In this document: piece after piece, positions 1 to 64,000 of the stretch | Position numbering within the stretch: position 1 is the first letter of the stretch | How the letters are laid out: each line of letters starts with the position of its first letter | DNA from: a bacterium | Lineage (GTDB): Bacteria; UBA8248 | Reading direction: 5' to 3' | Assembly: GCA_965213625.1 (NCBI GenBank) | Contig: CBDBZU010000004.1 | Span: 2,624,001-2,688,000, forward strand | DNA length: 64,000 nucleotides | Position numbers and translations under genes: made by a program | The notes under the pieces: generated by a model | What the model was told of the DNA's origin: nothing | The model's input: only the letters and a program-made list of their open reading frames with translations | Database searches by the model: none

Positions 1-197
1 CTTCTAAGTAGTATATAATTCCGTTTATACCGTCTCTACGGGAGAAACGGAAATCTCTGTACTCTGAAATCTTGCGGTGGGGAGGATGTCATGGCTGCAA
101 AGCCACAGGTGGTATTGCTGGTTGGGAATGAAAGCGTCGTTACCGTGGACCCGCTACGGCGGGCTTTCCCGGCCGCTCGGACGGGGAGGAGACCCTT

Positions 198-1331
198 ATG
201 ACGCGCATCGCCACTACCCACGTCGGGTCGCTTCCGCGAAGCAAGCGGGCGCTCGATTTTCTCTTCGCCCGCGATCGGGGCGAGTCCTACGACCCGGCCG
301 ACTTCGCCGCCTGCATGGCGGAAGAGTGCGCGGAGACGGTTCGCCGGCAGGTCGAAGCCGGGGTCGATATCGTCTCCGACGGCGAGACGTCCAAGATTTC
401 CTACACCACCTAAGTCAAGAACCGCTATACCGGCTTCTCCGGCCAGAGCGAGCGGGCCGTGCCGGGGGATCTCAAGCTCTTCCCGCGCTATCTCGAACGC
501 CTCGCACGCGAGGGTGGGACGCCGAAGCTCGTCCGTCCGCAATGCACCGGGCCGGTAGCGCCGGAGGACGACGCCGATCTCAGGGCCGACATCGGAAATT
601 TCAAGAACGCGGTGGCGGCGCATGGCGCTAAGCGCGGCTTCCTGAACGCGGCGTCGCCCGGCGTCATTGCGCTGTTCATGCCGAACGCCTACTACCCCAC
701 TCGTGAGGCCTACCTGGAAGCCCTCGCCGACGCAATGAAGGCGGAGTACGACGCGATTTTGGCGGCGGGCTTCGACCTGCAGCTCGACTGTCCGGACTTA
801 GGCCTCGCGCGCCATGTGCTGTACGAGGATTGCTCGGACGACGAGTTCGGCAAGATCGCGGCGGCGAACGTCGAGGTACTGAACCACGCGCTGCGCGATG
901 CCGACCCGGCGCAGGTGCGGGTCCACATCTGCTGGGGGAACTATGAGGGGCCACACGTGTGCGACGTAGCACTTGACCACGTGTTTTCCGCCTTGATGTC
1001 GGTCCGCGCCCGCTACATCCTGTTCGAGAACGCGAATCCGCGGCACGAACACGAATGGACCGTATTCCGCGACCGGCTGGACGAGATACCCGAGGAGACG
1101 ATTCTCGTGCCCGGAGTCATCGACACGACAAGCAACTTCGTGGAGCATCCCGAACTCATCGCGCAGCGGATCGGGCGCTTCGTGGAGATGATGGGTCCGG
1201 AGCGGGTCGTTGCCGGAACCGACTGCGGGTTCGGGACGTTCGCCGGATTCGGTACGGTCGATCCCGACATCGTATACGTCAAGCTCGCGGCGTTGGCCGA
1301 GGGCGCCGCCATCGCGTCCGGGAGAATATGA
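198..1331 (+). pseudogene. Cobalamin-independent methionine synthase II family (catalytic-domain-only), interrupted by in-frame TAA at 411-413
   Basis: ORFs 198..413 and 459..1331 are in the same frame and join as ...SKISYTT*VKNRYTGFSG. N-terminal TTHVGSLPR and VSDGE motifs, Zn ligands in HICWGN, ILFE and DCG. SD GGAGGAG upstream. Confidence 0.85.
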
Positions 1332-1469
1332 GGCTCGTCGTAACTGGAAGACGTAGCAGGAAGTCCCCCTTCAGGTGAAACTGAAAGAAGAGAACAGCGG
1401 ATTCGATGACAGGGGGACATTAAAAAGTCCTTGCGGTTTGGTCGTATTTCCACTATGGGGGCCGCATAT

Positions 1470-1487
1470 GGGGTTGTTGAAAAAGCC
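1470..1487 (+). mobile_element. Orphan IS1182-type terminal repeat
   Basis: GGGGTTGTTGAAAAAGCC matches 17/18 to the tnp-start-side end of the IS at 51844-53363 and is the exact reverse complement of 53503-53520. Confidence 0.55.
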
Positions 1488-1537
1488 CTGATTTCGTGGT
1501 TCTGCGTATGATTCCGACCGAGGAGGGGGGATCCGTA

Positions 1538-1563
1538 TAGGGACAGGCCCCTGTGCCTGTCCG
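1538..1563. repeat. REP-like palindrome (GGACAGGC...GCCTGTCC family)
   Basis: TAGGGACAGGCCCCTGTGCCTGTCCG; related copies at 35581-35602 and 53551-53576. Confidence 0.65.
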
Positions 1564-1622
1564 ATGTCGAGATCTTGTCCCATTCACAATAACGGCCCAT
1601 TACAAGTCTGTGCGGTTTTGTT

Positions 1623-1650
1623 CGTCATTCCGGCTTTTGCCGGAATGACG
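1623..1650. repeat. Palindromic repeat (GTCATTCCGGC...GCCGGAATGAC family)
   Basis: Perfect 12-bp stem CGTCATTCCGGC-TTTT-GCCGGAATGACG; related copy at 35635-35660. Confidence 0.7.
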
Positions 1651-1722
1651 GCGGTGGTAAGTTCCGACAGCCTTATTTGTCCACCTCTTTTGACTATATT
1701 TAGTTCGATAAGGAGAGAGTCT

Positions 1723-1998
1723 ATGGGGTTATCCAGCCGAATCAAGCCAACCAGTTATCTCAAGGCCCACGCCTCGGAAATCATGCGAACGCTTCGTGAC
1801 GAGCGGGAGCCCCTAATCGTCACCCAGAACGGCGAAGCCAAGGCGGTCGTGCAGGATATCGAAACCTACGAGCAGATGCAGGAGACTATGGCGCTGCTCA
1901 AGATACTCGCGCTTGGCAATCGTCAGATCGAAGCGGGTCGGGTGCGGCCCGCCGCCGATCACATCGCGAAGCTGCGGGAGCGGCGACAGATTCCCTGA
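1723..1998 (+). CDS. Phd/YefM-family type II antitoxin (orphan)
   Basis: IKPTSYLKAHASEIM...PLIVTQNGEAKAVVQDIETYE signature; SD AGGAG before ATG 1723. Confidence 0.85.
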   Translation: MGLSSRIKPTSYLKAHASEIMRTLRDEREPLIVTQNGEAKAVVQDIETYEQMQETMALLKILALGNRQIEAGRVRPAADHIAKLRERRQIP

Positions 1999-2020
1999 CG
2001 CCCCTCTCGGTTCAGTTGGC

Positions 2021-3403
2021 CTATGACGCGCCGCGCGGGACGAACCGGCCGTAGCCCGGCTCTTGTATGAGCTCCCCGTCCCGGAGGAGCGGCTTCCCGC
2101 GCAGGAGGCTGAGTTCCAGACGGCCGCTGAGCTCCCATCCCTCGAAGAGTGAGTAATCGGAATTCGTGTGCTGCCCCGCCGCCCTCACGGTTGAGCGTCC
2201 CTCGGGGTCGATCACGACGAGGTCGGCGTCCGATCCGACTTGAAGCGTTCCTTTCTGCGGATAGAGACCCAGCGTGCGCGCCGGATTCTCGCTCGTGAGC
2301 TGTACGAGGCGCTCGGCCGAAATCCGCCCGCCAGCGACGCCTTCGCTGTAGAGAACGGGGAGCAAGGTCTCGATGCCGGGTGCGCCGAAAGGAGCCTCGG
2401 TGAAGGGAGGGTCGTTCTTCTGCGCCTGGGTGTAGGGGGCGTGATCGCTCCCGATGAGGCTGATCCATCCCTCCTGGATGCCCTTCCACAGAGCGGAAAT
2501 GTCGGCTTTCTCGCGCAGCGGAGGCGCCACCTTGGCGGGAGCTCCCATCTCCCGCACGGCCTCCCCGGTGAGAGTCAGGTACTGCGGGCAGGTTTCCACG
2601 ACGATGTCCTTTCCGGCCGCCAGGCCGCGCCGCGCCTCATCGAGAGCCAGCTCCGCCGTGAGATGAACGATGTAAAGCGGGCAGCCCGCGAGATCGGCGA
2701 GGTGGATCGATTTTGCGACCGATGAGGCCTCGAGCTCCGGCGGGCGCGAGTATTCCTGGAAATCGGCGCCGTCCATTCCGGCGTCGAAAGCCTTGTTCTC
2801 CAGGTAGTCGATGACAGGACCGTTTTCGGCGTGGACGAGCACGGTGCCCCCATGGCGACCCACGATATCGAGCGCTGCGTAGAAGTATTCGTCCGGTATG
2901 CAGCGGCCGCGGCCCCGCTTCTTGTAGCCCATCATGACCTTGAAGGTCGTGACGCCGCCCTCGATGGCTTTTGGTATTTCGGCGAGGTATTCGAAGTCCT
3001 CGAATATCCAGGCGTGCAGCGAGAAGTCGATAACGCTCCCGGCTTCGCCCTCCTCGCGGCAACGCTGCAGCGTGGTGAGCATGGTCTCGTTCTCCTCACC
3101 CGTGGCGAAAGCGACCATGGTCGTAACTCCGCCGTGCGCGGCGCTTCGCGCAACGTCCGAGATGGAATCGATGTGGTTCGAATACGCCCGGAAGTGGACG
3201 TGGGGGTCGATGACGCCCGGGAGAACGAGCTTGCCCGGAACCTCCAGTACATCGGCGGCTGCAGGCATACTTTCCGGTGCGCCCACACAGGCGATTTTGC
3301 CGTCTCGAACCCCGAGTGCAGCCTCCTGCCTCCCGTGGCCTGTTACGACCGTGCCGCCCGTAACGAGAAGGTCGAGTGGTTTCTGGTGGGAACTATCTGT
3401 CAT
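2021..3403 (-). CDS. Cyclic amidohydrolase (dihydropyrimidinase/allantoinase-like)
   Basis: PGVIDPHVHF, GGVTT, carboxy-Lys in TFKVMM, HAEN, ETCPQYL and SDHAP motifs; start placed at ATG 3403 after GGAGG. Confidence 0.85.
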   Translation of the reverse strand: MTDSSHQKPLDLLVTGGTVVTGHGRQEAALGVRDGKIACVGAPESMPAAADVLEVPGKLVLPGVIDPHVHFRAYSNHIDSISDVARSAAHGGVTTMVAFATGEENETMLTTLQRCREEGEAGSVIDFSLHAWIFEDFEYLAEIPKAIEGGVTTFKVMMGYKKRGRGRCIPDEYFYAALDIVGRHGGTVLVHAENGPVIDYLENKAFDAGMDGADFQEYSRPPELEASSVAKSIHLADLAGCPLYIVHLTAELALDEARRGLAAGKDIVVETCPQYLTLTGEAVREMGAPAKVAPPLREKADISALWKGIQEGWISLIGSDHAPYTQAQKNDPPFTEAPFGAPGIETLLPVLYSEGVAGGRISAERLVQLTSENPARTLGLYPQKGTLQVGSDADLVVIDPEGRSTVRAAGQHTNSDYSLFEGWELSGRLELSLLRGKPLLRDGELIQEPGYGRFVPRGAS

Positions 3404-3558
3404 GAAAACCTCCCTTGCGGACAGCCGCCGACGCCGGAACAAGCAGTCGGTTCACGCCGGCTCCGCCTGTTGTGAAATGGCCCGGCAACGAAACGATTAT
3501 CGAATTTTGATGCTTTAGCTGAATAATAAGGAGAATACCATAAAACCCCGGCGCATCC

Positions 3559-3801
3559 TCATCCCCCCACGATGGGCGGGAACACGCAAAGCTCGGAGCC
3601 TGCGGGTATCACGACCGATTTCTTCGCGTGCCGTCCGTCGAGGAGGACGATATAGGCTTCCTCATATGGTATTTCGAAGCGGTCGAGCACGTCGTACACG
3701 CTCGCGTCCTCCGGCAGCGTGATTTCGGCCACGCCCTCCGCATCCTGCTCAGCGGGCATCTTCTCCGCGAAATCCGCGAATAATTTTATGCGGACCTTCA
3801 T
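3559..3801 (-). CDS. MoaD/ThiS-family ubiquitin-like sulfur carrier
   Basis: 80 aa, N-terminal MKVRIKLFA, C-terminal FPPIVGG di-glycine; SD GAGGAG. Confidence 0.88.
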   Translation of the reverse strand: MKVRIKLFADFAEKMPAEQDAEGVAEITLPEDASVYDVLDRFEIPYEEAYIVLLDGRHAKKSVVIPAGSELCVFPPIVGG

Positions 3802-3870
3802 GGGTGACTCCTCAACTCTTTCTGAGCGGGCTTGCACCGCGCCACTCGCATTACCCGCCAAGACGTATCT

Positions 3871-5112
3871 TCATGACCCGCTTCCAAGCATTTCCCTCGC
3901 GCGCGCGAGGGCCGCCTCGAGCACCCCCTTGAGAGGTACTCCGCTTTCTTCCGCAAGCCGCCTGCAGTCCTCGTATTCGGGCGCGAGGTTCGTGAGCTTG
4001 CCCTCGAAGGTTCCTGTTTTGACGCGCACCCGGCCCCAGGGGAGTTCGACCTCCACCCACGCGCGCTCGGCCACCGCGCGCGCCGTCGTGCGATGGCGAA
4101 CGCCCAGGGTCGATGTTTCCCGGAACAGGAAGCGGGTGAGGGCATCTTGTTTCGCGAGGGGACTCAAAATCGTGAGCAGTTGCGCGGGCCTTCCCTTCTT
4201 GCCCGTTACGGGAATGGAGAACGCATCGAGTGCGCCCGTTTTAAGCGCTCCTTCGATAATATGCGGGAATAACTCGGGGCTCATGTCGTCGATGTTGGCC
4301 TCGAGCACGGCGATGGTGGTGGGCGGCCCTTCGCCTTCTGTGCTCGCTGCGCTCTCTCCCAGAAATGCGCGAACCACGTTGGGCGTGTCCGGCTGGTCCT
4401 TGTCGCCCGCGCCGTAGCCCACCCGCTCTATCGTCATCTCGGGCATGGGGCCGAAAAACGCCGCGCTCTCTCCGAGCAGCAAGGCCCCCGTGGGCGTCAG
4501 CACCTCGCCCTCGAGGTTGCTCTGCGCCACGGGTATGCCTTCGAGCAGCTTGGCTGTCGCAGGAGCGGGTACGGGCATCCGCCCATGCGCGCACTGCACG
4601 AACCCGCTTCCCACGGGCGGGGGAGAGGCCGCGACCCGCTCGACGCCCAGCATGTGGAGCCCCAGAAAATAGCCCGTAACGTCGATGATCGAATCCACCG
4701 CGCCGACTTCGTGGAAATGAATCTCGTCGAGCCCGACGCCGTGGATGCCCGCCTCCACGACGCCCAGGCGGTGAAACGCGGAGATGGCGCGGTCCTTGGG
4801 AGCCTCCGGGATCGGCGCTTTTTCGAGCATTTCCCGAATTTGGCGGTAGGAGCGGCCATGATGAGCCGCGCCGTGGGAATGTCCCTCTTCGTGATGATGA
4901 TGGTGGTGCGTTTCGTGGGTGATGTTCACTCTGAACTTAGAAGACGTAACTCCTTGTTTTAGGACGCTATCATTAGATATCGAATAGCCCTCAACCCCCA
5001 GCTTCTCAAGCTCAGCTTCGAGGGCTGTGAAATCAAGCCCCAAATCCAGCAAAGCACCCACGAGCATGTCGCCCGCTGCACCCGCAAAGCAGTCGAAATA
5101 GATCGTCTTCAT
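3871..5112 (-). CDS. larC: Nickel pincer cofactor nickel-insertion protein LarC
   Basis: YFDCFAGAAGDM, His-rich linker, HFHEVGAVDSI, CAHG-x-x-PVPAPAT, MKKGRP-like TGKKGRP, ETSTLGVR, PEYEDC. Full length in one frame; overlaps the larB stop. Confidence 0.95.
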   Translation of the reverse strand: MKTIYFDCFAGAAGDMLVGALLDLGLDFTALEAELEKLGVEGYSISNDSVLKQGVTSSKFRVNITHETHHHHHHEEGHSHGAAHHGRSYRQIREMLEKAPIPEAPKDRAISAFHRLGVVEAGIHGVGLDEIHFHEVGAVDSIIDVTGYFLGLHMLGVERVAASPPPVGSGFVQCAHGRMPVPAPATAKLLEGIPVAQSNLEGEVLTPTGALLLGESAAFFGPMPEMTIERVGYGAGDKDQPDTPNVVRAFLGESAASTEGEGPPTTIAVLEANIDDMSPELFPHIIEGALKTGALDAFSIPVTGKKGRPAQLLTILSPLAKQDALTRFLFRETSTLGVRHRTTARAVAERAWVEVELPWGRVRVKTGTFEGKLTNLAPEYEDCRRLAEESGVPLKGVLEAALARAREMLGSGS

Positions 5113-5867
5113 AAGGCAGCCGTCTGCTGGTTGATGAGGTGCGCCTGGTACGCAGCGCCGAAGCCGTTGTCGATGTTCACCACGCTCAAGCCGGAAGCGC
5201 ATGAGTTCAGCATGGCGAACAGCGCCGTCAGTCCACCCAGATTCGCGCCGTAGCCCACGGACGTAGGCACCGCGATGACGGGGCAGGCCACCAGACCGGC
5301 GACCACCGAGGGCAGGGCGCCTTCCATCCCCGCCACGGCGATAATGACGTTCGCCTCGCGCAAAGTTTTCACCTCCGCCAGGAGGCGGTGCAGGCCCGCC
5401 ACGCCCACGTCGTAGACGCGAGTCACCTCAGAACCCAGGATGCGCGCGGTCACCGCCGCCTCCTCGGCCACGGGCATATCGGAGGTGCCCGCACAAACGA
5501 CCGCGACCGAGCCCACGGGAGCGGGCGGATTCTCGCACGGGATTTCGACGATGCGGGCGGTTTCGTGGTGATTCGTGCGGGGAGAGAGCTCCAGCAAGGC
5601 TTGCGCCTGGTCCGCGCCAGCGTGCGTCACCAGGACCGTCTGGTCTTGCGCCATCAGACTCCTTGCGATTTCGACGACTTGTTCTCTGGTTTTTCCCGCG
5701 CCGAAGACGACCTCGGGAAAGCCGTTTCTGAGTGCGCGATGGTGGTCCACCCGGGTATGCCCCAGGTCCTCGAAGGGCAGGTCCCGAAGGCGCGCGGCGG
5801 CGTCATCGGGCGCGAGACGGCCCTGCTTCACCTGCTCGAGCAGATCGAGAATGAGTTCGGGGTTCAC
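5109..5867 (-). CDS. larB: Nickel pincer cofactor carboxylase/hydrolase LarB
   Basis: DHHRALR-GFPEVVF, AGTSD, DVGVAG, AGMEGALPS, VPTSVGYG, NSCASG, NIDNGFGA. Confidence 0.95.
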   Translation of the reverse strand: MNPELILDLLEQVKQGRLAPDDAAARLRDLPFEDLGHTRVDHHRALRNGFPEVVFGAGKTREQVVEIARSLMAQDQTVLVTHAGADQAQALLELSPRTNHHETARIVEIPCENPPAPVGSVAVVCAGTSDMPVAEEAAVTARILGSEVTRVYDVGVAGLHRLLAEVKTLREANVIIAVAGMEGALPSVVAGLVACPVIAVPTSVGYGANLGGLTALFAMLNSCASGLSVVNIDNGFGAAYQAHLINQQTAAL

Positions 5868-6712
5868 GAGAGAATGAGGAGATCGGGTTTGCGATCGGTA
5901 TTGAGCACTTCGTTCATGCTCCCCGAACGGAATCCTTCCAGGTCGATGGTCACGTAGGTGAAGCCGGCCCTTTTCATGCGGGCGATCACTTGCCTGGATG
6001 TCTCCTCATCGACCAGCCGCGCGATGTCGGCCTTTGGCACTTCGATTCTGGCAACGTCGCCGTGGTGGCGAACCCGCAACTGTCTGAAGCCCAGCTCCCG
6101 CAAGCCGCTTTCCGCCTTTTCGACTTGTGCGATTTTCTCGGGCGTGATGCGGTCTCCATACGGGAAACGGCTCGAGAGGCAAGCCTGCGCCGGCTTGTCC
6201 CATGTGGGGAGTCCGAACGATTGGGATAGGGTGCGGATGTCCTCTTTCGTCATACCTACTTCCATGAGCGGGCTCCGTACGCCCAGCTCCCGCGCCGCCT
6301 GCATGCCGGGGCGGTGATCGCCCACGTCGTCGGCGTTCGAACCATCGACGATGACGGCCATCTCCTCCTCCGTAGCCACGCGGCTCAAGACGGAGTAAAG
6401 CTCGTTCTTGCAGAAATAACAGCGGTTCGGCGGGTTGTTCCCAAAAGATTCATCCGCAATCTCGTCGGTGTCGATAATGATGTGGCGAATACCGATTTGC
6501 GTTGCGAGCGTGCCCGATTCTTCGAGTTCGGATGCGGCCAGGGTGACGGAGCGGCCCGTGACGGCGAGCGCACCTGCTCCCAGCACCTCATGGGCCACCT
6601 TGGCGAGAAAGGTGCTGTCCACGCCCGCCGAGAAGGCGACCAGAACGCTCCCCATCTCTTCGAGGGTTTGTTCGAGTTTTTTCAGTTTCACGTCCGGCTT
6701 CGCATCGCTCAA
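5864..6712 (-). CDS. larE: ATP-dependent sulfur transferase LarE (CxxC...C type)
   Basis: PP-loop AFSAGVDS, RCYFCK, DGSNADD-x-x-DHRPG, CLSSRFPYG, GFRSGSMN. Confidence 0.95.
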   Translation of the reverse strand: MSDAKPDVKLKKLEQTLEEMGSVLVAFSAGVDSTFLAKVAHEVLGAGALAVTGRSVTLAASELEESGTLATQIGIRHIIIDTDEIADESFGNNPPNRCYFCKNELYSVLSRVATEEEMAVIVDGSNADDVGDHRPGMQAARELGVRSPLMEVGMTKEDIRTLSQSFGLPTWDKPAQACLSSRFPYGDRITPEKIAQVEKAESGLRELGFRQLRVRHHGDVARIEVPKADIARLVDEETSRQVIARMKRAGFTYVTIDLEGFRSGSMNEVLNTDRKPDLLILS

Positions 6713-6946
6713 GATGAGTCTCCGTTAAGCGGTTGATCCGCCATATTCTAGCCCGTCCCGCTCACCGAGGGCAATGCATCGACTTTCCGGGTGTTATGTC
6801 GTATGACGATATCCGGTTCCTTCGTATGGAGTATACATCAGCACGCCCGTCGGGGAGGGTGTGGTCAAATCGCTTTGAATAGTCTATATGTTCGCCGTTC
6901 TGGGGGTTCAGGACGATGACGAGGATGACAACGAGAGGATAAGGCT

Positions 6947-8035
6947 TTGAACGTGGAAGAGCTGCTGAGAAAAGGCGTCTCATCGCTTAAGGCTTATGTT
7001 CCGGGGCGCTCTATCGAGGAGGTGGCCGCCGAGTACGGGCTGAGCGAAGTTATAAAGCTTGCCAGCAACGAGAATGCGCTCGGCCCCGCGCCCGGCGCGA
7101 TGGATGCGATTCGCGGCGCGCTCGATGGCCTGCACCGCTATCCCGACGGCGGGGCGAAAACGCTTGCGGGCCGCCTGGCGCAAAAACTGGGTGTCTCCCA
7201 GTCGCAGGTATTCCTGGGAAACGGGGGCGACGACGTTCTTTCCGTCATGAGCAGGACGTTCCTGAACGACGGCGACGAGGTGGTGATACCCCAGCCGACC
7301 TTCAGCCCCTATGCGCACGTGAGCCGGGTGATGGGTGCGCGAGTCGTCTTCTCACCCCTCCGTGACATGCGAGTCGATTTGGACGATGTTCTCGACAAAA
7401 TATCCGTGCGCACGAAAATCATCTTCCTCTGTTCGCCGAACAACCCCACGGGCGGGATTCTGACGGAGGAGCAACTCGTCTCCTTTCTCGAAAAATTACC
7501 CGAGGGCCTTCTCGTACTCCTGGATGAGGCTTATGGCGATTTCGCTGACGATCCGGCGTATCCCGACAGCGCATCTCTTGTCGGTCACTTCCCGCTGGTT
7601 GTCCTGCGTTCGTTCTCGAAAATCTACGGCCTTGCTGGACTGCGCGTGGGATTCGCCCTGAGCCGAGAGGGCGTCGTCGAATACATGAACCGAGTCCGCG
7701 AGCCTTTCAACGTAAACCAGCTCGCGCAGGCGGCGGCCCTGGCCGCGCTTGAAGACGACGACTACAAGGAGCGCGCCGTCGCGCTGGTGCGGGAGGGAAG
7801 GGAAGCGCTCTATGCGGCGTTTTCGGAGATGGAACTCGAATACATGGAGAGTCAGGCCAATTTCATCTTTGTGCGCGTGGACGACGGCGATGCCGCGATG
7901 GATGCCCTGATGCGTGAGGGCGTCATTGTTCGTCCCGGCAGCGCATTCGGGCATCCCGAATGGATTCGCGTGACCGTCGGACTCGAAACGGAAAACGGAC
8001 GCTTCCTATCGAAACTCAAGGAATTTCTCGCCTGA
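6947..8035 (+). CDS. hisC: Histidinol-phosphate aminotransferase
   Basis: KLASNEN, RYPD, GNGGDD, PNNPTG, DEAY, RSFSKIYGLAGLRVG. Confidence 0.9.
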   Translation: MNVEELLRKGVSSLKAYVPGRSIEEVAAEYGLSEVIKLASNENALGPAPGAMDAIRGALDGLHRYPDGGAKTLAGRLAQKLGVSQSQVFLGNGGDDVLSVMSRTFLNDGDEVVIPQPTFSPYAHVSRVMGARVVFSPLRDMRVDLDDVLDKISVRTKIIFLCSPNNPTGGILTEEQLVSFLEKLPEGLLVLLDEAYGDFADDPAYPDSASLVGHFPLVVLRSFSKIYGLAGLRVGFALSREGVVEYMNRVREPFNVNQLAQAAALAALEDDDYKERAVALVREGREALYAAFSEMELEYMESQANFIFVRVDDGDAAMDALMREGVIVRPGSAFGHPEWIRVTVGLETENGRFLSKLKEFLA

Positions 8036-8085
8036 AACCGTTGCGTGATTCGCTCATGCAGAATCCAGAGGCGTCTTCGAAAGCG

Positions 8086-8122
8086 AAAACCCCGACGCCA
8101 GAATGTCCAGCGTCGGGGTTTT
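8086..8122. terminator. Bidirectional intrinsic terminator between convergent hisC and hup
   Basis: AAAACCCCGACGC...GCGTCGGGGTTTT. Confidence 0.7.
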
Positions 8123-8278
8123 GGGCCAGATAATTGCTTCTTACTGGATGAATACCTACTGTTAATCAGATGATTTGAAAAGCGGGACTACATTACGTTT
8201 AAATCTATCGTTGCTTGGAATCATTCAACGAATAATAATCGTGTGATTCCCGAATCAGACGCCTTCAAAAGCCGGCGT

Positions 8279-8554
8279 TTATTTGTTCACCGCGTCCTTG
8301 AGGCTCTTGCCTGCGGAGAACTTGGGCGCCTTACTCGCCTTGATCGAGATTGTCTCACCCGTTTGCGGGTTGCGACCCGTTCGTGCCGATCGCTTGGAAA
8401 CGGAAAAAGTTCCGAATCCGACCAGGGAAACGCGGTCACCTTTCTTCAGCGCTTGCGTAACGGAATCAAGCAGGGACTTCAGGGCGCGGTCCGCCGCCGC
8501 TTTCGAGATGCCTGCGTCCCCGGCAATTTTATCTACGAGCTCGGATTTCTGCAT
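8279..8554 (-). CDS. hup: DNA-binding protein HU
   Basis: [41 protein letters not shown]. Confidence 0.95.
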
Positions 8555-8818
8555 ATGGGTCTCCCTTCCATGTCCGACTACCGGCTTGATAGAAACGATG
8601 TATTTCACGAGGATATTCAATCTATCGTAGCCGTGTGGAGAGGTCAATAGATAACATGACGGAGTGCAGGATTTTTTCTTAAACAGACGCGCATTGATTC
8701 TTGTAAGTAGCTTTTTTTCAAAGGCTTGGAAAGTTAAAAAATCTTTATCAAATTTTTACAGAGAATGGGGCCTTATCTCGGTTATTTCGTGTCACATTTG
8801 CTGAGGGGGCGCTAAGTA

Positions 8819-10540
8819 TTAGCGTAGCGACAAGCCGGTCCGGCGCGGCATTTTGCGAAGTCGCTCGTAGCGCGCCACCCTCGGTTGGTCGAGCAGGGGT
8901 TTGGGTTCGTTCTCGATGCTTTGCTGGTGGACGTCGTCGGCGAAACCTTCCATGCCGACTCTGGGCAGCGCCTTGCCGATGAAGCGTTCGATATTCTTGA
9001 CTGGCGTGATTTCGCCGGGCGACATGAGCGTCATGGCGTAGCCGATGCGGCCGGCGCGGGCCGTTCTGCCGGCGCGGTGGACGTAGTCTTCAGGGTATTC
9101 GGGCACGTCGTAATTGATGACGTGAGAGATGCCCGTCACGTCGATGCCGCGCGAAACGATGTCCGTCGCCACGAGTATGCGGTGCTGACCCTGGCGAAAG
9201 CCCGCCAGCGCGCGCTCCCGTTGGCGTTGGCTTCTGTCGGAATGAATCTTGGCGACGGAAATTTTCTCGTTTTCCAGGAAATTGCAGAGCACATCGGCCC
9301 CGGCTTTGGTTCTCGTGAAGATGAGGACGCTGGTGGGGTTGTATTTGTCGATGATGCCCAGCACGCCGCGCGGCTTGTTCGCCATGCTGATAGGGTAGAC
9401 GCCGTGGTGGATGCCCTCCGCCGGCGTCGAGGGCGGAGAGATGTTGATTTGCACCGGGTCGCTCACCGCGCGATTCGCCAGATCCTGAATTTTTGCGGGC
9501 ATGGTGGCGGAGAAAAGCATGGTCTGCCTCTTTTTGGGCAGGCGTTTGAGGATTTCGGTGATCTCCTCGGCGAAGCCCATGTCCAGCATGCGGTCGGCCT
9601 CGTCGATGATGAGTATTTCCAGTTTCTTGAAATGTACGGATTTTCGTTTCAAATGGTCGAGCAGCCTGCCGGGCGTGGCGACGACGATGTCCACGTTCTC
9701 ATGAAAAGCCTGGAACTGAGGCTCGTAATCCACCCCGCCGTAGATGACCGCGCATGAGGTTTCGACGTGTTTTCCCAGACGGTGGAATTGTTCCGACACC
9801 TGGATTGCCAGTTCCCGCGTGGGCGTCAGCACGAGGCACCTCGTGCCCGAGCCGCCTTGTAGGCGTTCGAGCGTCGGGAGGGCGAAAGAAGCGGTTTTGC
9901 CTGTGCCCGTCTGGGCGCAGCCGATGATGTCCCGGCCCTCACGTGCGACGGGAATCGCATCCCGCTGGATGGGCGTGGGGGCGTCGAACCCGAGGCCGTG
10001 AATCCCGCGGAGCAACTCAGGCCCGAAGCCGAGTTCCCGGAAGCCCTCGGGCGCGTCTGCTACGTCGAAATCGTCCACGCCGAATTCGGCAGGGTCTTTT
10101 TTGTAGGTGATGCCGTTATAAGAGGGATTCGCCGCTTTCTGGGATTTTTGCGGTGCGGCCTGTGCTCCCGCCACCGCGGGTTTCTTCTTGCGGCGCCTTC
10201 TTGTCCTTTTGTTTTTGGATGGTTTGTCGTCGTTTTCCAGATTTTTCGATTCTATGGTTGCTGCGTTTTGCTTATGCAATGTTTCTCCATTATTTTGTTT
10301 TTTCCGGGGGCGACTGCGCCGGCGGCGTTTGTTCCCGGGGTTCGTCCCGTTCGAGTCGGTTTTTCCCTGCGGAGATTCGACATCGGCAGGTTTCGAGGCG
10401 GAAGAGGCTTTGTTCCGTTCGGCATGGTCAGTGGAAGGCGCGGAATTGGATTCCAGGACCTTGGCGGAAGGTAGGCTCTCGGGGGTTTGTTCTTTGCTTT
10501 TGGAGCGAATGATGTTCGCTAAATGTTTGATAATTCTCAC
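8819..10540 (-). CDS. DEAD-box RNA helicase with long basic N-terminal extension
   Basis: Q-motif PTPIQ, AQTGTGKT, PTRELA, TPGRL, DEAD, SAT, HRAGRTAR. Exact start uncertain. Confidence 0.93.
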   Translation of the reverse strand: MRIIKHLANIIRSKSKEQTPESLPSAKVLESNSAPSTDHAERNKASSASKPADVESPQGKTDSNGTNPGNKRRRRSRPRKKQNNGETLHKQNAATIESKNLENDDKPSKNKRTRRRRKKKPAVAGAQAAPQKSQKAANPSYNGITYKKDPAEFGVDDFDVADAPEGFRELGFGPELLRGIHGLGFDAPTPIQRDAIPVAREGRDIIGCAQTGTGKTASFALPTLERLQGGSGTRCLVLTPTRELAIQVSEQFHRLGKHVETSCAVIYGGVDYEPQFQAFHENVDIVVATPGRLLDHLKRKSVHFKKLEILIIDEADRMLDMGFAEEITEILKRLPKKRQTMLFSATMPAKIQDLANRAVSDPVQINISPPSTPAEGIHHGVYPISMANKPRGVLGIIDKYNPTSVLIFTRTKAGADVLCNFLENEKISVAKIHSDRSQRQRERALAGFRQGQHRILVATDIVSRGIDVTGISHVINYDVPEYPEDYVHRAGRTARAGRIGYAMTLMSPGEITPVKNIERFIGKALPRVGMEGFADDVHQQSIENEPKPLLDQPRVARYERLRKMPRRTGLSLR

Positions 10541-10618
10541 GATGAGTGTTTATAGGGAAGATGCTCGCTGCTGTCAAGCGCGAAAATCAAGGACTTGCGG
10601 ATTGAAGGGAGTCGGTAG

Positions 10619-11620
10619 ATGACGGAAAAAGGGATAGTTTTGTGGCATCAGGAGACCATCGACGCGCGCGAGGTTCCGCGATTCGCGCGATGGTGCGAGG
10701 ATTCAGGCATCGATTCGCTCTGGTTTCCAGAAACCTGGGTGCGCGACGGTAGCATCCTCATCTCCATGGCGGCGCAGGCGGTGGAGAAGATCAAGCTGGG
10801 AGCCGCGGTGTTCAACGTCTATGGCAGAACGCCCGGCCTCATGGCGCAGACTGCGGCGGAACTCGATGTGTTGAGCGATGGCCGCTTCCATCTCGGGCTC
10901 GGCTCGAGCGGCCGGGCGGTTATCGAGAACTGGCACGGGGTTTCTTTCGGCAGTCCGCTCAAACGCTCCCGGGAGATGGTCGAAGCCCTGCGCCAGGCGT
11001 TTCGCGGCGAGCGCGTGGAATTGGACGGTGAAATCTACCGGATGAGCGGCTTCAAGCTGAGGCGAAAACCGGTGCAGGAGCGCCTGCCTATCTATCTGGG
11101 GTCGAACGGCCCGAATTATACGAGGCTGACCGGGGAGATCGCGGACGGCTGGATTCCTTTCTGCATCCCGTTCTCGAAAACAAAAGACGCGCTCAAATTT
11201 CTGGAGGAGGGCGCTGAAACGGCGGGCAGGGTGGTCTCGGAAATTGATGTGGCCCCGTTCGTCTACACGGCGCCTTTTGACGATCTCGACCGCGCGCGCG
11301 CACTCGTGAAGCCCGAACTCGGCTTTTACATCGGCGCGATGGGCGATTACTACCACGCCCAGCTCACGCGCTGGGGCTACGGGGAAGACGCCGACAACAT
11401 CCGCGCGGCCTGGCGAAAGGGCGGCCGCAGGGCAGTGGGCGATGCACTCTCGGATGAACTGGTAGACGACCTCGCCATCTGCGGGCCCAAGTCCAGATGC
11501 AACGAAATGCTGGCTGCAATCAGAGAGATGGGCGTCACGCAGCCGCTTTTCCGCGTGCCCGACGAAACGCCCGAAGAGGACGTGAAACAAGCGCTAAGGA
11601 CATTGGGAAAACTCGATTGA
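10619..11620 (+). CDS. LLM-class (luciferase-like, possibly F420-dependent) oxidoreductase
   Basis: LWFPETW, LDVLSDGRFHLGLGSSG, PIYLG, GEIADGW. Confidence 0.85.
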   Translation: MTEKGIVLWHQETIDAREVPRFARWCEDSGIDSLWFPETWVRDGSILISMAAQAVEKIKLGAAVFNVYGRTPGLMAQTAAELDVLSDGRFHLGLGSSGRAVIENWHGVSFGSPLKRSREMVEALRQAFRGERVELDGEIYRMSGFKLRRKPVQERLPIYLGSNGPNYTRLTGEIADGWIPFCIPFSKTKDALKFLEEGAETAGRVVSEIDVAPFVYTAPFDDLDRARALVKPELGFYIGAMGDYYHAQLTRWGYGEDADNIRAAWRKGGRRAVGDALSDELVDDLAICGPKSRCNEMLAAIREMGVTQPLFRVPDETPEEDVKQALRTLGKLD

Positions 11621-11623
11621 AAT

Positions 11624-12148
11624 CTAAATGGGGTATCGCCCCCAGCCTGCGATATGGCCCCTGAGGTAGCAGATTTGTCCGATATGGGAGATATGATCGC
11701 CTACATACCTGCCCAGCACCAGGCCGAGCTTCATGGGCTTCTTGCTGGCGAAGTCGACTTCTTCCCGATCCAGATCAGCCGCGCTCAAGCCTGAGAGGCA
11801 GGCGAGTGATTTCTCGCGCACAGCTTCGAAATAACCCATCAGGGTGTCCTTGCTGACTTCAAGCGCCAGTACCTGTTCGAGCGTGAAGCCTACGCCGGTG
11901 CATTCGGGGTCGGGCTCCATGCCGAAGCGCTTGTGCCATTTCCCCTCTATCCAAAGTTCCTGCGTTCCGCCGAGGAACGAAAAAGTCCTGTCCTCAAAGC
12001 GCGTCATGTGCCAGATGATCCAGCCCATGGGGTTGTCGTTCGGGCCGGGTTGAAGGGTCAAGTCCTCATCGGTGACGTCTTCCATAACCTCTCTCAGCCT
12101 CGTCCCGTAGGCTTCGAGGCGCTCTTTGAAGATAGTCGGTGCATCCAT
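11624..12148 (-). CDS. DinB-family protein
   Basis: NPMGWIIWH and HISHIGQI metal-binding His pattern. Confidence 0.8.
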   Translation of the reverse strand: MDAPTIFKERLEAYGTRLREVMEDVTDEDLTLQPGPNDNPMGWIIWHMTRFEDRTFSFLGGTQELWIEGKWHKRFGMEPDPECTGVGFTLEQVLALEVSKDTLMGYFEAVREKSLACLSGLSAADLDREEVDFASKKPMKLGLVLGRYVGDHISHIGQICYLRGHIAGWGRYPI

Positions 12149-12178
12149 GTCCCGATTCCTCCATGGTTCGTGATGCAG

Positions 12179-12208
12179 AAAAAACGCCCCCACTCACGAG
12201 GGGGCGCT
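12179..12208 (-). terminator. Intrinsic terminator after the selenoprotein gene
   Basis: On the minus strand, CGCCCCC stem-loop followed by a U run (plus strand AAAAAACGCCCCC...GGGGGCG). Confidence 0.6.
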
Positions 12209-12226
12209 GATGAACGACTTGTCCGG

Positions 12227-12919
12227 CTAGATCGCTGTGCTCGCGCGAGCGGTGAAGATGGTTTGCTCCATTTTTGGCATTCCCTCGAATGCGGGGTCTT
12301 CGTTCACCATCCGGGCCAGATATTCATCCACGTACTCGGCGTTCGACCAGGTGCATTTGTAGGCCACTTTCCCGTCCTTGCCGACGAGCCAGATGGTGTT
12401 CGGCAGGTCTCCGAGCATGGCGTGCACCTTCTGGTCCATCTCGTCGACGAGGATGTTAGTTTCCATTTTTTTGATATCGGCCAGCTCTTGCGCGTAGCTC
12501 CGCTTGTGCTCGTAGGATTCATGGTTTCTGATCTCGGGGAACCCGCGCTCGCCTGCGTGAGGTTCCCTCACATAGAGATTGAAGACGACCACGTCGCGGT
12601 CCGCGTATTTCTCTTGCAACTCTTCATAAAACGGCACCTGCCGCCTGTATGGCGGTCACGTGATGGCGCCTGTGGTCATCACCACGTATTTCTTCCCCAG
12701 ATAATCCGCCATGCGGTGGCTGTTTCCGTGAATGTCCTTGAGTTCGAAATCGGGGAAGGGGCTGCCGGGAGGAAGGACGTTGGGAAATTTCTCATAAAAA
12801 CTCTTGACTCGTTTGCTCGTGACGAGTTTGATGGTCTTCAACAGGTTCAGATACTGCCAGGACCAAAAACCCGCCAGCGGTCCCCAGGGTTTCGGGACGG
12901 AATCGTTAGCCGGTCTCAT
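12227..12919 (-). CDS. Iodothyronine-deiodinase-like thioredoxin-fold selenoprotein (Sec at TGA 12656-12658, residue 88 of 230)
   Basis: ORFs 12656..13048 and 12227..12637 are in frame and join as GAIT-UGA-PPYRRQ, compared with deiodinase GSxTUPPF. Also YVREPH and PN...GKVAY. SD GAGGAG before ATG 12919. SECIS directly downstream. Confidence 0.88.
12625..12651 (-). promoter_or_regulatory. Bacterial SECIS element
   Basis: CAUA-C-AGGCGGC-[AGGU]-GCCGUUU-UAUG; the loop starts after 16 nt downstream of the UGA and contains the same GCAGGU as the E. coli fdhF SECIS. Confidence 0.75.
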
Positions 12920-13116
12920 AGAATGAAACTCCTCTGCGATATACGTTTGTTTGTATGATGGCGTATGCCCAGTCCCTTTGTTTACCCAATCGCAGAGTGA
13001 AACACAACCGCCCGAACGTGGGAGCGAAAGACGGTCCTTGAAAGGCAAATTTTGTGAATTTTTTTCACTTTTTATTTCAAGTTTTAATATTGTTTATCTA
13101 AAGTAGATTGTAGAAA

Positions 13117-13932
13117 TTAAAAATCGAACGACAGCTGCGGCTCTTTCTCTCCCGAAACGACTTTTTGGGGATTTTTCGGAGACGTGCTCACTCCTCCGCG
13201 CGCGCGTGGTGGTTTTTTCCGGGGTTTCGCTGCGCTTGGTTCACCTGGTGGCGCCGGAAAGAGGGGTTGCGTTACATCCTGTGGGGACAACCTGGATTTT
13301 CTCGCTTCGGGCCGAACATCCTCCGGGCTCGCCTCATTTGGCTGTTGCCGATCTTGACTTTTGTTTCTCCCACGGGCGTTTGCGGCCTCCGCCTCGAGAG
13401 CCGCCGTCAGGTCTCTGGGCCGCTCCCAGGGGGCATCTTGCGAGGATGCCCGCTCCCCGCCCTTCATGCGCATGAGCTTGGTTTTGAGGTCCTCGATGCG
13501 CGCGTAAAAGCCGGGGCTGTGGGGTGTGGAGGGAATTCGGAGAAATTTTCTGTCGATGTGGTGCATGAGTTCGTGGATGAGGGTATCCAGAAACGTCTTG
13601 CCAGCGACGACCTGCTTGCGAATGGACGTCAGGTTGGCGATTTCGATCAACGCGCTGTCGCAATGGTAGACGCCGTACAGCTTGTAGGCGAGTTTTCCGC
13701 CATGCAGCTTGTGGGGTTGCCGCTTTTCGAACACGCGCAGGCGCGCACGGGGAATCTTGAGGCTGCGGCAAATGTTGTCGAGAAGCTTCTGGCCCAGCGC
13801 TTCGCGCTCGTCCGCGCTCGTGGAAACGATGAGTTTTCCGGTGAGTTCGCGCTCCTGCGCAGCGGGTCGGTATTCCAGTGCCGGGAGTTTGTTGGAGCGC
13901 ATGAAATCCGGTGTATCGCGGCGCCTGCCCAT
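13117..13932 (-). CDS. SprT/Wss1-like zinc metallopeptidase with disordered tail ending QLSFDF
   Basis: TLIHELMHH (13561-13575) and downstream PHSPGF third-His motif; Pro/Lys/Arg-rich tail. Confidence 0.7.
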   Translation of the reverse strand: MGRRRDTPDFMRSNKLPALEYRPAAQERELTGKLIVSTSADEREALGQKLLDNICRSLKIPRARLRVFEKRQPHKLHGGKLAYKLYGVYHCDSALIEIANLTSIRKQVVAGKTFLDTLIHELMHHIDRKFLRIPSTPHSPGFYARIEDLKTKLMRMKGGERASSQDAPWERPRDLTAALEAEAANARGRNKSQDRQQPNEASPEDVRPEARKSRLSPQDVTQPLFPAPPGEPSAAKPRKKPPRARGGVSTSPKNPQKVVSGEKEPQLSFDF

Positions 13933-14046
13933 GAGAAAGCCGTTTCCGAAACGAGTCCGGGCGGAACAAGTCGCAGAGATGCGATGGGCTAACGAGTGAG
14001 AATTATACGCGAATCAGACCCATGTTGCGAGAGCCTTGTTTCGGGC

Positions 14047-15084
14047 CTAATCGTTCTCCAGAATCTCCTCGATTGTCACAATCCGTCTTTCTGCGTTGCT
14101 CTTCAGGATCGCCCGCATGATGGCGAGAGCGCGAACGCCGTGGCGACCGGTGACTTCCGGGTCCCTGTCTTCTCGAATCGCGCCGATCAGGTCGTCGAAC
14201 TGCTCGCGGTTCGCGAGGAGCCTTCCCTCCACCAGGTCGTGATCGAGCTCCACTGTCTCTGTTTCCAGGCCGCCCATCAGGTCGATGGGCCGCTTGAGAG
14301 TGGGGTTTTCCGTCGTGGAGAGGCTCAGGTTCGCTTCGGTGCCCTGAACGTCGAAGGCGAAGTGGAATGGGGCCAGATAGCTGCTCGAAATGACGCCCAT
14401 CAGCCCGCTCTTGAAGCGCAATATGGCGGCGGCGGTGTCTTCCTGGGGGTTGGGGCCGCCCACCTTGGCGCAAGCGGCGCTTACCTCGTCCACGTCGCCG
14501 AAGAGATATTCCATAATGTCGCCCAGATGGATGGTGTAGCTGTAGAGCGGCCCTCCGGGGTTTTCCGTGGCGTCCCACCGCATACTCTTGGGGCCGGAGG
14601 TGAAGCCGTGGTTATTGGAAAACGTGGCGACCGTGTAGTTCACGAGACCCAGATTTCCGCTTTCGACGATTTCCTTCGCCTTGCGAAACATCGGCCAGCG
14701 CCTGAAGTTCTGCCCCATGTGGAGTTTCACGCCGTGGTCTTTACACGCCTGCTCCACTTCTTTGGCGTCGGAGACGTTCAGCGCCATCGGTTTTTCCAGG
14801 TGAACGTGCTTGCCCGCGCGGGCGGCGGCGACCGCGATTTCCTTGTGTACGGAGTTCGCCGTGGCGATGACGACAGCTTCTGTCTCGGAGTCGGCCATCA
14901 CCTCATCAATTGAGGCGAAGTTCTGCCCTCCGTATTTCCCGATAAAATCTTCGCGAGAGGAGGGTGTACGGGCGAAGCCGCCGGTCACTTTCACTTTTCC
15001 GGAGGCAAGGGCGGCGTCTGCGAGCACGGCGCCCCACCAGCCGAGTCCGATGAAGGCCATGCCGATTTTAGGTGCATCATTCAT
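14047..15084 (-). CDS. Gfo/Idh/MocA-family oxidoreductase
   Basis: IGLGWWG Rossmann motif, AGKHVHLEKPMA. Confidence 0.9.
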   Translation of the reverse strand: MNDAPKIGMAFIGLGWWGAVLADAALASGKVKVTGGFARTPSSREDFIGKYGGQNFASIDEVMADSETEAVVIATANSVHKEIAVAAARAGKHVHLEKPMALNVSDAKEVEQACKDHGVKLHMGQNFRRWPMFRKAKEIVESGNLGLVNYTVATFSNNHGFTSGPKSMRWDATENPGGPLYSYTIHLGDIMEYLFGDVDEVSAACAKVGGPNPQEDTAAAILRFKSGLMGVISSSYLAPFHFAFDVQGTEANLSLSTTENPTLKRPIDLMGGLETETVELDHDLVEGRLLANREQFDDLIGAIREDRDPEVTGRHGVRALAIMRAILKSNAERRIVTIEEILEND

Positions 15085-15146
15085 CTATTGACTCCTTGAT
15101 ACGAAATATATGCGCAATTCAAATTGGGGAAGGTGGGCCAAAATCT

Positions 15147-15914
15147 TCAGCGGCCCTGCCATTCGGGTTTTCTCTTCTCCATGAAGGCTGCAAGGCCCTC
15201 TTGTGTGTCATGTGAGGTCTGGAGTCGATAGCTGATGAGTTTCGCCATGGCGATGCCTTCGCGAACATCGGGCGTTCTCAGACCCTTGAGCACTGCCTCT
15301 TTCGTGTGCCGGACGGATAAGGGCGCGTTCTCGTTGATGAGGGCGGCCATGGCGTGCGCCTCGTCCATCAGGGCGTCCTGGGGAACGACCTTGTTCACCA
15401 TGCCCCAGCGCGCCGCTTCATCCGCTGGGATGTGCCGGCCGGTCAGCATGAACTCCATGGCGATGCCGGGCGGGATGGTCTTGGGCATGCGCTGGTGGCC
15501 GCCAAGGCTCATCGCGCCGTATTTGGGTTGGGGATAGCCGAAAACGGCGTTTTCAGATGCGATCCGGATGTCGCAGGAAAGTGCCAGGGAACACCCCCCG
15601 CCGAAGGCGTAGCCGTTCACCGCGGCGATCATGGGTTTGTATATCTCGAATTCTCCGTACCACACCGTGGGCGAGTCGTGATCCTTGTATTGTCCCTCAC
15701 TTTCCACGACCAGGGTGAGGTCGTGTCCTGCGCAGAACGCGCGATCGCCTGCGCCTGTGACGATGGCCGTCCATGCGTCGTCGTCCTTGGCGAATCTCTG
15801 GCAGGCTTCGTACATCTCGTCCACCATCTCCTCGGTGTAGGCATTGAGCTTCTCGGGCCGGTTCAGGGTGATAGTGGCGGTTTTATCCTTCACTTCGTAA
15901 TTGACCAGGCTCAT
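15147..15914 (-). CDS. Enoyl-CoA hydratase/isomerase-family protein
   Basis: ITLNRPEKLNA, AFCAGHDL, KPMIAAVNGYAFGGG, FMEKRKPEW. The usual catalytic Glu positions appear as Ser and Gln, so the chemistry may be non-canonical. Confidence 0.9.
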   Translation of the reverse strand: MSLVNYEVKDKTATITLNRPEKLNAYTEEMVDEMYEACQRFAKDDDAWTAIVTGAGDRAFCAGHDLTLVVESEGQYKDHDSPTVWYGEFEIYKPMIAAVNGYAFGGGCSLALSCDIRIASENAVFGYPQPKYGAMSLGGHQRMPKTIPPGIAMEFMLTGRHIPADEAARWGMVNKVVPQDALMDEAHAMAALINENAPLSVRHTKEAVLKGLRTPDVREGIAMAKLISYRLQTSHDTQEGLAAFMEKRKPEWQGR

Positions 15915-16057
15915 GGGACTTCTCCGTGTTGATTTGGTGAATGCGCTCGTTGCGTGTCCTTTGCGCCGAAAGTAGCGAGGCCGGGCCTTCAAGTCAACGA
16001 TGCGGAGGCATCCATCTCTTTTGCACGCATTCGACAAGCCGCCCCGCCCGTGTTTTC

Positions 16058-16086
16058 TTGACAGGTCAATGCGCGGGTGCTAGCGT
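16058..16086 (+). promoter_or_regulatory. Sigma70-like promoter for the M24-family gene
   Basis: TTGACA-17 bp-TAGCGT with TG upstream of the -10 box. Confidence 0.45.
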
Positions 16087-16171
16087 CGCCGCGAATTTCA
16101 TATTCAGAACAATCGTTTGCAGACTCGATATTTTCAGACCGAAATCTTTGTTTTGCGAGGAGGAAGATGCA

Positions 16172-17410
16172 ATGACGGACTACCCCACGTGGGCGCGCGG
16201 CTCGATGATGGTCGACTGGGAGCACCGCATCGATATGGACCGCATGCGCAGAGAGCGCGTCGAGAAAACCCAGGCGGCGATGAAGGAACAGGGCATCGAC
16301 GCCCTCATCCTCTGGAAGGACGAGAACGTGCGCTACCTGACCAGCGCGCGCGTCATCATGATTCAGTACCGCTCCTCCACCACCTACGGCGTTCTGCTCA
16401 GGCAGGAGGGCAATCCGACGCTACTGGCCTCAAGCGGCGAGGCGCACCGCATCGAGGAGTGCATGCCCTGGATAGACGATTACGTGCCCATCGGCATCCT
16501 GGAGGAGCCGGGTCTCGTGGAGCACACGGTGGGCACCGACATCAAGACGCGATTCGATGACTGGGGGGTTTCGAACGGAACCATCGGGCTGGATGGGCAC
16601 ACCTTCACCCAGCGGGCGATGATCGATAAATATTTCCCCGAAGCCACTTTCGTGGACGGCGAGCAGTTCATGTACATGAGCCGGGTACAGAAGACGACGG
16701 ATGAGATCGCATGCCTCCATCAGGCGTGCGCCATCGCCGACGCCGTGACCATCACGGCGCTCAACCACGCCGAGCCCGGCGTTCGCGAGTTCGACGTGGC
16801 GGCCGAGGCCATGAAGACGCTTTTCACCCACGGCGGGGAATTCGGGCATCTGGCATCTCCATTTGTCGCCTCGGGCGAGCACATGGCGCCGCCGACGCGT
16901 TTTCCTACCGATAAAATCATCAGGAACGCCGACATCGTCTTCATCGACATCGGCGCCTGCTGGAACGGCTATTTCGGGGACTGCGGGCGCGCGAAGGTGG
17001 CCGGCGGCCCGCCCCATCCAATGCAGCAAAAGGTGTATACGACCGTCTACAAGGCGCTCAAGGCGGGAATCGCCAAGATGCGTCCCGGCTACACGAACGA
17101 CGATTCGGCGGCGGAGTTCCTGGAAGTGGCGCGCTCCGCGGGTCTCGAGGAAAACTTCATCAAGCTATTCATCGGGCACGGCTGCGGCATATCGCCCAAC
17201 GAGCCGCCCTACGTGGGCGAGGTGATGCCCGGGGCCGAGAGCGTGGATTTCGTGCCGGGGATGACGTTCGCCATCGAGCCGCTCATCTTCGTGCCGGGAA
17301 TTCCGGGCGGGGCCGGCGTGCGCATCGAGGACCATATTCTCATCACCGAGGACGAACCCGTCTACATGACGCGCGCTCCATATTGTGAGGAGTTGATCAT
17401 TCAGGATTAA
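16172..17410 (+). CDS. M24 (Xaa-Pro peptidase/creatinase fold) hydrolase
   Basis: Metal ligands in FIDIG...YFGD, GHGCG, AIEP and RIED; SD GAGGAGG. Confidence 0.88.
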   Translation: MTDYPTWARGSMMVDWEHRIDMDRMRRERVEKTQAAMKEQGIDALILWKDENVRYLTSARVIMIQYRSSTTYGVLLRQEGNPTLLASSGEAHRIEECMPWIDDYVPIGILEEPGLVEHTVGTDIKTRFDDWGVSNGTIGLDGHTFTQRAMIDKYFPEATFVDGEQFMYMSRVQKTTDEIACLHQACAIADAVTITALNHAEPGVREFDVAAEAMKTLFTHGGEFGHLASPFVASGEHMAPPTRFPTDKIIRNADIVFIDIGACWNGYFGDCGRAKVAGGPPHPMQQKVYTTVYKALKAGIAKMRPGYTNDDSAAEFLEVARSAGLEENFIKLFIGHGCGISPNEPPYVGEVMPGAESVDFVPGMTFAIEPLIFVPGIPGGAGVRIEDHILITEDEPVYMTRAPYCEELIIQD

Positions 17411-17429
17411 GCAGGCGTTGACCTGAATC

Positions 17430-17464
17430 GGCGCCCCTGGCGTGTGGTCCGGGGGCGCTTTTTC
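17430..17464 (+). terminator. Intrinsic terminator
   Basis: GCGCCCCTGG...CCGGGGGCGC followed by TTTTT. Confidence 0.6.
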
Positions 17465-17484
17465 ATTCTGAGACGAGGCATGCG

Positions 17485-18342
17485 TTGACAGAGATTCCCC
17501 TGGCCGTTGCGGCGTCGGCTTTTTTCGCGCTGACGTTCATCTTCTCGCGCCTTGCGACGCGGGAGGCGACGCCTGTGTTCGGCGGTTTCGTTGCTTCGGC
17601 CGTGGTGACGCTGCTCTATCTGCCCTGGATAGCGGCGAGCGTGCCGATGAGCGCTTTCGCCAACCCGCACCTGCTCTGGTTCGTGGGGCTCGGCATAATC
17701 ACCCCCAGCATATCGAGGACGTTTCAGTTCGCGGGCGTTCAGCGCATAGGGGCGGCGCCTTCGGGAATCCTGCGCGGTCTGGGGCCGCTCTTCTCGAGCA
17801 CGCTGGCCGTATTGCTTCTCGGCGAGCAGCTCACGCCTGTCCTCGCCGCGGGAACCGCGCTCATCGTCTGCGGCATCATCGTCTTGTCGATCAGGAAAGA
17901 TGAAATGCGCTCGTGGGCGCTTACCGGAATCGCCTACGCCATCGGGGCCACGCTCATCTGGGTCATGCGCGACCTCATCATCCGCTACTCCTCGCCCGAC
18001 GTGCCCTACAAGACGCTCGCGATTTTCGTGATGGCGGGAACGTCGAGCATTGTCATGGCTTTTGTCCTGGCGAATTCCAAAAGCGCCCGCAAGAACTTCA
18101 CCGGGAAGGGACTCTTTTATTTTGTGCTCGTGGGACTCGCCAGCTTCTCGGCCCTTACAGCGCTTTTCTTCGCGCTCGAGGAGGGACGCATCGTCGTCGT
18201 GACGCCGATCACCTCGGCCCAACCCCTGTTCGTGCTGCTCTTCTCACGGTTTTTGCCGCAGGGCATGGAACCGCTGACGCCGCTCATGGTGCTGGGTGCG
18301 GCCTTCATCGTCGCGGGAGGCGCGTTGATAAGCCTCGCGTGA
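17485..18342 (+). CDS. DMT/EamA-family transporter
   Basis: About 10 hydrophobic segments in two repeats; LLGEQLT motif. Confidence 0.85.
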   Translation: MTEIPLAVAASAFFALTFIFSRLATREATPVFGGFVASAVVTLLYLPWIAASVPMSAFANPHLLWFVGLGIITPSISRTFQFAGVQRIGAAPSGILRGLGPLFSSTLAVLLLGEQLTPVLAAGTALIVCGIIVLSIRKDEMRSWALTGIAYAIGATLIWVMRDLIIRYSSPDVPYKTLAIFVMAGTSSIVMAFVLANSKSARKNFTGKGLFYFVLVGLASFSALTALFFALEEGRIVVVTPITSAQPLFVLLFSRFLPQGMEPLTPLMVLGAAFIVAGGALISLA

Positions 18343-19401
18343 TCAATCGGAGAGCCTGTCCTCAAGGTCTAATTCTTCCGCCAATTCTCTGAGTTGAGTA
18401 ACCACGGGCACGGCGACTGGTACGCCCTCGCGGCGCATCTGCTCTTTCCGGTGCGCGAGGTTCTCGCCGGGAATCCGGATGGGGCCTTTGCCCTCCATGG
18501 GAGCGGAGTTTCTGATCTCGCGGATTCTCAGGTCCATCTCCACCTTGAAATCTTCCAGATCGCGAAAGATGTCCGGCCGCATGGCGAAAAACACCTGGCC
18601 GGTGTTCGTGGGTGTCTTGAAGTCCTTGTTGAAATCGATGACGTCCGACCCGAAAGCCGCTCCGTTTAACACACCAGCGAGTGCGCCGATCATCATGTTC
18701 AGACCGTAGCCCTTGTGACCCCCGATGGGCAGCAGGAAACCCTCTTCGGCGCGCGTGGCGTCGGTGAGTGGTTTTCCGTCTCTGGTCATCATCCAGCCCT
18801 CGGGCATCGGTTTTCCCTCCTGGGCGTAGACCTTCACCTTGCCGTAGGAGGTCTCGGTGGTGGCCATGTCGAGGAGGAAGGGCGGCTCCTCGCCAGCCGG
18901 GATGGCGTAGGCGATGGGGTTGGTGCTCAGGAGCATGTCCACGCCTCCCCAGGGGGGCATGTGGTTGGCGTTGGCGACGGCCATGTACATGCCGATCATG
19001 TCGTGCGCGAGGGGCAGGGCGGCGTAGACGCCCGCGGCGCCGGCGTGGTTTCCTTGGTGTATGCCGATCCACGCGAGTCCGCTTTCTTTCGCCTTTTGGA
19101 TCGCGAGTTCGGCCGCGAACGTCACGACCACCTGGCCGAAGCCGTTATCCCCGTCCACTAATGCGCTCACGGCGGTCTCGCGCTCGGCGCGGATGTCGGG
19201 CCTCAGGTTGTAGCCGCCTTCGCGGATTCTGCGACAATAGGGAGGTAGGCGGAAGATGCCGTGTCCGTGCATCCCGTGGAGGTCGGCTTCGATCATGCGG
19301 ACGGCGCAAGTGCGCGCGTGATCGTCCAACACGTCGTGTGCCGCCAGGACGGCGTGAATGAAATTTTCCAGGCGTTCAACGGGGTAGCGCAGTTCGGACA
19401 T
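18343..19401 (-). CDS. Ldh_2-family (malate/lactate/ureidoglycolate-type) dehydrogenase
   Basis: ADLHGMHGHG, DGDNGFGQ, NHAGA, STNPIA, LDMATT, GGHKGYGL. Confidence 0.9.
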   Translation of the reverse strand: MSELRYPVERLENFIHAVLAAHDVLDDHARTCAVRMIEADLHGMHGHGIFRLPPYCRRIREGGYNLRPDIRAERETAVSALVDGDNGFGQVVVTFAAELAIQKAKESGLAWIGIHQGNHAGAAGVYAALPLAHDMIGMYMAVANANHMPPWGGVDMLLSTNPIAYAIPAGEEPPFLLDMATTETSYGKVKVYAQEGKPMPEGWMMTRDGKPLTDATRAEEGFLLPIGGHKGYGLNMMIGALAGVLNGAAFGSDVIDFNKDFKTPTNTGQVFFAMRPDIFRDLEDFKVEMDLRIREIRNSAPMEGKGPIRIPGENLAHRKEQMRREGVPVAVPVVTQLRELAEELDLEDRLSD

Positions 19402-19643
19402 CGTGTCTCCTCGATCGATAGGCGGTTTCAATACTCACAAAGCGCGCCAGCGCCGTGCATGTGTACAGTTACAGACTTTAAAGTTTCCTAAATTTCGGGT
19501 TTTCTCACTACGGGGTGAGATTTCTATGATATATTTCTAAAGGCCGTCATGGAAGGCGAATTCGCATCCATGGGATAGCTCAAAACGATTCGCCTATTCT
19601 GGAGGATACACCAGACTCCAGCCGCCACCCAAAAGGGGATGAC

Positions 19644-20648
19644 ATGAAATTTATCAAAAAGCCCGAATGGTTGATGCCCGAGCGTGAGGCTACGCCGGAA
19701 TCCGTGTTTTTGAACCGCCGCAAGTTTTTAGCGGGCGGCGCAGGTCTGATGCTGAGCCAGATGGTGACGCCTCCCTACTGGCCCGAGCGTGACGGACCGC
19801 TCGCCCTGGCGCAGGCAAAAAATGCCGTCGCGCATCCCAAAGATCAGACTGTGGGCCTTTACCCGGCGCGCCGGAATCCCGCTTTTACCTTGGATCGGCC
19901 CCTGACGGATGAAAAAGTGGCGGCCGAATACAACAATTTCTACGAATTCGGCGGCAACAAGGCGATCTCCTGGCTGGCCAAGCGCATGGAGACCCGCCCC
20001 TGGCAGGTGGAGGTGAAGGGCCACGTCAAGAAGCCGAAAACCTACGATATCGACGAGTTGATCAAAGGCATGACGCTCGAGGAGCGACTTTATCGTTTCC
20101 GCTGCGTGGAAGCGTGGGCGATGGCCGTTCCGTGGACGGGTTTCAAGATTTCCGAGTTGATTAAAAAAGTAGAGCCCACGAGCAAGGCGAAATACATCAA
20201 ATTCACCACATTCTTGAACCGCAAGGTGGCGCTGGGTCAGCTCCAGGTCTGGTATCCGTGGCCTTACGTGGAAGGCCTCACCATGAAGGAGGCCATGAAC
20301 GAGTTGGCCATGATGGGTACGGGAATCTATGGGCATCCCATGCCGCAGCAGCATGGCGCGCCCTTGCGGTTGGTGATTCCCTGGAAATTCGGCTTCAAGA
20401 ATATTAAATCCATCGTTTCCATCGAATTCACCGATAAGCGGCCTCGCACGTTCTGGGAGAAGGCGGCCCCCAGCGAATATGGATTCTGGGCCAACATCAA
20501 CCCGAAATTCAATCACCCCAGGTGGTCCCAGGCTACAGAGCGCATGCTGGGAACGAACGAGAGAAGGCCGACGCTCCTATTCAACGGCTATGCGAAATGG
20601 GTGGGAGATATGTATCCGAATATGAACGACCGGAAGTATTTCATGTAA
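19644..20648 (+). CDS. msrP: Protein-methionine-sulfoxide reductase catalytic subunit MsrP
   Basis: Tat motif NRRKFL, YNNFYEFG, RCVEAW, GAPLRL, EYGFWANINP, HPRWSQATER, FNGY. Confidence 0.93.
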   Translation: MKFIKKPEWLMPEREATPESVFLNRRKFLAGGAGLMLSQMVTPPYWPERDGPLALAQAKNAVAHPKDQTVGLYPARRNPAFTLDRPLTDEKVAAEYNNFYEFGGNKAISWLAKRMETRPWQVEVKGHVKKPKTYDIDELIKGMTLEERLYRFRCVEAWAMAVPWTGFKISELIKKVEPTSKAKYIKFTTFLNRKVALGQLQVWYPWPYVEGLTMKEAMNELAMMGTGIYGHPMPQQHGAPLRLVIPWKFGFKNIKSIVSIEFTDKRPRTFWEKAAPSEYGFWANINPKFNHPRWSQATERMLGTNERRPTLLFNGYAKWVGDMYPNMNDRKYFM

Positions 20649-20659
20649 GCGCGAATTTC

Positions 20660-20709
20660 AAAAAAAGCCATCTTCCGGCCTCGTAGACGACCGGGAGATG
20701 GCTTTTTTT
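20660..20709. terminator. Bidirectional terminator
   Basis: A7-GCCATCTTCCGG...CCGGGAGATGGC-T7 between convergent genes. Confidence 0.8.
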
Positions 20710-20718
20710 GTAACAAAA

Positions 20719-21894
20719 TTACGCGTTCAACGCCTGTTCGAGATCCTCGATTAAATCGTCCGCGTCCTCGATTCCCACGGACAGCCGAATCAGGGTATCG
20801 CTGATGCCCAACTCTTTTCTGCTTTCCTCGGTGAGCGAGGCGTGGGTCATGATGGCGGGGTGCTCCACGAGCGACTCGGTGCCTCCTAAGCTCTCCGCCA
20901 GGGTGAATAGCTGCACGTTTTCCAGGAACCTGCGCGCCTCGGGCAAGCCGCCTTTCAGGTAGAACGCCAGCATGCCCCCGAAGCCGCTCATTTGTCTTTT
21001 GGCCAGCTCGTGCTGGGGGTGTGACTCCAGCCCCGGGTAGATCACTTTCTCAACGCCTGCGTGTCCCTCCAGGAAGCCCGCGATCTTCATGGCGTTATCC
21101 TGGTGTTTTTCCATTCGCACGGGGAGGGTGTCGATGCCCCGCATGGTCATGTAGCAGTCAAAAGGGGCGGGAGTCGCTCCGAGCGCGTTCTGGTAATGCC
21201 TGATGCGTTCATGGAGAGTCTGACTTCTCGTCACCAGCGCGCCGCCGACGACGTCGCTGTGTCCGCCGATGTATTTCGTCGTGCTATGAACGGCGATGTC
21301 CGCCCCCAGTGCGAGCGGCCTCTGGAAGTAGGGGCTCATGAAGGTGTTGTCCACGGCGACGATGGCCCCGTCTTTCCCGTATGTGGAGGCGATGCTCCGG
21401 ATGTCGGCCATCTTCAAGAGCGGGTTCGTGGGACTCTCTATCCAGATGAGCCTCGTATTCTCCCGGATTTTACCGGCCAGGGACTCTTCATCCGCCATGT
21501 CGACGTAGTCGCACGTGATCCCGAATTTCTCAAAACCCCTCAAATCCTTGCCCGTAATGAGGCGGAAGGTCCCGCCATACACGTCGTCCGAGCAGAGCAT
21601 GTGATCGCCATGAGACAAAAGGGCGAAAAGAATCGTGGTGGTCGCGCCCAGGCCTGAGGAAAAAGCCAGTCCGTGGCATTCGGCATCCTCGTTATCGGGG
21701 CGTTCGAGACCTGCAATGTTCATCTCGAGCGCCTCTCGCGTCGGGTTGCCCGAGCGCGAGTACTCAAAATCGCCTACCGGCTCGCCGGGCGTATGTTGCT
21801 TGAATGTGCTGCTCAGGCAGATGTCGGGCTTCACGGAGCCGGTGAATTCGTTGGGTTCTTTTCCGTGGTGAACTGCTCTGGTGGATATTTTCAT
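20719..21894 (-). CDS. Cystathionine gamma-lyase/synthase (Cys/Met PLP family)
   Basis: YSRSGNPTR, ESPTNP, VDNTF, HSTTKYIGGHSD, LAESLGG, LIRLSVGIE. Confidence 0.92.
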   Translation of the reverse strand: MKISTRAVHHGKEPNEFTGSVKPDICLSSTFKQHTPGEPVGDFEYSRSGNPTREALEMNIAGLERPDNEDAECHGLAFSSGLGATTTILFALLSHGDHMLCSDDVYGGTFRLITGKDLRGFEKFGITCDYVDMADEESLAGKIRENTRLIWIESPTNPLLKMADIRSIASTYGKDGAIVAVDNTFMSPYFQRPLALGADIAVHSTTKYIGGHSDVVGGALVTRSQTLHERIRHYQNALGATPAPFDCYMTMRGIDTLPVRMEKHQDNAMKIAGFLEGHAGVEKVIYPGLESHPQHELAKRQMSGFGGMLAFYLKGGLPEARRFLENVQLFTLAESLGGTESLVEHPAIMTHASLTEESRKELGISDTLIRLSVGIEDADDLIEDLEQALNA

Positions 21895-22066
21895 TGTGCT
21901 CCCGGAAGGCGAGGGGTGGTATCAATCTCCATATCGACCTTTAGCTCATAATTCAGCGAAATTGACAAGACCAATTTTCGTTATATTCAGATTTTTCGAT
22001 ATGAAGTCTACCCGAACATGTGCGACGGAAACAGATGGCCACCCCTGCACAATACGCGATGGGTTT

Positions 22067-22091
22067 GTAGGGGCGGACCCATGTGTTTGCC
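22067..22091. repeat. GTAG-type REP (degenerate)
   Basis: GTAGGGGCGGACCCATGTGTTTGCC. Confidence 0.55.
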
Positions 22092-22238
22092 AGCAAGAGA
22101 AGTCCGTAGGGATAGGCAGGGGGCCAGTCCTTATGGACTCGCTTCGTCCCGAAAGGCTGGATTCGTAAAATGAATCGTAATATCTTTTGCCTAGTGTCGT
22201 ATCCCCTGTTTATCCAGCAAAAAAGGTTCAAAAGAAGC

Positions 22239-22769
22239 ATGGAAATAAGAGCCGCCGGGCAAAGCGATAAACTTGCATTGCAAAATTTATATCACAAGGC
22301 ATTCCCCGATAATGAAGGCGGGATGGTAGGCAGGCTTGCAGTCAGCCTGCTTGCTGAAAAAACAAATTCAATCACCGAATCCCTCGTGATGGACGACGGG
22401 GGAGATATTAAGGGGCATATCGCCTTCAGTCCGGTTTACGTCACGGGGCATGAGGATTTCAGGGCATATATATTGTCGCCTCTGGCCGTCCGCAGCGATT
22501 GCCAGGGGCAGGGCATAGGCTCTTCCCTAATCGATTACGGAAAGCGACTTCTATCGAATGGCGGCGCGCATTTCGTCCTCGTATACGGCGATCCCGATTA
22601 TTACGGTAGGTTCGGATTCCAAGCGGAGGCGGCGTCGAGGCTCATTCCTCCTTATCCGCTTGAATATCCTTTCGGTTGGCAGTCCCTGGAGTTGAACCGA
22701 TATGAAATCAGGGGAGAGACTGTCGAAATCGAATGCGTGGCGTCGCTGAATAATTCCGTCTATTGGTAG
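22239..22769 (+). CDS. GNAT N-acetyltransferase (YhbS-like)
   Basis: GHIAFS, LSPLAV...QGQGIGSSL, VYGDPDYYGRFGF. Confidence 0.85.
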   Translation: MEIRAAGQSDKLALQNLYHKAFPDNEGGMVGRLAVSLLAEKTNSITESLVMDDGGDIKGHIAFSPVYVTGHEDFRAYILSPLAVRSDCQGQGIGSSLIDYGKRLLSNGGAHFVLVYGDPDYYGRFGFQAEAASRLIPPYPLEYPFGWQSLELNRYEIRGETVEIECVASLNNSVYW

Positions 22770-22828
22770 CGATAGCGCTGCCTCAGGGCCTGTAGATGGC
22801 CGCCTTGAAGTCAGCGGCCCTCCCGCCT

Positions 22829-23836
22829 CTATCGCGCGCTTTTGAATGCCGGCGCATCTTCCAGTTCCTCCGCATCCAGGAAACCGTTGGCCACCATCCA
22901 TTCGTCTGAGAATATCTTGCTTAAGTAGAACATGCCCGAATCCGGCATGAGGGTGACGATTCTCTGCGGTTTTTCGAGGGATTCTGCATACCGCACGGCG
23001 CCTGCGACCGCGCCGCCCGCAGACCCCCCCACCAGGATGCCTTCTTCCCGCGCCAGCCTGCGCGTCATCAGTAGGCATTCCTTGTCGGTCACGCGGACTA
23101 CTTCGTCGATGTTATCGAAACTGAGCGTATTTGGCTTGAAGCTCTCCCCGATGCCCTCGGTCTTGTAGGAGTCCGCCTCGGGTTCCGCTTCGCCGTAGAA
23201 AAGGCCGTAGAGAATAGAACCGATGGGGTCCACGCCGACGATTTTGATGTCGGGGTTCTTTTCTTTCAAAAATCTTCCCGTACCCGAAATAGTCCCTCCG
23301 GTACCGAGTCCAGTGACGAAGGCGTCGAATTCGCCTCCCGTCTGACGCCAGATTTCAGGCCCCGTCATACGGTAATGGGACTCAGGATTATTGGTGTTGT
23401 TGTATTGATTCGCCAGAATGCAGTTGGGTGTCTCTTCCACGATTCTGCGCGCGACGCAGTAATGGCTCTCGGGGTCGTCAAGCGCCACCGTGGGTGTGAC
23501 GATGACTTTCGCGCCATATGCGCGGAGCCGGTCGACTTTCTCCTGGCTCATCTTGTCGGGCATCACGAAAACACAATTGTAGCCCTTGATGGCGGCGACG
23601 ATGGCGAGCCCGGCGCCGGTGTTGCCGGAGGTGGCTTCGACGATAGTGCCGCCCGGTTTGAGTTCTCCCTTTTTCTCGGCGTCTTCGACAATCAGCGGAG
23701 CGATGCGGTCTTTCACCGAAAGGCCCGGATTCATGTATTCGACCTTGACGAACAGTTCGGATTCGACATCTGCGCCGATGGAGTTGAGCCTTACAATAGG
23801 CGTGTTGCCGATGGCCTCCAGAATATTGTTCTTCAC
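22829..23836 (-). CDS. Cystathionine beta-synthase/cysteine synthase family (no CBS domains)
   Basis: IGNTP, NPGLSVKDR, EATSGNTG, MPDKMSQEK, GLGTGGT, EGIG. Confidence 0.9.
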   Translation of the reverse strand: MKNNILEAIGNTPIVRLNSIGADVESELFVKVEYMNPGLSVKDRIAPLIVEDAEKKGELKPGGTIVEATSGNTGAGLAIVAAIKGYNCVFVMPDKMSQEKVDRLRAYGAKVIVTPTVALDDPESHYCVARRIVEETPNCILANQYNNTNNPESHYRMTGPEIWRQTGGEFDAFVTGLGTGGTISGTGRFLKEKNPDIKIVGVDPIGSILYGLFYGEAEPEADSYKTEGIGESFKPNTLSFDNIDEVVRVTDKECLLMTRRLAREEGILVGGSAGGAVAGAVRYAESLEKPQRIVTLMPDSGMFYLSKIFSDEWMVANGFLDAEELEDAPAFKSAR

Positions 23837-23913
23837 TCGTTATACCCTTGAGAGCGGCTTAAAGATTCGAAAACCCCAGCTTGCGAGAAGATTATGCGGC
23901 ATCCACGTGGCCT

Positions 23914-25152
23914 CTACAAATCATCGAGAATTTCGACGGCCTGAAACGATTTTCCCTCCATGAACTCGAGGCTCGCCCCCCCGCCCGTGCTCACGTGGCT
24001 CACCTTCGCGCTCAGCCCGGCCATCTCGATGGCCGCAGCGCTGTCGCCGCCGCCGATGACCGTCGTGGCCCCGTTATTCGTCGCTTCCGCCAGGGCGCGA
24101 GCGACGGTGAACGTGCCTCCATCGAAGGGCTTGACCTCGAAGACGCCCATGGGGCCGTTCCAGACGATGGTCTTTGCTCCTGAAATCAACTCCGAGAACC
24201 GGAGTGCAGATTCAGGGCCGATGTCGAGTCCCATCAGGCCCTCGGGAATCTCTCCCTGAAAAACCTCGAAGGGCGCTCCCTCTTCGATGGCGCGCGCAGC
24301 GATGACGTCAGTCGGTAATACGAGTTTCTCACCGCCAATGGATTGCAGCCGCGCGGCAACGTCGATCCTGTCTTCTTCCACGAGGCTCGCTCCCGTCTCC
24401 TGTCCGTTCGCACGCATAAAGGTGTAGACCATGGCGCCGCCGATGAGTACCCGATCGCATTTCCCCAAAAGGGTTTCTATGACCATCATTTTGTCGGAGA
24501 CTTTTTTTCCTCCGATGATGGCGAGAAAGGGTCTATTCGGCTCATTCAGCGCCCCTCCCAGGTATTGAAGCTCTTTCTCCAATAAAAACCCTGCGACGCG
24601 GGGCTTGCCCGCCATCATCTGCGGCACGGTGAGCATACTCGCGTTGTCGCGGTGGCAGGTACCGAAAGCGTCGTTCACGTAGACCTCGGCCAAAGACGCC
24701 AGTCCTTGGGCGAAGGTATCTTTTCTTCGTCTTTTTGTCTCATCTTGCGCTGCCGCTTTGTCCTTGATCTGCTCGGCCTTGTGAAAGCGCAGGTTTTCGA
24801 GCAGGCAGCATTCCCCGTCTTTCAGCGAGGCGGCCGCGTTCTCGGCGGCGGATCCCACGCAATCTTCCGCAAAAACAACGCCCTTGCCGAGGAGTTCCTC
24901 CAGACGCTCGGCAATGGGTCTGAGCGTCCATCTGCCGTCGGCCTGCGGGTCTTCTCCTTTCGGGCGTCCCAGATGGCTCATGAGAATAAGGCGGCCGCCG
25001 CCATCCAGGATGTGGTTTATCGTGGGAAGCGCCATGCGGATTCTGCGATCATCAGCGATGCGGCCGTTCGCGCTCTGGGGGACATTGAAGTCCACCCGCA
25101 TTAGAACGCGTTTACCACGCACGTCGAGGTTCGATATGCTTTTCTTCGTCAT
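23914..25152 (-). CDS. pgk: Phosphoglycerate kinase
   Basis: RVDFNVP, SHLGRP, ENLRF, NDAFG, WNGPMGVFE, GGGDS, STGGGASLE. Confidence 0.96.
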   Translation of the reverse strand: MTKKSISNLDVRGKRVLMRVDFNVPQSANGRIADDRRIRMALPTINHILDGGGRLILMSHLGRPKGEDPQADGRWTLRPIAERLEELLGKGVVFAEDCVGSAAENAAASLKDGECCLLENLRFHKAEQIKDKAAAQDETKRRRKDTFAQGLASLAEVYVNDAFGTCHRDNASMLTVPQMMAGKPRVAGFLLEKELQYLGGALNEPNRPFLAIIGGKKVSDKMMVIETLLGKCDRVLIGGAMVYTFMRANGQETGASLVEEDRIDVAARLQSIGGEKLVLPTDVIAARAIEEGAPFEVFQGEIPEGLMGLDIGPESALRFSELISGAKTIVWNGPMGVFEVKPFDGGTFTVARALAEATNNGATTVIGGGDSAAAIEMAGLSAKVSHVSTGGGASLEFMEGKSFQAVEILDDL

Positions 25153-25323
25153 CGAGTATCGCCTCTATGAATGTGCACCTCGCCGGGAATGTCGCCGCAT
25201 GACAAGTGGTGTATAAGAAAAATCGCCATGAAAATCCAGCGTCCGAGCTACAAATCGAGAAGTTGACGTTTTTTCATCCGGCGCAGATGTGAGGATGAAC
25301 GAATTACTAGGAAAGGGGAATAG

Positions 25324-26118
25324 ATGATCACCATAGATTTGAACGGAAAAACCGCCCTGGTGACGGGTTCGAGCCAGGGCATTGGAAAGGCGTGCGCGAT
25401 GGTGTTGGCGCGCGCGGGGGCCTCTGTCGCGCTCGCGGCCCGGAACGAGGAGAATTTGAGGCAGACTGCCTCGGAAATCACTGCAGCCGGTGGAAGCGCG
25501 GAGGTGATGGCGGGCGACCTCACCGCTGCCGGACAGACCGAGCGCGTTGTGGAGGAGACATGCGCCCGGCTCGGGGGAATCGATTTTTTCGTCAGCGCAG
25601 CAGGCGTGAGCAGGCGCACGGACCCCATCGTGACGACGGATGAGGACATCGACCTCGCCATCGACTTGAAGCTGCGCGCCGCTATCCGCGTGACGAAGGC
25701 CGTGATTCCGCAAATGAGGAAGCGGGGCGGGGGCGTCATCGTCTATTTTTCGGGGCTGAGCCACGTGCATACCTCCGAATTCCACGGTTCGGGCTGCATT
25801 CCGAACGCGGGCCTCGCCGCCTACAAGCATCAGCTCGCCCGCAGACTCGCGCGCGAGAACATTCGCGTGAGCCTCATCAACCCCGGCACGACGGATACCC
25901 CGAGGTATATCCGGCAGACGACGAAAATCGCAGAGTTGACAGGTCGTACTTACGAGGAAGTAGATGCGGAAAGGCGCGCCGAACTGCCCATGGGCCGCCT
26001 CACGCGGGCCGAGGATTGCGCGAATGCGGCGTTGTTTCTGGTCTCTGATCTGGCTTCGAACATCACGGGCGAGTCAATCAACGTGGACGGCGGGCGTTGC
26101 GACGTGGTGAGACCCTAA
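25324..26118 (+). CDS. SDR-family oxidoreductase (atypical active site)
   Basis: TGSSQGIG, NPG-T-T, INVDGG; no clear YxxxK. Confidence 0.88.
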   Translation: MITIDLNGKTALVTGSSQGIGKACAMVLARAGASVALAARNEENLRQTASEITAAGGSAEVMAGDLTAAGQTERVVEETCARLGGIDFFVSAAGVSRRTDPIVTTDEDIDLAIDLKLRAAIRVTKAVIPQMRKRGGGVIVYFSGLSHVHTSEFHGSGCIPNAGLAAYKHQLARRLARENIRVSLINPGTTDTPRYIRQTTKIAELTGRTYEEVDAERRAELPMGRLTRAEDCANAALFLVSDLASNITGESINVDGGRCDVVRP

Positions 26119-26879
26119 AGGGCGCTGCTGCCGCCGTCGAGATTTATCGTCTGCCCTGTCATGTAGTTGCTCTGCTGACTGCAGAGGTAGACGATGATGG
26201 GCTGGATTTCTTCGAGTTTGCCATAGCGCTTCATGGGAACGTAGCGTAAAAACTCCTCGCTTTGATCGGGGTCTGCGATACGATCGACCGTCATCGGAGT
26301 AGGGAAGCGGCCCGGCGCGATGCAGTTCACTTGAATGTTCTTCTCCGCAAGTTCGACAGCGAGCGCCTCGGTGAACCCCCGTACGCCTGCTTTCGACGCC
26401 GCGTAGGCCACCTGATTGGGGCGGCCCCGGCTGCCTGCGCCCGAGCCGATATTGATGATTTTCCCTCCTCCAGCCTCGAGCATGTGGCGCACCGCCGCGC
26501 GGCTGCAAAAGAACATGCCGCTTAGATTCAAGTCGATGGTCTGATGCCAGATTTCGTTCGTCATTTCGAGAATCGGGCTGGGGAGCGAGACGCCTGCGTT
26601 GTTGATGAGAATGTGCGGGCCGCCGAGCTCTTTGGTGATTTGCTCGAAAAGGGCGTTTACCCGGGTCGAGTCCGTGACATCGCAGACGGCGGGTCTGGCC
26701 CGCACGCCGAATTTCTCGCATTCTTTCGCGGTTTCCACCATCGGTTCCGCTCGGCGGCCGATGAGGACGAGGTCTGCGCCCGCCTCTGCCAGTGCGATGG
26801 CCATCGAAGCACCGAGTCCCTGGCCGCCGCCCGTGATGCAGGCTGTCTTACCGCTCAAATCCACGCCGGATGAGGTCAT
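26115..26879 (-). CDS. SDR-family oxidoreductase
   Basis: TGGGQGLG, NNAG, YAASK, LDGG. Confidence 0.92.
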   Translation of the reverse strand: MTSSGVDLSGKTACITGGGQGLGASMAIALAEAGADLVLIGRRAEPMVETAKECEKFGVRARPAVCDVTDSTRVNALFEQITKELGGPHILINNAGVSLPSPILEMTNEIWHQTIDLNLSGMFFCSRAAVRHMLEAGGGKIINIGSGAGSRGRPNQVAYAASKAGVRGFTEALAVELAEKNIQVNCIAPGRFPTPMTVDRIADPDQSEEFLRYVPMKRYGKLEEIQPIIVYLCSQQSNYMTGQTINLDGGSSAL

Positions 26880-27074
26880 TTTTCTCTCCGACTTCCTATG
26901 TGCTGGACGTAAGATGCGCAGGCCATGTTCCGGTATGCGTGTTTAAAGTCGCTGGGGGACTTTACCACCATGCGGTAGTGGGGTACATAAAGCTTGGTTC
27001 CGCAATAAAATCGATAAATATTCTCTTTCACAATTTTGCGAAGAGTCAAAGAGAACAACTTTTGTGAGGATGCG

Positions 27075-28316
27075 ATGAGTCTCGCGCAGGCACCTGCGGC
27101 AATCAGTTTTGAGAATATGGAGTTACTCGGGTATCACGACCTCGCAGATCGCCCTGCCTTCAAGACGGCGATTCAGGAGGTGGACGGGCGATTTTATCTC
27201 TATCTCTCGCAATTTTGGGTAAGCGGCTGGAGCGTTCTGGACGTGACCGATCCTGCGGACCCCAAACTCCTCAAATATATCGAAGGCCCCGACAACACGT
27301 GGACCCTTCAGGTGCAGGTGGCAGATGGCTTGCTCATCACCTCTTTGGAGAGAATTCCCCCTGGCTGGGGGCCGCGGCCTGATGATCCGCCCGAAGCCGA
27401 AGGGGTCTACATCTGGGACGTTAAGAAAGATCCTGCGAATCCGGAGCTTATCTCACATTGGCAGACGGGGGCCGATGGAACGCACAGGAATTATTACAAC
27501 GGCGGCCGCTACGCCCACCTCTCCGCATACGCGCCCGGCTACGACGGGAACATCTACCGCATCCTGGATTTGGCCGACCCCCGGAACCCTAGGGAAGCGG
27601 GCCGCTTCTGGCTGCCCGAGCAGGAGGGAGCCGAGACCGACATGTCGGACGACTGGAGTGAGGGAATGCGCGTGTTCCAGCACGGGCCGGCCCATGCCGA
27701 GAACGGGCGCGCCTATCTGCCTTATGCGCGGGGCGGATTCGTCATCGCTGATATCGAGGACATATCCAACCCAAAACTAATAAGCCGCTTTAACGTCTAC
27801 CCACCGCTTGGCAGCGCAATCGCCGTACACACGGCGTATCCCTATCTCAAGCGGGGATTTGCCATCATCAACAGCGAGGCGCTCAAGGAGAATTGCGACG
27901 AGCCGCTAAACTACACGGCGATAGTGGATATAACAGACGAGGCGGACCCGAGACTCATGTCACTCTTCCCGGTGCCAGAGCCGCCGCCCGGCTATTCCCA
28001 CAAGAGTTTCTGTGAGCGAGGCGGGAGATTCGGTCCGCACAATCAGCATCACCCCCAGGGGCTCGAATGTCTTGAGCAAAGGGAAGACCGCGTTTATCTG
28101 ACGTACTTCAACGCAGGCCTCAGGGTTTACGACATTTCCGAGCCCATCCATCCCCGCGAGATTGCGCACTACATACCCGCCGACCCGACGAAACGCCTCG
28201 GCATGCTGCCAAAAACACTCGTTACGCAGAGTGAGGACGTCATCGTGGATAGACGCGGGATCATTTATGTGACGGACAAGAACCATGGGCTGCATATATT
28301 GCGTTGCACCGTTTAG
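27075..28316 (+). CDS. LVIVD-repeat (beta-propeller) protein
   Basis: Repeated VLDVTDPADP, ILDLADPRNP, IVDITDEADP and VYDISEPIHP units; GRFGPHN. Confidence 0.75.
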   Translation: MSLAQAPAAISFENMELLGYHDLADRPAFKTAIQEVDGRFYLYLSQFWVSGWSVLDVTDPADPKLLKYIEGPDNTWTLQVQVADGLLITSLERIPPGWGPRPDDPPEAEGVYIWDVKKDPANPELISHWQTGADGTHRNYYNGGRYAHLSAYAPGYDGNIYRILDLADPRNPREAGRFWLPEQEGAETDMSDDWSEGMRVFQHGPAHAENGRAYLPYARGGFVIADIEDISNPKLISRFNVYPPLGSAIAVHTAYPYLKRGFAIINSEALKENCDEPLNYTAIVDITDEADPRLMSLFPVPEPPPGYSHKSFCERGGRFGPHNQHHPQGLECLEQREDRVYLTYFNAGLRVYDISEPIHPREIAHYIPADPTKRLGMLPKTLVTQSEDVIVDRRGIIYVTDKNHGLHILRCTV

Positions 28317-28336
28317 GAGAAAAGGAGAAAATATCT

Positions 28337-29026
28337 ATGCCTACTATCGTTGACCTTTCACGAGAGATTTACCATCGCACGCCGGCGTATCCGGGCCAGC
28401 CGCCCATTCTGTACGCCGCGTGGAAAAATCATGAAGAAGCTTTCAAGGATTCGGGCAACGTATGGGGGAACGCCCTGAATTTCGTCACCATGCCCGAGCA
28501 CGGCACCACGCATCTCGACGCGCCGCGCCATTTCCACCAGGACGCGCAGCCGATGAACGAATACCCGCTCGAGAACTGCATTGTGCGCGGCATCTGCATC
28601 GATCTACAGCACATCGTGCCCCGGGCGGAAATCACCTCGAGCGACCTCGATGAAGCGGTGAAAAAGACCGGCCTCTCGGCTCCTCAGGGCGGCACCATCC
28701 TGCTTTGCACGGGCCATCATGCCCGCACGTTTCCCACGAAGGCGTATGGAACGGATAATCCGGGCATCAACGTGGAAGCCACCGAATGGCTGGCGGACCA
28801 GGGAATCGTCCATTTCGGCATCGATTCCATGCGTCCCGGTCCCGAAGGAGATATTAACGCCTTGGTGCACAAAACATGCTGGGAGAGGGATATCACGCAT
28901 CTGGAAAGCCTGTGCAACCTCGAAGCGCTGCTGGGCAAGGGTGAGTTCCAGTTCATCTCCCTTCCCCTGAAGTTCCGCGAGGGAACGGGCAGCCCCGTCC
29001 GTGCCGTGGCGGTTCTCGACGATTAG
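28337..29026 (+). CDS. Cyclase-family (kynurenine formamidase-like) metallohydrolase
   Basis: EHGTTHLDAPRH, GIDS, HLE, PLK...GTGSPVRAVA. Confidence 0.88.
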   Translation: MPTIVDLSREIYHRTPAYPGQPPILYAAWKNHEEAFKDSGNVWGNALNFVTMPEHGTTHLDAPRHFHQDAQPMNEYPLENCIVRGICIDLQHIVPRAEITSSDLDEAVKKTGLSAPQGGTILLCTGHHARTFPTKAYGTDNPGINVEATEWLADQGIVHFGIDSMRPGPEGDINALVHKTCWERDITHLESLCNLEALLGKGEFQFISLPLKFREGTGSPVRAVAVLDD

Positions 29027-29035
29027 TCCACGTTC

Positions 29036-29074
29036 CGGGGTCCTTGCCTTTCGGAGGCGAGGACCCCGTTTTTT
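29036..29074 (+). terminator. Intrinsic terminator
   Basis: CGGGGTCCTTGCCT-TTCGG-AGGCGAGGACCCCG-TTTTTT. Confidence 0.8.
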
Positions 29075-29162
29075 CGATTAAATGATCAAAATGTGATAGG
29101 TTAGGAGTCTATCTAAGACATCCGCCCCGGGGAGGGGAATTTTCCAGCCCTCCACCAAGCCT

Positions 29163-29897
29163 ATGCCTGAGTCTCCCAAACCCCGATCTGCGTATGCGCT
29201 CGAATTGGGACGCCGCATCGCGCGAGCGCGTGAGCGCAAGGGATGGAACCGCAACCAGTTGGCGCGCGCCGCAAGAGTCACGTGGGCCAATCTTACCCGT
29301 TACGAGCAGGGCCAAAACGAACCGAGCGCGAGTAAACTGTTTGAAATCGCAAAAGTACTCGACGTGTCCGGCGATTGGTTGCTGGGCCGAACCGGCGCGC
29401 AGGAAATTCCGGGCGTCGGGCCTCTGGACGTCGTTTTGAGCATGAGTGATAACTTGCAGACGCCGGGCAAGGTGAGCGATGCGGAGTTTCGGGCCGTGCC
29501 TTTGGTGTCGGGCTCCATTGCGGCGGGCAGCGCCAGAATCGTTGACGAGCATATCGAAGAATACGCTCTCATCCATGTCTCTCAAATCGCCGGGCGTGGA
29601 GATTTGGTCTCGGTACGGGTTGATAGAGAGATGGGCCGCAGCATGGTTCCCTTGATACAGCCGGGCGCCGTGGTCGTCATCGATCGCCGTGACAAGACGA
29701 TAGTTGCGGATGGGATTTACGCCGTTCGGGATGAATCCGGCGGATGCACGCTCAAGCGGTTGCAGTGGACCCCACCTCGTCTATGGCTGGTGCCGGAGAA
29801 TCGAGAAGAAGTGGTCACCCATATAGATTTGGATGGAGAAGAGCCTGCCGATAGAATCGTGGGCCGCGTCGTCTGGGCCTATCAACCGCTCGTCTGA
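29163..29897 (+). CDS. XRE-HTH plus S24 peptidase repressor (CI/LexA-like)
   Basis: N-terminal HTH (YEQGQNEP), Ala-Gly cleavage site IAAG, catalytic Ser in GRSM and Lys in TLKR, IVGRVV. Confidence 0.85.
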   Translation: MPESPKPRSAYALELGRRIARARERKGWNRNQLARAARVTWANLTRYEQGQNEPSASKLFEIAKVLDVSGDWLLGRTGAQEIPGVGPLDVVLSMSDNLQTPGKVSDAEFRAVPLVSGSIAAGSARIVDEHIEEYALIHVSQIAGRGDLVSVRVDREMGRSMVPLIQPGAVVVIDRRDKTIVADGIYAVRDESGGCTLKRLQWTPPRLWLVPENREEVVTHIDLDGEEPADRIVGRVVWAYQPLV

Positions 29898-29900
29898 GAG

Positions 29901-30905
29901 CTAGGAATCCATCAATTCCTTGCATTTTTCCGTCAGCGCGGGGATGACTTTCTTGTAGTCTCCCACTATGCCGTAGCGCGCGCGCTGGAAGATGGGCGCT
30001 TCGGCGTCCGTGTTGATGGCCACGATGTTCTTGCTTGGTCCTGCGCCGACCATATGCTGCATGGCGCCAGAGATGCCGACGGCGATGTAGAGATTCGGGC
30101 TCACGATCTTGCCTGTCTGGCCCACCTGCATCGGCGTCGGCACCCAGCCGGCGTCGACGGCGGCTCGGCTCGCACCCACAGCCGCCTTGAGAACCTTGGC
30201 GAGTTCCTGGAGGTATTCGAAATTCTCTGGGCCTCCCAGGCCGCGGCCGCCGCTCACGACGATTTCCGCATCTTCTAGACGGACGCCTTCGGCTTCCACC
30301 TTTTTCGCCTCTACGAAATTCATGCGAATCTCGTCGGCATCCACAGAAACGCCGATTTCCATAAATTCGCCCTCACGGCCCTCTTCGATATCCGCCAGCG
30401 GCAGGGCTTTCGCGCGCGTGGACGCTATGGAGAGGGAATCCGTTTTTGAGCGGACGTGGCTGATGGCGCTGCCTCCGTGTACCGGTCGGACGGCGGCGAG
30501 TTTGCCGTTCTCGATCGACAGATCCGTGCAGTCGTGCGCATAGCTGGCGCCATGCCTGAAAGCGAGCCTGGGCGCGACATCCCGCCCCATGGAGGTATTG
30601 GCGACTAACAAGATGTTCGGGTTCTCTTCCGTGATGACGGCGTCGATCACTTTGAGATACGCCGCATTTGTATATCCATCCAGTATATCCGACTCGGCCG
30701 CCAGCACTTTGTCGGCTCCCAGGGCGATGAGTCCTTTCGCCAATTCCTGTGTGCCTGCACCGCCGAGGAGAAGGGCTACCAGGGGACCTCCTTTTTCATC
30801 GGCGAGTTTTCGGCCGATACCGCAAAGTTCACTACTCACGAGCGCGAGTTTGTCTCCCGCGCGCTCGGCCAGAATGAGGACGTTGTTCGACATGGTGTTA
30901 TTCAT
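29901..30905 (-). CDS. etfA: Electron transfer flavoprotein subunit alpha
   Basis: [33 protein letters not shown]. Confidence 0.95.
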
Positions 30906-30911
30906 TCTCCC

Positions 30912-31712
30912 TTAGATAATTTTATCTTCACGAAGGCGGTTCGCCAGAGCGCCGGCTGCTTCTTCGAGTGATTCGCCTTCGATGAATTCACAGTTACCGT
31001 CAAAGACAGGTTTATAAAATTTTGTGACTTCAAATGTAGCCGCCTCTTCGCCGACCGCATCTGGGTCTATTCCGACGTCCGCTAAGCTCCATACGGGAAT
31101 TTGCTTGCGAGACGCCATCAGGATGCCTTTGACCGAGGGCAGGCGAGGCGTGTTGATCTCATTGCTGGCGGTGAGCAGGCAAGGGGTCGATACTTCCACG
31201 ACCTCCACACCGTCTTCCAGGGCGCGTTCGCACCGGATCCCTGCGTCGGTTTTCTCCACTTTCTGAAGCTGGCTTACGCTCGGGAGGTCGAGCGCTTCGG
31301 CGAGGGCGAGGGCTGTGGTTCCATAGCTCCAGTCGCTGCTCAGCCTGCCGCAGAAGATGATGTCGAAGCCAATCAGCTTTTGAATGGCGCTCGCCAGGAT
31401 TCGCGCAGTGGCGAAGGCGTCGGAACCCTCAAAGGCCTCATCTTGAAGCAAGACAGCTTCATCGCACCCCATGGCCAGACATTTCTTCAGGCCGTCTCTG
31501 GCTTTTTCATCGCCCATCGTCATGACGGTGACTTTTCCGCCGTGTTCATCCTTGAGGTTGATGGCCGCCTCGACGGCGTTTTCGCAAAAGCCGTTGATGA
31601 CGGGCGATACGTTCGCGGGAGGGATGACATCCATCTTCTCCTCATCGACCTTGAAGTCGCGGGGAGGAATGTCGGGGTCTTGTACTTGCTTGATGCAGAC
31701 GATGATATCCAA
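30912..31712 (-). CDS. etfB: Electron transfer flavoprotein subunit beta
   Basis: IVCIKQV, AVEAA, LAMGCD, NTPRLPS; TTG start with SD GGAG. Confidence 0.93.
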   Translation of the reverse strand: MDIIVCIKQVQDPDIPPRDFKVDEEKMDVIPPANVSPVINGFCENAVEAAINLKDEHGGKVTVMTMGDEKARDGLKKCLAMGCDEAVLLQDEAFEGSDAFATARILASAIQKLIGFDIIFCGRLSSDWSYGTTALALAEALDLPSVSQLQKVEKTDAGIRCERALEDGVEVVEVSTPCLLTASNEINTPRLPSVKGILMASRKQIPVWSLADVGIDPDAVGEEAATFEVTKFYKPVFDGNCEFIEGESLEEAAGALANRLREDKII

Positions 31713-32005
31713 AGGATTGATTCTCCTTGTTTTGCTAGTTCAAGTCTGTCATGGTCGCTTGAGACGCTCGGATGTATTCTGAATCGACAAACGAGACGGC
31801 CTAAAAATAATGAGATGGCGGCGATGCGTCAACCGAGCAAGGCGATTTTCCTGATTTTCCGCGTTACAGTAAAATTTGGTTTCTCTTTCACGTTTGACAC
31901 CCCCCAGAATCCAAGCGATAAGATGAAAAAGTCTGGTAGGAGCATGGAACTTTCCTATAAACGATCTTTTCAGCGTGTTTCCAGCTTGGATTAGAGGATT
32001 CCCCT

Positions 32006-33097
32006 ATGTCAGAAGCAACCGAAGCCCAGATTCTAGAGGCTCTGAAGAAGGTGCGAGACCCCGAAGTCGGAAAAGATCTCGTGAGCCTCAATATGATCAA
32101 GGAAGTTCAGATTTGTGGAGATGCAGTCGCCTTCACATTGCAGCTCACCACCCCGGCGCATCCGCGCAAAGAAGAATTCGAACAGGAGTGCAAGTTGGCC
32201 GTGGGCTCATTGAAAAACGTGAATTCGGTGAACGTGCGGGTGACGAGCCACGTCACCGCGCGGCCATCGATGGCGGGCAAGATGGACGTCGAGGGCGTGA
32301 AGAACATCGTCGCCATAGCGAGCGGGAAGGGCGGCGTGGGCAAATCGACCGTGGCGGTGAACATGGCGCTGGCGCTCAGTACGGAAGGCGCGAAGGTGGG
32401 TATATTGGACGCCGATATTTACGGGCCGAGCCAGCCTCTGATGCTCGGGATCCCCACTGCGCGGCCCATCGCAGAGGATGGGAACAAGATACGGCCCCTG
32501 GAGGCGCATGGGCTTAAGGTCATGTCGATGGGATTTCTGGTCGATGAGGACAGCCCCGTTATCTGGCGCGGCCCCATGGTCATGCGCGCTCTCGTGCAGT
32601 TTCTGAGCGAGACGATTTGGGGGGAGCTCGACTATCTTATCCTGGACCTGCCTCCCGGCACCGGCGACGCGCAACTGACCATCGTTCAGCAGGTGTCCCT
32701 GGCGGGCGCCGTTATTGTCAGCACGCCTCAGGACATCGCTTTGCTCGATGCGCGCAAGGGTCTTCAGATGTTCAGAAAAACCGACGTTCCCATCCTCGGG
32801 ATCATCGAAAACATGAGCTATTACCTGTGTCCCGAGTGCGGCCATCGCGAAAACATCTTCGATACGGGAGGCGGGGAGAAGGCCTCCCAGCGCTATGAAG
32901 TCCCGTTTCTGGGCGCCATTCCACTCGACATCAAGGTAAGGCTGGGGGGAGACTTCGGCATGCCCGTCGTAGCGGGGGAGCCGCATCATCCTACGGCCAG
33001 GGCGTTTCGCGAGTCGGCCAGAAAAGTGGCCGAGCAGGTGGCTATAGCCAATGCATCCGGGCCCATTTCGGTGCCTGAACTCAAGATCATCGGGTAG
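32006..33097 (+). CDS. mrp: Mrp/ApbC Fe-S cluster carrier ATPase
   Basis: SGKGGVGKST, DADIYGPS, WRGPM, DLPPGTGD, ENMS..CPEC. Confidence 0.95.
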   Translation: MSEATEAQILEALKKVRDPEVGKDLVSLNMIKEVQICGDAVAFTLQLTTPAHPRKEEFEQECKLAVGSLKNVNSVNVRVTSHVTARPSMAGKMDVEGVKNIVAIASGKGGVGKSTVAVNMALALSTEGAKVGILDADIYGPSQPLMLGIPTARPIAEDGNKIRPLEAHGLKVMSMGFLVDEDSPVIWRGPMVMRALVQFLSETIWGELDYLILDLPPGTGDAQLTIVQQVSLAGAVIVSTPQDIALLDARKGLQMFRKTDVPILGIIENMSYYLCPECGHRENIFDTGGGEKASQRYEVPFLGAIPLDIKVRLGGDFGMPVVAGEPHHPTARAFRESARKVAEQVAIANASGPISVPELKIIG

Positions 33098-33253
33098 AAG
33101 AGTTAGTAATTGGGTCGTCCCCATGCGGGAAACCTCGGTCCGCAATTCCGGCGAGGATCTGTGAATTATCTTTGAGCCCATCGGCCGCTTTGTTCTGTAA
33201 CATCGCTTTTCATCCGCGAGGCGAGCGGCCGATTTTCATCTGAGGATTTAATC

Positions 33254-34201
33254 ATGGCGAAAGTTGTGTTGGTAGATCCGCTTTATTCGACGCCTGCGTG
33301 GAACGTGGCTCCCGACTGGCTGGGCGCGGAGCACGAAATCGTAGCGCCGGCAGAATATACCCCGGAGGCCATAAATCCGCTGCTGCCTGAAGTGGAGGGC
33401 ATTCTGACGGTATTTCGGCCCGTCTCGCCCGAGATGATGGACATGGCGCCGAATCTCAAAGTGGTGGCAAAACCGGGTGCGGGCGTGGACAACATCGACG
33501 TCGATGCGGCCAACGAGCGCGGCGTCATGGTCTGCAACGTCGAGGGCGTACGTGGTCGCTCCGTGGCGGAGCACGCTTTTTTCCTGGCGCTCTATGTCGC
33601 ACGACATGCCTGGATGCAGGATCAGCAGGAAACCTGGGAGCACATGCCCGCTGTGCAACTGGGCGGCAAATCGCTCGGCATCGTGGGTCTTGGCGACATC
33701 GGCAGGAGGGCGGCGCGCATCGGCCATGGTTTCGGGATGGAGTTGCTCATCAACACGCGGACGGAAGACCCCGCCTACGTGCCCGAGGCGAAGCTTGAGT
33801 TCATGTCTTTCGATGCCCTCTTGCCGCGCGCCGATTTCCTGATTCTGTGCATGCCCCTGGCTCCGGAGATGCGGGGCATCATGAACAAGGATAATTTCCT
33901 GAAAATGAAGCCCGACGCCATTTTCATCAACGTTTCCAGGGGGCCCGCCGTCGTGAGCGACGACCTTCTGGAGGTGATGCGCGGCGGCCACCTCGCAGGC
34001 GCGGGGCTCGACGTCACCGATCCTGAGCCTCTGCCCAAGGATCATGGCCTGTGGGGGCTTGAGAACGTGATTATCAGCCCGCACCACGCTTCGCGGACGC
34101 CCGAGACGCAGGTCGCCGCCATGGAGCGCACGGCGGAGAACATGCGTCTGGCCCTGGCCGGCCAAAAACCCACGAACATCGTGAATCCAGGGGTCATCTA
34201 A
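33254..34201 (+). CDS. D-2-hydroxyacid dehydrogenase family
   Basis: GAGVDNID, GIVGLGDIG, INVSRG, LDVTDPEP, SPHHA. Confidence 0.9.
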   Translation: MAKVVLVDPLYSTPAWNVAPDWLGAEHEIVAPAEYTPEAINPLLPEVEGILTVFRPVSPEMMDMAPNLKVVAKPGAGVDNIDVDAANERGVMVCNVEGVRGRSVAEHAFFLALYVARHAWMQDQQETWEHMPAVQLGGKSLGIVGLGDIGRRAARIGHGFGMELLINTRTEDPAYVPEAKLEFMSFDALLPRADFLILCMPLAPEMRGIMNKDNFLKMKPDAIFINVSRGPAVVSDDLLEVMRGGHLAGAGLDVTDPEPLPKDHGLWGLENVIISPHHASRTPETQVAAMERTAENMRLALAGQKPTNIVNPGVI

Positions 34202-34256
34202 TCGATTTCCCCTTGCGCCGGACAGGTCGATGGGGGCTGGCCGGGTCGGAGTGTGA

Positions 34257-35114
34257 ATGCCGTTCGAACTGGTCGCCCTGAGCCCGGCTGTCTTCTTCGC
34301 CCTCTCAAGCATCATGACCAAGCGAGGGCTGGACGGCAGCACGCCCCACACGGGAAGCCTGGTCGTTCTCATCATGCAGGTTGTCTTCTTCTCCTCCTGC
34401 CTGGTGGTGGTGGATTTCTCCCGCATATCGCTCTCGGTCCATTGGCTCGCCTTTCTGGCGGCGGGGATTTCCTCGCCTGCGCTGTCCCTGATGTTCCTGT
34501 TTCGCTCGATTCAGAGAATCGGCGTCGCCTCCACGAGTCCCATCTCGAATACCCACCCGATTTTCGGGGCGTTCTGGGCCTTTCTGGTGCTCGGAGAACG
34601 CCCGCCCGCCGTCGTGTGGGCGGGAATCCTCGTCGTCGTGGCTGGTGTCTACATTATGTCGAGCGGAGGAGGACCGCTCGCCAGAGGCCGGGTACTGTTG
34701 TTGCCGTTTACCGCGGCGGCTTTTATGGGGCTCGCCCATACGTTCAGGAAAATGGGGCTGGGAGGGATGGAATCCCTTGTTTTTGGGGGGTTTCTGCAAT
34801 CCGTCTCGGCATGCGCCCTGGGCCCGCTGATCCTGAAAGTGAGCACCGGGTGGCGTCCGTTCGTATTCAACAGGTCCTCGCTCACGAATTTCATCCTGGC
34901 GGGACTTGCGATGGCCGCCGCCCAGTTGTGCCTGATGGCCGCCCTGAGCTTAGGAGAAGTATCGCGCGTCACGCCCCTGGTGGCGACGGTGCCGCTCTTC
35001 ATGCTCGTGCTGGCGCCCCTGTTACTGGGGAAGCGCGAGAAAATCACCCTGCGCATCGTCCTGGGCGTGCTCATCACGGTGGCGGGGGTGATTCTGGTGA
35101 CGGCGCTGCGCTAG
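34257..35114 (+). CDS. DMT/EamA-family transporter
   Basis: About 10 hydrophobic segments; LVLGERP and GEVSRVTPL motifs. Confidence 0.85.
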   Translation: MPFELVALSPAVFFALSSIMTKRGLDGSTPHTGSLVVLIMQVVFFSSCLVVVDFSRISLSVHWLAFLAAGISSPALSLMFLFRSIQRIGVASTSPISNTHPIFGAFWAFLVLGERPPAVVWAGILVVVAGVYIMSSGGGPLARGRVLLLPFTAAAFMGLAHTFRKMGLGGMESLVFGGFLQSVSACALGPLILKVSTGWRPFVFNRSSLTNFILAGLAMAAAQLCLMAALSLGEVSRVTPLVATVPLFMLVLAPLLLGKREKITLRIVLGVLITVAGVILVTALR

Positions 35115-35278
35115 CCCGCAATTCCGCGCAATTGCCGTCATGGCGGAACGCGCGGCCCATGGCAGAATTCCCCTGCGCCCGGATTCCGCGGCGTCATTTC
35201 CCAATAAAATCAATTGCCGGGTATTTACCGATAAACCCCGTGAATTTATCGATATTTATCGAATTTTTCAGATATAAA

Positions 35279-35326
35279 ACCCGACCGATGAGCGAGGGTT
35301 TGACCCGACCGATGAGCGAGGGTTTG
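35279..35326. repeat. 24-bp exact tandem duplication
   Basis: ACCCGACCGATGAGCGAGGGTTTG at 35279-35302 and 35303-35326. Confidence 0.9.
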
Positions 35327-35580
35327 CGGATACCGGACAATCCGATTGGCTTCCCCATCATACCCGCTCTCACTCCCGCGCCCGCCGCCGCAGATGCGGA
35401 CAAATGCGCGTCCCGGCCTCGTGGATACCGAAACCGGACACCCCACCGAATAGAAACCGCGTTACGCGCAAACCTTTCAGGATACTTCCGTCCGCTCCCC
35501 TCACGCCACGGCAAATGCGGGCTATTGCGCGTGGGCTTCGAGCGAAGAGGTCGAACTCGAGCGGGGAGGGGGTACGTCGT

Positions 35581-35660
35581 GACAGGCCCCCGCGTCTGTC
35601 CGAAGTCGCTACAAGAGGCGGTGCGGTCTTGTTTGTCACTCCGGCGAGAGCCGGAATGAC
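35581..35660. repeat. Two REP-like palindromes
   Basis: GACAGGCCCCCGCGTCTGTCCG and GTCACTCCGGCGAGAGCCGGAATGAC, same families and order as at 1538-1650. Confidence 0.6.
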
Positions 35661-35953
35661 GGTGTTGTGGTTCGGCCTCGACGGATGCGAAGTGGAATCG
35701 CAGGCAGTCCCGGGCATCGATTCAGACCAAGGTGGAGAAATCCGCGCGCCTCATCCCGCGTCGTCTGGGCGGCGTTGATCCCGAAGGCCATTTATGAAAC
35801 CTTGGAATCTCCCGAGGGATTCATGGAGTCCTGGTTTCAAGTCCGGCGAAGGCCGGTTGACGAGGAGAGGTAAGAGACGCCGCGATGCATGCGGCTTGAT
35901 ATCTTGATTCATTTGCCGCCGGGCGGGCGGCCCCATTTGCGAAAGGAGTGGAC

Positions 35954-36247
35954 ATGGGCGCATACGTGGTCGGACACATCACCGTCAAGGACGAAGAGGG
36001 ATTCAACAATTACGCCGAGCAGGGCCTCGCTATCGTCGCCTCCGTCGGGGGCGAGGTGGCGGCGAGCGGACAGCTCGTTAAGGTGCTCACCGGCGAGCAC
36101 GACAGGCAGATGTTCGTTCTCCTGAAATTCCCCGACCAGGAGGCGGTGGAGAAATGGTATTATTCGGACGGCTACCAGGCCCTGATTCCCGGCCGCAACG
36201 AGGCGGTGGACATCACCTTCATCTCCTACGACGAGCCGGAGGAGTAG
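35954..36247 (+). CDS. DUF1330-family protein
   Basis: AYVVGHITVKD...Y...GG...L.FPD.EA...WY.S..YQ pattern. Confidence 0.8.
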   Translation: MGAYVVGHITVKDEEGFNNYAEQGLAIVASVGGEVAASGQLVKVLTGEHDRQMFVLLKFPDQEAVEKWYYSDGYQALIPGRNEAVDITFISYDEPEE

Positions 36248-36382
36248 GCGTTTGAGGAGGGGGGAGCGGGGAAGTACCTTCTAAAGATGATCTGCTGACA
36301 TTTACGATATTGATGCGCTAATGCCAAAGCATAGCAAGTGTTATACTACAGAATGGACTCGTGTTTTGTTCGGAGGGCGCAA

Positions 36383-37441
36383 GTGGCTGATGTAGTGAAG
36401 CAGAGTTTTCCCGGTGGTTCTCGAAAGAGAGTTAATAGAGCTGGAGAACAAGTTCGGAGAGGTGCCCCGGCATCTGAAGATCTTGAGGTAATTGAGACAT
36501 GGAGAACTGCTCACCGCCCAGTGATTAACTCATTCAACTCTCTTCTTCGGATGCTGATTAGTCGTACAGGTAAAACTGGAATCGTTGTGGCTCAAAGGCA
36601 CAAACGGGCACGTACTATCATCGATAAGCTAAAGAGATTCCCTAAAATGCAATTGAGCCGCATGGATGATGTGGCGGGGTGTCGCTTGATATTTGAAAAT
36701 ATCGAGGAACTAGAAGAATTTCGTGAGAGTATTCACAAAGCGAAATTTAATCATAAGAGAAAGAATGACAGTGACAAATACGATTATATAGAAAATCCAA
36801 AATTGAGTGGATATCGTGGAATTCATGATGTCTACGAGTACAATGTAAGATCGGCAGCCGGTCAAGCTTACAAAGGACTGTTAATTGAATTGCAGTACCG
36901 TACGTTCCCACAACACGCTTGGGCGACATGTGTAGAATTGGTCGGATTTCTTGCTGGCAACCAGCCAAAGTTTGATCGTGGTGATGAGCAATATCGTAAC
37001 ATTCTCAGGTTAGCAAGTGAGATTATTGCTCGTTCAGCGGAAAATCTTAAGTCGAGCTTGCCTGATTTAAGCAACGAAGAAGTAGTCAAGCAATTTTTGG
37101 AATTTGATAACAAGCTGAGATTTATGCACAGGTTACGTGCTCTGAACGCTGAGGAACAATCGCATTCGAACTACAAGAATTTCATTCTAATATTTGAAGA
37201 AGAGGGGGATACTCCACTTGAAATTCTGTCATTTCGATATGCAACGGATGCGTTGAAAAGATTGTTCGAGCTTGAAAGTGAGCAGTCCGGTCGGGATATC
37301 GTTTTGGTGAGGGGTGATACAGCAGAGGACATCCGTGAAGCATTCAAGAACTATTTTTCTGACGCACGCAACTTTGTTGAGTTAATCGAGAAAGGTTGCG
37401 AAGAACTCTCTGTCCAGTTTCTATGGCCAGAGTTCAAATAA
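36383..37441 (+). CDS. Stand-alone RelA/SpoT synthetase-domain protein (small-alarmone-synthetase-like), low GC
   Basis: AQRHKR, MDDVAGCR, SGYRGIH, IELQYRT..QHAWA; no HD, TGS or ACT domain. GTG start after GGAGG (the ORF could start at 36338). Confidence 0.82.
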   Translation: MADVVKQSFPGGSRKRVNRAGEQVRRGAPASEDLEVIETWRTAHRPVINSFNSLLRMLISRTGKTGIVVAQRHKRARTIIDKLKRFPKMQLSRMDDVAGCRLIFENIEELEEFRESIHKAKFNHKRKNDSDKYDYIENPKLSGYRGIHDVYEYNVRSAAGQAYKGLLIELQYRTFPQHAWATCVELVGFLAGNQPKFDRGDEQYRNILRLASEIIARSAENLKSSLPDLSNEEVVKQFLEFDNKLRFMHRLRALNAEEQSHSNYKNFILIFEEEGDTPLEILSFRYATDALKRLFELESEQSGRDIVLVRGDTAEDIREAFKNYFSDARNFVELIEKGCEELSVQFLWPEFK

Positions 37442-37590
37442 CAGCTACTATTTGCATTCTGAAGTCGAGTTCATACTAATTTTCATGTACATTTGGGATA
37501 TGGCATTAACCGAAGTTTCTGGTGCTATAATACGGATCATAGTGCTATCACGGTGACCGACTTGACTTCTCTAGCGTAGAATCTGAGGAC

Positions 37591-38221
37591 ATGAAACCTC
37601 TCTATCCCGACCTGTGGCAGACCGGCCGAGGAAAAACAGTTCGGCGTCCTCACCGTTCACGCCTATCTGCTCGAACGCCCGGAAGGCAACGTCCTCTTCT
37701 ACAACCCGAGAAGTTCAGGCGATTTCGAGGAGATGAGCGAGCGGGGCGGTGTTGCGCATCACTGCCTGAGCCATTGCCACGAGGTGGACGAGTCGCTCGC
37801 AGATGCGGCCGGGCGATTCGGCTCGAAACTGTGCTGCCACGCGCTCGTCGCGCCCTACCTCCCCGAGACGGTTTCCGCAGACGTGGCTTTCGATTCTCCC
37901 CCGCGCGAGTTTCTCTCAGGCGACATCGAGGTGCTTCATACGCCGTGCCACACGAATAACAGCGTGTGCTACCGCTACCGCTCGCCCCATGGCAAGACGT
38001 ACCTCTTCACGGGCGACGCGATCTATCTGGATGGTGGAGAGTGGAAGACCATCATCGTCGCCGACGACGGAGGCGATGAGGCGGAGATGGCGAGCAGCCT
38101 CGCAACGCTCCGGGAACTGGAAATCGACGTCGTGATCTGCAGCGTCTCCGTTGGCGAGATGCGAATCGTGGAAGTCACGCCAGCGGAGTGGCGAAGGGTT
38201 ATTGACGGGTTGCTTGGGTAG
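37591..38221 (+). pseudogene. MBL-fold metallo-hydrolase, frameshifted near codon 11-13
   Basis: MKPLYPDLWQT continues as EEKQFGVLTVHAYLLERPEGNVLFYN...LSHCHE...HTPCHT...LFTGD only after removing 1 nt at about 37621-37628. Confidence 0.72.
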
Positions 38222-38267
38222 GAAATGTAAATTTATATAGGAACAATACCAAGGAGGTTGAAACACT

Positions 38268-38738
38268 GTGCAACGCAAATTCAAAGCGCTAATTAGTAAG
38301 CTTGATTCAACTTTTCAAAAACTCAAAAAAATGCCACCCGTGCATCATGGCAACTTGCCGAAAAATATGCCGCTATCAGGTGTTTATCTATTCACTGTAG
38401 GAAAAAAGCACCTTTATGTCGGGCGCTCAAGGAACATCCGAAACCGCTATGGACAGCACCATAGGCCGAGTTCGAGTCACAATAAAGCACCCTTTGCATT
38501 TCTTCTTGCACGAAAAACGACTGGACGAACCCAAGCAAGCTATGATTCAGGGGTTGGTAGTCGGGAGGCTCTAATGCAAGATGAACATTTCAAAAAGGCG
38601 TTTGACGATGCGAAAGCGCGCATAAGAAAAATGGACTTCCGCTACATAGAAGAAAAAGATCCAACCCGGCAGGCGTTGTTAGAAATATACTGCGCCGTTG
38701 TATTAAAGACGCCATATAATAATTTTATGACACATTAG
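38268..38738 (+). CDS. GIY-YIG nuclease-like protein, low GC
   Basis: GVYLF...LYVGRSRNIRNR...H, late E (ALLEIY) and PYN; SD AGGAGG. Confidence 0.75.
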   Translation: MQRKFKALISKLDSTFQKLKKMPPVHHGNLPKNMPLSGVYLFTVGKKHLYVGRSRNIRNRYGQHHRPSSSHNKAPFAFLLARKTTGRTQASYDSGVGSREALMQDEHFKKAFDDAKARIRKMDFRYIEEKDPTRQALLEIYCAVVLKTPYNNFMTH

Positions 38739-38912
38739 TTTTGTTTAATCAAAATTTGGATAGTGAAGCGTGCTACGTCGGTCAAAACGAGGAACGTGAT
38801 AACGGACTGAAGTGATGCGTTAGCATATTAGGTTCGTGTTCAGAAGCGGCTTCCGCAAACTTAGAAACTCCGCAGTTCAGAGTGATCCCAACATGACTTC
38901 ACAAGCCAGATA

Positions 38913-39581
38913 TTAACTCAATACTATTCTAACCATCCCTACATCTGCATCCACGGCATATCGATATCGATCCCGCTGAACAATAATCCAGGCGCTGGAT
39001 TGCTGAAACGGATCAATTTGTTCTCCCGCTGCTCGCAAAAAAGCTCTGCTCCCTATTTCAGGCCATCCGGTCAAGTTCCCATATCCAAAATTCTCGAATG
39101 TAAATCTTTGTTTATCTTCCAAAACTTCTAATGGTACAATAGTAGATTGGGGTATCAGTTCGCTTTGTGGCCAAAGTTCATGTGCTATATGTCCCTTGGC
39201 GAGTTTCTGGCTCACATTATGAAACCGGGCAAGTTCTGGTAGCCATACTAAGTTGCCTTTATCCTTTGTTTTACATTTCTCGATTCGTTGTTTGAGAGTA
39301 TCTTTTCTTTCAAGGATGCGTTTTACATTAGAGCGTGTGAGATTATCGATTTTAGTGGTGCCGCAAATTACACACTCCAAGAAGCAAGCTACATATTCCT
39401 CATCCAGGGAGAATGATCGATTACAACCCTCGCAAGCAAGCACAGTAGGCAATTGAAGGGGATATGGTTCATCAAGCAAAACCTTTGAAGGAACATGGTC
39501 ACGTGTATTAGATTCGCCCTCGCAATATGCACATACGCTTCCTTTCAAGCGTTCGTCCATGGGCAAGTGGCGTGGGTCCAT
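38913..39581 (-). CDS. HNH-endonuclease-like protein, low GC, possibly truncated by about 12 codons
   Basis: CAYC...TRDHVP...ACEGCN zinc/HNH pattern; the frame stays open after TAA as YLACEVMLGSL to 38877. Confidence 0.72.
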   Translation of the reverse strand: MDPRHLPMDERLKGSVCAYCEGESNTRDHVPSKVLLDEPYPLQLPTVLACEGCNRSFSLDEEYVACFLECVICGTTKIDNLTRSNVKRILERKDTLKQRIEKCKTKDKGNLVWLPELARFHNVSQKLAKGHIAHELWPQSELIPQSTIVPLEVLEDKQRFTFENFGYGNLTGWPEIGSRAFLRAAGEQIDPFQQSSAWIIVQRDRYRYAVDADVGMVRIVLS

Positions 39582-39932
39582 GCTGTTTCCTTTGAAGTTA
39601 ATCTCTCACGCTCACGTAAGTGGTGCCAAGAAAGTTTTGTCTTCTAAAAATAGGATTCGTTTTTAACGCTAGAAACCTAATGGGGGATCTGTGTTCTTGT
39701 CAAAATCCAATCCTATGTTGTTCTGCTAGTCACCCGTCCGGTTATTAGAACTCCCATACCTCCTAAAGACATTTTTCCTGCTGCTCACGCCGTTCTGTTT
39801 TGGAACGAAATTACCCGCATTTGCCGTCACTGGTTTTTCAGGGGGACGGGGTTTGCTCTGAAGGCTGCCCGCCGCCCTCTCATCTTATTAGCGCAGAGGG
39901 CCGCCTTCTCCGGAGACCGGCGGGTCTTCCGC

Positions 39933-40775
39933 TTACCCTTTCACCGCGCCGGCTGTCATGCCGGCGATGATCTGCCGTGCCGAGAAGAAGGTGAAGATCA
40001 GCGGCGGTATGACGATCAGCGTGCCCATGGCCATGATGCGCCCCCACTCGGGGCCCGAGTCCGTCAGGAACAGGCTGGTGGCGACAGGCAGCGTGCGCGT
40101 GGTCCTGTCCGTCAGCAGCAGGGCCAGAATGAACTCGTTCCATGCGATCCGGAACACGAAGATGCCGGTCACCGCGTAACCGGCCTTCATCACCGGGAAG
40201 AGGACGCGGGTGAACACCTGCCAGGGCGTGGCCCCGTCAACGATGGCGGCTTCCTCGAGCTCGATCGGAACCTGCTTCACGAAGCCGTAGAGCAGCCATA
40301 TGGCGAAGGGCAGGTTGAGCGCCGTGTAGAAGAAGATGAGGCCGGAAAGCTGGTTCGCAATCCCCAGCACGATGGAGACCGCGAAGGCCGGTATCGCCAG
40401 CACCGCGGGCGGTATCATGCGGGCCAGGAGCGCCCCGTTTGCGATGGACTGGCGGCCGGGGAACTGCATGCGGGCCAGAGCGTAGGCCGCCATGCCGCCG
40501 GTCGTCAGCGTGATGAGGGTCGCCGAAACACCCACGATGACGGAATTCGCCAGATACCGGTCGAAGTGCGCATCGCCGATGATGTCCACGTAGTTCTGCA
40601 CGGTGGGGTAGAAGAAAAACCACACGGGATTTCCGTCGAAGATCAGCACCTCGTTTTTGAAGGAAGTGCTGATCATGATGTAGATTGGCGTCAGGCATAT
40701 GATCGACAACAGGATCAGCCCCGCGTAGTGGATGGTCATTCTCGATTTCGTCGGTTCGAAACGCATCGCCTTCAC
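39933..40775 (-). CDS. Carbohydrate ABC transporter permease (MalG-like)
   Basis: ELEEAAIVDGA loop, WNEF, MTAGAVKG. Confidence 0.92.
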   Translation of the reverse strand: MKAMRFEPTKSRMTIHYAGLILLSIICLTPIYIMISTSFKNEVLIFDGNPVWFFFYPTVQNYVDIIGDAHFDRYLANSVIVGVSATLITLTTGGMAAYALARMQFPGRQSIANGALLARMIPPAVLAIPAFAVSIVLGIANQLSGLIFFYTALNLPFAIWLLYGFVKQVPIELEEAAIVDGATPWQVFTRVLFPVMKAGYAVTGIFVFRIAWNEFILALLLTDRTTRTLPVATSLFLTDSGPEWGRIMAMGTLIVIPPLIFTFFSARQIIAGMTAGAVKG

Positions 40776-40776
40776 C

Positions 40777-41688
40777 TCACACGTCGGCGCGGGTTTTCAT
40801 GGGGTTGCTGACCAGCAGGATCGCCAGGCTGAGGGCGAAGACGATCAGCAGCAAGAGTACGGAGATGGCCGCCGCATAGCCGAGTTGCTGGGCGTCGAAG
40901 GCGGTCTTGTAGACGTGCAGCGACAGCAGTTCCGTCGCCAGTCCCGGTCCGCCTTCCGTCAGGATCAGCATGACCTCCAGCCCCTTGAAGACGTCGATGA
41001 TCCGGAGCAGGAGGGCGATGATCAGGATCGACTTGATCATCGGCAGCTTCACGAGGAATATCTGCTGCCACGTATTGGCGCCGTCGATGCGCGACGCTTC
41101 GAGCACCTCCGAGGGCAGCGCCTGAAGGCCTGCGATCACGATGATGAAGACGAACGGCGTCCACTGCCAGATGTCCGTGAACACGATGGCGAAAAACGCG
41201 AGATGCGGCTCCCCCAGCCAGATCAGCGGCTCGAAGCCGGCAAGCTCCAGGTAATGGTTGATCCAGCCCGCCCGGGCGTCGTACAGGTAGCGCCATACCA
41301 ACCCGACCACCACGGGCGAGATCATGAGCGGCATGATGAAGATTGTCCGGAAGATGGACGCGCCGCGAATCGGTTTCTCCAGCAACAGGGCCAGTGCGAC
41401 CCCCAGCGTCATCTCGATGGTGATCGTGAAGAAGCCGAACTTGAACGTCACCCACATGGATTCCTGGACGTTCTCGTCGTGGAGCATGCGCAGGTAGTTG
41501 TCTGCGCCGATGAACTCCGCCGTGGACATCGGCGTGCCGATCGACCAGTCCTGCATGCTGAGCAAAAGCCCCTGGACAACCGGATAGATGAGGCCCGCGC
41601 CCATGAGCAGGACGGCGGGCGCGACGAACAGGTACCCGACGATCCACCGCCGCATGCCTGTTGCGACCGGAGGGGATGGGTCGCTCAT
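40777..41688 (-). CDS. Carbohydrate ABC transporter permease (MalF-like)
   Basis: WQWTPF, EASRIDGA, TEGGPG. Confidence 0.92.
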   Translation of the reverse strand: MSDPSPPVATGMRRWIVGYLFVAPAVLLMGAGLIYPVVQGLLLSMQDWSIGTPMSTAEFIGADNYLRMLHDENVQESMWVTFKFGFFTITIEMTLGVALALLLEKPIRGASIFRTIFIMPLMISPVVVGLVWRYLYDARAGWINHYLELAGFEPLIWLGEPHLAFFAIVFTDIWQWTPFVFIIVIAGLQALPSEVLEASRIDGANTWQQIFLVKLPMIKSILIIALLLRIIDVFKGLEVMLILTEGGPGLATELLSLHVYKTAFDAQQLGYAAAISVLLLLIVFALSLAILLVSNPMKTRADV

Positions 41689-41770
41689 GGTGTACGTTCC
41701 GGGAACCGGCCGTCCGCAGGCGAAGCGCCTCCCCCGGCCGGGCCGGGGGAGGCGGGTTCAGGGGTTTCGG

Positions 41771-43126
41771 CTACTTGGAAGATTTCGACTGCCACCGGTA
41801 GTAGCCCTCGCGTTTCATGACGGCGCGCGCCTTCTCCGCCGCTTTGTCCAGAATCGGCTTGATGGGCTTGTCGGAGGTCAGGACCTGGTGCAGCGCGATG
41901 CCGAGCACCTTGATGTTCAACTCGTTCCACTCGGGGATCAGCGGCCGCCAGTCCGGGTCGGCGCATTTGAGCTGTTCCGCAATCACCGGATATTCCGGGA
42001 ACTTCTTGGAGAACACCGGATCGGTGAGCGTGGAGATGCGGATCGGGTCACCGCCGAGCTCGACGATCCGGCGGTCGGCCTTCTTCGAGGTCAGCCACTG
42101 GATGAACAGGAACGCCGCCTCTTTGTTCTTCGAGTTGGCCGGTATGCCCATGGCGAAACCGCCCGTCTCGGAGCCGCACTGGACGTCGGTCGGATGGAGC
42201 GCGTAGCCGACCTTGCCGACGACCTTCGATTGCTTCGGGTCGCGGGCTCTTGCGGCGATCTTCAGCGAGTCGATGTACATGGCGGCGTCGCCATGCAGGA
42301 ATGCCTTGGACGCCTCACCATAGCTGTAGGACGGAATGCCGCGCGGGCCGTACTTCACCGTCTCGCGCAGGAACTCCGCGGTCTTCACGCCGGCGGGGCT
42401 GTTGAAGACGGGCTGCCACTTGTCGTCGAAGACGCGGGCGCCCATGGGCGCGGCATGGAACAGCCAGGCGGCCGTGACCTGGTGGCCGGTCTTGCCGCGC
42501 ATGGTGAGGCCGCCCATACCCGTCTTCTCCTTGATGGTCTTCGCCGCCTTGCGGACGTCGGCGTAGGTCTTCGGCACGGCGAGGCCCAGCTTCTTGAACA
42601 CGTCCTTGCGATAGGCCAGGATCGAGGTCTCGGCGCCGAACGGCAGGCCGTAGAGCGCGCCCGACTTGCCGGGCAAATAGCCCTTCTTGCCACCGACGAT
42701 GCCGCCGTTCTGGATGTAGGCGTCGGCAATGTCCTCGATGTCGTAGTTCGGGTCGACGAACGCGGGGCTGGTGAAGAACTGCGAGAGGGGCGTCAGCAGG
42801 CCCTTCGCCACGTACTCGCCCTTCCACATCACCACCCAGGCGACGACGTCGAAGTCGCCGTCTTTCTTGCTCATCTCCAGAAGCTGGCGATTCCGCATCT
42901 TGAGGTACTGGGAGTAGTCGATCTCGACCTTGATCCCCGTCTCCTTGGTGAACTCGGCGACCAGTTTCTTGGCCTTCTTGAAGTGTGAGTTCGAGGGCCA
43001 GCTGACCACCAGCGTCTTGCCCTTGTACTTCTCGTAGGGATTGGCCATCAGCGTCGTGGCGCTGAACGTCAGGGCCAGGGCCGCCGCAAATACGACCAGT
43101 CCTATGATCCGAAATTTCGATTTCAT
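41771..43126 (-). CDS. Sugar ABC transporter substrate-binding protein
   Basis: Signal peptide, FTKETGIKV, LYGLPF...LAYRKD, AAFLFIQWLTS; SD AAGGAGG. Confidence 0.9.
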   Translation of the reverse strand: MKSKFRIIGLVVFAAALALTFSATTLMANPYEKYKGKTLVVSWPSNSHFKKAKKLVAEFTKETGIKVEIDYSQYLKMRNRQLLEMSKKDGDFDVVAWVVMWKGEYVAKGLLTPLSQFFTSPAFVDPNYDIEDIADAYIQNGGIVGGKKGYLPGKSGALYGLPFGAETSILAYRKDVFKKLGLAVPKTYADVRKAAKTIKEKTGMGGLTMRGKTGHQVTAAWLFHAAPMGARVFDDKWQPVFNSPAGVKTAEFLRETVKYGPRGIPSYSYGEASKAFLHGDAAMYIDSLKIAARARDPKQSKVVGKVGYALHPTDVQCGSETGGFAMGIPANSKNKEAAFLFIQWLTSKKADRRIVELGGDPIRISTLTDPVFSKKFPEYPVIAEQLKCADPDWRPLIPEWNELNIKVLGIALHQVLTSDKPIKPILDKAAEKARAVMKREGYYRWQSKSSK

Positions 43127-43292
43127 GATTTCCTCCTTTCCAGGTAAGTTAATAAAGGGAATTATACACACGAATCGACAATTTTTTCCGAGTGGTCAAT
43201 TCATAAAGAATCCAGCAGCCCGATTCATCGTCCTCTCTCCAAAACCACTCCCTCGTTCTTGGGCTTTTTCTCACTCCCCTTGTTGAGGGGGT

Positions 43293-43376
43293 GTAGGTCG
43301 GACATATATGTCCGACATATATGCGACCCGGCCTTTTCTCGCCATCCGTCATGGGCCGCATATATGCGGCCCCTAC
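43293..43376. repeat. Inverted pair of GTAG-type REPs (REPIN-like)
   Basis: GTAGGTCGGACATATATGTCCGAC ... GGGCCGCATATATGCGGCCCCTAC. Confidence 0.75.
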
Positions 43377-43418
43377 ACTTGCGCCGCAGACGGGGTTGCC
43401 CTGCTACAAAACCATCCC

Positions 43419-44546
43419 TTAAGAAAACGTCCCGGCCCGAGCGGCAGGCTTGAGCGCGAGACCGGTCTCCTTGTCGAACAGGTAGAGTCTTTCCGTTTCG
43501 AAATAGTAAGTGCCCGACTCCATTCGCCCGTGCTCCGGGCCGGCTTCCACGGAGACGGAAATCCTTTGCTCGCCGATGCGCGCGGCGAGGAACTGGTTGG
43601 AGCCGACATACTCGGCGACGTCGACCGTCAACTGCACCGGGGCCGTGGCGCCGCCCGAATACCTCGCCCCCGTCGAGGAGAAATGCTCGGGGCGCAGGCC
43701 CGCGACGACATTCCGGGAACCGGCGTTCTTCAGGCTCTCATGGAAGGCCCGGGGGATCGGCAGTTCGAAGCCGTCTCCGGAAATTACATATTCCGAGCCT
43801 TCCCCCCTGATCTCTCCGTCCAGCATGTTCATGGCCGGCGAGCCGATGAAGCCGGCGACGAACCGGTTGACCGGGTGGTTGTAGACCTCGGGCGGCGTGC
43901 CGATCTGCTGGATGACCCCCTTGTCCATGACCACGATGCGGTCGGCCATGGTCATGGCCTCTATCTGGTCGTGGGTCACGTAGATCATGGTGCGGTCGAG
44001 TTGCTTGTGCAGAAGGGCCAGCTCGGTGCGCATCTGGGCGCGGAGCTTGGCGTCGAGGTTCGAGAGGGGTTCATCGAAGAGGAAGCAATATGCGTCGCGC
44101 ACGATGGCGCGGCCCATGGCGACGCGCTGGCGCTGTCCGCCGGAAAGCTCTCGCGGCTGGCGGTGCAGCAGTTCGCTCAGGCCGAGCATTTCAGCGGCGC
44201 GCGCCACCCGCGCGGCGATCTCCGCTTTTGGAAACTTGGCGAGGCGAAGGGAGAACGACATGTTGCCCGCCACGTCCATGTGCGGATAGAGCGCGTAGGA
44301 CTGGAACACCATGGTGATGTCGCGGGCCTTGGGAGGCGCATGGGTGACGTCGTTTCCGGCGATCATGATCCGGCCCGCCGAAACCTCCTCGAGACCGGCG
44401 ATCATGCGAAGCGTCGTGGACTTCCCGCAGCCCGAGGGGCCGACCAGCACCACGAATTCGCCTTCGTCGATCTGCAGGTTCAGATCGGTGATGACGGTAA
44501 CCCGGCCGAATCTCTTCGTCACGTCGATGATTTCAACGGCCGCCAT
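43419..44546 (-). CDS. Sugar ABC transporter ATP-binding protein (MalK/UgpC-like)
   Basis: GPSGCGKST, FQSYALYPH, LSGGQRQR, DEPLSNLD. Confidence 0.95.
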   Translation of the reverse strand: MAAVEIIDVTKRFGRVTVITDLNLQIDEGEFVVLVGPSGCGKSTTLRMIAGLEEVSAGRIMIAGNDVTHAPPKARDITMVFQSYALYPHMDVAGNMSFSLRLAKFPKAEIAARVARAAEMLGLSELLHRQPRELSGGQRQRVAMGRAIVRDAYCFLFDEPLSNLDAKLRAQMRTELALLHKQLDRTMIYVTHDQIEAMTMADRIVVMDKGVIQQIGTPPEVYNHPVNRFVAGFIGSPAMNMLDGEIRGEGSEYVISGDGFELPIPRAFHESLKNAGSRNVVAGLRPEHFSSTGARYSGGATAPVQLTVDVAEYVGSNQFLAARIGEQRISVSVEAGPEHGRMESGTYYFETERLYLFDKETGLALKPAARAGTFS

Positions 44547-45068
44547 GATTCCCCTTTTTCGGCACAGGCGACCACCATGTCCGCATGACGGTGAATCCTC
44601 CCGTATCGCTCAACGTCGATCATCGTATAACCGGCGCCTGTGCTGACTACGAGTTTGAGGAACTTCCCTTCACTTTTATCTCTTAACTTTGCGTATACGG
44701 CAAACTGAAGCGATTTGCAATTGTCCGAAAATCGGTGGAGCCCGGCCCCGTGCATGCGGTTGGCGAACCAAATGCGGGCAGCTGCGCCCCAGGCTCTACC
44801 CTGTTTCGTTTGTCGGCGAGAGGGAAAGCCGCCCACGGATTTCTCGAGCCGCCCCTTGGATTCTTCACCCGGTGCGGGCGTGTGCCGATGGCAATCGCCT
44901 TTCCTGGAAACACCGCCCGAGCGTGACGCGCCCGGCGTATTGCGCGTCGCCCGAAACGAGACCCCCGCGGTGACTTCCGCGCCCGGCGAGATATGTCCCC
45001 GCAATGCCGGCGCGCCTGGGGAAAGTCTTGCCTCCCGCCTCGAATCGCCGGTGGCAGGCATTGATAAT

Positions 45069-45815
45069 TTACCCGCTGAATGCGCGCGAGGCGAGGTAGG
45101 CGCCCAGCGCAAGGATGGAGAGGAAGAAAATCTTTCGGAACATCTGCTCGGAGAGTTTGCTGCGAATTCGCTGCCCGATGATCATCCCCGCCATCGCCGG
45201 CGCAAGCGCCATGGTGGAAAGGGCGCCGTGCTCGAGCCGCAGCAGGTCGTTGGCCTGAAGCGAGAACGCAAGCGCCAGCGTCGATACCGTGAAGAGCATT
45301 CCCATCGCCTGGATGAGCGCGTCTCTCGAGAGGCCGAGCGCCTGTAGGTACATCACCCCCGGCACGACGAAAGAGCCCGTCATGCCCGTCAGCACCCCGT
45401 TCACGAGTCCGACCAGCGGCCCCGCCCACTTCTCGCGGCGGGCTTCGACCTCGAACCGCAGTCCGAGCAGGTTCGCGGCTGCGTACGCCGCGAGCAGCAG
45501 ACCCAGAAGCGCAGTCAGCAGCGAGAACTCGACGCGCGTCAGCGCGGACGCGCCGAGCCGCACGGTGATCGCCGCCACCAGCAGGAACAGCCAGATCCGC
45601 CGCAGCAGGTCTCGTCCGTTGCCGCCGACCATCGCCTGCCAGACGTTCGTCACGAACGAGGGCACGAGGAGCAGGGCCATCGCGTTCGTCAGGTCGAGCG
45701 CCACCGCCAGGACGGCGAGGCTGACCGTCGGGAGGCCCAGGCCGATGACTCCTTTCACCGCGCCTGCGAGCAGGAAGGTTCCGGCGATTGTGGTGATGGT
45801 GGCGGCGTCGAACAT
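45069..45815 (-). CDS. Sulfite exporter TauE/SafE-family membrane protein
   Basis: AGAVKGVIGLG, NGVLTGMTG; about 8 TM segments. Confidence 0.85.
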   Translation of the reverse strand: MFDAATITTIAGTFLLAGAVKGVIGLGLPTVSLAVLAVALDLTNAMALLLVPSFVTNVWQAMVGGNGRDLLRRIWLFLLVAAITVRLGASALTRVEFSLLTALLGLLLAAYAAANLLGLRFEVEARREKWAGPLVGLVNGVLTGMTGSFVVPGVMYLQALGLSRDALIQAMGMLFTVSTLALAFSLQANDLLRLEHGALSTMALAPAMAGMIIGQRIRSKLSEQMFRKIFFLSILALGAYLASRAFSG

Positions 45816-46129
45816 TCCGTTTTTCCCAGGGCAGCGTTCGCAGATGTACCTGCGAGGGTACATTCCCCTGCTCGGGGGATTGTGTCACCACTTCAGTATT
45901 GCACAACAGACACAGCGATTCGATGGGCCGCCATAGTCGAAACCAGCCAATCGGACCGGAGCAAGCTTATACAAAATAATCGAGTGGCTACTTTAGCTGA
46001 GAATACTGCTTTAATTCGATATTGGTCTGGACAATGCGCGTTTTGTGATTATGAGGCCGGTAGCCTACTGAATCTGAGCAAACTGCTTGTTGTCCGGGTC
46101 AGGTATCAGCCGGCAGTTTTCGAATCAAA

Positions 46130-47173
46130 TCAGTCTCTATTGATCACTGCTTCAGCGCTTTGAATCTGCTCGATGATCCACCCGAAATCAGGAATGTCTC
46201 CCAGGATCATGTCCTGCATGGCCCTGTAATCTCTTTCGATCGCCGAGCGCAGTTCCGGTTGCGGCGCCAATCGCACCGAACCGGGGGCGGCCTTATCGAA
46301 CCGTTTCCAGGCCTGCTGAAAAGCGATAAGGTTGTGTTCCCGAACCGCATCCAGAAGAACGATGTTCGTGAGAGCAGACCTTCCGGTTTCGGTCACCGTA
46401 ATCATCGCGGCATCGTAGTAATGACGCGAGATCAAGTCCTTGTCGGTCGGCAAGCGTTTTCCATTTTCGTACCCGTAGCTCAGACCATGCAGGATCAACA
46501 GCTTCTCCCAATAAGTGCGTACCGGCGCGAAGGTTCTGACGCCGCTCACATCGAACGACCATTCAGGCAGAACACTGAAAATGTACGGGCTGACGGAGCA
46601 GGTCAAGTTCGGGTTCAGAGCGGATCTTGCTCCCGCCTCGATCTTCACGCGTGGGGACACGTAGGAAACGTCGCCGCTTGGATACAGGGTGGAATACTCG
46701 ATAAAGAGCGTTTGCCGCCTTTCATCATCCTCGTCCGGCAAGACGCTGCACCCTTCCACCATCTCGTCAATAATACCCATCAGCGACGCTTTCAGATCTC
46801 CCAGAATGTAGTCGCTGCAGGCCCCCGCGAGTTGTTTGAAGAGTGAATTTCGTTTCTTTCTGGATAGGTCTCCTCTGATCGTCGGGTCTCTATCGCCTTC
46901 GAAGCCCAAGCCGTCGCGATGCACCACCAGATCGATGTCCTCGGAGAACCGCTCGATTAGACCGAAGGCTTTGGACAAGGATGTTCCGCCCTTGAAGAGC
47001 AGTTTCGGATGTCCGTCGGGCAATCCGTTGTAGAGCGCATCGAGAACGAAACAGACCCAGAAATCCTTTTCCACGTAGCCGGGCAACGTGCCGAGTCGCT
47101 TCGCCGACGCTTCGAACACATCGCGTTTGTCTTGCTCGGCCAAGGTGAAAAAGGATGCGAATGCTCCCTTCAT
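46130..47173 (-). CDS. abiEii: Type IV TA toxin, AbiEii-family nucleotidyltransferase
   Basis: VEKDFWV, FKGGTSLSK, RFSEDIDL, RTYWEK, SRHYYD. Confidence 0.9.
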   Translation of the reverse strand: MKGAFASFFTLAEQDKRDVFEASAKRLGTLPGYVEKDFWVCFVLDALYNGLPDGHPKLLFKGGTSLSKAFGLIERFSEDIDLVVHRDGLGFEGDRDPTIRGDLSRKKRNSLFKQLAGACSDYILGDLKASLMGIIDEMVEGCSVLPDEDDERRQTLFIEYSTLYPSGDVSYVSPRVKIEAGARSALNPNLTCSVSPYIFSVLPEWSFDVSGVRTFAPVRTYWEKLLILHGLSYGYENGKRLPTDKDLISRHYYDAAMITVTETGRSALTNIVLLDAVREHNLIAFQQAWKRFDKAAPGSVRLAPQPELRSAIERDYRAMQDMILGDIPDFGWIIEQIQSAEAVINRD

Positions 47174-47790
47174 GAAGCGATGGGCTCATCGGTCGTAATG
47201 CTGCGTGCGAGCGGTTGCGCCCAGCCGGGCAAGTCACGACTGTTTTGTGCCAAGTTGTGTTTTACCGCGTCGGGGAGACGACGCTTCAGAATCGAGGCGA
47301 CCCGGGTGTCGGCGGCTCCAGGGCCGAGCCACCGGAGCGCCTGAAAAACCGGGGCCGCCGCCTTTCCCGCCCAGCGCATGACGCTTGGACTCGCATGCCG
47401 GAACTGGAGCGTTCGTCCGTCAATCTTGATTAAACGCGAGGCGCCATCCGTCACATAGCAAGGTCTGGCAGGAACCGCGTTGGTTAGGCCGAGCTGGTTT
47501 GCGGCCGCCATGCCATCAGGCATGACCCGGATGCCGTCTCTTCGTGCAATTGCTGCGATTGCGGAATCCAGATCGACCGGCGCGGGCTGATTCAGCACAC
47601 CGCTCATCCTCGGCTTGTCGTACAAGCCACGACCGACCCGGCGCAGTCGGCCTGCCTTGGCGAGTCGTGACAATGCTTGGTCGATGGCCTCACGGCTTCC
47701 GATATCCAGAAAATCCCTCGGCGTGCACACCCACCTTACGCCAGCGTTTTCAGATATCCTCTCTATGATCTTATCAGCCATGGAACCCAT
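47170..47790 (-). CDS. abiEi: Type IV TA antitoxin, AbiEi-like winged helix (DUF6088-type)
   Basis: DFLDIGSREAIDQALSRL...RRVGRGLY, AANQLGLT; ATGA overlap with the toxin. Start uncertain (47781-47811). Confidence 0.82.
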   Translation of the reverse strand: MGSMADKIIERISENAGVRWVCTPRDFLDIGSREAIDQALSRLAKAGRLRRVGRGLYDKPRMSGVLNQPAPVDLDSAIAAIARRDGIRVMPDGMAAANQLGLTNAVPARPCYVTDGASRLIKIDGRTLQFRHASPSVMRWAGKAAAPVFQALRWLGPGAADTRVASILKRRLPDAVKHNLAQNSRDLPGWAQPLARSITTDEPIAS

Positions 47791-48111
47791 TTGAGTATTC
47801 CTCATCTTCAAATGTCAGAGAATATGCTATGTATATCTGACAAATCAACCCTGTTGTTACAATATCGACAAGTTCGCGGCAAACCTTCCCCTATATCGCC
47901 AGCCCCTTCCTCCACAATTGCCAATCATTCTCCCCTCAGTCGACAGTCCGTCCTGAAAAATTCGGAGCAGATCATCCGAAAAAAGAGGTTGACAGAATGG
48001 GCTGTGAGCGTTTATTCAAAAGGTATGAAGGTTAGGGTTTCTTGAGGTTATCTTGCTGGCGCAACACGAGGCCATGGACGAGTTACAAATTAAGAACGTA
48101 CGTCGAACACA

Positions 48112-48140
48112 TCATCCCCTATCGCCCAATGGGAGGATGA
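48112..48140 (+). promoter_or_regulatory. SD-occluding hairpin in front of the lipid-modification operon
   Basis: UCAUCCCCUAU pairs with AUGGG(A)GGAUGA, 11 bp plus one bulge, covering GGGAGG. Confidence 0.45.
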
Positions 48141-48144
48141 CATC

Positions 48145-48501
48145 ATGCAGTCAACTCATGTAAAGAGCCGCTCCGCAGTTTCCGGCGCCGCCGATATCCT
48201 CCGTGACGTTTTCGGCGATATGGACTACGGGCTCCGCTTCCGCATGTGGGACGGGACTACGGTATCCGTGGGCCGCGAAGTGCTGCCCCTGGAAATCACG
48301 TTCCCCTCGCTCGATTCTTTCAAACACATACTACTGAATCCCACCGCGGATGCCTTCGCGGAGGCGTATTGCGACTCGGTCATCGATTTCGAGGGCGATC
48401 TGTTCGAGGCCATGAAGGTGGCCGACAGTTTCGAGAATATCGAATTGACCACGATGCAGAAATTCAAGTTGGCCCTTCGCATATGGAAACTCTCGGAATG
48501 A
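48145..48501 (+). CDS. Stand-alone N-terminal (lipid-binding) domain of a Cfa-family methyltransferase
   Basis: LRFRMWDG...P..DAFAEAY.D..IDFEGDL..AM resembles Cfa N-domain motifs; own SD; ATGA overlap with the next gene. Confidence 0.72.
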   Translation: MQSTHVKSRSAVSGAADILRDVFGDMDYGLRFRMWDGTTVSVGREVLPLEITFPSLDSFKHILLNPTADAFAEAYCDSVIDFEGDLFEAMKVADSFENIELTTMQKFKLALRIWKLSE

Positions 48502-49610
48502 GCGTACCGGAAGTCATCGTCGTCGGAGGAGGCCCGGGCGGCAGCACGGCCGCTTGGGAGCTGGCGAAGCGCGGCCGCCGCGTTCTCGTGCTCGATGCGG
48601 CCACGTTCCCGCGCGTGAAACTCTGCGCGGGCTGGGTGACGAAGCAGGTGATGGGCGACCTCGGACTCAGGCCCGATGAATACCCCCACACCATCCAGCC
48701 GTTCCAGAGCGTGTTCGTGGGCTATGACGACAAGCTCCTGGAGACGAGGTGGAGCGAACCCGCGAGCTACGGGATCATCAGAAGCCAGTTCGACACCTGG
48801 CTCTTAAGGCGCGCGCAGGAAGAGGGCGCCGAGGTGCGCGAGGGCGTCAGGGTGCGCGGCGTGGAGAAAACTACAGGCGGAATGCGCGTGGACATAGGGA
48901 GCGAGCAAATCGAGGCTCCCGTCATCATCGGCGCGGGGGGGCATACCTGTCCCGTGGCCAGGACGTTCGGCGACGTGTCGTCAAAAGAATCCGTCGTCCT
49001 GACCCAGGAGAGCGAGACGAACGTGGGCGCCGAGAAACTCCGCGACCTTGCGCCCAACTACGGCTTGCCCGAGTTGTTCGCCGAACCCGACTTCAAGGGG
49101 TATGCCTGGTATTTCACAAAAGGGGATTTTTTGAACATCGGCGTTGGCTGCATCGGCAAGAAGCCGAGCGTCCATGAGCGTCTCGATATTCTGCTCGAAA
49201 AATTCCGCGAGACGGGCAGGCTGCCCGCCAGGATGGAACTCACGAAATTCCGGGGCCACGCCTATTCGGTCCACCGCAGGCACGTCCGGCAGCCTGCGGG
49301 CGATGGCTTCGCCCTGATCGGCGACGCCGCGGGCCTGGCGAAAGATTTCAGCGGAGAGGGCATCGGCCCCGCGGTCCATAGTGCTAAAATGGCGGCGGAG
49401 GCCGCGCACAAGTATCTGGATACGGGTGAGGGCATCGCCGAATACGGCGAGGCGCTCTATGAGAAATACGGAAGTGGCGGGGAAGGGTTGTTCGATAAAT
49501 TGATCGATCGTCTTCCGGATAAGGTTCTTTTCGGCGTGGCGAAGTTCATTTGCGGCAACGCTTGGCTCAGACGCCGGCTGGTTCTGGAAGGCGCATTCGG
49601 AATCGGTTGA
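48498..49610 (+). CDS. Geranylgeranyl-reductase-family FAD oxidoreductase
   Basis: VVGGGPGGS, FPRVKLCAG, R..FD..L, GYAWYF.K, IGDAAGL...GEGI. Confidence 0.88.
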   Translation: MSVPEVIVVGGGPGGSTAAWELAKRGRRVLVLDAATFPRVKLCAGWVTKQVMGDLGLRPDEYPHTIQPFQSVFVGYDDKLLETRWSEPASYGIIRSQFDTWLLRRAQEEGAEVREGVRVRGVEKTTGGMRVDIGSEQIEAPVIIGAGGHTCPVARTFGDVSSKESVVLTQESETNVGAEKLRDLAPNYGLPELFAEPDFKGYAWYFTKGDFLNIGVGCIGKKPSVHERLDILLEKFRETGRLPARMELTKFRGHAYSVHRRHVRQPAGDGFALIGDAAGLAKDFSGEGIGPAVHSAKMAAEAAHKYLDTGEGIAEYGEALYEKYGSGGEGLFDKLIDRLPDKVLFGVAKFICGNAWLRRRLVLEGAFGIG

Positions 49611-49629
49611 ACAAAACAGTGAGGCTGCC

Positions 49630-50547
49630 ATGGTAAAAGAGCGAACAAAAGAATTCGACGCCGAGGCGATTTCGCACCACTACGATCTCTCCAACGAGTT
49701 CTACGAGCAGTTCCTGTGCGAGAACATGCTCTATACATGCGCCTATTACCGCGAACCGGACGGCGACCTCGCCCAGGCGCAGCGCGACAAGATGGACCTC
49801 GTCTGCAGGAAGCTCAGGCTCTCGCCCGGCGAGGACTATCTCGACATCGGTTGCGGGTGGGGTTCGCTGGCGATTTGCGCGGCGAAGCACTACGGCGTGA
49901 ACGCCACCGCCGTCACCCTCTCGCGTGAGCAGGCGAAGTGGGGCCAGGAGTGGGCGCGCCGCGAGGGCATCGACGACAAGTGCGAAATCCACCACATGGA
50001 TTACCGCGATTTCCCCGAAGAGAGGACATTCGACAAGATTTCCGCCATCGGCATCATCGAGCACGTCGGCATTGCGAACTACATGAGCTACTTCACTTCG
50101 GTGAGAAAGCGCCTGCGCGACGGCGGCTTGTTCCTCAACCACGGGATCACGACGAACAAATTCTGGAAACCATCGAGCCAGAACGAATTTCTTCTGCGTA
50201 ACGTCTTCCCCAACGGCGAGATGGACAACATTTCCCACATTCAGGACATCATGGAGCTTGCGCGCTGGGAGATTCTGGACGTGGAGAGTCTGAGACTCCA
50301 CTACGCGCGCACGTGCAAGCACTGGTACGAGAAATTCGAGGAAAACGCCGAACGTATCAAGGAACTCGTCGGCGAGCGTACGTACCGGATTTACCGCATC
50401 TGGCTGGTTTGCTCATCGAACGCGTTTTTCAGCAATTCTCTGGGTCTCTATCAGGTGCTGGCGCAGAAATACGAGTTGGAATACCGCTTCGACCCGCCGA
50501 CACACCGCGAGGGTATTTATAAAGCGTTTCTAGATCAGGATGCCTGA
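49630..50547 (+). CDS. cfa: Cfa-family SAM-dependent fatty-acyl methyltransferase, catalytic domain only
   Basis: AISHHYDLSNEFY, YTCAY, LDIGCGWG, TLSREQ, DYRD, IEHVG, NHGIT, FPNG, HYARTC. Confidence 0.88.
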   Translation: MVKERTKEFDAEAISHHYDLSNEFYEQFLCENMLYTCAYYREPDGDLAQAQRDKMDLVCRKLRLSPGEDYLDIGCGWGSLAICAAKHYGVNATAVTLSREQAKWGQEWARREGIDDKCEIHHMDYRDFPEERTFDKISAIGIIEHVGIANYMSYFTSVRKRLRDGGLFLNHGITTNKFWKPSSQNEFLLRNVFPNGEMDNISHIQDIMELARWEILDVESLRLHYARTCKHWYEKFEENAERIKELVGERTYRIYRIWLVCSSNAFFSNSLGLYQVLAQKYELEYRFDPPTHREGIYKAFLDQDA

Positions 50548-50571
50548 GCAGCGCCTTCGCATTCGCCCTGT

Positions 50572-51564
50572 ATGAATGCGCGCGCCGCTTCGCTCACCCC
50601 CCAATTCCGGCCGGCCTGGTATTGTCGGGGGCGTCACCTACAAAGCTCATGGGGATATTTTTTTAGGAAGCGCCCGCGCATCCCCTGGCGTCGCGAGCGT
50701 TGGGATACGCCCGACGGCGATTTCCTGGACATCGATTTCCTCGACGCAGACGATTCGGATGCTCCGACGCTGCTCGTCCTGCACGGCCTGGAAGGTTCTG
50801 CCGATTCCCATTACGTACGAGGTGCTGCGGCCAGGGCGCGCACGCTCGGCTGGCGGACGCTGGCGCTCAACTACCGCTCCTGCAGCGGCGAGCCGAACTT
50901 GAAGCCTAAATTCTACCATTGCGGAGAAACGGGGGATCCGGGCTTCGTGACGGGGCGGATTCTGGAGCGGTTCAGCGGGCCGCTTGTGCTGGCGGGTTTT
51001 TCTCTCGGGGGGAACGTGCTCCTCAAGTGGTTGGGAAAATGTGGCAATGGGGTATCAGCGCGCATTCGCGGGGCCGCCTGCATTTCCCCGAGCGTAAACC
51101 CCGCCGCGTGCGCGAAGGTTCTCGACTCCGTCCCGGGTTATTTCTACAGATGGCACCTGCTGAGCAGCGTGAAGGAAAAAGCGGAGCGTTTCGTGAAACT
51201 GCACCCCGGCCTCATCGACATCGAGGGGGTGCGCCGCGCGCGGACCTTTCACCATTATGACCGCCTCGTCATCGCGCCGCTTTATGGCTTCAGGGATGAG
51301 CTGGATTATTACGAACAAGCCGACGCTTCGCCTTATTTGCCTCGAATTCGAGTGAAGACGCTCATCCTCTCGGCGGAAGACGACCCCATCGTGCCGCCCC
51401 ACGTTTTCCCGCACGACCAGGTGGCGGAATCGGAGTGGCTGAGCGGCGTTTTGGTGAAAAATGGCGGACACGTGGGTTTCGTGGCTGGAGGGAACCCCCG
51501 CGCGCCGCTCTTCTGGGCCGAAGAACAAGCGTTCGAGTTTCTGGACGGTTGTCTGCGAGCGTGA
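50572..51564 (+). CDS. YheT-like alpha/beta hydrolase
   Basis: PDGDFLD, HGLEGS, GFSLGGN, DDP, GGHVGF. Confidence 0.88.
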   Translation: MNARAASLTPQFRPAWYCRGRHLQSSWGYFFRKRPRIPWRRERWDTPDGDFLDIDFLDADDSDAPTLLVLHGLEGSADSHYVRGAAARARTLGWRTLALNYRSCSGEPNLKPKFYHCGETGDPGFVTGRILERFSGPLVLAGFSLGGNVLLKWLGKCGNGVSARIRGAACISPSVNPAACAKVLDSVPGYFYRWHLLSSVKEKAERFVKLHPGLIDIEGVRRARTFHHYDRLVIAPLYGFRDELDYYEQADASPYLPRIRVKTLILSAEDDPIVPPHVFPHDQVAESEWLSGVLVKNGGHVGFVAGGNPRAPLFWAEEQAFEFLDGCLRA

Positions 51565-51688
51565 CGTAGAGACCCGATGCGGGGAATTGCGGTGGGGGTC
51601 AATTTCAGGAGAGGAGAACCTGTTCCCCATTGGCGCGGTTGCGGGCTTCGCACTTGGGCAGCATCGCCAACCGACGAGAGAGAAGAGA

Positions 51689-51843
51689 ACCACTCCCCCC
51701 TTGAGGGGGAGTCGAAGAGGTGAGGGCGTAAGCCCGAAAGCGATTCGGTGGGGGGTATAACTCGGAGTGGCGATAAAACGCGATTCACCCCCCACCGATT
51801 CAGACTTCGCACAAACCGCTCGTCTTCATCGACTCCCCCTCAA
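51689..51843. repeat. Nested inverted-repeat element whose right arm is split by the IS (remainder at 53364-53380)
   Basis: ACCACTCCCCCCTTGAGGGGGAGTCGA has its reverse complement reconstituted across the IS; inner arms TCGGTGGGGGGT and ACCCCCCACCGA. Confidence 0.75.
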
Positions 51844-53363
51844 GGGTCTGTTGAAAAACCCGGTGTTGGAAGCGGGCGTTTTGGCGGCTCACGCGGCGGC
51901 GGGGAGGCAGCCCAATCGGCGCGTGAGGGCGCCATGTGCGCGCAGCCGGCGTCTCCGGGCGGCACAGGCCGTCCACAAGGCGAATATACGCGCCGCAAAA
52001 GCGGCGGCCAGCCGCTTGAGGTTCACCGCTATCGCCGTCAGGTAGGACTGGATCCGCATGTTCGCAAGGCCCCGGCGCACCGCCCGCCCCAGTCCGTGCC
52101 GGCTCTTCGCCTCGCCGTGGTAGCCCTCCGAGCGCCAACGGTGGCGGCCATAGAGACGCTTCTCCTCCTCCCCCCAGCGCGCATGCCACCGACGCGCGCG
52201 CAACAGCGCCGGATACGCGTGCGGAATCAACACCGTCCTGCTCGTGCGCGACTTCGACAGACAATCGGGCCTGAGCGCGCAGCCCGCGCAATCCCGCGTC
52301 TTCGATACATAGGAGCGCCCCCGCTCCGTCGCCTGCCGGGGGCGCAGCGTCTTGCCTCCCGGACACTTCACCACCTCGTTGCGCGCGTCGTAGTGGAACA
52401 ACTGCAGCGGAACACGGCTCTGGCTGGGTTCCTTCTTCGCTGGTATCAGCGCTTCCACGCCCCGCCGCTCCAATTCGCCGTAAACCTTCGAGTACGCGTA
52501 CCCCGAATCCGCCGTCACCATCTCCGGCGTGCGGCCCGACAACTCGCTTACCGCCTCTATATGGGACGCCATCATCTCACGCTCGTTCCGCGTCCCCTCC
52601 GTCACCGACACGTCGAGAACAACACCCCGCTCATCGTCCACCGCCGCGTGCTGCTTGTAGCTCGGCTCGAACCCCGCCCGCGCGCTCTTGCGCGCAAGCC
52701 GCGCGTCCGGGTCCGTCCGGCTCACCGGACCCCCGCCACCGCGGCCTCCTCCCTTCTTCCCGACCTCATCATCGACGGGATTCTCCTGAATCACCTTCTC
52801 CGCGTGGTGCGCCGCCAGGCTCTCCCAGCTCACGTCCGCGCGTATCAACGAGGCGTCCACGTGCACCACTTCCCCCTTCGCCACATTCGCCTCCAGGCAA
52901 GCCTGCACCGTGCGACGGAATATCTCCTTGAACCGTGCCTCCCCCCAGCGCTGACGTATCCGCGTCAGGCTCGAATGATGCGGCAACTCCTCGTGCAGCC
53001 CGTACCCGATGAACCACCGGATCGCCAGGTGCGCACGCGCCTCGCGAAGCAGGCGACGGTCGTGAACGTAGCCCAGCAACATACCCGCCAGCATCAAGCG
53101 GAGCGCCACCTCCGGGTCGATCCCCGGACGACCGTTATCCGCGCAATAGCAATCCGCCACCTCCTCCCGTAGCCAGCTCAAATCCAGTACGTGGTCCACG
53201 CGCATCAGGACGTGATCCTCGGGGATCAGCCGTTCCAGCGAACCGGCCACGAACAAATCCATCTGCTCGCGCCTCTTGCTGCCTATCATCGAGGGAACTC
53301 CCATCTCGGGCGAGATAGTGTCATTACACCCAATCACAATGCCGGGGCTTTTTCAACAGCCCC
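51844..53363 (-). mobile_element. IS1182-family insertion sequence, 1520 bp
   Basis: Terminal IRs GGGTCTGTTGAAAAA and TTTTTCAACAGCCCC (14/15); flanking direct repeat CTCAA at 51839-51843 and 53364-53368. Confidence 0.88.
51889..53289 (-). CDS. IS1182-family DDE transposase
   Basis: LIPEDH.L, GRPGIDP, LPHHSSLTRIRQR, VHVDAS, TDPDA, ADSGY, CxxC, R.RSEG..GEAK. Confidence 0.9.
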   Translation of the reverse strand: MIGSKRREQMDLFVAGSLERLIPEDHVLMRVDHVLDLSWLREEVADCYCADNGRPGIDPEVALRLMLAGMLLGYVHDRRLLREARAHLAIRWFIGYGLHEELPHHSSLTRIRQRWGEARFKEIFRRTVQACLEANVAKGEVVHVDASLIRADVSWESLAAHHAEKVIQENPVDDEVGKKGGGRGGGGPVSRTDPDARLARKSARAGFEPSYKQHAAVDDERGVVLDVSVTEGTRNEREMMASHIEAVSELSGRTPEMVTADSGYAYSKVYGELERRGVEALIPAKKEPSQSRVPLQLFHYDARNEVVKCPGGKTLRPRQATERGRSYVSKTRDCAGCALRPDCLSKSRTSRTVLIPHAYPALLRARRWHARWGEEEKRLYGRHRWRSEGYHGEAKSRHGLGRAVRRGLANMRIQSYLTAIAVNLKRLAAAFAARIFALWTACAARRRRLRAHGALTRRLGCLPAAA

Positions 53364-53502
53364 CTCAAGGGGGGAGTGGTTGTTGGGGGCTCTGCAAGGG
53401 GAGAACGGTTTAGCGCGATCCGTAAGGGCTTTTTCTTGCCCCCCTGACAAGGGGGGGGGTAGGGGGGGTTGGTTTTCAAGGCAGGGGGAGGACGAGCGGG
53501 GC

Positions 53503-53627
53503 GGCTTTTTCAACAACCCCTCCTCGGGGTTGTCCCACAGTTCGCGAACCTCGGACAGGCCTCCGTGCCTGTCCGAGGTTTCCGCGTCTGTTTTGACGAA
53601 GGACAACCACGGAGGGATGTCCCTACA
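53503..53627. repeat. Orphan IS1182-type end plus REP-like cluster
   Basis: GGCTTTTTCAACAACCCC, then GGGGTTGTCCCAC, TCGGACAGGCCTCCGTGCCTGTCCGA and GGACAACCACGGAGGGATGTCCCTACA. Confidence 0.65.
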
Positions 53628-53714
53628 AAACCGTCGCGCCCCCACGAGGGCTCCCTCCCCACCGTTGCGTGAAAGGCTGTATGACGCGCGTCGACGTTGC
53701 AAAGGGGTTAGCGA

Positions 53715-54809
53715 TCAGGCGCTTCTGTCGTATTCCCTGAGCCTGAGTTTCTCGTGGCGCGCCATTGCGCAGCCGATGAGCCGATCCAGCATTTCGGGGT
53801 AGGAGACGCCCGCCGCCTGGATCATCCGGGGGTATCCGCTCAACTGCGTGAAGCCGGGCAGGGTGTTTACCTCGTTGATGTAGGTTTCCCCCGTCCGTTC
53901 GCGGTAGAAGAAATCCACGCGGGCGAGTCCCGAACAGCCGAGTGCGCTGAACGCGCCCCGCGCGTAGTGGCGGGCGTGATCGGCGAGGGATTCCTCCACC
54001 GGAGCCGGGATAATCAATTCAGCGCGGCCTTCCTCGTATTTCGCCTCGTAGTCGTACCAGCCCGTATGCGTCGTAATCTCCATGAGCGGACTGGCGAGGA
54101 ATTCTCCGAGTGAAGGGCCTTCGAGTACGGAACACTCCAGTTCGCGTCCCTGCGCGTGCTCTTCTATCAAAACCTTGCTGTCGAAGCGGAAGGCGTCTGC
54201 GACCGCGTCGTGAAGATCGTCAGGACTCTCCACCAGGTGGACGCCGACGCTGCTGCCTGAGGATGAGGGTTTGACGAACAGGGGATACCCTATTTTGGCG
54301 GCGGCTTCTTCAGAAACGGCGTCGCGGTCCGCACCCCAAGTTTCGGGAAACAGCGTGAGCGACGGCAGAACGGGCAGTCCTGCCGCGCGCAGCACCGCCT
54401 TGGCGACGGTCTTGTCCATCGTGACGGCGGAGGAAGCGCACCCCGAACCCACGAAGGGGACTTCCGCCAGTTCGAACAGTCCCTGCAGCGTGCCGTCTTC
54501 CCCGAATGTGCCGTGAATGATGGGGAAGAATACGTCGATATCGAGAGGCTCATCCCTTCCGGCGTACCTGAGCGGCCGCCCGTTCGGCGTGCCCGAGAAG
54601 AGAACCTCTTCGCCGTCATCAGGCGGCGCATCCGGGGCGGGGAGGGCGATCCAGGCGCCCGATTTCGTGATCAGGAGGGGATGGACGTCGTATTTCTCTG
54701 TGTCGAGTTCCGCCATGATGGCCCGGCCCGAGTTCCGGCTCACCTCGTGCTCGGTCGAGCGGCCGCCGAACACGACGCCGACGCTTGTCTTTTGGGACGG
54801 TGACGCCAT
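53715..54809 (-). CDS. ddl: D-alanine--D-alanine ligase
   Basis: FGGRSTEHEVS, HGTFGEDGTLQG, GSSVG, YDYEAKY, NEVNTLPGFT. Confidence 0.96.
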   Translation of the reverse strand: MASPSQKTSVGVVFGGRSTEHEVSRNSGRAIMAELDTEKYDVHPLLITKSGAWIALPAPDAPPDDGEEVLFSGTPNGRPLRYAGRDEPLDIDVFFPIIHGTFGEDGTLQGLFELAEVPFVGSGCASSAVTMDKTVAKAVLRAAGLPVLPSLTLFPETWGADRDAVSEEAAAKIGYPLFVKPSSSGSSVGVHLVESPDDLHDAVADAFRFDSKVLIEEHAQGRELECSVLEGPSLGEFLASPLMEITTHTGWYDYEAKYEEGRAELIIPAPVEESLADHARHYARGAFSALGCSGLARVDFFYRERTGETYINEVNTLPGFTQLSGYPRMIQAAGVSYPEMLDRLIGCAMARHEKLRLREYDRSA

Positions 54810-54862
54810 TTTCGGCGAATCCTTCCTCGGTGCGTGCGAAGCGTTTCAGGTGGGCGTGGGAG

Positions 54863-55429
54863 TTAACGTATCAGTTTCGAGAGGAATTTGAAATCCTCGG
54901 TGCCCGCCACGCGGAGCAATTCGAAGAGCGCCTGCTCGGTCGTGGCGGGAATGGCGCCTGCGCGCTCCAGCGCCGATAGGCCCGTCCGCCAGTTCAGCTT
55001 CGAGCGCGAGCAGGTGGCGTCGGCCACCGCGTGGACGATGAAGCCGTTATCCAGCAGGTCGAGCGCCGTCTGGTAGCAGCACACGTGCGTCTCTGCACCC
55101 GTGAGCAGTATCTTCGTCCTGCCCGTCTCGTGCAGGCGGGGCAGGAACGTCTCCTCCGCGCAGCAGCTGAACGCGATTTTCTCGATGGGAGTAAACCCGG
55201 GTACCTTCTCCGCCACCGCTTCGACGGTGGGGCCTAGTCCCTTGGGGTATTGTTCGGTGACGAGTACCGGGAAACCGAGGCGCGTCGCCGTCTCCGCCAG
55301 CGTCAATATGCGGTCGACGACTTGGGCGCGCACGTCTTCCTGCATGACGGACATGAGCCGCTCCTGCGCGTCGACGATGAGCAGGAGGCAGTCTTCGGGA
55401 TCGAGCCTGAAAGAATCGATGTCCGGCAT
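54863..55429 (-). CDS. Isochorismatase-family hydrolase
   Basis: IVDAQERL, TEQYPKGLG, K..FSC, GAETHVC. Confidence 0.88.
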   Translation of the reverse strand: MPDIDSFRLDPEDCLLLIVDAQERLMSVMQEDVRAQVVDRILTLAETATRLGFPVLVTEQYPKGLGPTVEAVAEKVPGFTPIEKIAFSCCAEETFLPRLHETGRTKILLTGAETHVCCYQTALDLLDNGFIVHAVADATCSRSKLNWRTGLSALERAGAIPATTEQALFELLRVAGTEDFKFLSKLIR

Positions 55430-55585
55430 GGGCTCTCCTCGAGCGGGAAGTGAAGAAAAAGGCTATTACAGGGGTCTCACGCGGTCAAGGATTGGCCCCA
55501 AAGCCTTGATTCCCTTATGTGCGTGGGATAGCATCGCGCAGTAAATTTTTCAGGCCATCATGGAAACCAACAAAAGGGGAACAAC

Positions 55586-56575
55586 ATGCCGGATAAGGCG
55601 AAAGTCGTCCTGACCGATTACGTCTGGGAGTCCCTGGACGTGGAGAACGAAATATTGGGAGATCTGGCCGATATCGTCGCCATGCAGACGAAGACGCCAG
55701 CGGAATTTCTCGGGGAAGCCGCCGATTGCGAGGCGGTCTTGAACACCTACGCCGGCCCCATCACGAAAGAGGACATGGCGGGGATGCCGAACTGCAAGAT
55801 AATCGCGCGCTACGGCATCGGCGTGGACACGATTGACTTAGACGCCGCCACGGAGGCGGGCATCATCGTCACGAACAACCCCACCTACTGCATCGAGGAA
55901 GTCGCCGAGCACACCATGGCGCTCTTGCTTACATCGGCCCGTAAGGTGGTCTTCTACGACCGCCAGGTGCGCGCGGGCGAATGGGCGGTGCCCCCGGGCA
56001 AGCCCATGTTCCGCTTGGTGGGCGCCACGCTCGGTCTCGTGGGTTTCGGGAACATCGCCCGGATGGTGGCCGTCCGCGCCGCTTCGTTCGGTATGCGGGT
56101 GCTCTTCAGCGATCCCTTCGTGGAGGAGGGCCAGTTCGATGCGCCGGGCGAGAAGATGGAACTGCCCGAGATGTTCGCGGAGTCCGATTTCGTCTCCATC
56201 CACCCGCCGCTCATCCCCCAGACGCGCGGGATGATGAACGACGAGGTCTTTTCGCAGATGAAGAACACCGCCGTCATTATCAATTGCTCGCGCGGCCCCA
56301 TCATCGATACCGACGCCCTCGTGCGTGCGCTCGATGCAGGCGAAATCGCAGGCTGCGCGCTCGATACCACAGACCCTGAACCACTGCCCGACCCACACCC
56401 CTTAAGGGGCCGCGAGAACGTCATCATCAACCCCCACGCGGCCTGGTACAGCGAGGAGTCCATGGTGGGCTTGCAGCAGGGCGCGCCGGGCGAGGTGCGG
56501 CGCGTGCTTTCGGGCGAGTGGCCCGTGAACGTGGTCAACAGAAAGGTGAAGGACAACAACAGGGCTGGTTTGTAG
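55586..56575 (+). CDS. D-2-hydroxyacid dehydrogenase (CtBP-like)
   Basis: RYGIGVD, YCIEEVA, GLVGFGNI, NCSRG, PHAAWYS. Confidence 0.9.
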   Translation: MPDKAKVVLTDYVWESLDVENEILGDLADIVAMQTKTPAEFLGEAADCEAVLNTYAGPITKEDMAGMPNCKIIARYGIGVDTIDLDAATEAGIIVTNNPTYCIEEVAEHTMALLLTSARKVVFYDRQVRAGEWAVPPGKPMFRLVGATLGLVGFGNIARMVAVRAASFGMRVLFSDPFVEEGQFDAPGEKMELPEMFAESDFVSIHPPLIPQTRGMMNDEVFSQMKNTAVIINCSRGPIIDTDALVRALDAGEIAGCALDTTDPEPLPDPHPLRGRENVIINPHAAWYSEESMVGLQQGAPGEVRRVLSGEWPVNVVNRKVKDNNRAGL

Positions 56576-56977
56576 ATCAATCGCGATTGATGAAAGAGCG
56601 ATTGACGACACCAATGCGGAAGCGATTGCTGCTGACGAGGAATACATCTTTACTGGAATTCTGCTACTCCGGTCGTGTTCTAACAACATGTGCTGGATTG
56701 ACGAGCGAGATATCGGTGTGCACTCGGCATCAGAACCGCATCCGCTCTTGACATCGGTTGCTTTCGTCCGTAATAAGAATCTTGTGATTGCTTAAATCCC
56801 TGTGGCTTCGGCGTCCGGCGAGGCCATGCGCCGCCCGTGGCGAAACCAAGCGAATCGGTTTCATTTTCCCTCGCTATCGGGGATAATGCATCCGCGTGTC
56901 GCTGGAAGATGGATAGCCTTGGGGATGTGCGAAGTGAATAGGTGGTTCGTGTCTCAGAACAGGAGTGTAGAGTCCGC

Positions 56978-57532
56978 ATGAACACTCGATTAAAAGCCCC
57001 TCCGGTGAAGCTGCCGGCCGATTACGAGGAAGAGGCGAAAGAGAAAAAACCGTTCATCGACCGCAGGCGGTTCATGAACTACACGGGGTGGCTCGGCGTC
57101 CTGGGCGCCATCAACATCGCGCTGCTGGGTTTCTTGCGCTTCATGTTCCCGCGCGTACTGTTCGAACCGCCCACCGAATTCAAGGCGGGGGACCCGGCGG
57201 ACTACGCCGTGGGCGTGGTGGACACCCGCTACGTGAACAGCGAGCGCGTATGGATTATCCGCGAGCAGAATGGTTTTTACGCCCTGAGCGCGATATGTAC
57301 CCATCTGGGATGCACGCCTAAATATCTAGGCTCAGAGGACAAGTTCAAGTGCCCCTGCCACGGGAGCGGATTCCGGAGATCCGGTATCAACTTCGAGGGT
57401 CCGGCGCCGAGGCCGCTCGAGAGGCTCAAGATCGGCCTGGCCGAGGATGGGCAACTGATTATCGACAGGGGCAAGCTGTTTCTCCACGAGAAAGGGCAAT
57501 GGGACGACCCGGGCGCTTTTCTCTTTACTTAA
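56978..57532 (+). CDS. petC: Rieske iron-sulfur subunit of a Rieske/cyt b complex
   Basis: Tat-like DRRRF plus TM helix, CTHLGC, CPCHGS, GPAPRPL. Confidence 0.93.
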   Translation: MNTRLKAPPVKLPADYEEEAKEKKPFIDRRRFMNYTGWLGVLGAINIALLGFLRFMFPRVLFEPPTEFKAGDPADYAVGVVDTRYVNSERVWIIREQNGFYALSAICTHLGCTPKYLGSEDKFKCPCHGSGFRRSGINFEGPAPRPLERLKIGLAEDGQLIIDRGKLFLHEKGQWDDPGAFLFT

Positions 57533-57575
57533 GAGCTTATATGTTTGTTTGATGCGAGTACGTGGGGGTTTTTAG

Positions 57576-58364
57576 ATGCCGAGTTTGAAAGAACGCATGA
57601 ATCTGGACCAGGTGAAACGCAGCGTGCTCGACTCCCAGGTGTGGAGGTCGATGTTCCGCCACGGGTATGAGGACACGCCGAGAAACCGCGTTCTCATGGT
57701 GGTGGACAACCTCTGGCTGCACTTGCACCCCACGAAAATCAGGCGGCACGCCATTCGCATCCGCTTCACGTGGTGCATGGGCGGGGTGACGTTCCTGCTG
57801 TTCCTCTATCTGGTCGTTACCGGCGTGGTCTTGATGTTCTACTATCGGCCCGTGGGCGAATACGCCTACGCTGACATCAAGTATCTGGAATTCGACGCCC
57901 CCTTCGGCATGTTCATGCGCAACATGCACCGCTGGGCGGCGCATGCGATGGTCATCGCCGTGTGGCTGCACATGCTGCGCGTTTTCATGACGGGCTCCTA
58001 CAAGCCGCCGCGCGAGTTCAACTGGGTCATCGGGGTTTTGCTGTTGACGCTGACTCTTTTGCTCAGTTTCACCGGCTATCTGCTCCCCTGGGATCAGCTC
58101 GCCATCTGGGCGGTGACGGTGGGAACCAACATGGCGCGGGCGACGCCGCTTCTGGGGCACGAGGGCCCGTTCGCCGAAATGGTGGGCGTCACGCCGCGCT
58201 TCGACGCGCGCTCGGCGCTGCTGGGCGGAACCATCGTCGGACCGCCCACGCTTTTGCGTTTCTATGTGCTGCACTGCATCGTCGTTCCGTTGATAGCGGC
58301 GATTCTGATGATGGTGCACTTCTGGAGAATCCGAAAAGACGGGGGTATCTCGGGACCCTTGTAA
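57576..58364 (+). CDS. petB: Cytochrome b6-type (short, N-terminal) subunit
   Basis: [57 protein letters not shown]. Confidence 0.93.
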
Positions 58365-58396
58365 GTTTCGTGGCATAACAGGGAAGGGCGAGTACA

Positions 58397-59176
58397 TTGG
58401 CGAAGGAAGACAAGGTCGTCGGCTCTGCCGATGAGATGGCCAAAACCAGTTGGGAGCGGGTGAACGACAAGGTTCACGTGTGGCCCTACCTCACGCGCCT
58501 GGAATTCATGTGCGCGATCATCATCACCATATTCCTGGTGGTGTGGTCCATCGTGATCGACGCGCCGCTCGAAGAACCCGCGAACCCTTCCGTCACGCCG
58601 AACCCCTCGAAGGCGCCGTGGTATTTCCTGGGCCTTCAGGAGCTGCTCGTCTATTTCGACCCGTGGATGGCGGGCGTCGTGCTGCCCACCCTTATCATCG
58701 TAGGCTTGATGGCCATTCCCTTTATCGATGTGAACCCCAAGGGGAACGGTTATTACACGTTCCACGAACGCAGGTTCGCCATCTTCACCTTCCTGTTCGG
58801 ATTTCTGGTCCTGTGGGTGTGGATGGTGGTGCAGGGAACATTCCTGCGCGGGCCGGGGTGGAACTTCTTCATGCCCTGGGAGTATTGGGACCCGCACAAG
58901 GTCGTGGCGCTCACGAACGTGGATCTGCCCTACATGCTCGGCTTCAGGAGCTACTGGAGCCAGGCGGCGGCGGGCACTGTGATGATTGTGCTCTGGTACG
59001 CCACCATTCCGGCGTACTACATCTGGCGGCGCGAGCGCATGAAGAACGTAGGACTGGTGCGCTATCTCATAAAAGCGTCGCTCAACATGACGATGATGGG
59101 GATAGTGGCGAAAATGGTCCTGCGCATCGGGTTGAACGTCAAATACGTTCTCGTTACGCCCTGGTTCAATATTTAG
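58397..59176 (+). CDS. petD: Subunit-IV-like (cyt b C-terminal) protein
   Basis: VWP...E, APLEEPANP..TPNPSKAPWYFLG (PEWY-equivalent), P.ID.NP. Confidence 0.82.
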   Translation: MAKEDKVVGSADEMAKTSWERVNDKVHVWPYLTRLEFMCAIIITIFLVVWSIVIDAPLEEPANPSVTPNPSKAPWYFLGLQELLVYFDPWMAGVVLPTLIIVGLMAIPFIDVNPKGNGYYTFHERRFAIFTFLFGFLVLWVWMVVQGTFLRGPGWNFFMPWEYWDPHKVVALTNVDLPYMLGFRSYWSQAAAGTVMIVLWYATIPAYYIWRRERMKNVGLVRYLIKASLNMTMMGIVAKMVLRIGLNVKYVLVTPWFNI

Positions 59177-59196
59177 GTTTTACTTGAGCGGAGAAG

Positions 59197-59304
59197 ATGG
59201 TTCAGGATAGACAGCGAAAACATCTGTGGTGGGACGCTTGCGGCGTGAAGGTGGCCGCCCTCGCTCTGCTCGTCGTCTCGGGCGTGATTTATCTCTTGGC
59301 GTAG
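59197..59304 (+). CDS. 35-aa single-TM protein at the end of the Rieske/cyt b operon
   Basis: SD GGAG; MVQDRQRKHLWWDACGVKVAALALLVVSGVIYLLA; lies before the terminator. Confidence 0.55.
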   Translation: MVQDRQRKHLWWDACGVKVAALALLVVSGVIYLLA

Positions 59305-59352
59305 GAGATTTAAGGACACGAAACGTTAAAGCTTATTGACTCTGAGATTATG

Positions 59353-59385
59353 AAACCGCTTCCCGGACAGGGAGGCGGTTTTTTT
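59353..59385 (+). terminator. Intrinsic terminator of the Rieske/cyt b operon
   Basis: AAACCGCTTCCC-GGACA-GGGAGGCGG followed by a T run. Confidence 0.78.
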
Positions 59386-59474
59386 ATCTTCGCGGGTCGT
59401 GCCCTGCCGTCATCGTAATGATTGCATTGCAATCATTTTGTAGTGTAGAATGTAATCCTAAGGAGGGTATGAAT

Positions 59475-59717
59475 ATGGCGAGCATCACGATTCGCAACCT
59501 CGACGACGACGTGAAAACCCGTCTCCGCGTGCGTGCGGCGGAGAACGGCCGTTCGATGGAAGAGGAAGCGCGGCAGATCCTGCGCGAGGCTGTCGGGGGC
59601 AAGCCCGGTTCGCAAAACCTCGCAAGCCTTATCCGCGCCCGGTTCGAGCCCTTGGGTGGTGTGGATCTGGAGTTGCCGCCGCGTGAGCCTGCTCGTGAAC
59701 CGCCCCGGTTCGATTGA
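59475..59717 (+). CDS. vapB: FitA/Arc-type ribbon-helix-helix antitoxin
   Basis: MASITIRNLDD.VK.RLR.RAA.NGRSMEEEAR; SD AGGAGG. Confidence 0.88.
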   Translation: MASITIRNLDDDVKTRLRVRAAENGRSMEEEARQILREAVGGKPGSQNLASLIRARFEPLGGVDLELPPREPAREPPRFD

Positions 59718-59727
59718 GGCGGCAGGT

Positions 59728-60150
59728 ATGATCTTGCTGGACACGAACGTCGTTACCGAACTGATGCGTTCCTCACCCGAGCCAGCCGTAGAAGCATGGA
59801 TTGCGGGACATCCCGTGGAGGAGCTGTTCTTCTCGGCGGTCGGTGAAGCAGAACTGCGCTGCTGTGTTGCCGTCATGCCGATGGATCGACGTCGTGACAG
59901 GCTGGCTTCTGAAATCGAAGGCATGCTTCGCGAGGAATTCGAAGGCCGCGTGTTGCCGTTCGACGGCGCCGCAGCGCGCGCTTATGCGGAAGTCGCTTCA
60001 GTGTGTCGCGCCGCAGGGCGTCCTGTCCCGCTGGCCGATTGTCAGATTGCGGCTATCGCACGCTCAAGAGAGATGGCGGTGGCGACGAGTAATGTCCGGG
60101 ACTTCGAAGATATGGGGATTGACGTCATCGATCCGTGGTCGGGCGCGTAA
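59728..60150 (+). CDS. vapC: PIN-domain toxin (FitB/VapC)
   Basis: ILLDTNVVTE, AEL, LPFD, DCQIAAIA, T.NVRDF, DPW. Confidence 0.9.
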   Translation: MILLDTNVVTELMRSSPEPAVEAWIAGHPVEELFFSAVGEAELRCCVAVMPMDRRRDRLASEIEGMLREEFEGRVLPFDGAAARAYAEVASVCRAAGRPVPLADCQIAAIARSREMAVATSNVRDFEDMGIDVIDPWSGA

Positions 60151-60173
60151 GGGACTTTCTCTAAGCCATCGCC

Positions 60174-60686
60174 TCACTCCGCACCAGGCCAGGCCATGTC
60201 GTGTGCATGGAGTATCTCGCGGAGCTTCGCGACGTTGATGAGCTCCATCGGTGCGCCTTCGGAGTATTTCTGCACCTCTTCGGTGAAGTATCCCGTCGAT
60301 ACCAGGATTCCCTTCAGGGCCCTTTCGGCGCGCACTGTGTCGGAAAGGCCGATGACCCGTATCGAGTTCACAAAGTCGCCCTCCGGCACGAGTATGCCGT
60401 GGATGATGTAGTCGCCCCCGAGGATGGGCGCCGGGTTGTGCGCGAGGATGTCGATTTCCTCCTCGTTGACCCAGTGAACCTCCACGATGCGCATGTTCAT
60501 GCCTTCTAGCAGTTCGATGAGCATGCGCTCGAACACCTGGGGAGACATCTGGCGCAGGGATTCGATTTCCGAGTCGTTTCTGGTCTGCTCGGCATCCGCT
60601 TCGAGCGCGATGTTCGAGGTCGTTCTCTTGACGAACAAAATGGTAATAAATCCCAGGATGAGCGCAACGAAGATGAGTTCTAGCAT
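60174..60686 (-). CDS. Membrane-anchored Mrr-type restriction-endonuclease-fold protein, probably inactive
   Basis: N-terminal TM helix; MSP..FE.....LL, IDILA, KGILVSTGYFT, MELIN. The expected Q/E-x-K position reads HGI. Confidence 0.7.
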   Translation of the reverse strand: MLELIFVALILGFITILFVKRTTSNIALEADAEQTRNDSEIESLRQMSPQVFERMLIELLEGMNMRIVEVHWVNEEEIDILAHNPAPILGGDYIIHGILVPEGDFVNSIRVIGLSDTVRAERALKGILVSTGYFTEEVQKYSEGAPMELINVAKLREILHAHDMAWPGAE

Positions 60687-60800
60687 TTCGGCTTCCAGGA
60701 AATAAGTGAGAGGATAGGCGCGGCGCCGGAAACGATCATCGAGAATTCAGGATCATACGCGGGAGGATTGACGCGAGACAGAGAGTGGAACTCAAGGCGC

Positions 60801-60968
60801 TTATCGGATCATCTCGTCGTATACGTCGTCTTTTTTCCCTTTTTTGATGAGTTTGTCGTGTCTGAGGCCCTGAGCGATGGCCAGCCAGACGAAAAACGCC
60901 ACCAGGGGAATCATGAACGCGATGGGGATGTTGTCGGGCTTTGTCAGAATGAGCAGGAAATTTTCCAT
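60801..60968 (-). CDS. 55-aa membrane protein with KPDNIPI motif (not in the ORF track)
   Basis: MENFLLILTKPDNIPIAFMIPLVAFFVWLAIAQGLRHDKLIKKGKKDDVYDEMIR; SD AAGGA; host-like codon usage. Confidence 0.75.
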   Translation of the reverse strand: MENFLLILTKPDNIPIAFMIPLVAFFVWLAIAQGLRHDKLIKKGKKDDVYDEMIR

Positions 60969-61207
60969 CTCGAATCCTTTGCAGTCGAATAGTCGATTAA
61001 AACAGCGTTGCTATTCTGACGCAAATCCGGCCCGAGGGCAAGAGATTCAGGAGTTTGGCTCCCCCATTTGAGGCTGGCCTTTACGAGATGCCTTGACAAC
61101 CGGCGTGCGGAATGGATATATCTTTGGTATCGATAGTAAGTCGCCGGTTTGTAATGTTCATCCGGCGGGTCGCCCTTTTTGAATAGAGTTTACTGAGAGG
61201 CGCGGTT

Positions 61208-61687
61208 ATGCCCCATTTCATTTTTGACGCTTGCATCGGGTGTTCGGTATGCGAACCCGTCTGCCCCACGAAGGCCATTACGGGCGATCCGCGTGAAATA
61301 TACAAAATTGACCCCACGCTCTGTATCGACTGCGGCGTGTGCGGCAAGTATTGCCCGGCTTTCGCCATTCAGGACGATACGGGCGACATCATCAAGAACA
61401 TCAAGCACAAGGAAATGCCCAAAGCGTTCGTGCTGGAGGAGAACTGCACGGGCTGCATCTGGTGCGTGGACGTCTGCCCGTTTGACTGCATCCGCATGGC
61501 GCCCTCCTCTGTGGAGCGCGACCACAGCGCGGTGGCCGTGGTGGATCAGTCCACCTGCGTCGGCTGCCGTCTGTGCGAGGAGATTTGCAACAAGGGGGCG
61601 ATCATCGTGCCCAAGCACGACGACGAGTCCGAATACATGACGCCGTTCATGCACGAGTTCGTCACCTCGCCGCTGCGCGCATACTAA
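61208..61687 (+). CDS. Polyferredoxin with four [4Fe-4S] motifs
   Basis: CIGCSVCEPVCP, CIDCGVCGKYCP, CTGCIWCVDVCP, CVGCRLCEEIC. Confidence 0.9.
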   Translation: MPHFIFDACIGCSVCEPVCPTKAITGDPREIYKIDPTLCIDCGVCGKYCPAFAIQDDTGDIIKNIKHKEMPKAFVLEENCTGCIWCVDVCPFDCIRMAPSSVERDHSAVAVVDQSTCVGCRLCEEICNKGAIIVPKHDDESEYMTPFMHEFVTSPLRAY

Positions 61688-61707
61688 GACGAGACATTCC
61701 ATATGTT

Positions 61708-61738
61708 GACTCCCCCGGAATCGGGGGAGTCTTTTTTT
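61708..61738 (+). terminator. Intrinsic terminator
   Basis: GACTCCCCCG-GAAT-CGGGGGAGTC-T7. Confidence 0.82.
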
Positions 61739-61749
61739 GTGCGAACTCC

Positions 61750-61778
61750 TTGACGCTATATCGGCGCTCAGGTAGCGT
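61750..61778 (+). promoter_or_regulatory. Sigma70-like promoter for rel
   Basis: TTGACG-17 bp-TAGCGT, the same -10 hexamer as at 16081. Confidence 0.4.
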
Positions 61779-61870
61779 TTCCTTTGCAGGAGGCCCTATA
61801 TTCATTCCAAGGGTCTGATTTTGCTCTTTTTCGTCTTCAGGCCGAGCAAGTCGAAAGAGGAGGAAATTCG

Positions 61871-64000
61871 TTGCCTCCAGTTTTGACGTCACGCCCACCC
61901 GCCCGGATCATGGACATCGTCGATCTGGTCGAGGAATACTCGCCCGATTGCTCGGATCTGCTCACCAAAGCCTACATCTTCACGGCGAAGGTCCATAAGG
62001 GACAATCCCGCATTTCCGGTGAACCCTACATATCCCACCCGTTGGAAGTGGCCCGGCTTCTGGCGGAGTTGCGCCAGGACCCCGAGACCGTATGCGCGGG
62101 GCTTCTCCACGACACCGTGGAGGACACCGCCACGACGCTCAGGGAAGTTGACGAGCATTTCGGACATGACGTCGCCGAACTCGTGGACGGCGTCACGAAG
62201 CTCGCCAAAATCGACGTGTCGAACACACAGGTTCGTCAGGCGGAAAGCTACCGTAAGATGCTGATCGCCATGGCGAAGGACATTCGCGTCATCATCATCA
62301 AACTCGCAGACAGGCTCCACAACGCGCTGACCCTCCAGCATCTCCCCCAGAAAAGCCGGGAGCGTATTGCGCGGGAGACGGCGGAAATATACGCCCCGCT
62401 CGCCAACCGCATCGGCATCGGATGGCTCAAAGGGGCGCTCGAGGACGTGGCGTTCAAGCACTTGCATCCCAAGGAATTCCTGGAAATCGACGAGATGCTC
62501 CGCGACGGTCTCGAAGATCGCGAATCGTATATGGAGCTCATAATCGAGCAGGTGAAGGAGAGCCTGGAACTGGAAGGCGTCGGCGGCGCCGCGTCCGCCA
62601 GGTTCAAGCTCCACTCCAGCATCTATGAAAAAATGCAGACGCAAAACCTCGATTTCCATCAGGTGTACGACATTTGCGGCGTGAGGATCATCGTGGATTC
62701 CATGAAGGATTGTTACGCCGTATTGGGCGTCTTGCATTCGAAATGGACGCCCATCCCCGGACGCTTCAAGGATTACATCGCTCTTCCCAAGGCGAATCTG
62801 TACCAGTCTCTCCACACCACAGTCGTGGGGCCGGAAGGGCAGCGGGTGGAGTTCCAGATTCGCACCAATGAGATGCACCGTGTGGCGGAAGAGGGCATCG
62901 CCGCGCACTGGAAGTACAAGGAGGGTGATGAGGCCGATGACGACGGAATGGCCGACAAGTTCGAGTGGATCAGGAGAATCGTGGAGAGCCTGAACGAAGA
63001 GTCCGATCCCAGGAACCTGGTCGATTCCGTCAAGGTCAATCTGTTTCAGGATGAGGTGTTCGTCTTCACGCCCAGGGGCGAGGTGAAGAGCCTTCCGCGC
63101 GGGGCGACGCCGGTGGATTTCGCTTTCTCTATCCACACGGAGGTGGGCAGCCACTGCGTGGGCGCGAAGGTCAACGGAAAAATCACGCCGCTGAGTTCAC
63201 AGCTCGAGAATGGCGACATCGTCGAGATCATCACGAACCCGCACCGCAGGCCAAGTGCGGACTGGCTCAAGTTCGTCGTCACCGCCCGGGCGAAGCAGAA
63301 AATCAGAAACTGGATTAGACAGGAGCAGAAGGAACGCTCCCTCACGCTCGGCCAGGAGCTGCTCGAACACGAACTGGAGCGGTTCATAGAGAAGAAAGAA
63401 GTCGCCTCCTACAAGAAGCCCGCGGAATTGAAGGAGATGGCGCGATTCTTCGGGGTTCAGACCTATCAGGACGTGCTGGTATCGGTTGGATTCGGGCGCG
63501 TGTCCGCACGGCAGGTGGCGCACAAGCTGTTGCCGGAAAAACTCGTGAACGAGAGAGAGAAACGGGAGAAATCCCGTCTCAGGCGGCTTGTGAGTCGCGT
63601 GAGCCGCCACAAGAACAAAGCGGGCATCCTCGTGAAGGGCCAGGACGACGTCCTGATTCGTTACGGAAAATGCTGCCAGCCGATTCCGGGCGACGAAATT
63701 GTGGGTTTCATCACGCGCGGGCGCGGCGTGACGGTGCACAACGAGAGTTGTCCCAACATCAGGTCGCTGATGGACGAACAGGAGCGTCTGGTGGAGGTTT
63801 CCTGGGGCGAGGTCGACAAGGATCAGATGCATCTGGTGACGCTTGTCGTCGAAGCGCGCGACAGGCCGGGCGTGTTGGCAAACCTGAGCGCCGCCATCGC
63901 AAGTTGCGAGGCGAATATCTCCCGCGTGGCGGCCGAAGCCGCACAGGACAAGGCGGCGATTCGCCTGGACGTGCAAGTGCACGACCTCACCCAATTGAAC
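61871..64000 (+). CDS. rel: Bifunctional (p)ppGpp synthetase/hydrolase Rel, truncated by the window end
   Basis: TTG after GAGGAGG, open to the edge; SGEPYISHP, LLHDTVEDT, IKLADRLHN, RFKDYI, YQSLHT, EFQIRT, TGS (FVFTP, GAKVNG), CCQPIPGD, ACT (DRPGVL). Confidence 0.95.
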   Translation, partial: MPPVLTSRPPARIMDIVDLVEEYSPDCSDLLTKAYIFTAKVHKGQSRISGEPYISHPLEVARLLAELRQDPETVCAGLLHDTVEDTATTLREVDEHFGHDVAELVDGVTKLAKIDVSNTQVRQAESYRKMLIAMAKDIRVIIIKLADRLHNALTLQHLPQKSRERIARETAEIYAPLANRIGIGWLKGALEDVAFKHLHPKEFLEIDEMLRDGLEDRESYMELIIEQVKESLELEGVGGAASARFKLHSSIYEKMQTQNLDFHQVYDICGVRIIVDSMKDCYAVLGVLHSKWTPIPGRFKDYIALPKANLYQSLHTTVVGPEGQRVEFQIRTNEMHRVAEEGIAAHWKYKEGDEADDDGMADKFEWIRRIVESLNEESDPRNLVDSVKVNLFQDEVFVFTPRGEVKSLPRGATPVDFAFSIHTEVGSHCVGAKVNGKITPLSSQLENGDIVEIITNPHRRPSADWLKFVVTARAKQKIRNWIRQEQKERSLTLGQELLEHELERFIEKKEVASYKKPAELKEMARFFGVQTYQDVLVSVGFGRVSARQVAHKLLPEKLVNEREKREKSRLRRLVSRVSRHKNKAGILVKGQDDVLIRYGKCCQPIPGDEIVGFITRGRGVTVHNESCPNIRSLMDEQERLVEVSWGEVDKDQMHLVTLVVEARDRPGVLANLSAAIASCEANISRVAAEAAQDKAAIRLDVQVHDLTQLN

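Follow-up and report, generated by a model that had tools for sequence, protein, structure and literature searches.

One gene of the window, the 64,000-nucleotide stretch of DNA analysed in this study, encodes a small basic protein in which a predicted zinc protease domain of the Wss1/SprT type is followed by a mostly disordered tail ending in QLSFDF, a candidate binding motif for the bacterial sliding clamp DnaN. The explanation that we favour, and to which we give about an even chance, is that of a zinc protease tethered to clamps on DNA, where it would cut blocking or stuck proteins, most probably DNA-protein crosslinks. In Nitrospinota and Tectomicrobia, a protease domain of 155 aa is joined to a flexible tail of about 116 aa, whose terminal QLSFDF would plug the hydrophobic pocket between DnaN domains II and III. 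Since polymerases and repair factors bind in this same pocket, the protease would gather wherever clamps sit on DNA, be it at a replication fork, a gap or a repair patch. Being long, the linker would let the basic protease domain sweep nearby DNA and cut the proteins blocking it or stuck on it, most probably those crosslinked to DNA, and the leftover peptide remnant would then be bypassed or excised. By analogy, the gene product may be a counterpart, in bacteria, of SPRTN, a human repair protease.

The features of the gene and its product are collected in Table 1. A profile search of the organism's own genome returned one match, so that the gene is present as a single copy. Homologues keep the N-terminus MGRRRDTPDF, which supports the ATG start. 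At the other end, the TAA stop (13117-13119) directly follows the QLSFDF codons, in agreement with the first-pass annotation, which had placed this motif at the extreme C-terminus. The same annotation had described a basic HExxH domain with the signature HELMH...PHSPGF; both elements are indeed found (residues 120-124 and 137-142), and the protein is basic, with a pI of 10.08 as a whole and 10.13 for residues 1-158.

Table 1. Features of the protease gene and of its product, in window coordinates.
Feature	Position	Strand	Basis or description
Protease gene, 271 aa + TAA stop, ATG start	13117..13932	(-)	ORF list, sequence
N-terminal helical region, residues 1-60	13753..13932	(-)	AlphaFold2 domain model (pLDDT 96), alignments
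Zincin core, residues 61-155	13468..13752	(-)	Predicted five-stranded sheet, active-site helix 111-129, helix 140-154 (AlphaFold2)
HELMH, residues 120-124	13561..13575	(-)	Two putative zinc-binding His and catalytic Glu
HSPGF, residues 138-142	13507..13521	(-)	PHSPGF corresponds to residues 137-142
C-terminal tail, residues 156-271	13120..13467	(-)	Mostly predicted disordered, proline-rich, basic
Second conserved tail island, residues 169-180	13393..13428	(-)	W-x2-3-P-x-x-L-x-x-A; alignment
Mid-tail element, residues 211-226	13255..13302	(-)	RKSRL...QPLFP; alignment
QLSFDF, residues 266-271, extreme C-terminus	13120..13137	(-)	Predicted hexameric beta-clamp-binding motif, acidic flank EKEP, free carboxylate

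The 155-aa domain folds confidently in AlphaFold2 (pLDDT 96 and pTM 0.90 for the domain model, with pLDDT above 96 for residues 11-150). Its first 60 residues (pI 9.5), which begin with the conserved basic stretch cited above, form three predicted helices (8-14, 25-36 and 40-57), and alignments place this region in short relatives as well. Four residues (H120, E121, H124 and D127) do not vary across 150 sequences, and three others (H138, G141 and F142) reach at least 90% conservation. From the alignment and the predicted structure, the protein has a protease fold with an intact active site, in which H138 is likely to be the third zinc ligand. This ligand would be distal, not close after HExxH as in Wss1. 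The active site of SPRTN combines HExxH with a distal His in a motif of the H-x-x-G-F type, and the layout seen here is like it.

Profile databases do not recognise the domain. Against the WLM model of Pfam (PF08325), the protein reached 13.6 bits (E 0.073) for a curated cut-off of 26 bits, and its relatives at most 22 bits. Against the SprT-like model (PF10263), it gave no match at E up to 10, and relatives scored 12-19 bits for a cut-off of 25.6; a canonical SprT, i.e. a protein above the PF10263 cut-off, was not found anywhere in this genome. NCBIfam, PHROGs and PADLOC gave no matches, nor did a PDB search with the single sequence. The family profile, when searched against the PDB, had a single match below E 0.001, Wss1 of Schizosaccharomyces pombe (5jig_A, E 5.8e-4); the E203Q mutant of S. 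pombe Wss1 scored 0.061 in the same search. In both Foldseek searches of the PDB, Wss1 occupied the top five ranks, with probabilities of 0.97-1.00 and 0.84-0.99 and TM-scores by target of 0.53-0.58, for E-values of only 6e-3 to 1e-1; no match in either search reached E 0.001. Human SPRTN (6mdx_A) came at rank 11 with a probability of 0.28, a poor match. The top match of a viral structural search was a SprT-like protein (E 8e-4, probability 1.00), and the nearest Atlas clusters were automatically named SprT-like, with a score of 0.96. Longer fused forms of the domain (476-2000 aa) were absent among 1104 candidates, which is weak evidence.

Given the profile match at E 5.8e-4 and the five top Foldseek ranks, the nearest solved relatives are the Wss1 DNA-protein-crosslink proteases, and the modelled fold is closer to Wss1/WLM than to SPRTN. 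From its sequence and model, we regard the domain as a small basic zinc protease of the Wss1/SprT type, a probable minimal zincin, in a family missed by every Pfam model. Among solved folds, that of Wss1, the WLM-domain crosslink protease of fungi and plants, comes closest, and no other PDB protein was matched significantly by sequence; the two proteins share a compact, minimal zincin domain of about 120-150 aa. The N-terminal three-helix region found here is an addition that Wss1 lacks. Targeting also differs, Wss1 being directed to its substrates through SUMO and Cdc48, not by a sliding clamp. Phage and bacterial SprT-like proteins, including SprT of E. coli, belong to the same superfamily and are likewise minimal zincins, from prokaryotes. 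Most are functionally uncharacterised, and no clamp motif is described for them in the literature searched.

Small HExxH enzymes acting in DNA-damage responses also include the IrrE-type proteases. The protein could accordingly be a regulatory protease of the ImmA/IrrE kind, which would cleave a specific DNA-bound repressor upon a damage or replication signal, the clamp motif coupling it to replication status. Domains of the COG2856 type (IrrE/PprI and PrpR) do occur among the lower Foldseek matches, and IrrE-like phage proteins in the viral search. We nevertheless judge this very improbable: COG2856-type matches had probabilities of 0.13-0.57 (0.13-0.23 for IrrE/PprI) versus 0.84-1.00 for Wss1, Pfam Peptidase_M78/IrrE did not match the protein at E up to 10, and no HTH repressor gene adjoins the protease gene in the window or in related loci, where the neighbours are instead genes such as those of an oxidoreductase and a selenoprotein.

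We now turn to the tail, which the first-pass annotation had described as about 110 residues of low complexity. As to its length, this description was accurate: the tail counts 116 aa and is real, as indicated by mean pLDDT values of about 38-60 for ten-residue blocks over residues 191-271. It is not featureless, however. A helix is predicted at residues 175-195 (pLDDT 83-87), and the island at 169-180 leads into it; residues W169, P172, L175 and A178 of this island are invariant in alignment A2, and its pattern is present in 59 of the 60 long-clade rows. The mid-tail element corresponds to RxxR[WL] in 40/60 long-clade rows, with a downstream LF in 14/60. Among 60 orthologues, the fraction with the commonest residue was 0.48-0.50 over residues 182-262 versus 0.85 in the core. 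No additional Pfam domain was found, and the stretch after the protease domain does not contain a zinc-binding or basic DNA-binding subdomain, residues 156-271 being predicted disordered except for helix 175-195.

The terminal motif stands out from this diverging linker. A Q[LM]x[LF]x[LF] sequence lies within the last 30 residues of 57 out of 60 full-length orthologues from Nitrospinota and Tectomicrobia, and conservation among these 60 reaches 0.80 for the motif versus 0.48-0.50 for the linker. The first-pass annotation had suggested checking whether termini of the QLxF/L type are kept in homologues while the linker diverges, and this is what the orthologues show. By locus, the motif is present in 27/30 from these two groups. 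Over the wider family, 42 tailed representatives sharing at most 50% identity were examined with a strict pattern (QLx[LF]x[LF] or QLx[LF]F, within 20 residues of the C-terminus): 13 carried it, for a shuffling expectation of 0.03 on average and 1 at most over 2000 trials. Two of the 29 that lacked it end in the near-misses QPMLPF and QTLLPF. On a tree built from the domain only, 5 changes are required to account for the motif, and starred branches force at least 3 of these; the members bearing it belong to at least three distinct clades. Across the genome of the organism itself, only 7 of 11,635 ORFs of at least 100 aa have QLx[LF]x[LF] or QLx[LF]F in the last 12 residues, and only 2 of 4,711 when ORFs of at least 200 aa are considered. 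This rarity, together with the conservation in relatives, indicates that the terminal motif is beyond chance.

According to a 2024 review of clamp partners, clamp motifs follow the consensus Q-phi-x-[L/M]-[F/L] or Q-phi-x-[L/M]-x-[F/L] and either are flanked by acidic residues or have a free C-terminus (PMC11139829). Six variants found in orthologues and other clades (QLTLDF, QLALAF, QLELGF, QLELPF, QLSLF and QLLLF) fit this consensus, and so does QLSFDF except for the F at position 4, where L or M is published (PMC11139829). Its setting, at the extreme C-terminus of a tail with pLDDT below 60, with EKEP before it and D270 inside, fits the flexible, acidic-flank description of the same source (PMC11139829). 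The two Y-family polymerases that the organism itself encodes have QPLLF and QLELPL. Some clades have ...LPF endings, which we take to resemble the SSB tip; mimicry of that tip was considered and set aside, the Q-L-x-L spacing being intact.

Modelling the peptide on DnaN was another check put forward in the first-pass annotation. Three runs placed residues 263-271 in the canonical DnaN pocket, with ipSAE values of 0.77, 0.77 and 0.76, whereas none of three controls scored above 0.00; the complex may however owe its score to its likeness to the many solved clamp-peptide structures. Of 80 solved complexes, 58 attained this mark, as did 2 of 110 mismatched pairs. The runs shared at least 88% of their contacts, with a partner pLDDT of only 45-47. 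DnaN residues 173, 175-176, 178, 263-265, 267-268, 298, 300, 339, 363, 365 and 381-384 were contacted, including the T-x-G-H-R-L and M-P-M-R pocket patterns. Mapped by such conserved patterns, they appear to be the equivalents of the E. coli subsite I and II residues listed in PMC11139829. Binding of the clamp by the tail is thus predicted, and well supported in silico, by conservation, recurrence and a controlled complex model. The architecture proposed in the first-pass annotation, a Wss1/SprT-type protease with a disordered tail and a terminal clamp motif, is borne out by the Wss1 folds, the 57/60 orthologues, the recurrence in at least three clades and the DnaN pocket model.

Part of this likeness might nonetheless be misleading. 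The terminal peptide could serve another partner, be a degron or have no function, or the HExxH domain could be something other than a protease acting on DNA-bound proteins, for instance a small-molecule or nucleotide hydrolase, an activity reported for some WLM-like bacterial proteins. The F at motif position 4 is non-canonical, some ...LPF endings presumably resemble the SSB tip, family membership lies below all curated thresholds, and the gene context is metabolic. Clamp motifs are, in addition, short and degenerate (PMC6511837). We find these readings decidedly unlikely, since a Q-L-x-hydrophobic-x-hydrophobic sequence strictly kept on diverging tails, in at least three clades against 0.03 expected from shuffling, is hard to explain without selection acting on precisely this class of motif; moreover, the model docks the motif in the canonical pocket with controls at 0.00, and the catalytic residues are invariant.

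We come back to the favoured reading of a clamp-tethered protease on DNA, and to its closest parallel. SPRTN (also named Spartan or DVC1), the metazoan DNA-protein-crosslink protease, follows the same logic, that of a small HExxH zincin with a long disordered tail bearing short linear motifs, which include a PIP box binding PCNA (PMC7782752). Here the clamp would be DnaN, and the motif a bacterial clamp-binding one (QLSFDF) instead of a PIP box, so that the tether would be convergent with that of SPRTN, not inherited. Unlike SPRTN, the protein has neither the zinc-binding or basic DNA-binding subdomain nor the ubiquitin- or p97-binding modules. Basicity is spread over the family: its domains have a median pI of 9.7, and among 133 of them 91% exceed pI 9 (10.1 for the present one). 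From this basicity and from the SPRTN-PCNA analogy, we infer that substrates may be DNA-associated and that the function may be crosslink repair.

Other proteases provide partial parallels. FAM111A, a eukaryotic serine protease with an unrelated, trypsin-like fold, is recruited through a PIP box to PCNA. It acts at forks, and a role in favouring replication at DNA-protein obstacles has been hypothesised for it (PMC9798293). The canonical beta-clamp ligands (Pol II, Pol III alpha, Pol IV, Pol V, Hda, MutL and MutS) occupy DnaN subsites I and II through a Q-L-x-L-(x)-F/L peptide, which is terminal or flexible and flanked by acidic residues (PMC11139829). The main text of that 2024 review names no protease among the ligands, the words “protease” and “peptidase” occurring in it 0 times (PMC11139829).

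Most members of the wider family are tail-less: 105 of 149 representatives end right after the protease domain, and the same holds for 50/50 loci from Planctomycetota, Patescibacteria and MAGs titled uncultured Gammaproteobacteria. Most of the distant relatives, in CPR and anammox bacteria, are bare domains of 150 aa, and the clamp tether is therefore a recurrent, clade-level add-on, not a family trait. The tail-less majority, along with the 29/42 tailed members without a strict motif, implies in turn a core function independent of the clamp. Homologues ending after the protease domain or lacking the motif had been named in the first-pass annotation as evidence against its proposal; they do exist, among distant relatives only (105/149 representatives and 50/50 loci); of the orthologues, 57/60 have the motif. 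Within the phylum, the gene is kept in 37/51 genomes, and in 21/22 of the genus. Its absence from 14/51 genomes and its truncated or broken copies in a few cases (L013 and G025) indicate that it is dispensable.

Neither in the window nor in the Nitrospinota and Tectomicrobia loci does the neighbourhood include DNA-repair genes. The neighbours encode a GFO/IDH/MocA oxidoreductase, a thioredoxin-fold selenoprotein, a DinB_2 protein, a luciferase-like monooxygenase, a DEAD-box helicase and an M24 peptidase, and in Nitrospinota and Tectomicrobia an order of M24 peptidase, protease, ..., DEAD-box helicase is conserved. At the short-form loci, the commonest neighbour family is found in only 11/50. 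Gene context was accordingly given no functional reading.

Clamp tethering by itself would leave the choice of substrate wider than crosslinks. The protease could cut non-covalent clients of the clamp or replisome, such as stalled translesion polymerases, leftover clamps or transposases, or the clamp itself, in which case it would manage traffic and not repair crosslinks. All the evidence for clamp binding fits this equally well, a tether of about 100 residues would keep the active site near the occupant of the second pocket of the DnaN dimer, and the genome has the two Y-family polymerases with clamp motifs. There is also a bacterial protease, Lon, for which a role in removing DNA-bound proteins, non-covalently bound ones among them, has been proposed in cells under genotoxic stress (bioRxiv 10.1101/317677); Lon is an AAA+ serine protease of unrelated fold, which binds DNA directly, without a clamp tether. 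We hold such client substrates to be rather unlikely, because the tail-less majority of the family cannot work in this way, which implies an ancestral substrate not defined by the clamp, and because Wss1, the nearest structural relative, is a DNA-dependent crosslink protease; gene context suggests no specific substrate either.

In eukaryotes, the crosslink proteases Wss1 and SPRTN are central to genome stability. Repair of protein-DNA crosslinks in bacteria is ascribed to nucleases, recombination and general proteases. No bacterial precedent for a clamp-tethered Wss1-like protease was found in the literature searched, and a 2025 paper states that reports of an endogenous crosslink protease are lacking for E. 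coli (PMC13424408). The unclassified family of WLM/SprT-like domains of about 150 aa might be this missing dedicated bacterial DNA-protein-crosslink protease, with clamp tethers that arose at least three times, convergent with the PIP boxes of SPRTN and FAM111A; we place this broader proposal somewhat short of an even chance. If true, the domains of life would have arrived repeatedly at replisome-coupled crosslink proteolysis, and the tail-less proteins of Patescibacteria and anammox bacteria would represent the minimal form of a crosslink protease. The protease family described here, with 463 representative clusters at E 1e-3 or better, is widespread and uncharacterised. If bacteria do have a Wss1-like protease whose clamp peptide is conserved and was acquired recurrently, it would constitute a new class of clamp client, and the coupling of proteolysis to the replisome in bacteria would become a directly testable question.

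The first-pass annotation had described a basic HExxH metallopeptidase domain followed by a low-complexity tail and a terminal QLSFDF, and this description is correct, since the open reading frame, motif positions, isoelectric point and pLDDT profile all agree with it (features are listed in the table below). The pI is 10.08 for the whole protein and 10.13 for residues 1-158. In the AlphaFold2 model, computed from a 150-row alignment, residues 11-150 have a pLDDT above 96, and the tail has low pLDDT outside one helix (residues 175-195, pLDDT 83-87); a domain-only model reached pLDDT 96 and pTM 0.90. H120, E121, H124 and D127 are invariant across the 150-sequence family alignment, and H138, G141 and F142 are conserved in at least 90% of it, so that the active site is intact. 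By sequence and structure prediction, the gene product is a Wss1-like zinc protease that is basic and intact and carries a flexible tail.

Features of the protease gene and its surroundings (window coordinates)
Feature	Position	Strand	Remarks
Protease ORF	13117-13932	-	271 aa
HELMH	13561-13575	-	DNA reading
HSPGF	13507-13521	-	DNA reading
QLSFDF	13120-13137	-	DNA reading; TAA directly 3'
Second tail element, W-x2-3-P-x-x-L-x-x-A	13393-13428	-	residues 169-180; 59/60 long-clade proteins
Mid-tail R-x-x-R-[WL]	13255-13302	-	residues 211-226; 40/60 rows
Spacer 3' of protease gene	13049-13116		strikingly A+T-rich in a G+C-rich genome
Two ORFs forming one frame	12227-13048	-	directly downstream of protease; broken by a single TGA
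TGA within read-through frame	12656-12658	-	
DEAD-box helicase	8819-10540	-	same strand as protease
M24 peptidase	15941-17410	+	divergent from protease

Assignment of the domain relied on several searches. The sole Pfam match was WLM (E 0.073, 13.6 bits, below the cut-off of 26), neither the WLM nor the SprT-like curated threshold was reached, and NCBIfam, PHROGs and PADLOC gave no match. An exhaustive phmmer search returned 463 representative clusters at E ≤1e-3. The family profile had one match in the PDB below E 0.001, Schizosaccharomyces pombe Wss1 (5jig_A, E 5.8e-4), and its E203Q mutant scored 0.061 with the same profile. Foldseek against the PDB gave no match at E 0.001 with either the full or the domain-only model; for both, places 1 to 5 were taken by Wss1 (probability 0.84-1.00, TM by target 0.53-0.58), whereas SPRTN (6mdx) came only at rank 11. 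The best match among viral models was an SprT-like protein (E 8e-4), and the nearest ESM Atlas clusters carry the automatic name SprT-like. We assign the protease to the Wss1/SprT superfamily as a minimal zincin whose domain forms a family of its own, with an added N-terminal three-helix region.

We then asked how the C-terminus is conserved. A word-indexed search found 66 relatives, all in Nitrospinota/Tectomicrobia metagenome genomes, and the orthologue set (P0001-P0068 minus 8 fragments) comprised 60 full-length rows. QLx[LF]x[LF] or QLx[LF]F lies within the last 30 residues of 54 of these, and a QM form in 3 more. The commonest residue accounts for a fraction 0.85 of rows in the core and 0.80 at residues 265-271; across the linker (182-262) the figure is 0.48-0.50. 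The expectation of a conserved terminus behind a diverging linker was thus borne out (57/60). The exceptions are P0036, P0059 and P0065; the last 30 residues of P0065 start with AFGEE, which in related proteins comes C-terminal to the motif, and the P0065 motif may therefore sit just beyond the frame. Counted by species genomes, 27 of 30 Nitrospinota/Tectomicrobia loci have the motif, the others being L002 (which ends in QLSFDY), L013 (truncated, 168 aa) and L031 (contig end reached).

The wider family was sampled with 149 representatives at ≤50% identity: HExxH is missing from 2, another 105 stop no more than 25 residues past the domain, and 42 are tailed. A strict motif within the last 20 residues was present in 13 of the 42, whereas with shuffled tails the count averaged 0.03 and never exceeded 1 over 2000 trials; two further tailed representatives have the near-miss ends QPMLPF and QTLLPF. 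On a tree of 137 protease domains, tails excluded (quick method, SH-aLRT support only, midpoint root), the motif requires 5 changes, at least 3 of them forced by well-supported branches, against a mean of 15.4 after label shuffling. As the tails of motif-bearing clades are wholly different in length and composition, the motif was either gained repeatedly or kept by selection. All 50 short-form loci are tail-less; by record title they come from Planctomycetota (including anammox lineages), Patescibacteria groups and uncultured Gammaproteobacteria MAGs. Another tailed clade without clamp motif (P0101, P0150, P0173, P0174, P0175, P0184) shares a C-terminal W-V...G...Y/W-R-I-D-W or I-N-W-P-E-T, which may be an alternative targeting module. 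No longer fused forms of the domain were found, which is weak evidence.

Natural clamp motifs, according to passages of a 2024 review (PMC11139829), take the form Q-phi-x-[L/M]-[F/L] or Q-phi-x-[L/M]-x-[F/L], with QLxLF and QLxLxF the tightest binders and with acidic flanks or a free C-terminus; a passage of PMC6511837 gives the form QL(D/S)LF. The relatives' terminal motifs match the definition in those passages, and QLSFDF departs from it only by F at position 4. To model the interaction, the DnaN of the same genome (61-row alignment) was combined with tail residues 232-271. In three runs the predicted pose scored ipSAE 0.77, 0.77 and 0.76, a mark that 58 of 80 solved complexes and 2 of 110 mismatched pairs also attain; none of three controls exceeded 0.00. 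The tool warns that a pass of this kind may stem from resemblance to clamp-peptide complexes already solved. Contact agreement between runs was at least 88%, and partner pLDDT 45-47. In the model, residues 263-271 touch DnaN 173, 175-176, 178, 263-265, 267-268, 298, 300, 339, 363, 365 and 381-384, including the invariant T-D-G-H-R-L and M-P-M-R stretches. By pattern, we infer that these are counterparts of the reported subsite I/II residues, the E. coli pocket residues being given in a passage of the same review. Binding of the tail end to the DnaN pocket is supported in silico; we read the model itself as evidence of a clamp-motif-like peptide rather than of binding. A protease with such an end might alternatively turn over clamp clients. 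Both Y-family polymerases of this genome also carry clamp-type motifs: the DinB-like one has QPLLF about 35 residues from its end and the other QLELPL (L085:781-2091, minus strand, and L086:1363-2706, plus strand, are the two genes).

The tail holds other conserved elements. The W169-E180 island, which runs into the predicted helix, is conserved to the same degree as the clamp motif and is without known counterpart, which suggests further partners of the tail. The mid-tail R-x-x-R-[WL], followed 3-16 residues later by LF in 14 of 60 rows, may represent a second, weak motif of the clamp type or some other linear motif.

The gene is single-copy. Within the phylum, 37 of 51 genomes have it (21 of the 29 of high quality), as do 21 of 22 within the genus; a small-genome genus lacks it (0/4). 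The G025 copy is broken, split in two, and is matched only through in-frame stops, as are G021, G024 and G030 with one stop each; G030 has a further match, confined to the tail, at a distance of about 2 kb. These copies and L013 are probably cases of occasional decay or assembly errors. Neighbours encode a GFO/IDH/MocA oxidoreductase, a thioredoxin-fold protein, a DinB_2 protein, a luciferase-like monooxygenase, a DEAD-box helicase, an enoyl-CoA hydratase and an M24 peptidase. Across Nitrospinota/Tectomicrobia (L002-L030), down to about 50% protease identity, the gene order M24 peptidase, protease, helicase is kept, by either functional coupling or inherited synteny. The helicase follows directly downstream of the protease in L026, L027 and L029, starting 160-200 bp past it; three genes are inserted between them in the window's clade. 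At short-form loci any one neighbour family occurs in at most 11 of 50. Judged by eye, short forms of Patescibacteria-type genomes (L039-L081) often adjoin apparent housekeeping translation genes (ribosomal protein L20, IF3, SmpB, tRNA synthetases).

The interrupted frame downstream of the protease, if its TGA is read as selenocysteine, gives 273 aa with a GAIT-U-PPY motif and matches AhpC-TSA (4e-12) and iodothyronine-deiodinase (1e-10) models across the TGA position. The genome encodes a tRNA-SeC (C4:1431748-1431843), and the product is probably a thioredoxin-fold selenoprotein.

No repair genes were found near the protease gene in the window or the Nitrospinota/Tectomicrobia loci. The protein might perform IrrE-like regulatory cleavage, or its resemblance to a clamp-tethered DNA protease might be misleading. 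In openly accessible main texts, we found no bacterial protease, whether of Wss1/SprT type or acting on crosslinks, with a link to the sliding clamp. "Protease" and "peptidase" do not occur in the main text of PMC11139829, a passage of PMC13424408 states that E. coli has no reported endogenous crosslink protease, and SprT-like proteins and DnaN appear in a mycobacteriophage paper in unrelated passages. If the protease is tethered to DnaN, the tether would concentrate it at clamps on DNA, where it would cut blocking or crosslinked proteins. Such clamp-tethered proteolysis would parallel that of SPRTN with PCNA, as described in PMC7782752.

Follow-up and report, generated by a model that had tools for sequence, protein, structure and literature searches.

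A Cfa-family methyltransferase split around a geranylgeranyl-reductase-family gene: a candidate pathway to mid-chain methyl-branched fatty acids in uncultured bacteria

Organization of the locus

The window analysed here is a stretch of 64,000 nucleotides from a bacterium of the GTDB lineage UBA8248 (GCA_965213625.1, contig CBDBZU010000004.1). Among its open reading frames, four tightly packed genes occupy positions 48145-51564 of the forward strand, downstream of an intergenic region:

47812..48144, + strand: intergenic region 5′ of the cluster, presumed to hold its promoter, limits undefined
48145..48501, + strand: g1, free-standing Cfa N-terminal domain (N-domain), 118 aa, DUF7884, SCP2-like fold
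48498..49610, + strand: g2, geranylgeranyl-reductase (GGR)-family FAD enzyme, 370 aa
49630..50547, + strand: g3, CMAS catalytic domain of a Cfa-family SAM-dependent lipid methyltransferase, 305 aa, without an N-domain
50572..51564, + strand: g4, YheT-like alpha/beta hydrolase, 330 aa

The first gene has an ATG start, a TGA stop and a GGAGG Shine-Dalgarno sequence 8 nt upstream, and its stop codon shares the sequence ATGA with the start of g2 (a 4-nt overlap). The spacing is 19 nt between g2 and g3 and 24 nt between g3 and g4; the N-domain gene thus sits 1.1 kb 5′ of the catalytic gene, with g2 in between. Open reading frames and profile searches agree with the original prediction of a Cfa gene split around a GGR-family gene, with ATGA coupling and a YheT-like hydrolase 24 nt further on. 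The genes 5′ of g1 lie on the opposite strand. A consensus scan detected no sigma-70-like site in 47812..48144, and a scan for promoters and terminators around the cluster gave nothing above shuffled expectation. One RNA-library run (X23) yielded only two short contigs, one within g2 and one across the g2/g3 junction, for which DNA carry-over is a possible source.

g1 and g3 correspond to the two domains of a Cfa-type enzyme

The only Pfam match of g1 was PF25371 (DUF7884; 29.9 bits, cut-off 27), and a profile search of the whole genome identified g1 as its sole DUF7884 protein. A profile built from 26 g1 homologues matched the N-domains of the CFA synthases 7qos (residues 41-80) and 5z9o (residues 19-79). 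When an AlphaFold2 model of g1 (mean pLDDT 88.6) was searched with Foldseek, the top matches were again CFA synthase N-domains, followed by SCP2 and UbiJ-SCP2, and g1 is accordingly annotated here as a predicted lipid-binding subunit.

The g3 protein matched positions 4-273 of the 273-position CMAS profile PF02353 (292.8 bits), indicating that the catalytic domain is complete, and it is the sole strong CMAS match in the genome. Among solved CFA synthases it aligned with residues 110-378 of 7qos (E 1.8e-57) and also with 5z9o and 6bqc. All NCBIfam Cfa models scored below their cut-offs, the best matches being cyclopropane synthase models. Together g1 (positions 5-82) and g3 (positions 97-393) tile a single NCBIfam model, the 393-position CfaB, with the gap between them corresponding to the linker. 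In the E. coli Cfa model PRK11705, position 117 pairs with residue 15 of g3, which places the break within the E. coli linker (residues 100-120), a segment described as disordered and tolerant of replacement (PMC9851988).

Six g3 residues (C37, E144, H145, H171, I173 and Y225) do not vary among 34 aligned homologues, and CFA synthase 7qos has the same residue at each corresponding position. Following the literature on E. coli and mycobacterial Cfa, we take C37, E144/H145, H171/I173 and Y225 to be the residues lining the bicarbonate site. The original prediction had recognized bicarbonate-ligand residues in g3, and its caveat that cyclopropanation is also possible stands, because g3 keeps all bicarbonate-site residues of true cyclopropane synthases. 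These residues do not discriminate between products, however, since the methylene-producing enzyme BfaB retains them too (PMC7791843).

g2 encodes a reductase of the geranylgeranyl-reductase family

The g2 protein passed the TIGR02032 model (GG-red-SF; 166.7 bits, cut-off 158.8), while its scores against the ChlP, MenJ and archaeal lipid (DGGGPL) reductase models were all far below their cut-offs. The best solved relative was a weak match, digeranylgeranylglycerophospholipid reductase 3oz2 (E 1.2e-14); in this alignment the conserved cysteine and a Y-W-F-K-G motif (the Y-I-W-V-F-P-K-G stretch in 3oz2) line up. Across 35 homologues, invariant positions include P38-R39, K41, C43-A44-G45-W46, G145-G148 and C151-P152-V153, as well as the FAD GxGxxG glycines G10, G12 and G15 and the pair Y202/W204. 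Selenocysteine was considered for two relatives with in-frame stops in g2 and rejected: the TAG of L029 falls at the invariant Tyr256, and L030 merely stops 7 residues early.

Members of this reductase subgroup always adjoined Cfa-like genes in the genome loci, the Planctomycetota and the metagenome loci. Among 401 Planctomycetota genomes, all seven strong g2-like genes lay beside a gene encoding a fused N-domain and CMAS domain, six in the order Cfa then reductase (as in tmpBA) and one divergently, while two weaker GGR matches both lacked a Cfa neighbour. Searching a plasmid collection with g2 gave no match. From its motifs and its neighbours, g2 is a putative TmpA-like methylene (C=C) reductase.

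The arrangement is conserved and under purifying selection

We assembled 68 genome loci using g1 (26 Nitrospinota/Tectomicrobia-type, 42 Rokubacteria-type) and 80 metagenome loci using g3-type queries; all carriers are uncultured MAGs or metagenome contigs. The three genes occur in the same order and on the same strand in 66 of the 68 genome loci, and the contigs of the other two stop inside g2, so the order of N-domain, reductase and methyltransferase that the original prediction proposed to look for in other genomes was indeed found there. Adjacent genes often overlap: g1 and g2 overlap by 4 nt in 25/25 Nitrospinota-type loci, and g2 and g3 by 4 nt in 34/36 Rokubacteria-type loci.

In the metagenomes, g1-g2-g3 was present in 51 of the 80 loci, g2-g3 reached a contig end in 15, eight contigs were too short to judge, and one locus (L164) held all three genes, its g2 match being broken. 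In the other five, where the g3 match was only 42-46% identical, the gene was an ordinary fused Cfa without a reductase; every sufficiently long contig with g3 at least 49% identical contained g1-g2-g3. No relative examined showed the arrangement that the original prediction had named as contrary to it, a fused Cfa in close relatives with no linked reductase. Recurring in dozens of independent loci, the g1-g2-g3 arrangement is far beyond chance.

Within the phylum, g1 was found in 40 and g3 in 41 of 51 genomes, co-occurring, and neither was found in the nine genomes outside the family (f1). Across 33 protein clusters reaching down to 39% identity, g1 homologues stay free-standing with lengths of 93-127 aa; they have 20 invariant columns, and at least three deep lineages have kept g1. 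No fused, longer protein with words in common with g1 turned up in a word search, which is weak evidence. Ratios of dN/dS were 0.14-0.31 for g1, 0.08-0.14 for g2 and 0.05-0.10 for g3, values that indicate purifying selection on each of the three. The free-standing g1 homologues, the low dN/dS and the co-occurrence of g1 and g3 bear out the earlier suggestion of fission rather than decay.

The fatty acid 10Me16:0 is known in methanotrophic Methylomirabilis. A search for pmoA (PF02461) in five genomes of MAGs labelled 'Methylomirabil*' gave no matches, and the control was also without a match.

Neighbouring genes differ between lineages

Against PRK10985 (YheT), g4 scored 209.4 bits and fell short of the cut-off (267); it matched Abhydrolase_1 in Pfam, and a sequence search found no solved relative. 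It follows g3 in 23 of the 26 Nitrospinota/Tectomicrobia-type loci, the other three contigs stopping earlier, and in none of the 42 Rokubacteria-type loci. We conclude that g4 is a lineage-specific fourth gene of the cluster, possibly a lipid hydrolase. Directly 3′ of g3, a PF00487 fatty-acid desaturase gene was found in 24/42 Rokubacteria-type genome loci and 24/80 metagenome loci; the genome from which the window comes contains three desaturase matches, all located elsewhere. Clustering the ORFs that flank the g1-derived genome loci revealed no further conserved neighbour family, including no isoprenoid gene.

A proposed two-step pathway and its alternatives

From the sequences, we think it moderately probable that g1, g2 and g3 form an operon whose products modify unsaturated acyl chains of membrane lipids in two steps, leading to a mid-chain methyl branch. 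The best reading is that the cluster represents a version of the TmpB/TmpA-type 10-methyl fatty acid pathway in which the methyltransferase gene is split and interleaved with the reductase gene. The methyltransferase would be made as two polypeptides, with g1 supplying the SCP2-like lipid-binding N-domain and g3 the SAM-dependent catalytic domain. These may assemble non-covalently, a mechanism suggested by engineered E. coli Cfa halves: expressed as separate polypeptides, the N and C domains stay associated and co-purify (PMC9851988). The g1-g3 enzyme would transfer the methyl carbon of SAM onto a cis double bond of a fatty acyl chain, to form an intermediate with a methylene (or allylic methyl) group. 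The reductase g2 would then reduce the C=C of this intermediate to leave a saturated mid-chain methyl branch, as in a 10-methyl-16:0-like acid. We infer a methyl-branched rather than a cyclopropane product because the reductase is obligatory in the cluster.

An alternative that we regard as unlikely is that g1 and g3 form an ordinary cyclopropane synthase in two pieces and that g2 is merely a co-regulated reductase acting on a different substrate (for example another double bond or an isoprenoid). The invariance of the g3 bicarbonate-site residues and their match to solved CFA synthases would fit such an enzyme, as would the cyclopropane synthase models that top the NCBIfam matches, although BfaB has the same residues. 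Against it, the reductase is never missing between the two halves in the judgeable members of the short-form clade, g2 is translationally coupled to either g1 or g3, and its subgroup is linked to Cfa in another phylum too. Moreover, a cyclopropane product has no C=C left for a GGR-type enzyme.

It is less likely still that g2 acts otherwise on the methylated chain, as an isomerase, a hydratase-like enzyme or a dehydrogenase, to give a methyl-alkenyl or oxidised acid, comparable to the UfaM-initiated furan route. The furan fatty acid pathway uses a different flavoprotein family together with a DUF1365 protein, which counts against this scheme, and the flanking ORFs of the g1-derived genome loci offer no other conserved family. 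Likewise, g2 exceeds the GGR cut-off and carries the cysteine and flavin motifs of C=C reductases. A non-reductive role would nevertheless be compatible with TmpA being without demonstrated activity (PMC7791843), and the desaturase that directly follows g3 in many loci could act after methylation.

The name of the GGR family might suggest an isoprenoid or a quinone side chain as the substrate in place of a fatty acyl chain, but this appears very improbable. The scores of g2 against the MenJ, ChlP and archaeal lipid reductase models lend themselves to this idea, yet all are far below cut-off; the solved and named relatives of g3 all act on acyl chains, the linked gene in many loci is a fatty-acid desaturase, and no conserved isoprenoid gene lies nearby. 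Finally, despite sporadic damage in relatives (the g2 TAG of L029 and the fragmented L073), conservation and selection effectively refute the reading of a decaying cfa broken by insertion of a reductase gene, with g1 a non-functional remnant: g1 possesses a separate Shine-Dalgarno sequence along with start and stop codons of its own, a conserved length with invariant columns, constrained dN/dS, and a place in at least three deep lineages.

Returning to the proposed methylation and reduction of an acyl chain, we tentatively raise one extension, which we consider improbable as it stands: g1 might be a shared lipid-presenting subunit that extracts or holds the acyl chain and docks with g3 and g2, in turn or at once, so that the reactive methylene intermediate would be handed over within the complex. 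Such a complex, which the original prediction had also proposed, would resemble UbiJ-SCP2 serving the ubiquinone enzymes. If it exists, the gene order and 4-nt overlaps would reflect co-translational assembly, and it would suggest why TmpA alone is inactive in heterologous hosts. A complex prediction for g1 and g3 with g2 as the scored partner gave no verdict (score 0.00, without controls) and speaks neither for nor against a trimer.

Significance

The split engineered in E. coli Cfa has a natural and conserved counterpart in this locus, indicating that the N-domain is able to evolve as an independent subunit, and the separation of g1 from g3 offers a clean system for asking what this domain does. 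It also widens the little-studied TmpA-type branch of the GGR family, for which activity has so far not been shown; the lineages that carry the new TmpA-type enzymes are oxygen-exposed, and reconstituting these enzymes may prove easier. There is also demand for saturated mid-chain branched acids as lubricant feedstocks (PMC7791843), and the missing piece here is a working reductase partner for TmpB-type enzymes.

Sulfate reducers are traced by phospholipid fatty acid markers that include mid-chain methyl-branched acids such as 10Me16:0 (PMC6487957). A corollary of the shared-subunit extension would be that Rokubacteria-type soil bacteria and Nitrospinota-like bacteria are overlooked producers of the 10-methyl-16:0-type biomarker acids now ascribed to sulfate reducers and actinomycetes. 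Marker assignments would need revisiting if these bacteria, abundant in soil in the Rokubacteria-type case, make such acids.

Comparison with known systems

In the literature outside subscription journals, no description of the split layout or of DUF7884 was found, and PMC7791843 was the only source on tmpBA. According to that paper, the tmpBA ('ten methyl palmitate') operon occurs in Desulfobacter, Desulfobacula, Marinobacter and Thiohalospira, being present in the 10Me16:0 producers of its Table S2 and missing in non-producers. TmpB makes 10-methylene fatty acids in E. coli, while TmpA was inactive in both E. coli and yeast and its activity was never demonstrated (PMC7791843). The same paper states that TmpA resembles archaeal geranylgeranyl reductases, as the original prediction had proposed.

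The locus described here shares with tmpBA the coupling of a Cfa-family methyltransferase gene to a gene for a GGR-like flavoprotein. By eye only, the TmpA sequence in the supplement text of PMC7791843 also bears the g2 motifs F-P-R-x-K-x-C-A-G-W, G-A-G-G-x-x-C-P-V, G-H-x-Y and G-D-A-A-G. The locus differs in that its methyltransferase is encoded by two genes divided at the linker, whereas TmpB is fused; in the order of N-domain, reductase and catalytic domain, as opposed to B then A; and in the appended YheT-like hydrolase (this lineage) or desaturase (Rokubacteria type). In quick trees, split-type reductases and catalytic domains branch apart from fused-type ones. Moreover, g3 is no closer to reductase-linked fused Cfa proteins of Planctomycetota (35-41% identity) than to a reductase-free fused Cfa (L076; 42%), and the link between g3 and TmpB is thus one of architecture and not of demonstrated orthology.

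With archaeal geranylgeranyl reductases (3oz2, 3atq/4opc), g2 has in common its fold family, an FAD motif, the cysteine seen in the alignment and the aromatic motif Y-x-W-x-F, but its genomic partner is a fatty-acid methyltransferase and not isoprenoid lipid synthesis. The actinomycete 10-methylstearate system BfaB/BfaA likewise combines Cfa-like methylenation with a subsequent flavin-dependent reduction (PMC7791843, PMC5660069). However, BfaB is fused, the gene order is A then B, and BfaA belongs to another flavoprotein family, without meaningful homology to TmpA (PMC7791843).

With E. coli Cfa, the g1-g3 pair shares the two-domain plan of a lipid-binding N-domain and a CMAS catalytic domain, and the natural break matches its disordered linker 100-120. 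In contrast to phospholipid-type Cfa proteins (E. coli Cfa, CfaB), the N-domain here is on a separate polypeptide, and the product, judged from gene content, is probably not a cyclopropane. Compared with the engineered E. coli Cfa split, the present one is natural and conserved, and has a reductase gene embedded within it.

Gene layout and the site of the split

The cluster comprises four genes:

48145-48501, plus strand: g1, free Cfa N-domain (118 aa), preceded by a Shine-Dalgarno GGAGG and ending in its own TGA
48498-49610, plus strand: g2, geranylgeranyl-reductase (GGR)-family flavoprotein (370 aa), its ATG overlapping the g1 stop as ATGA
49630-50547, plus strand: g3, CMAS catalytic domain (305 aa), 19 nt downstream of g2
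50572-51564, plus strand: g4, YheT-like hydrolase (330 aa), 24 nt downstream of g3

DUF7884 was the only Pfam match of g1, which aligned to the NCBIfam CfaB model (393 positions) at positions 5-82, while g3 contained a full CMAS domain (Pfam profile 4-273 of 273, 292.8 bits) and aligned to CfaB positions 97-393. The g2 protein scored above the TIGR02032 cut-off for the geranylgeranyl reductase family (166.7 versus 158.8 bits), and g4 encoded a YheT-like alpha/beta hydrolase scoring below the PRK10985 cut-off. The original prediction, a Cfa gene split around a GGR-family gene, was correct in all its observed details, down to the 24-nt spacer and the conservation of the bicarbonate-site residues.

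The split falls at the Cfa linker. In the E. coli Cfa model, position 117 was the counterpart of g3 residue 15, and PMC9851988 describes E. coli Cfa residues 100-120 as a disordered linker tolerant of sequence change, and reports that the N and C domains co-purify when made as separate polypeptides. The window's genome contained one strong CMAS match (g3) and one DUF7884 match (g1), and within it the two proteins appear to be each other's sole partners. A profile of 26 g1 sequences matched two solved CFA synthases, 7qos and 5z9o, in their N-domains; the AlphaFold2 model of g1 (mean pLDDT 88.6) was likewise nearest to CFA synthase N-domains, followed by SCP2 and UbiJ-SCP2 lipid carriers.

Conservation and selection

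The g1-g3 arrangement is real, conserved and under selection. Decay of a cfa gene was ruled out by the conserved g1 homologues, dN/dS, g3 lengths and retention across genomes. Homologues of g1 formed 33 clusters of free-standing proteins (93-127 aa, identity down to 39%) with 20 invariant columns. Nei-Gojobori dN/dS between the window and eight same-genus loci was 0.14-0.31 for g1, 0.08-0.14 for g2 and 0.05-0.10 for g3. Among the best 120 g3 relatives listed, 117 were 295-316 aa long, the exceptions being 216, 273 and 383 aa. Among 51 species genomes from the phylum of the window, 40 contained g1 and 41 contained g3, all carriers lying within one family (f1), and no relative had a close fused homologue. 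One incomplete genome (67% complete) carried g3 without g1, one f1 genome carried neither, and both were absent from all nine genomes of three other families.

Individual related loci (L numbers) showed damage: in L029 (6348-7460) TAG replaced the codon for the invariant g2 residue Tyr256, and in L073 the g2 and g3 copies were split into several frames, reflecting either sporadic inactivation or assembly error.

Gene order across genomes and metagenomes

Scanning species-representative genomes with the g1 alignment yielded 71 loci. Of these, 68 were at least 34% identical to g1, and 66 of them had g1-g2-g3 consecutive on one strand; in the other two the contigs stopped inside g2. The remaining three were fused Cfa genes, either lacking a reductase (L076, L078) or followed by a g2-like gene (L077). 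Carriers were labelled as Nitrospinota or "bacterium" MAGs, many Rokubacteria/Methylomirabilota MAGs, one Tectomicrobia MAG and one Acidoferrum MAG. The g1/g2 overlap was 4 nt in all 25 Nitrospinota-type loci, and in the Rokubacteria type g1 and g2 were about 1 nt apart with a 4-nt g2/g3 overlap (34/36 loci), spacing which implies that the triplet would be translationally coupled.

A converse search used the catalytic-domain alignment of a third short-form clade (source names including Binatia and Thermodesulfobacteriota). Among the best 80 metagenome contigs, 51 carried g1-g2-g3, 15 carried g2-g3 reaching the contig end, eight were too short to judge, and L164 had all three genes with a broken g2 match; the other five, the most distant (g3 identity 42-46%), were ordinary fused Cfa genes without a reductase. 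Of this clade's four closest contigs, L105 and L107 extended far enough for their context to be read, and each contained the full triplet. The conserved unit is the three-gene order.

A 7.5-kb contig from run X10, labelled a sponge metagenome, carried g1-g3; across 2543 bases it had 138 differences from window 48005-50547 (about 95% identity). Together with similar copies in runs X5 and X6, this places close relatives of the cluster in several independent data sets.

The fourth gene was g4 in 23 of 26 loci of the window's lineage, the other three contigs ending before that point; none of the 42 Rokubacteria-type loci had g4. In the window and many relatives the g3/g4 spacer (window 50548-50571; loci L008-L033) measured 7-28 nt. 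Ten loci of the same genus, among them L008 (97% identical, 491 nt), had spacers of 258-599 nt, a few-hundred-base insertion present in some members of the genus. The g3 frame was extended in two Rokubacteria MAG loci (L036:7433-10390, 985 aa; L064:7436-10345, 969 aa). The L036 extension matched an AMP-binding enzyme domain, and these frames are either true fusions with an acyl-activating enzyme or stops lost in long-read assemblies.

Flanking elements are as follows:

46130-47811, minus strand: AbiEii nucleotidyltransferase toxin (PF08843) and overlapping DUF6088 gene, directly upstream of the cluster
51889-53337, minus strand: DDE transposase (DUF772 + DDE_Tnp_1), between g4 and the ligase gene
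53715-54809: D-Ala-D-Ala ligase gene

The DUF6088 gene is probably the AbiEi-like antitoxin of the AbiEii toxin, and the pair, with GC of 0.535-0.566 versus about 0.60-0.64 nearby, is likely an inserted toxin-antitoxin module. The transposase block had GC of 0.674 and GC skew of -0.228. Since 20 related loci had a 364-aa minus-strand ORF, the length of the window's ligase, downstream of g4, the insertion sequence looks like a recent arrival in the window.

A Cfa-linked reductase subgroup

Among solved structures, g2 was closest to 3oz2, an archaeal lipid reductase (E 1.2e-14), with which a cysteine near the flavin and an aromatic motif aligned; P-R-x-K-x-C-A-G-W and G-A-G-G-x-x-C-P-V were invariant in 35 homologues. 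When the g2 alignment was searched against 401 Planctomycetota genomes, strong matches (E <=2.5e-118) were obtained in seven, all adjoining a fused N-domain+CMAS gene (Cfa then reductase in six, divergent in one); two weaker GGR matches had no Cfa neighbour.

Quick maximum-likelihood trees (SH-aLRT support only, midpoint root) were built for g2 (39 rows: the window, 19 of 66 loci, eight Planctomycetota loci and 11 of 150 representatives, omitting L098, near-identical to L096) and g3 (37 rows). Cfa-linked reductases formed one clade (support 100), within which split-type (95) and Planctomycetota fused-type (99) sequences each grouped together; g2 belongs to a Cfa-linked subgroup. Short catalytic domains clustered at 87, separate from fused reductase-linked ones (100). 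These trees fit one origin of the split layout and later spread, the direction of change being unproven.

Predicted product and relation to TmpB/TmpA

One RNA library contained two short contigs, covering part of g2 and bridging the g2/g3 junction, which are weak evidence of expression. Literature searches, whose scope lay outside subscription journals, found no publication on this split layout.

Among the Rokubacteria-type genome loci (L034-L075), 24 of 42 had a PF00487 fatty-acid desaturase gene directly after g3, as did 24 of 80 metagenome loci (L104-L183). This short gene (about 246 aa, e.g. L034:7217-7957) is a feature of Rokubacteria-type clusters and not of the window's lineage; the window's genome had three desaturase matches, all outside the cluster. 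The linkage points to acyl chains as the probable substrate and to a local source for their double bond.

The bicarbonate-site residues are compatible with cyclopropanation, and according to PMC7791843 the methylene-forming BfaB also keeps them. The same paper describes tmpBA operons encoding TmpB, a Cfa-like protein, and TmpA, said to be "similar to anaerobic archaeal geranylgeranyl reductases", present in the 10Me16:0-producing bacteria of Table S2 and absent from the listed non-producers; an E. coli cfa mutant given TmpB made 10-methylene acids, and neither E. coli nor yeast showed TmpA activity. This wording, together with g2 family motifs seen by eye in the supplement's TmpA sequence, bears out the earlier statement that TmpA is GGR-like. 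Taken together, the cluster is best read as a putative version of the TmpB/TmpA-type route to mid-chain methyl-branched fatty acids. It is predicted to supply the same two activities, with the methyltransferase divided in two and the reductase gene lying between its halves.
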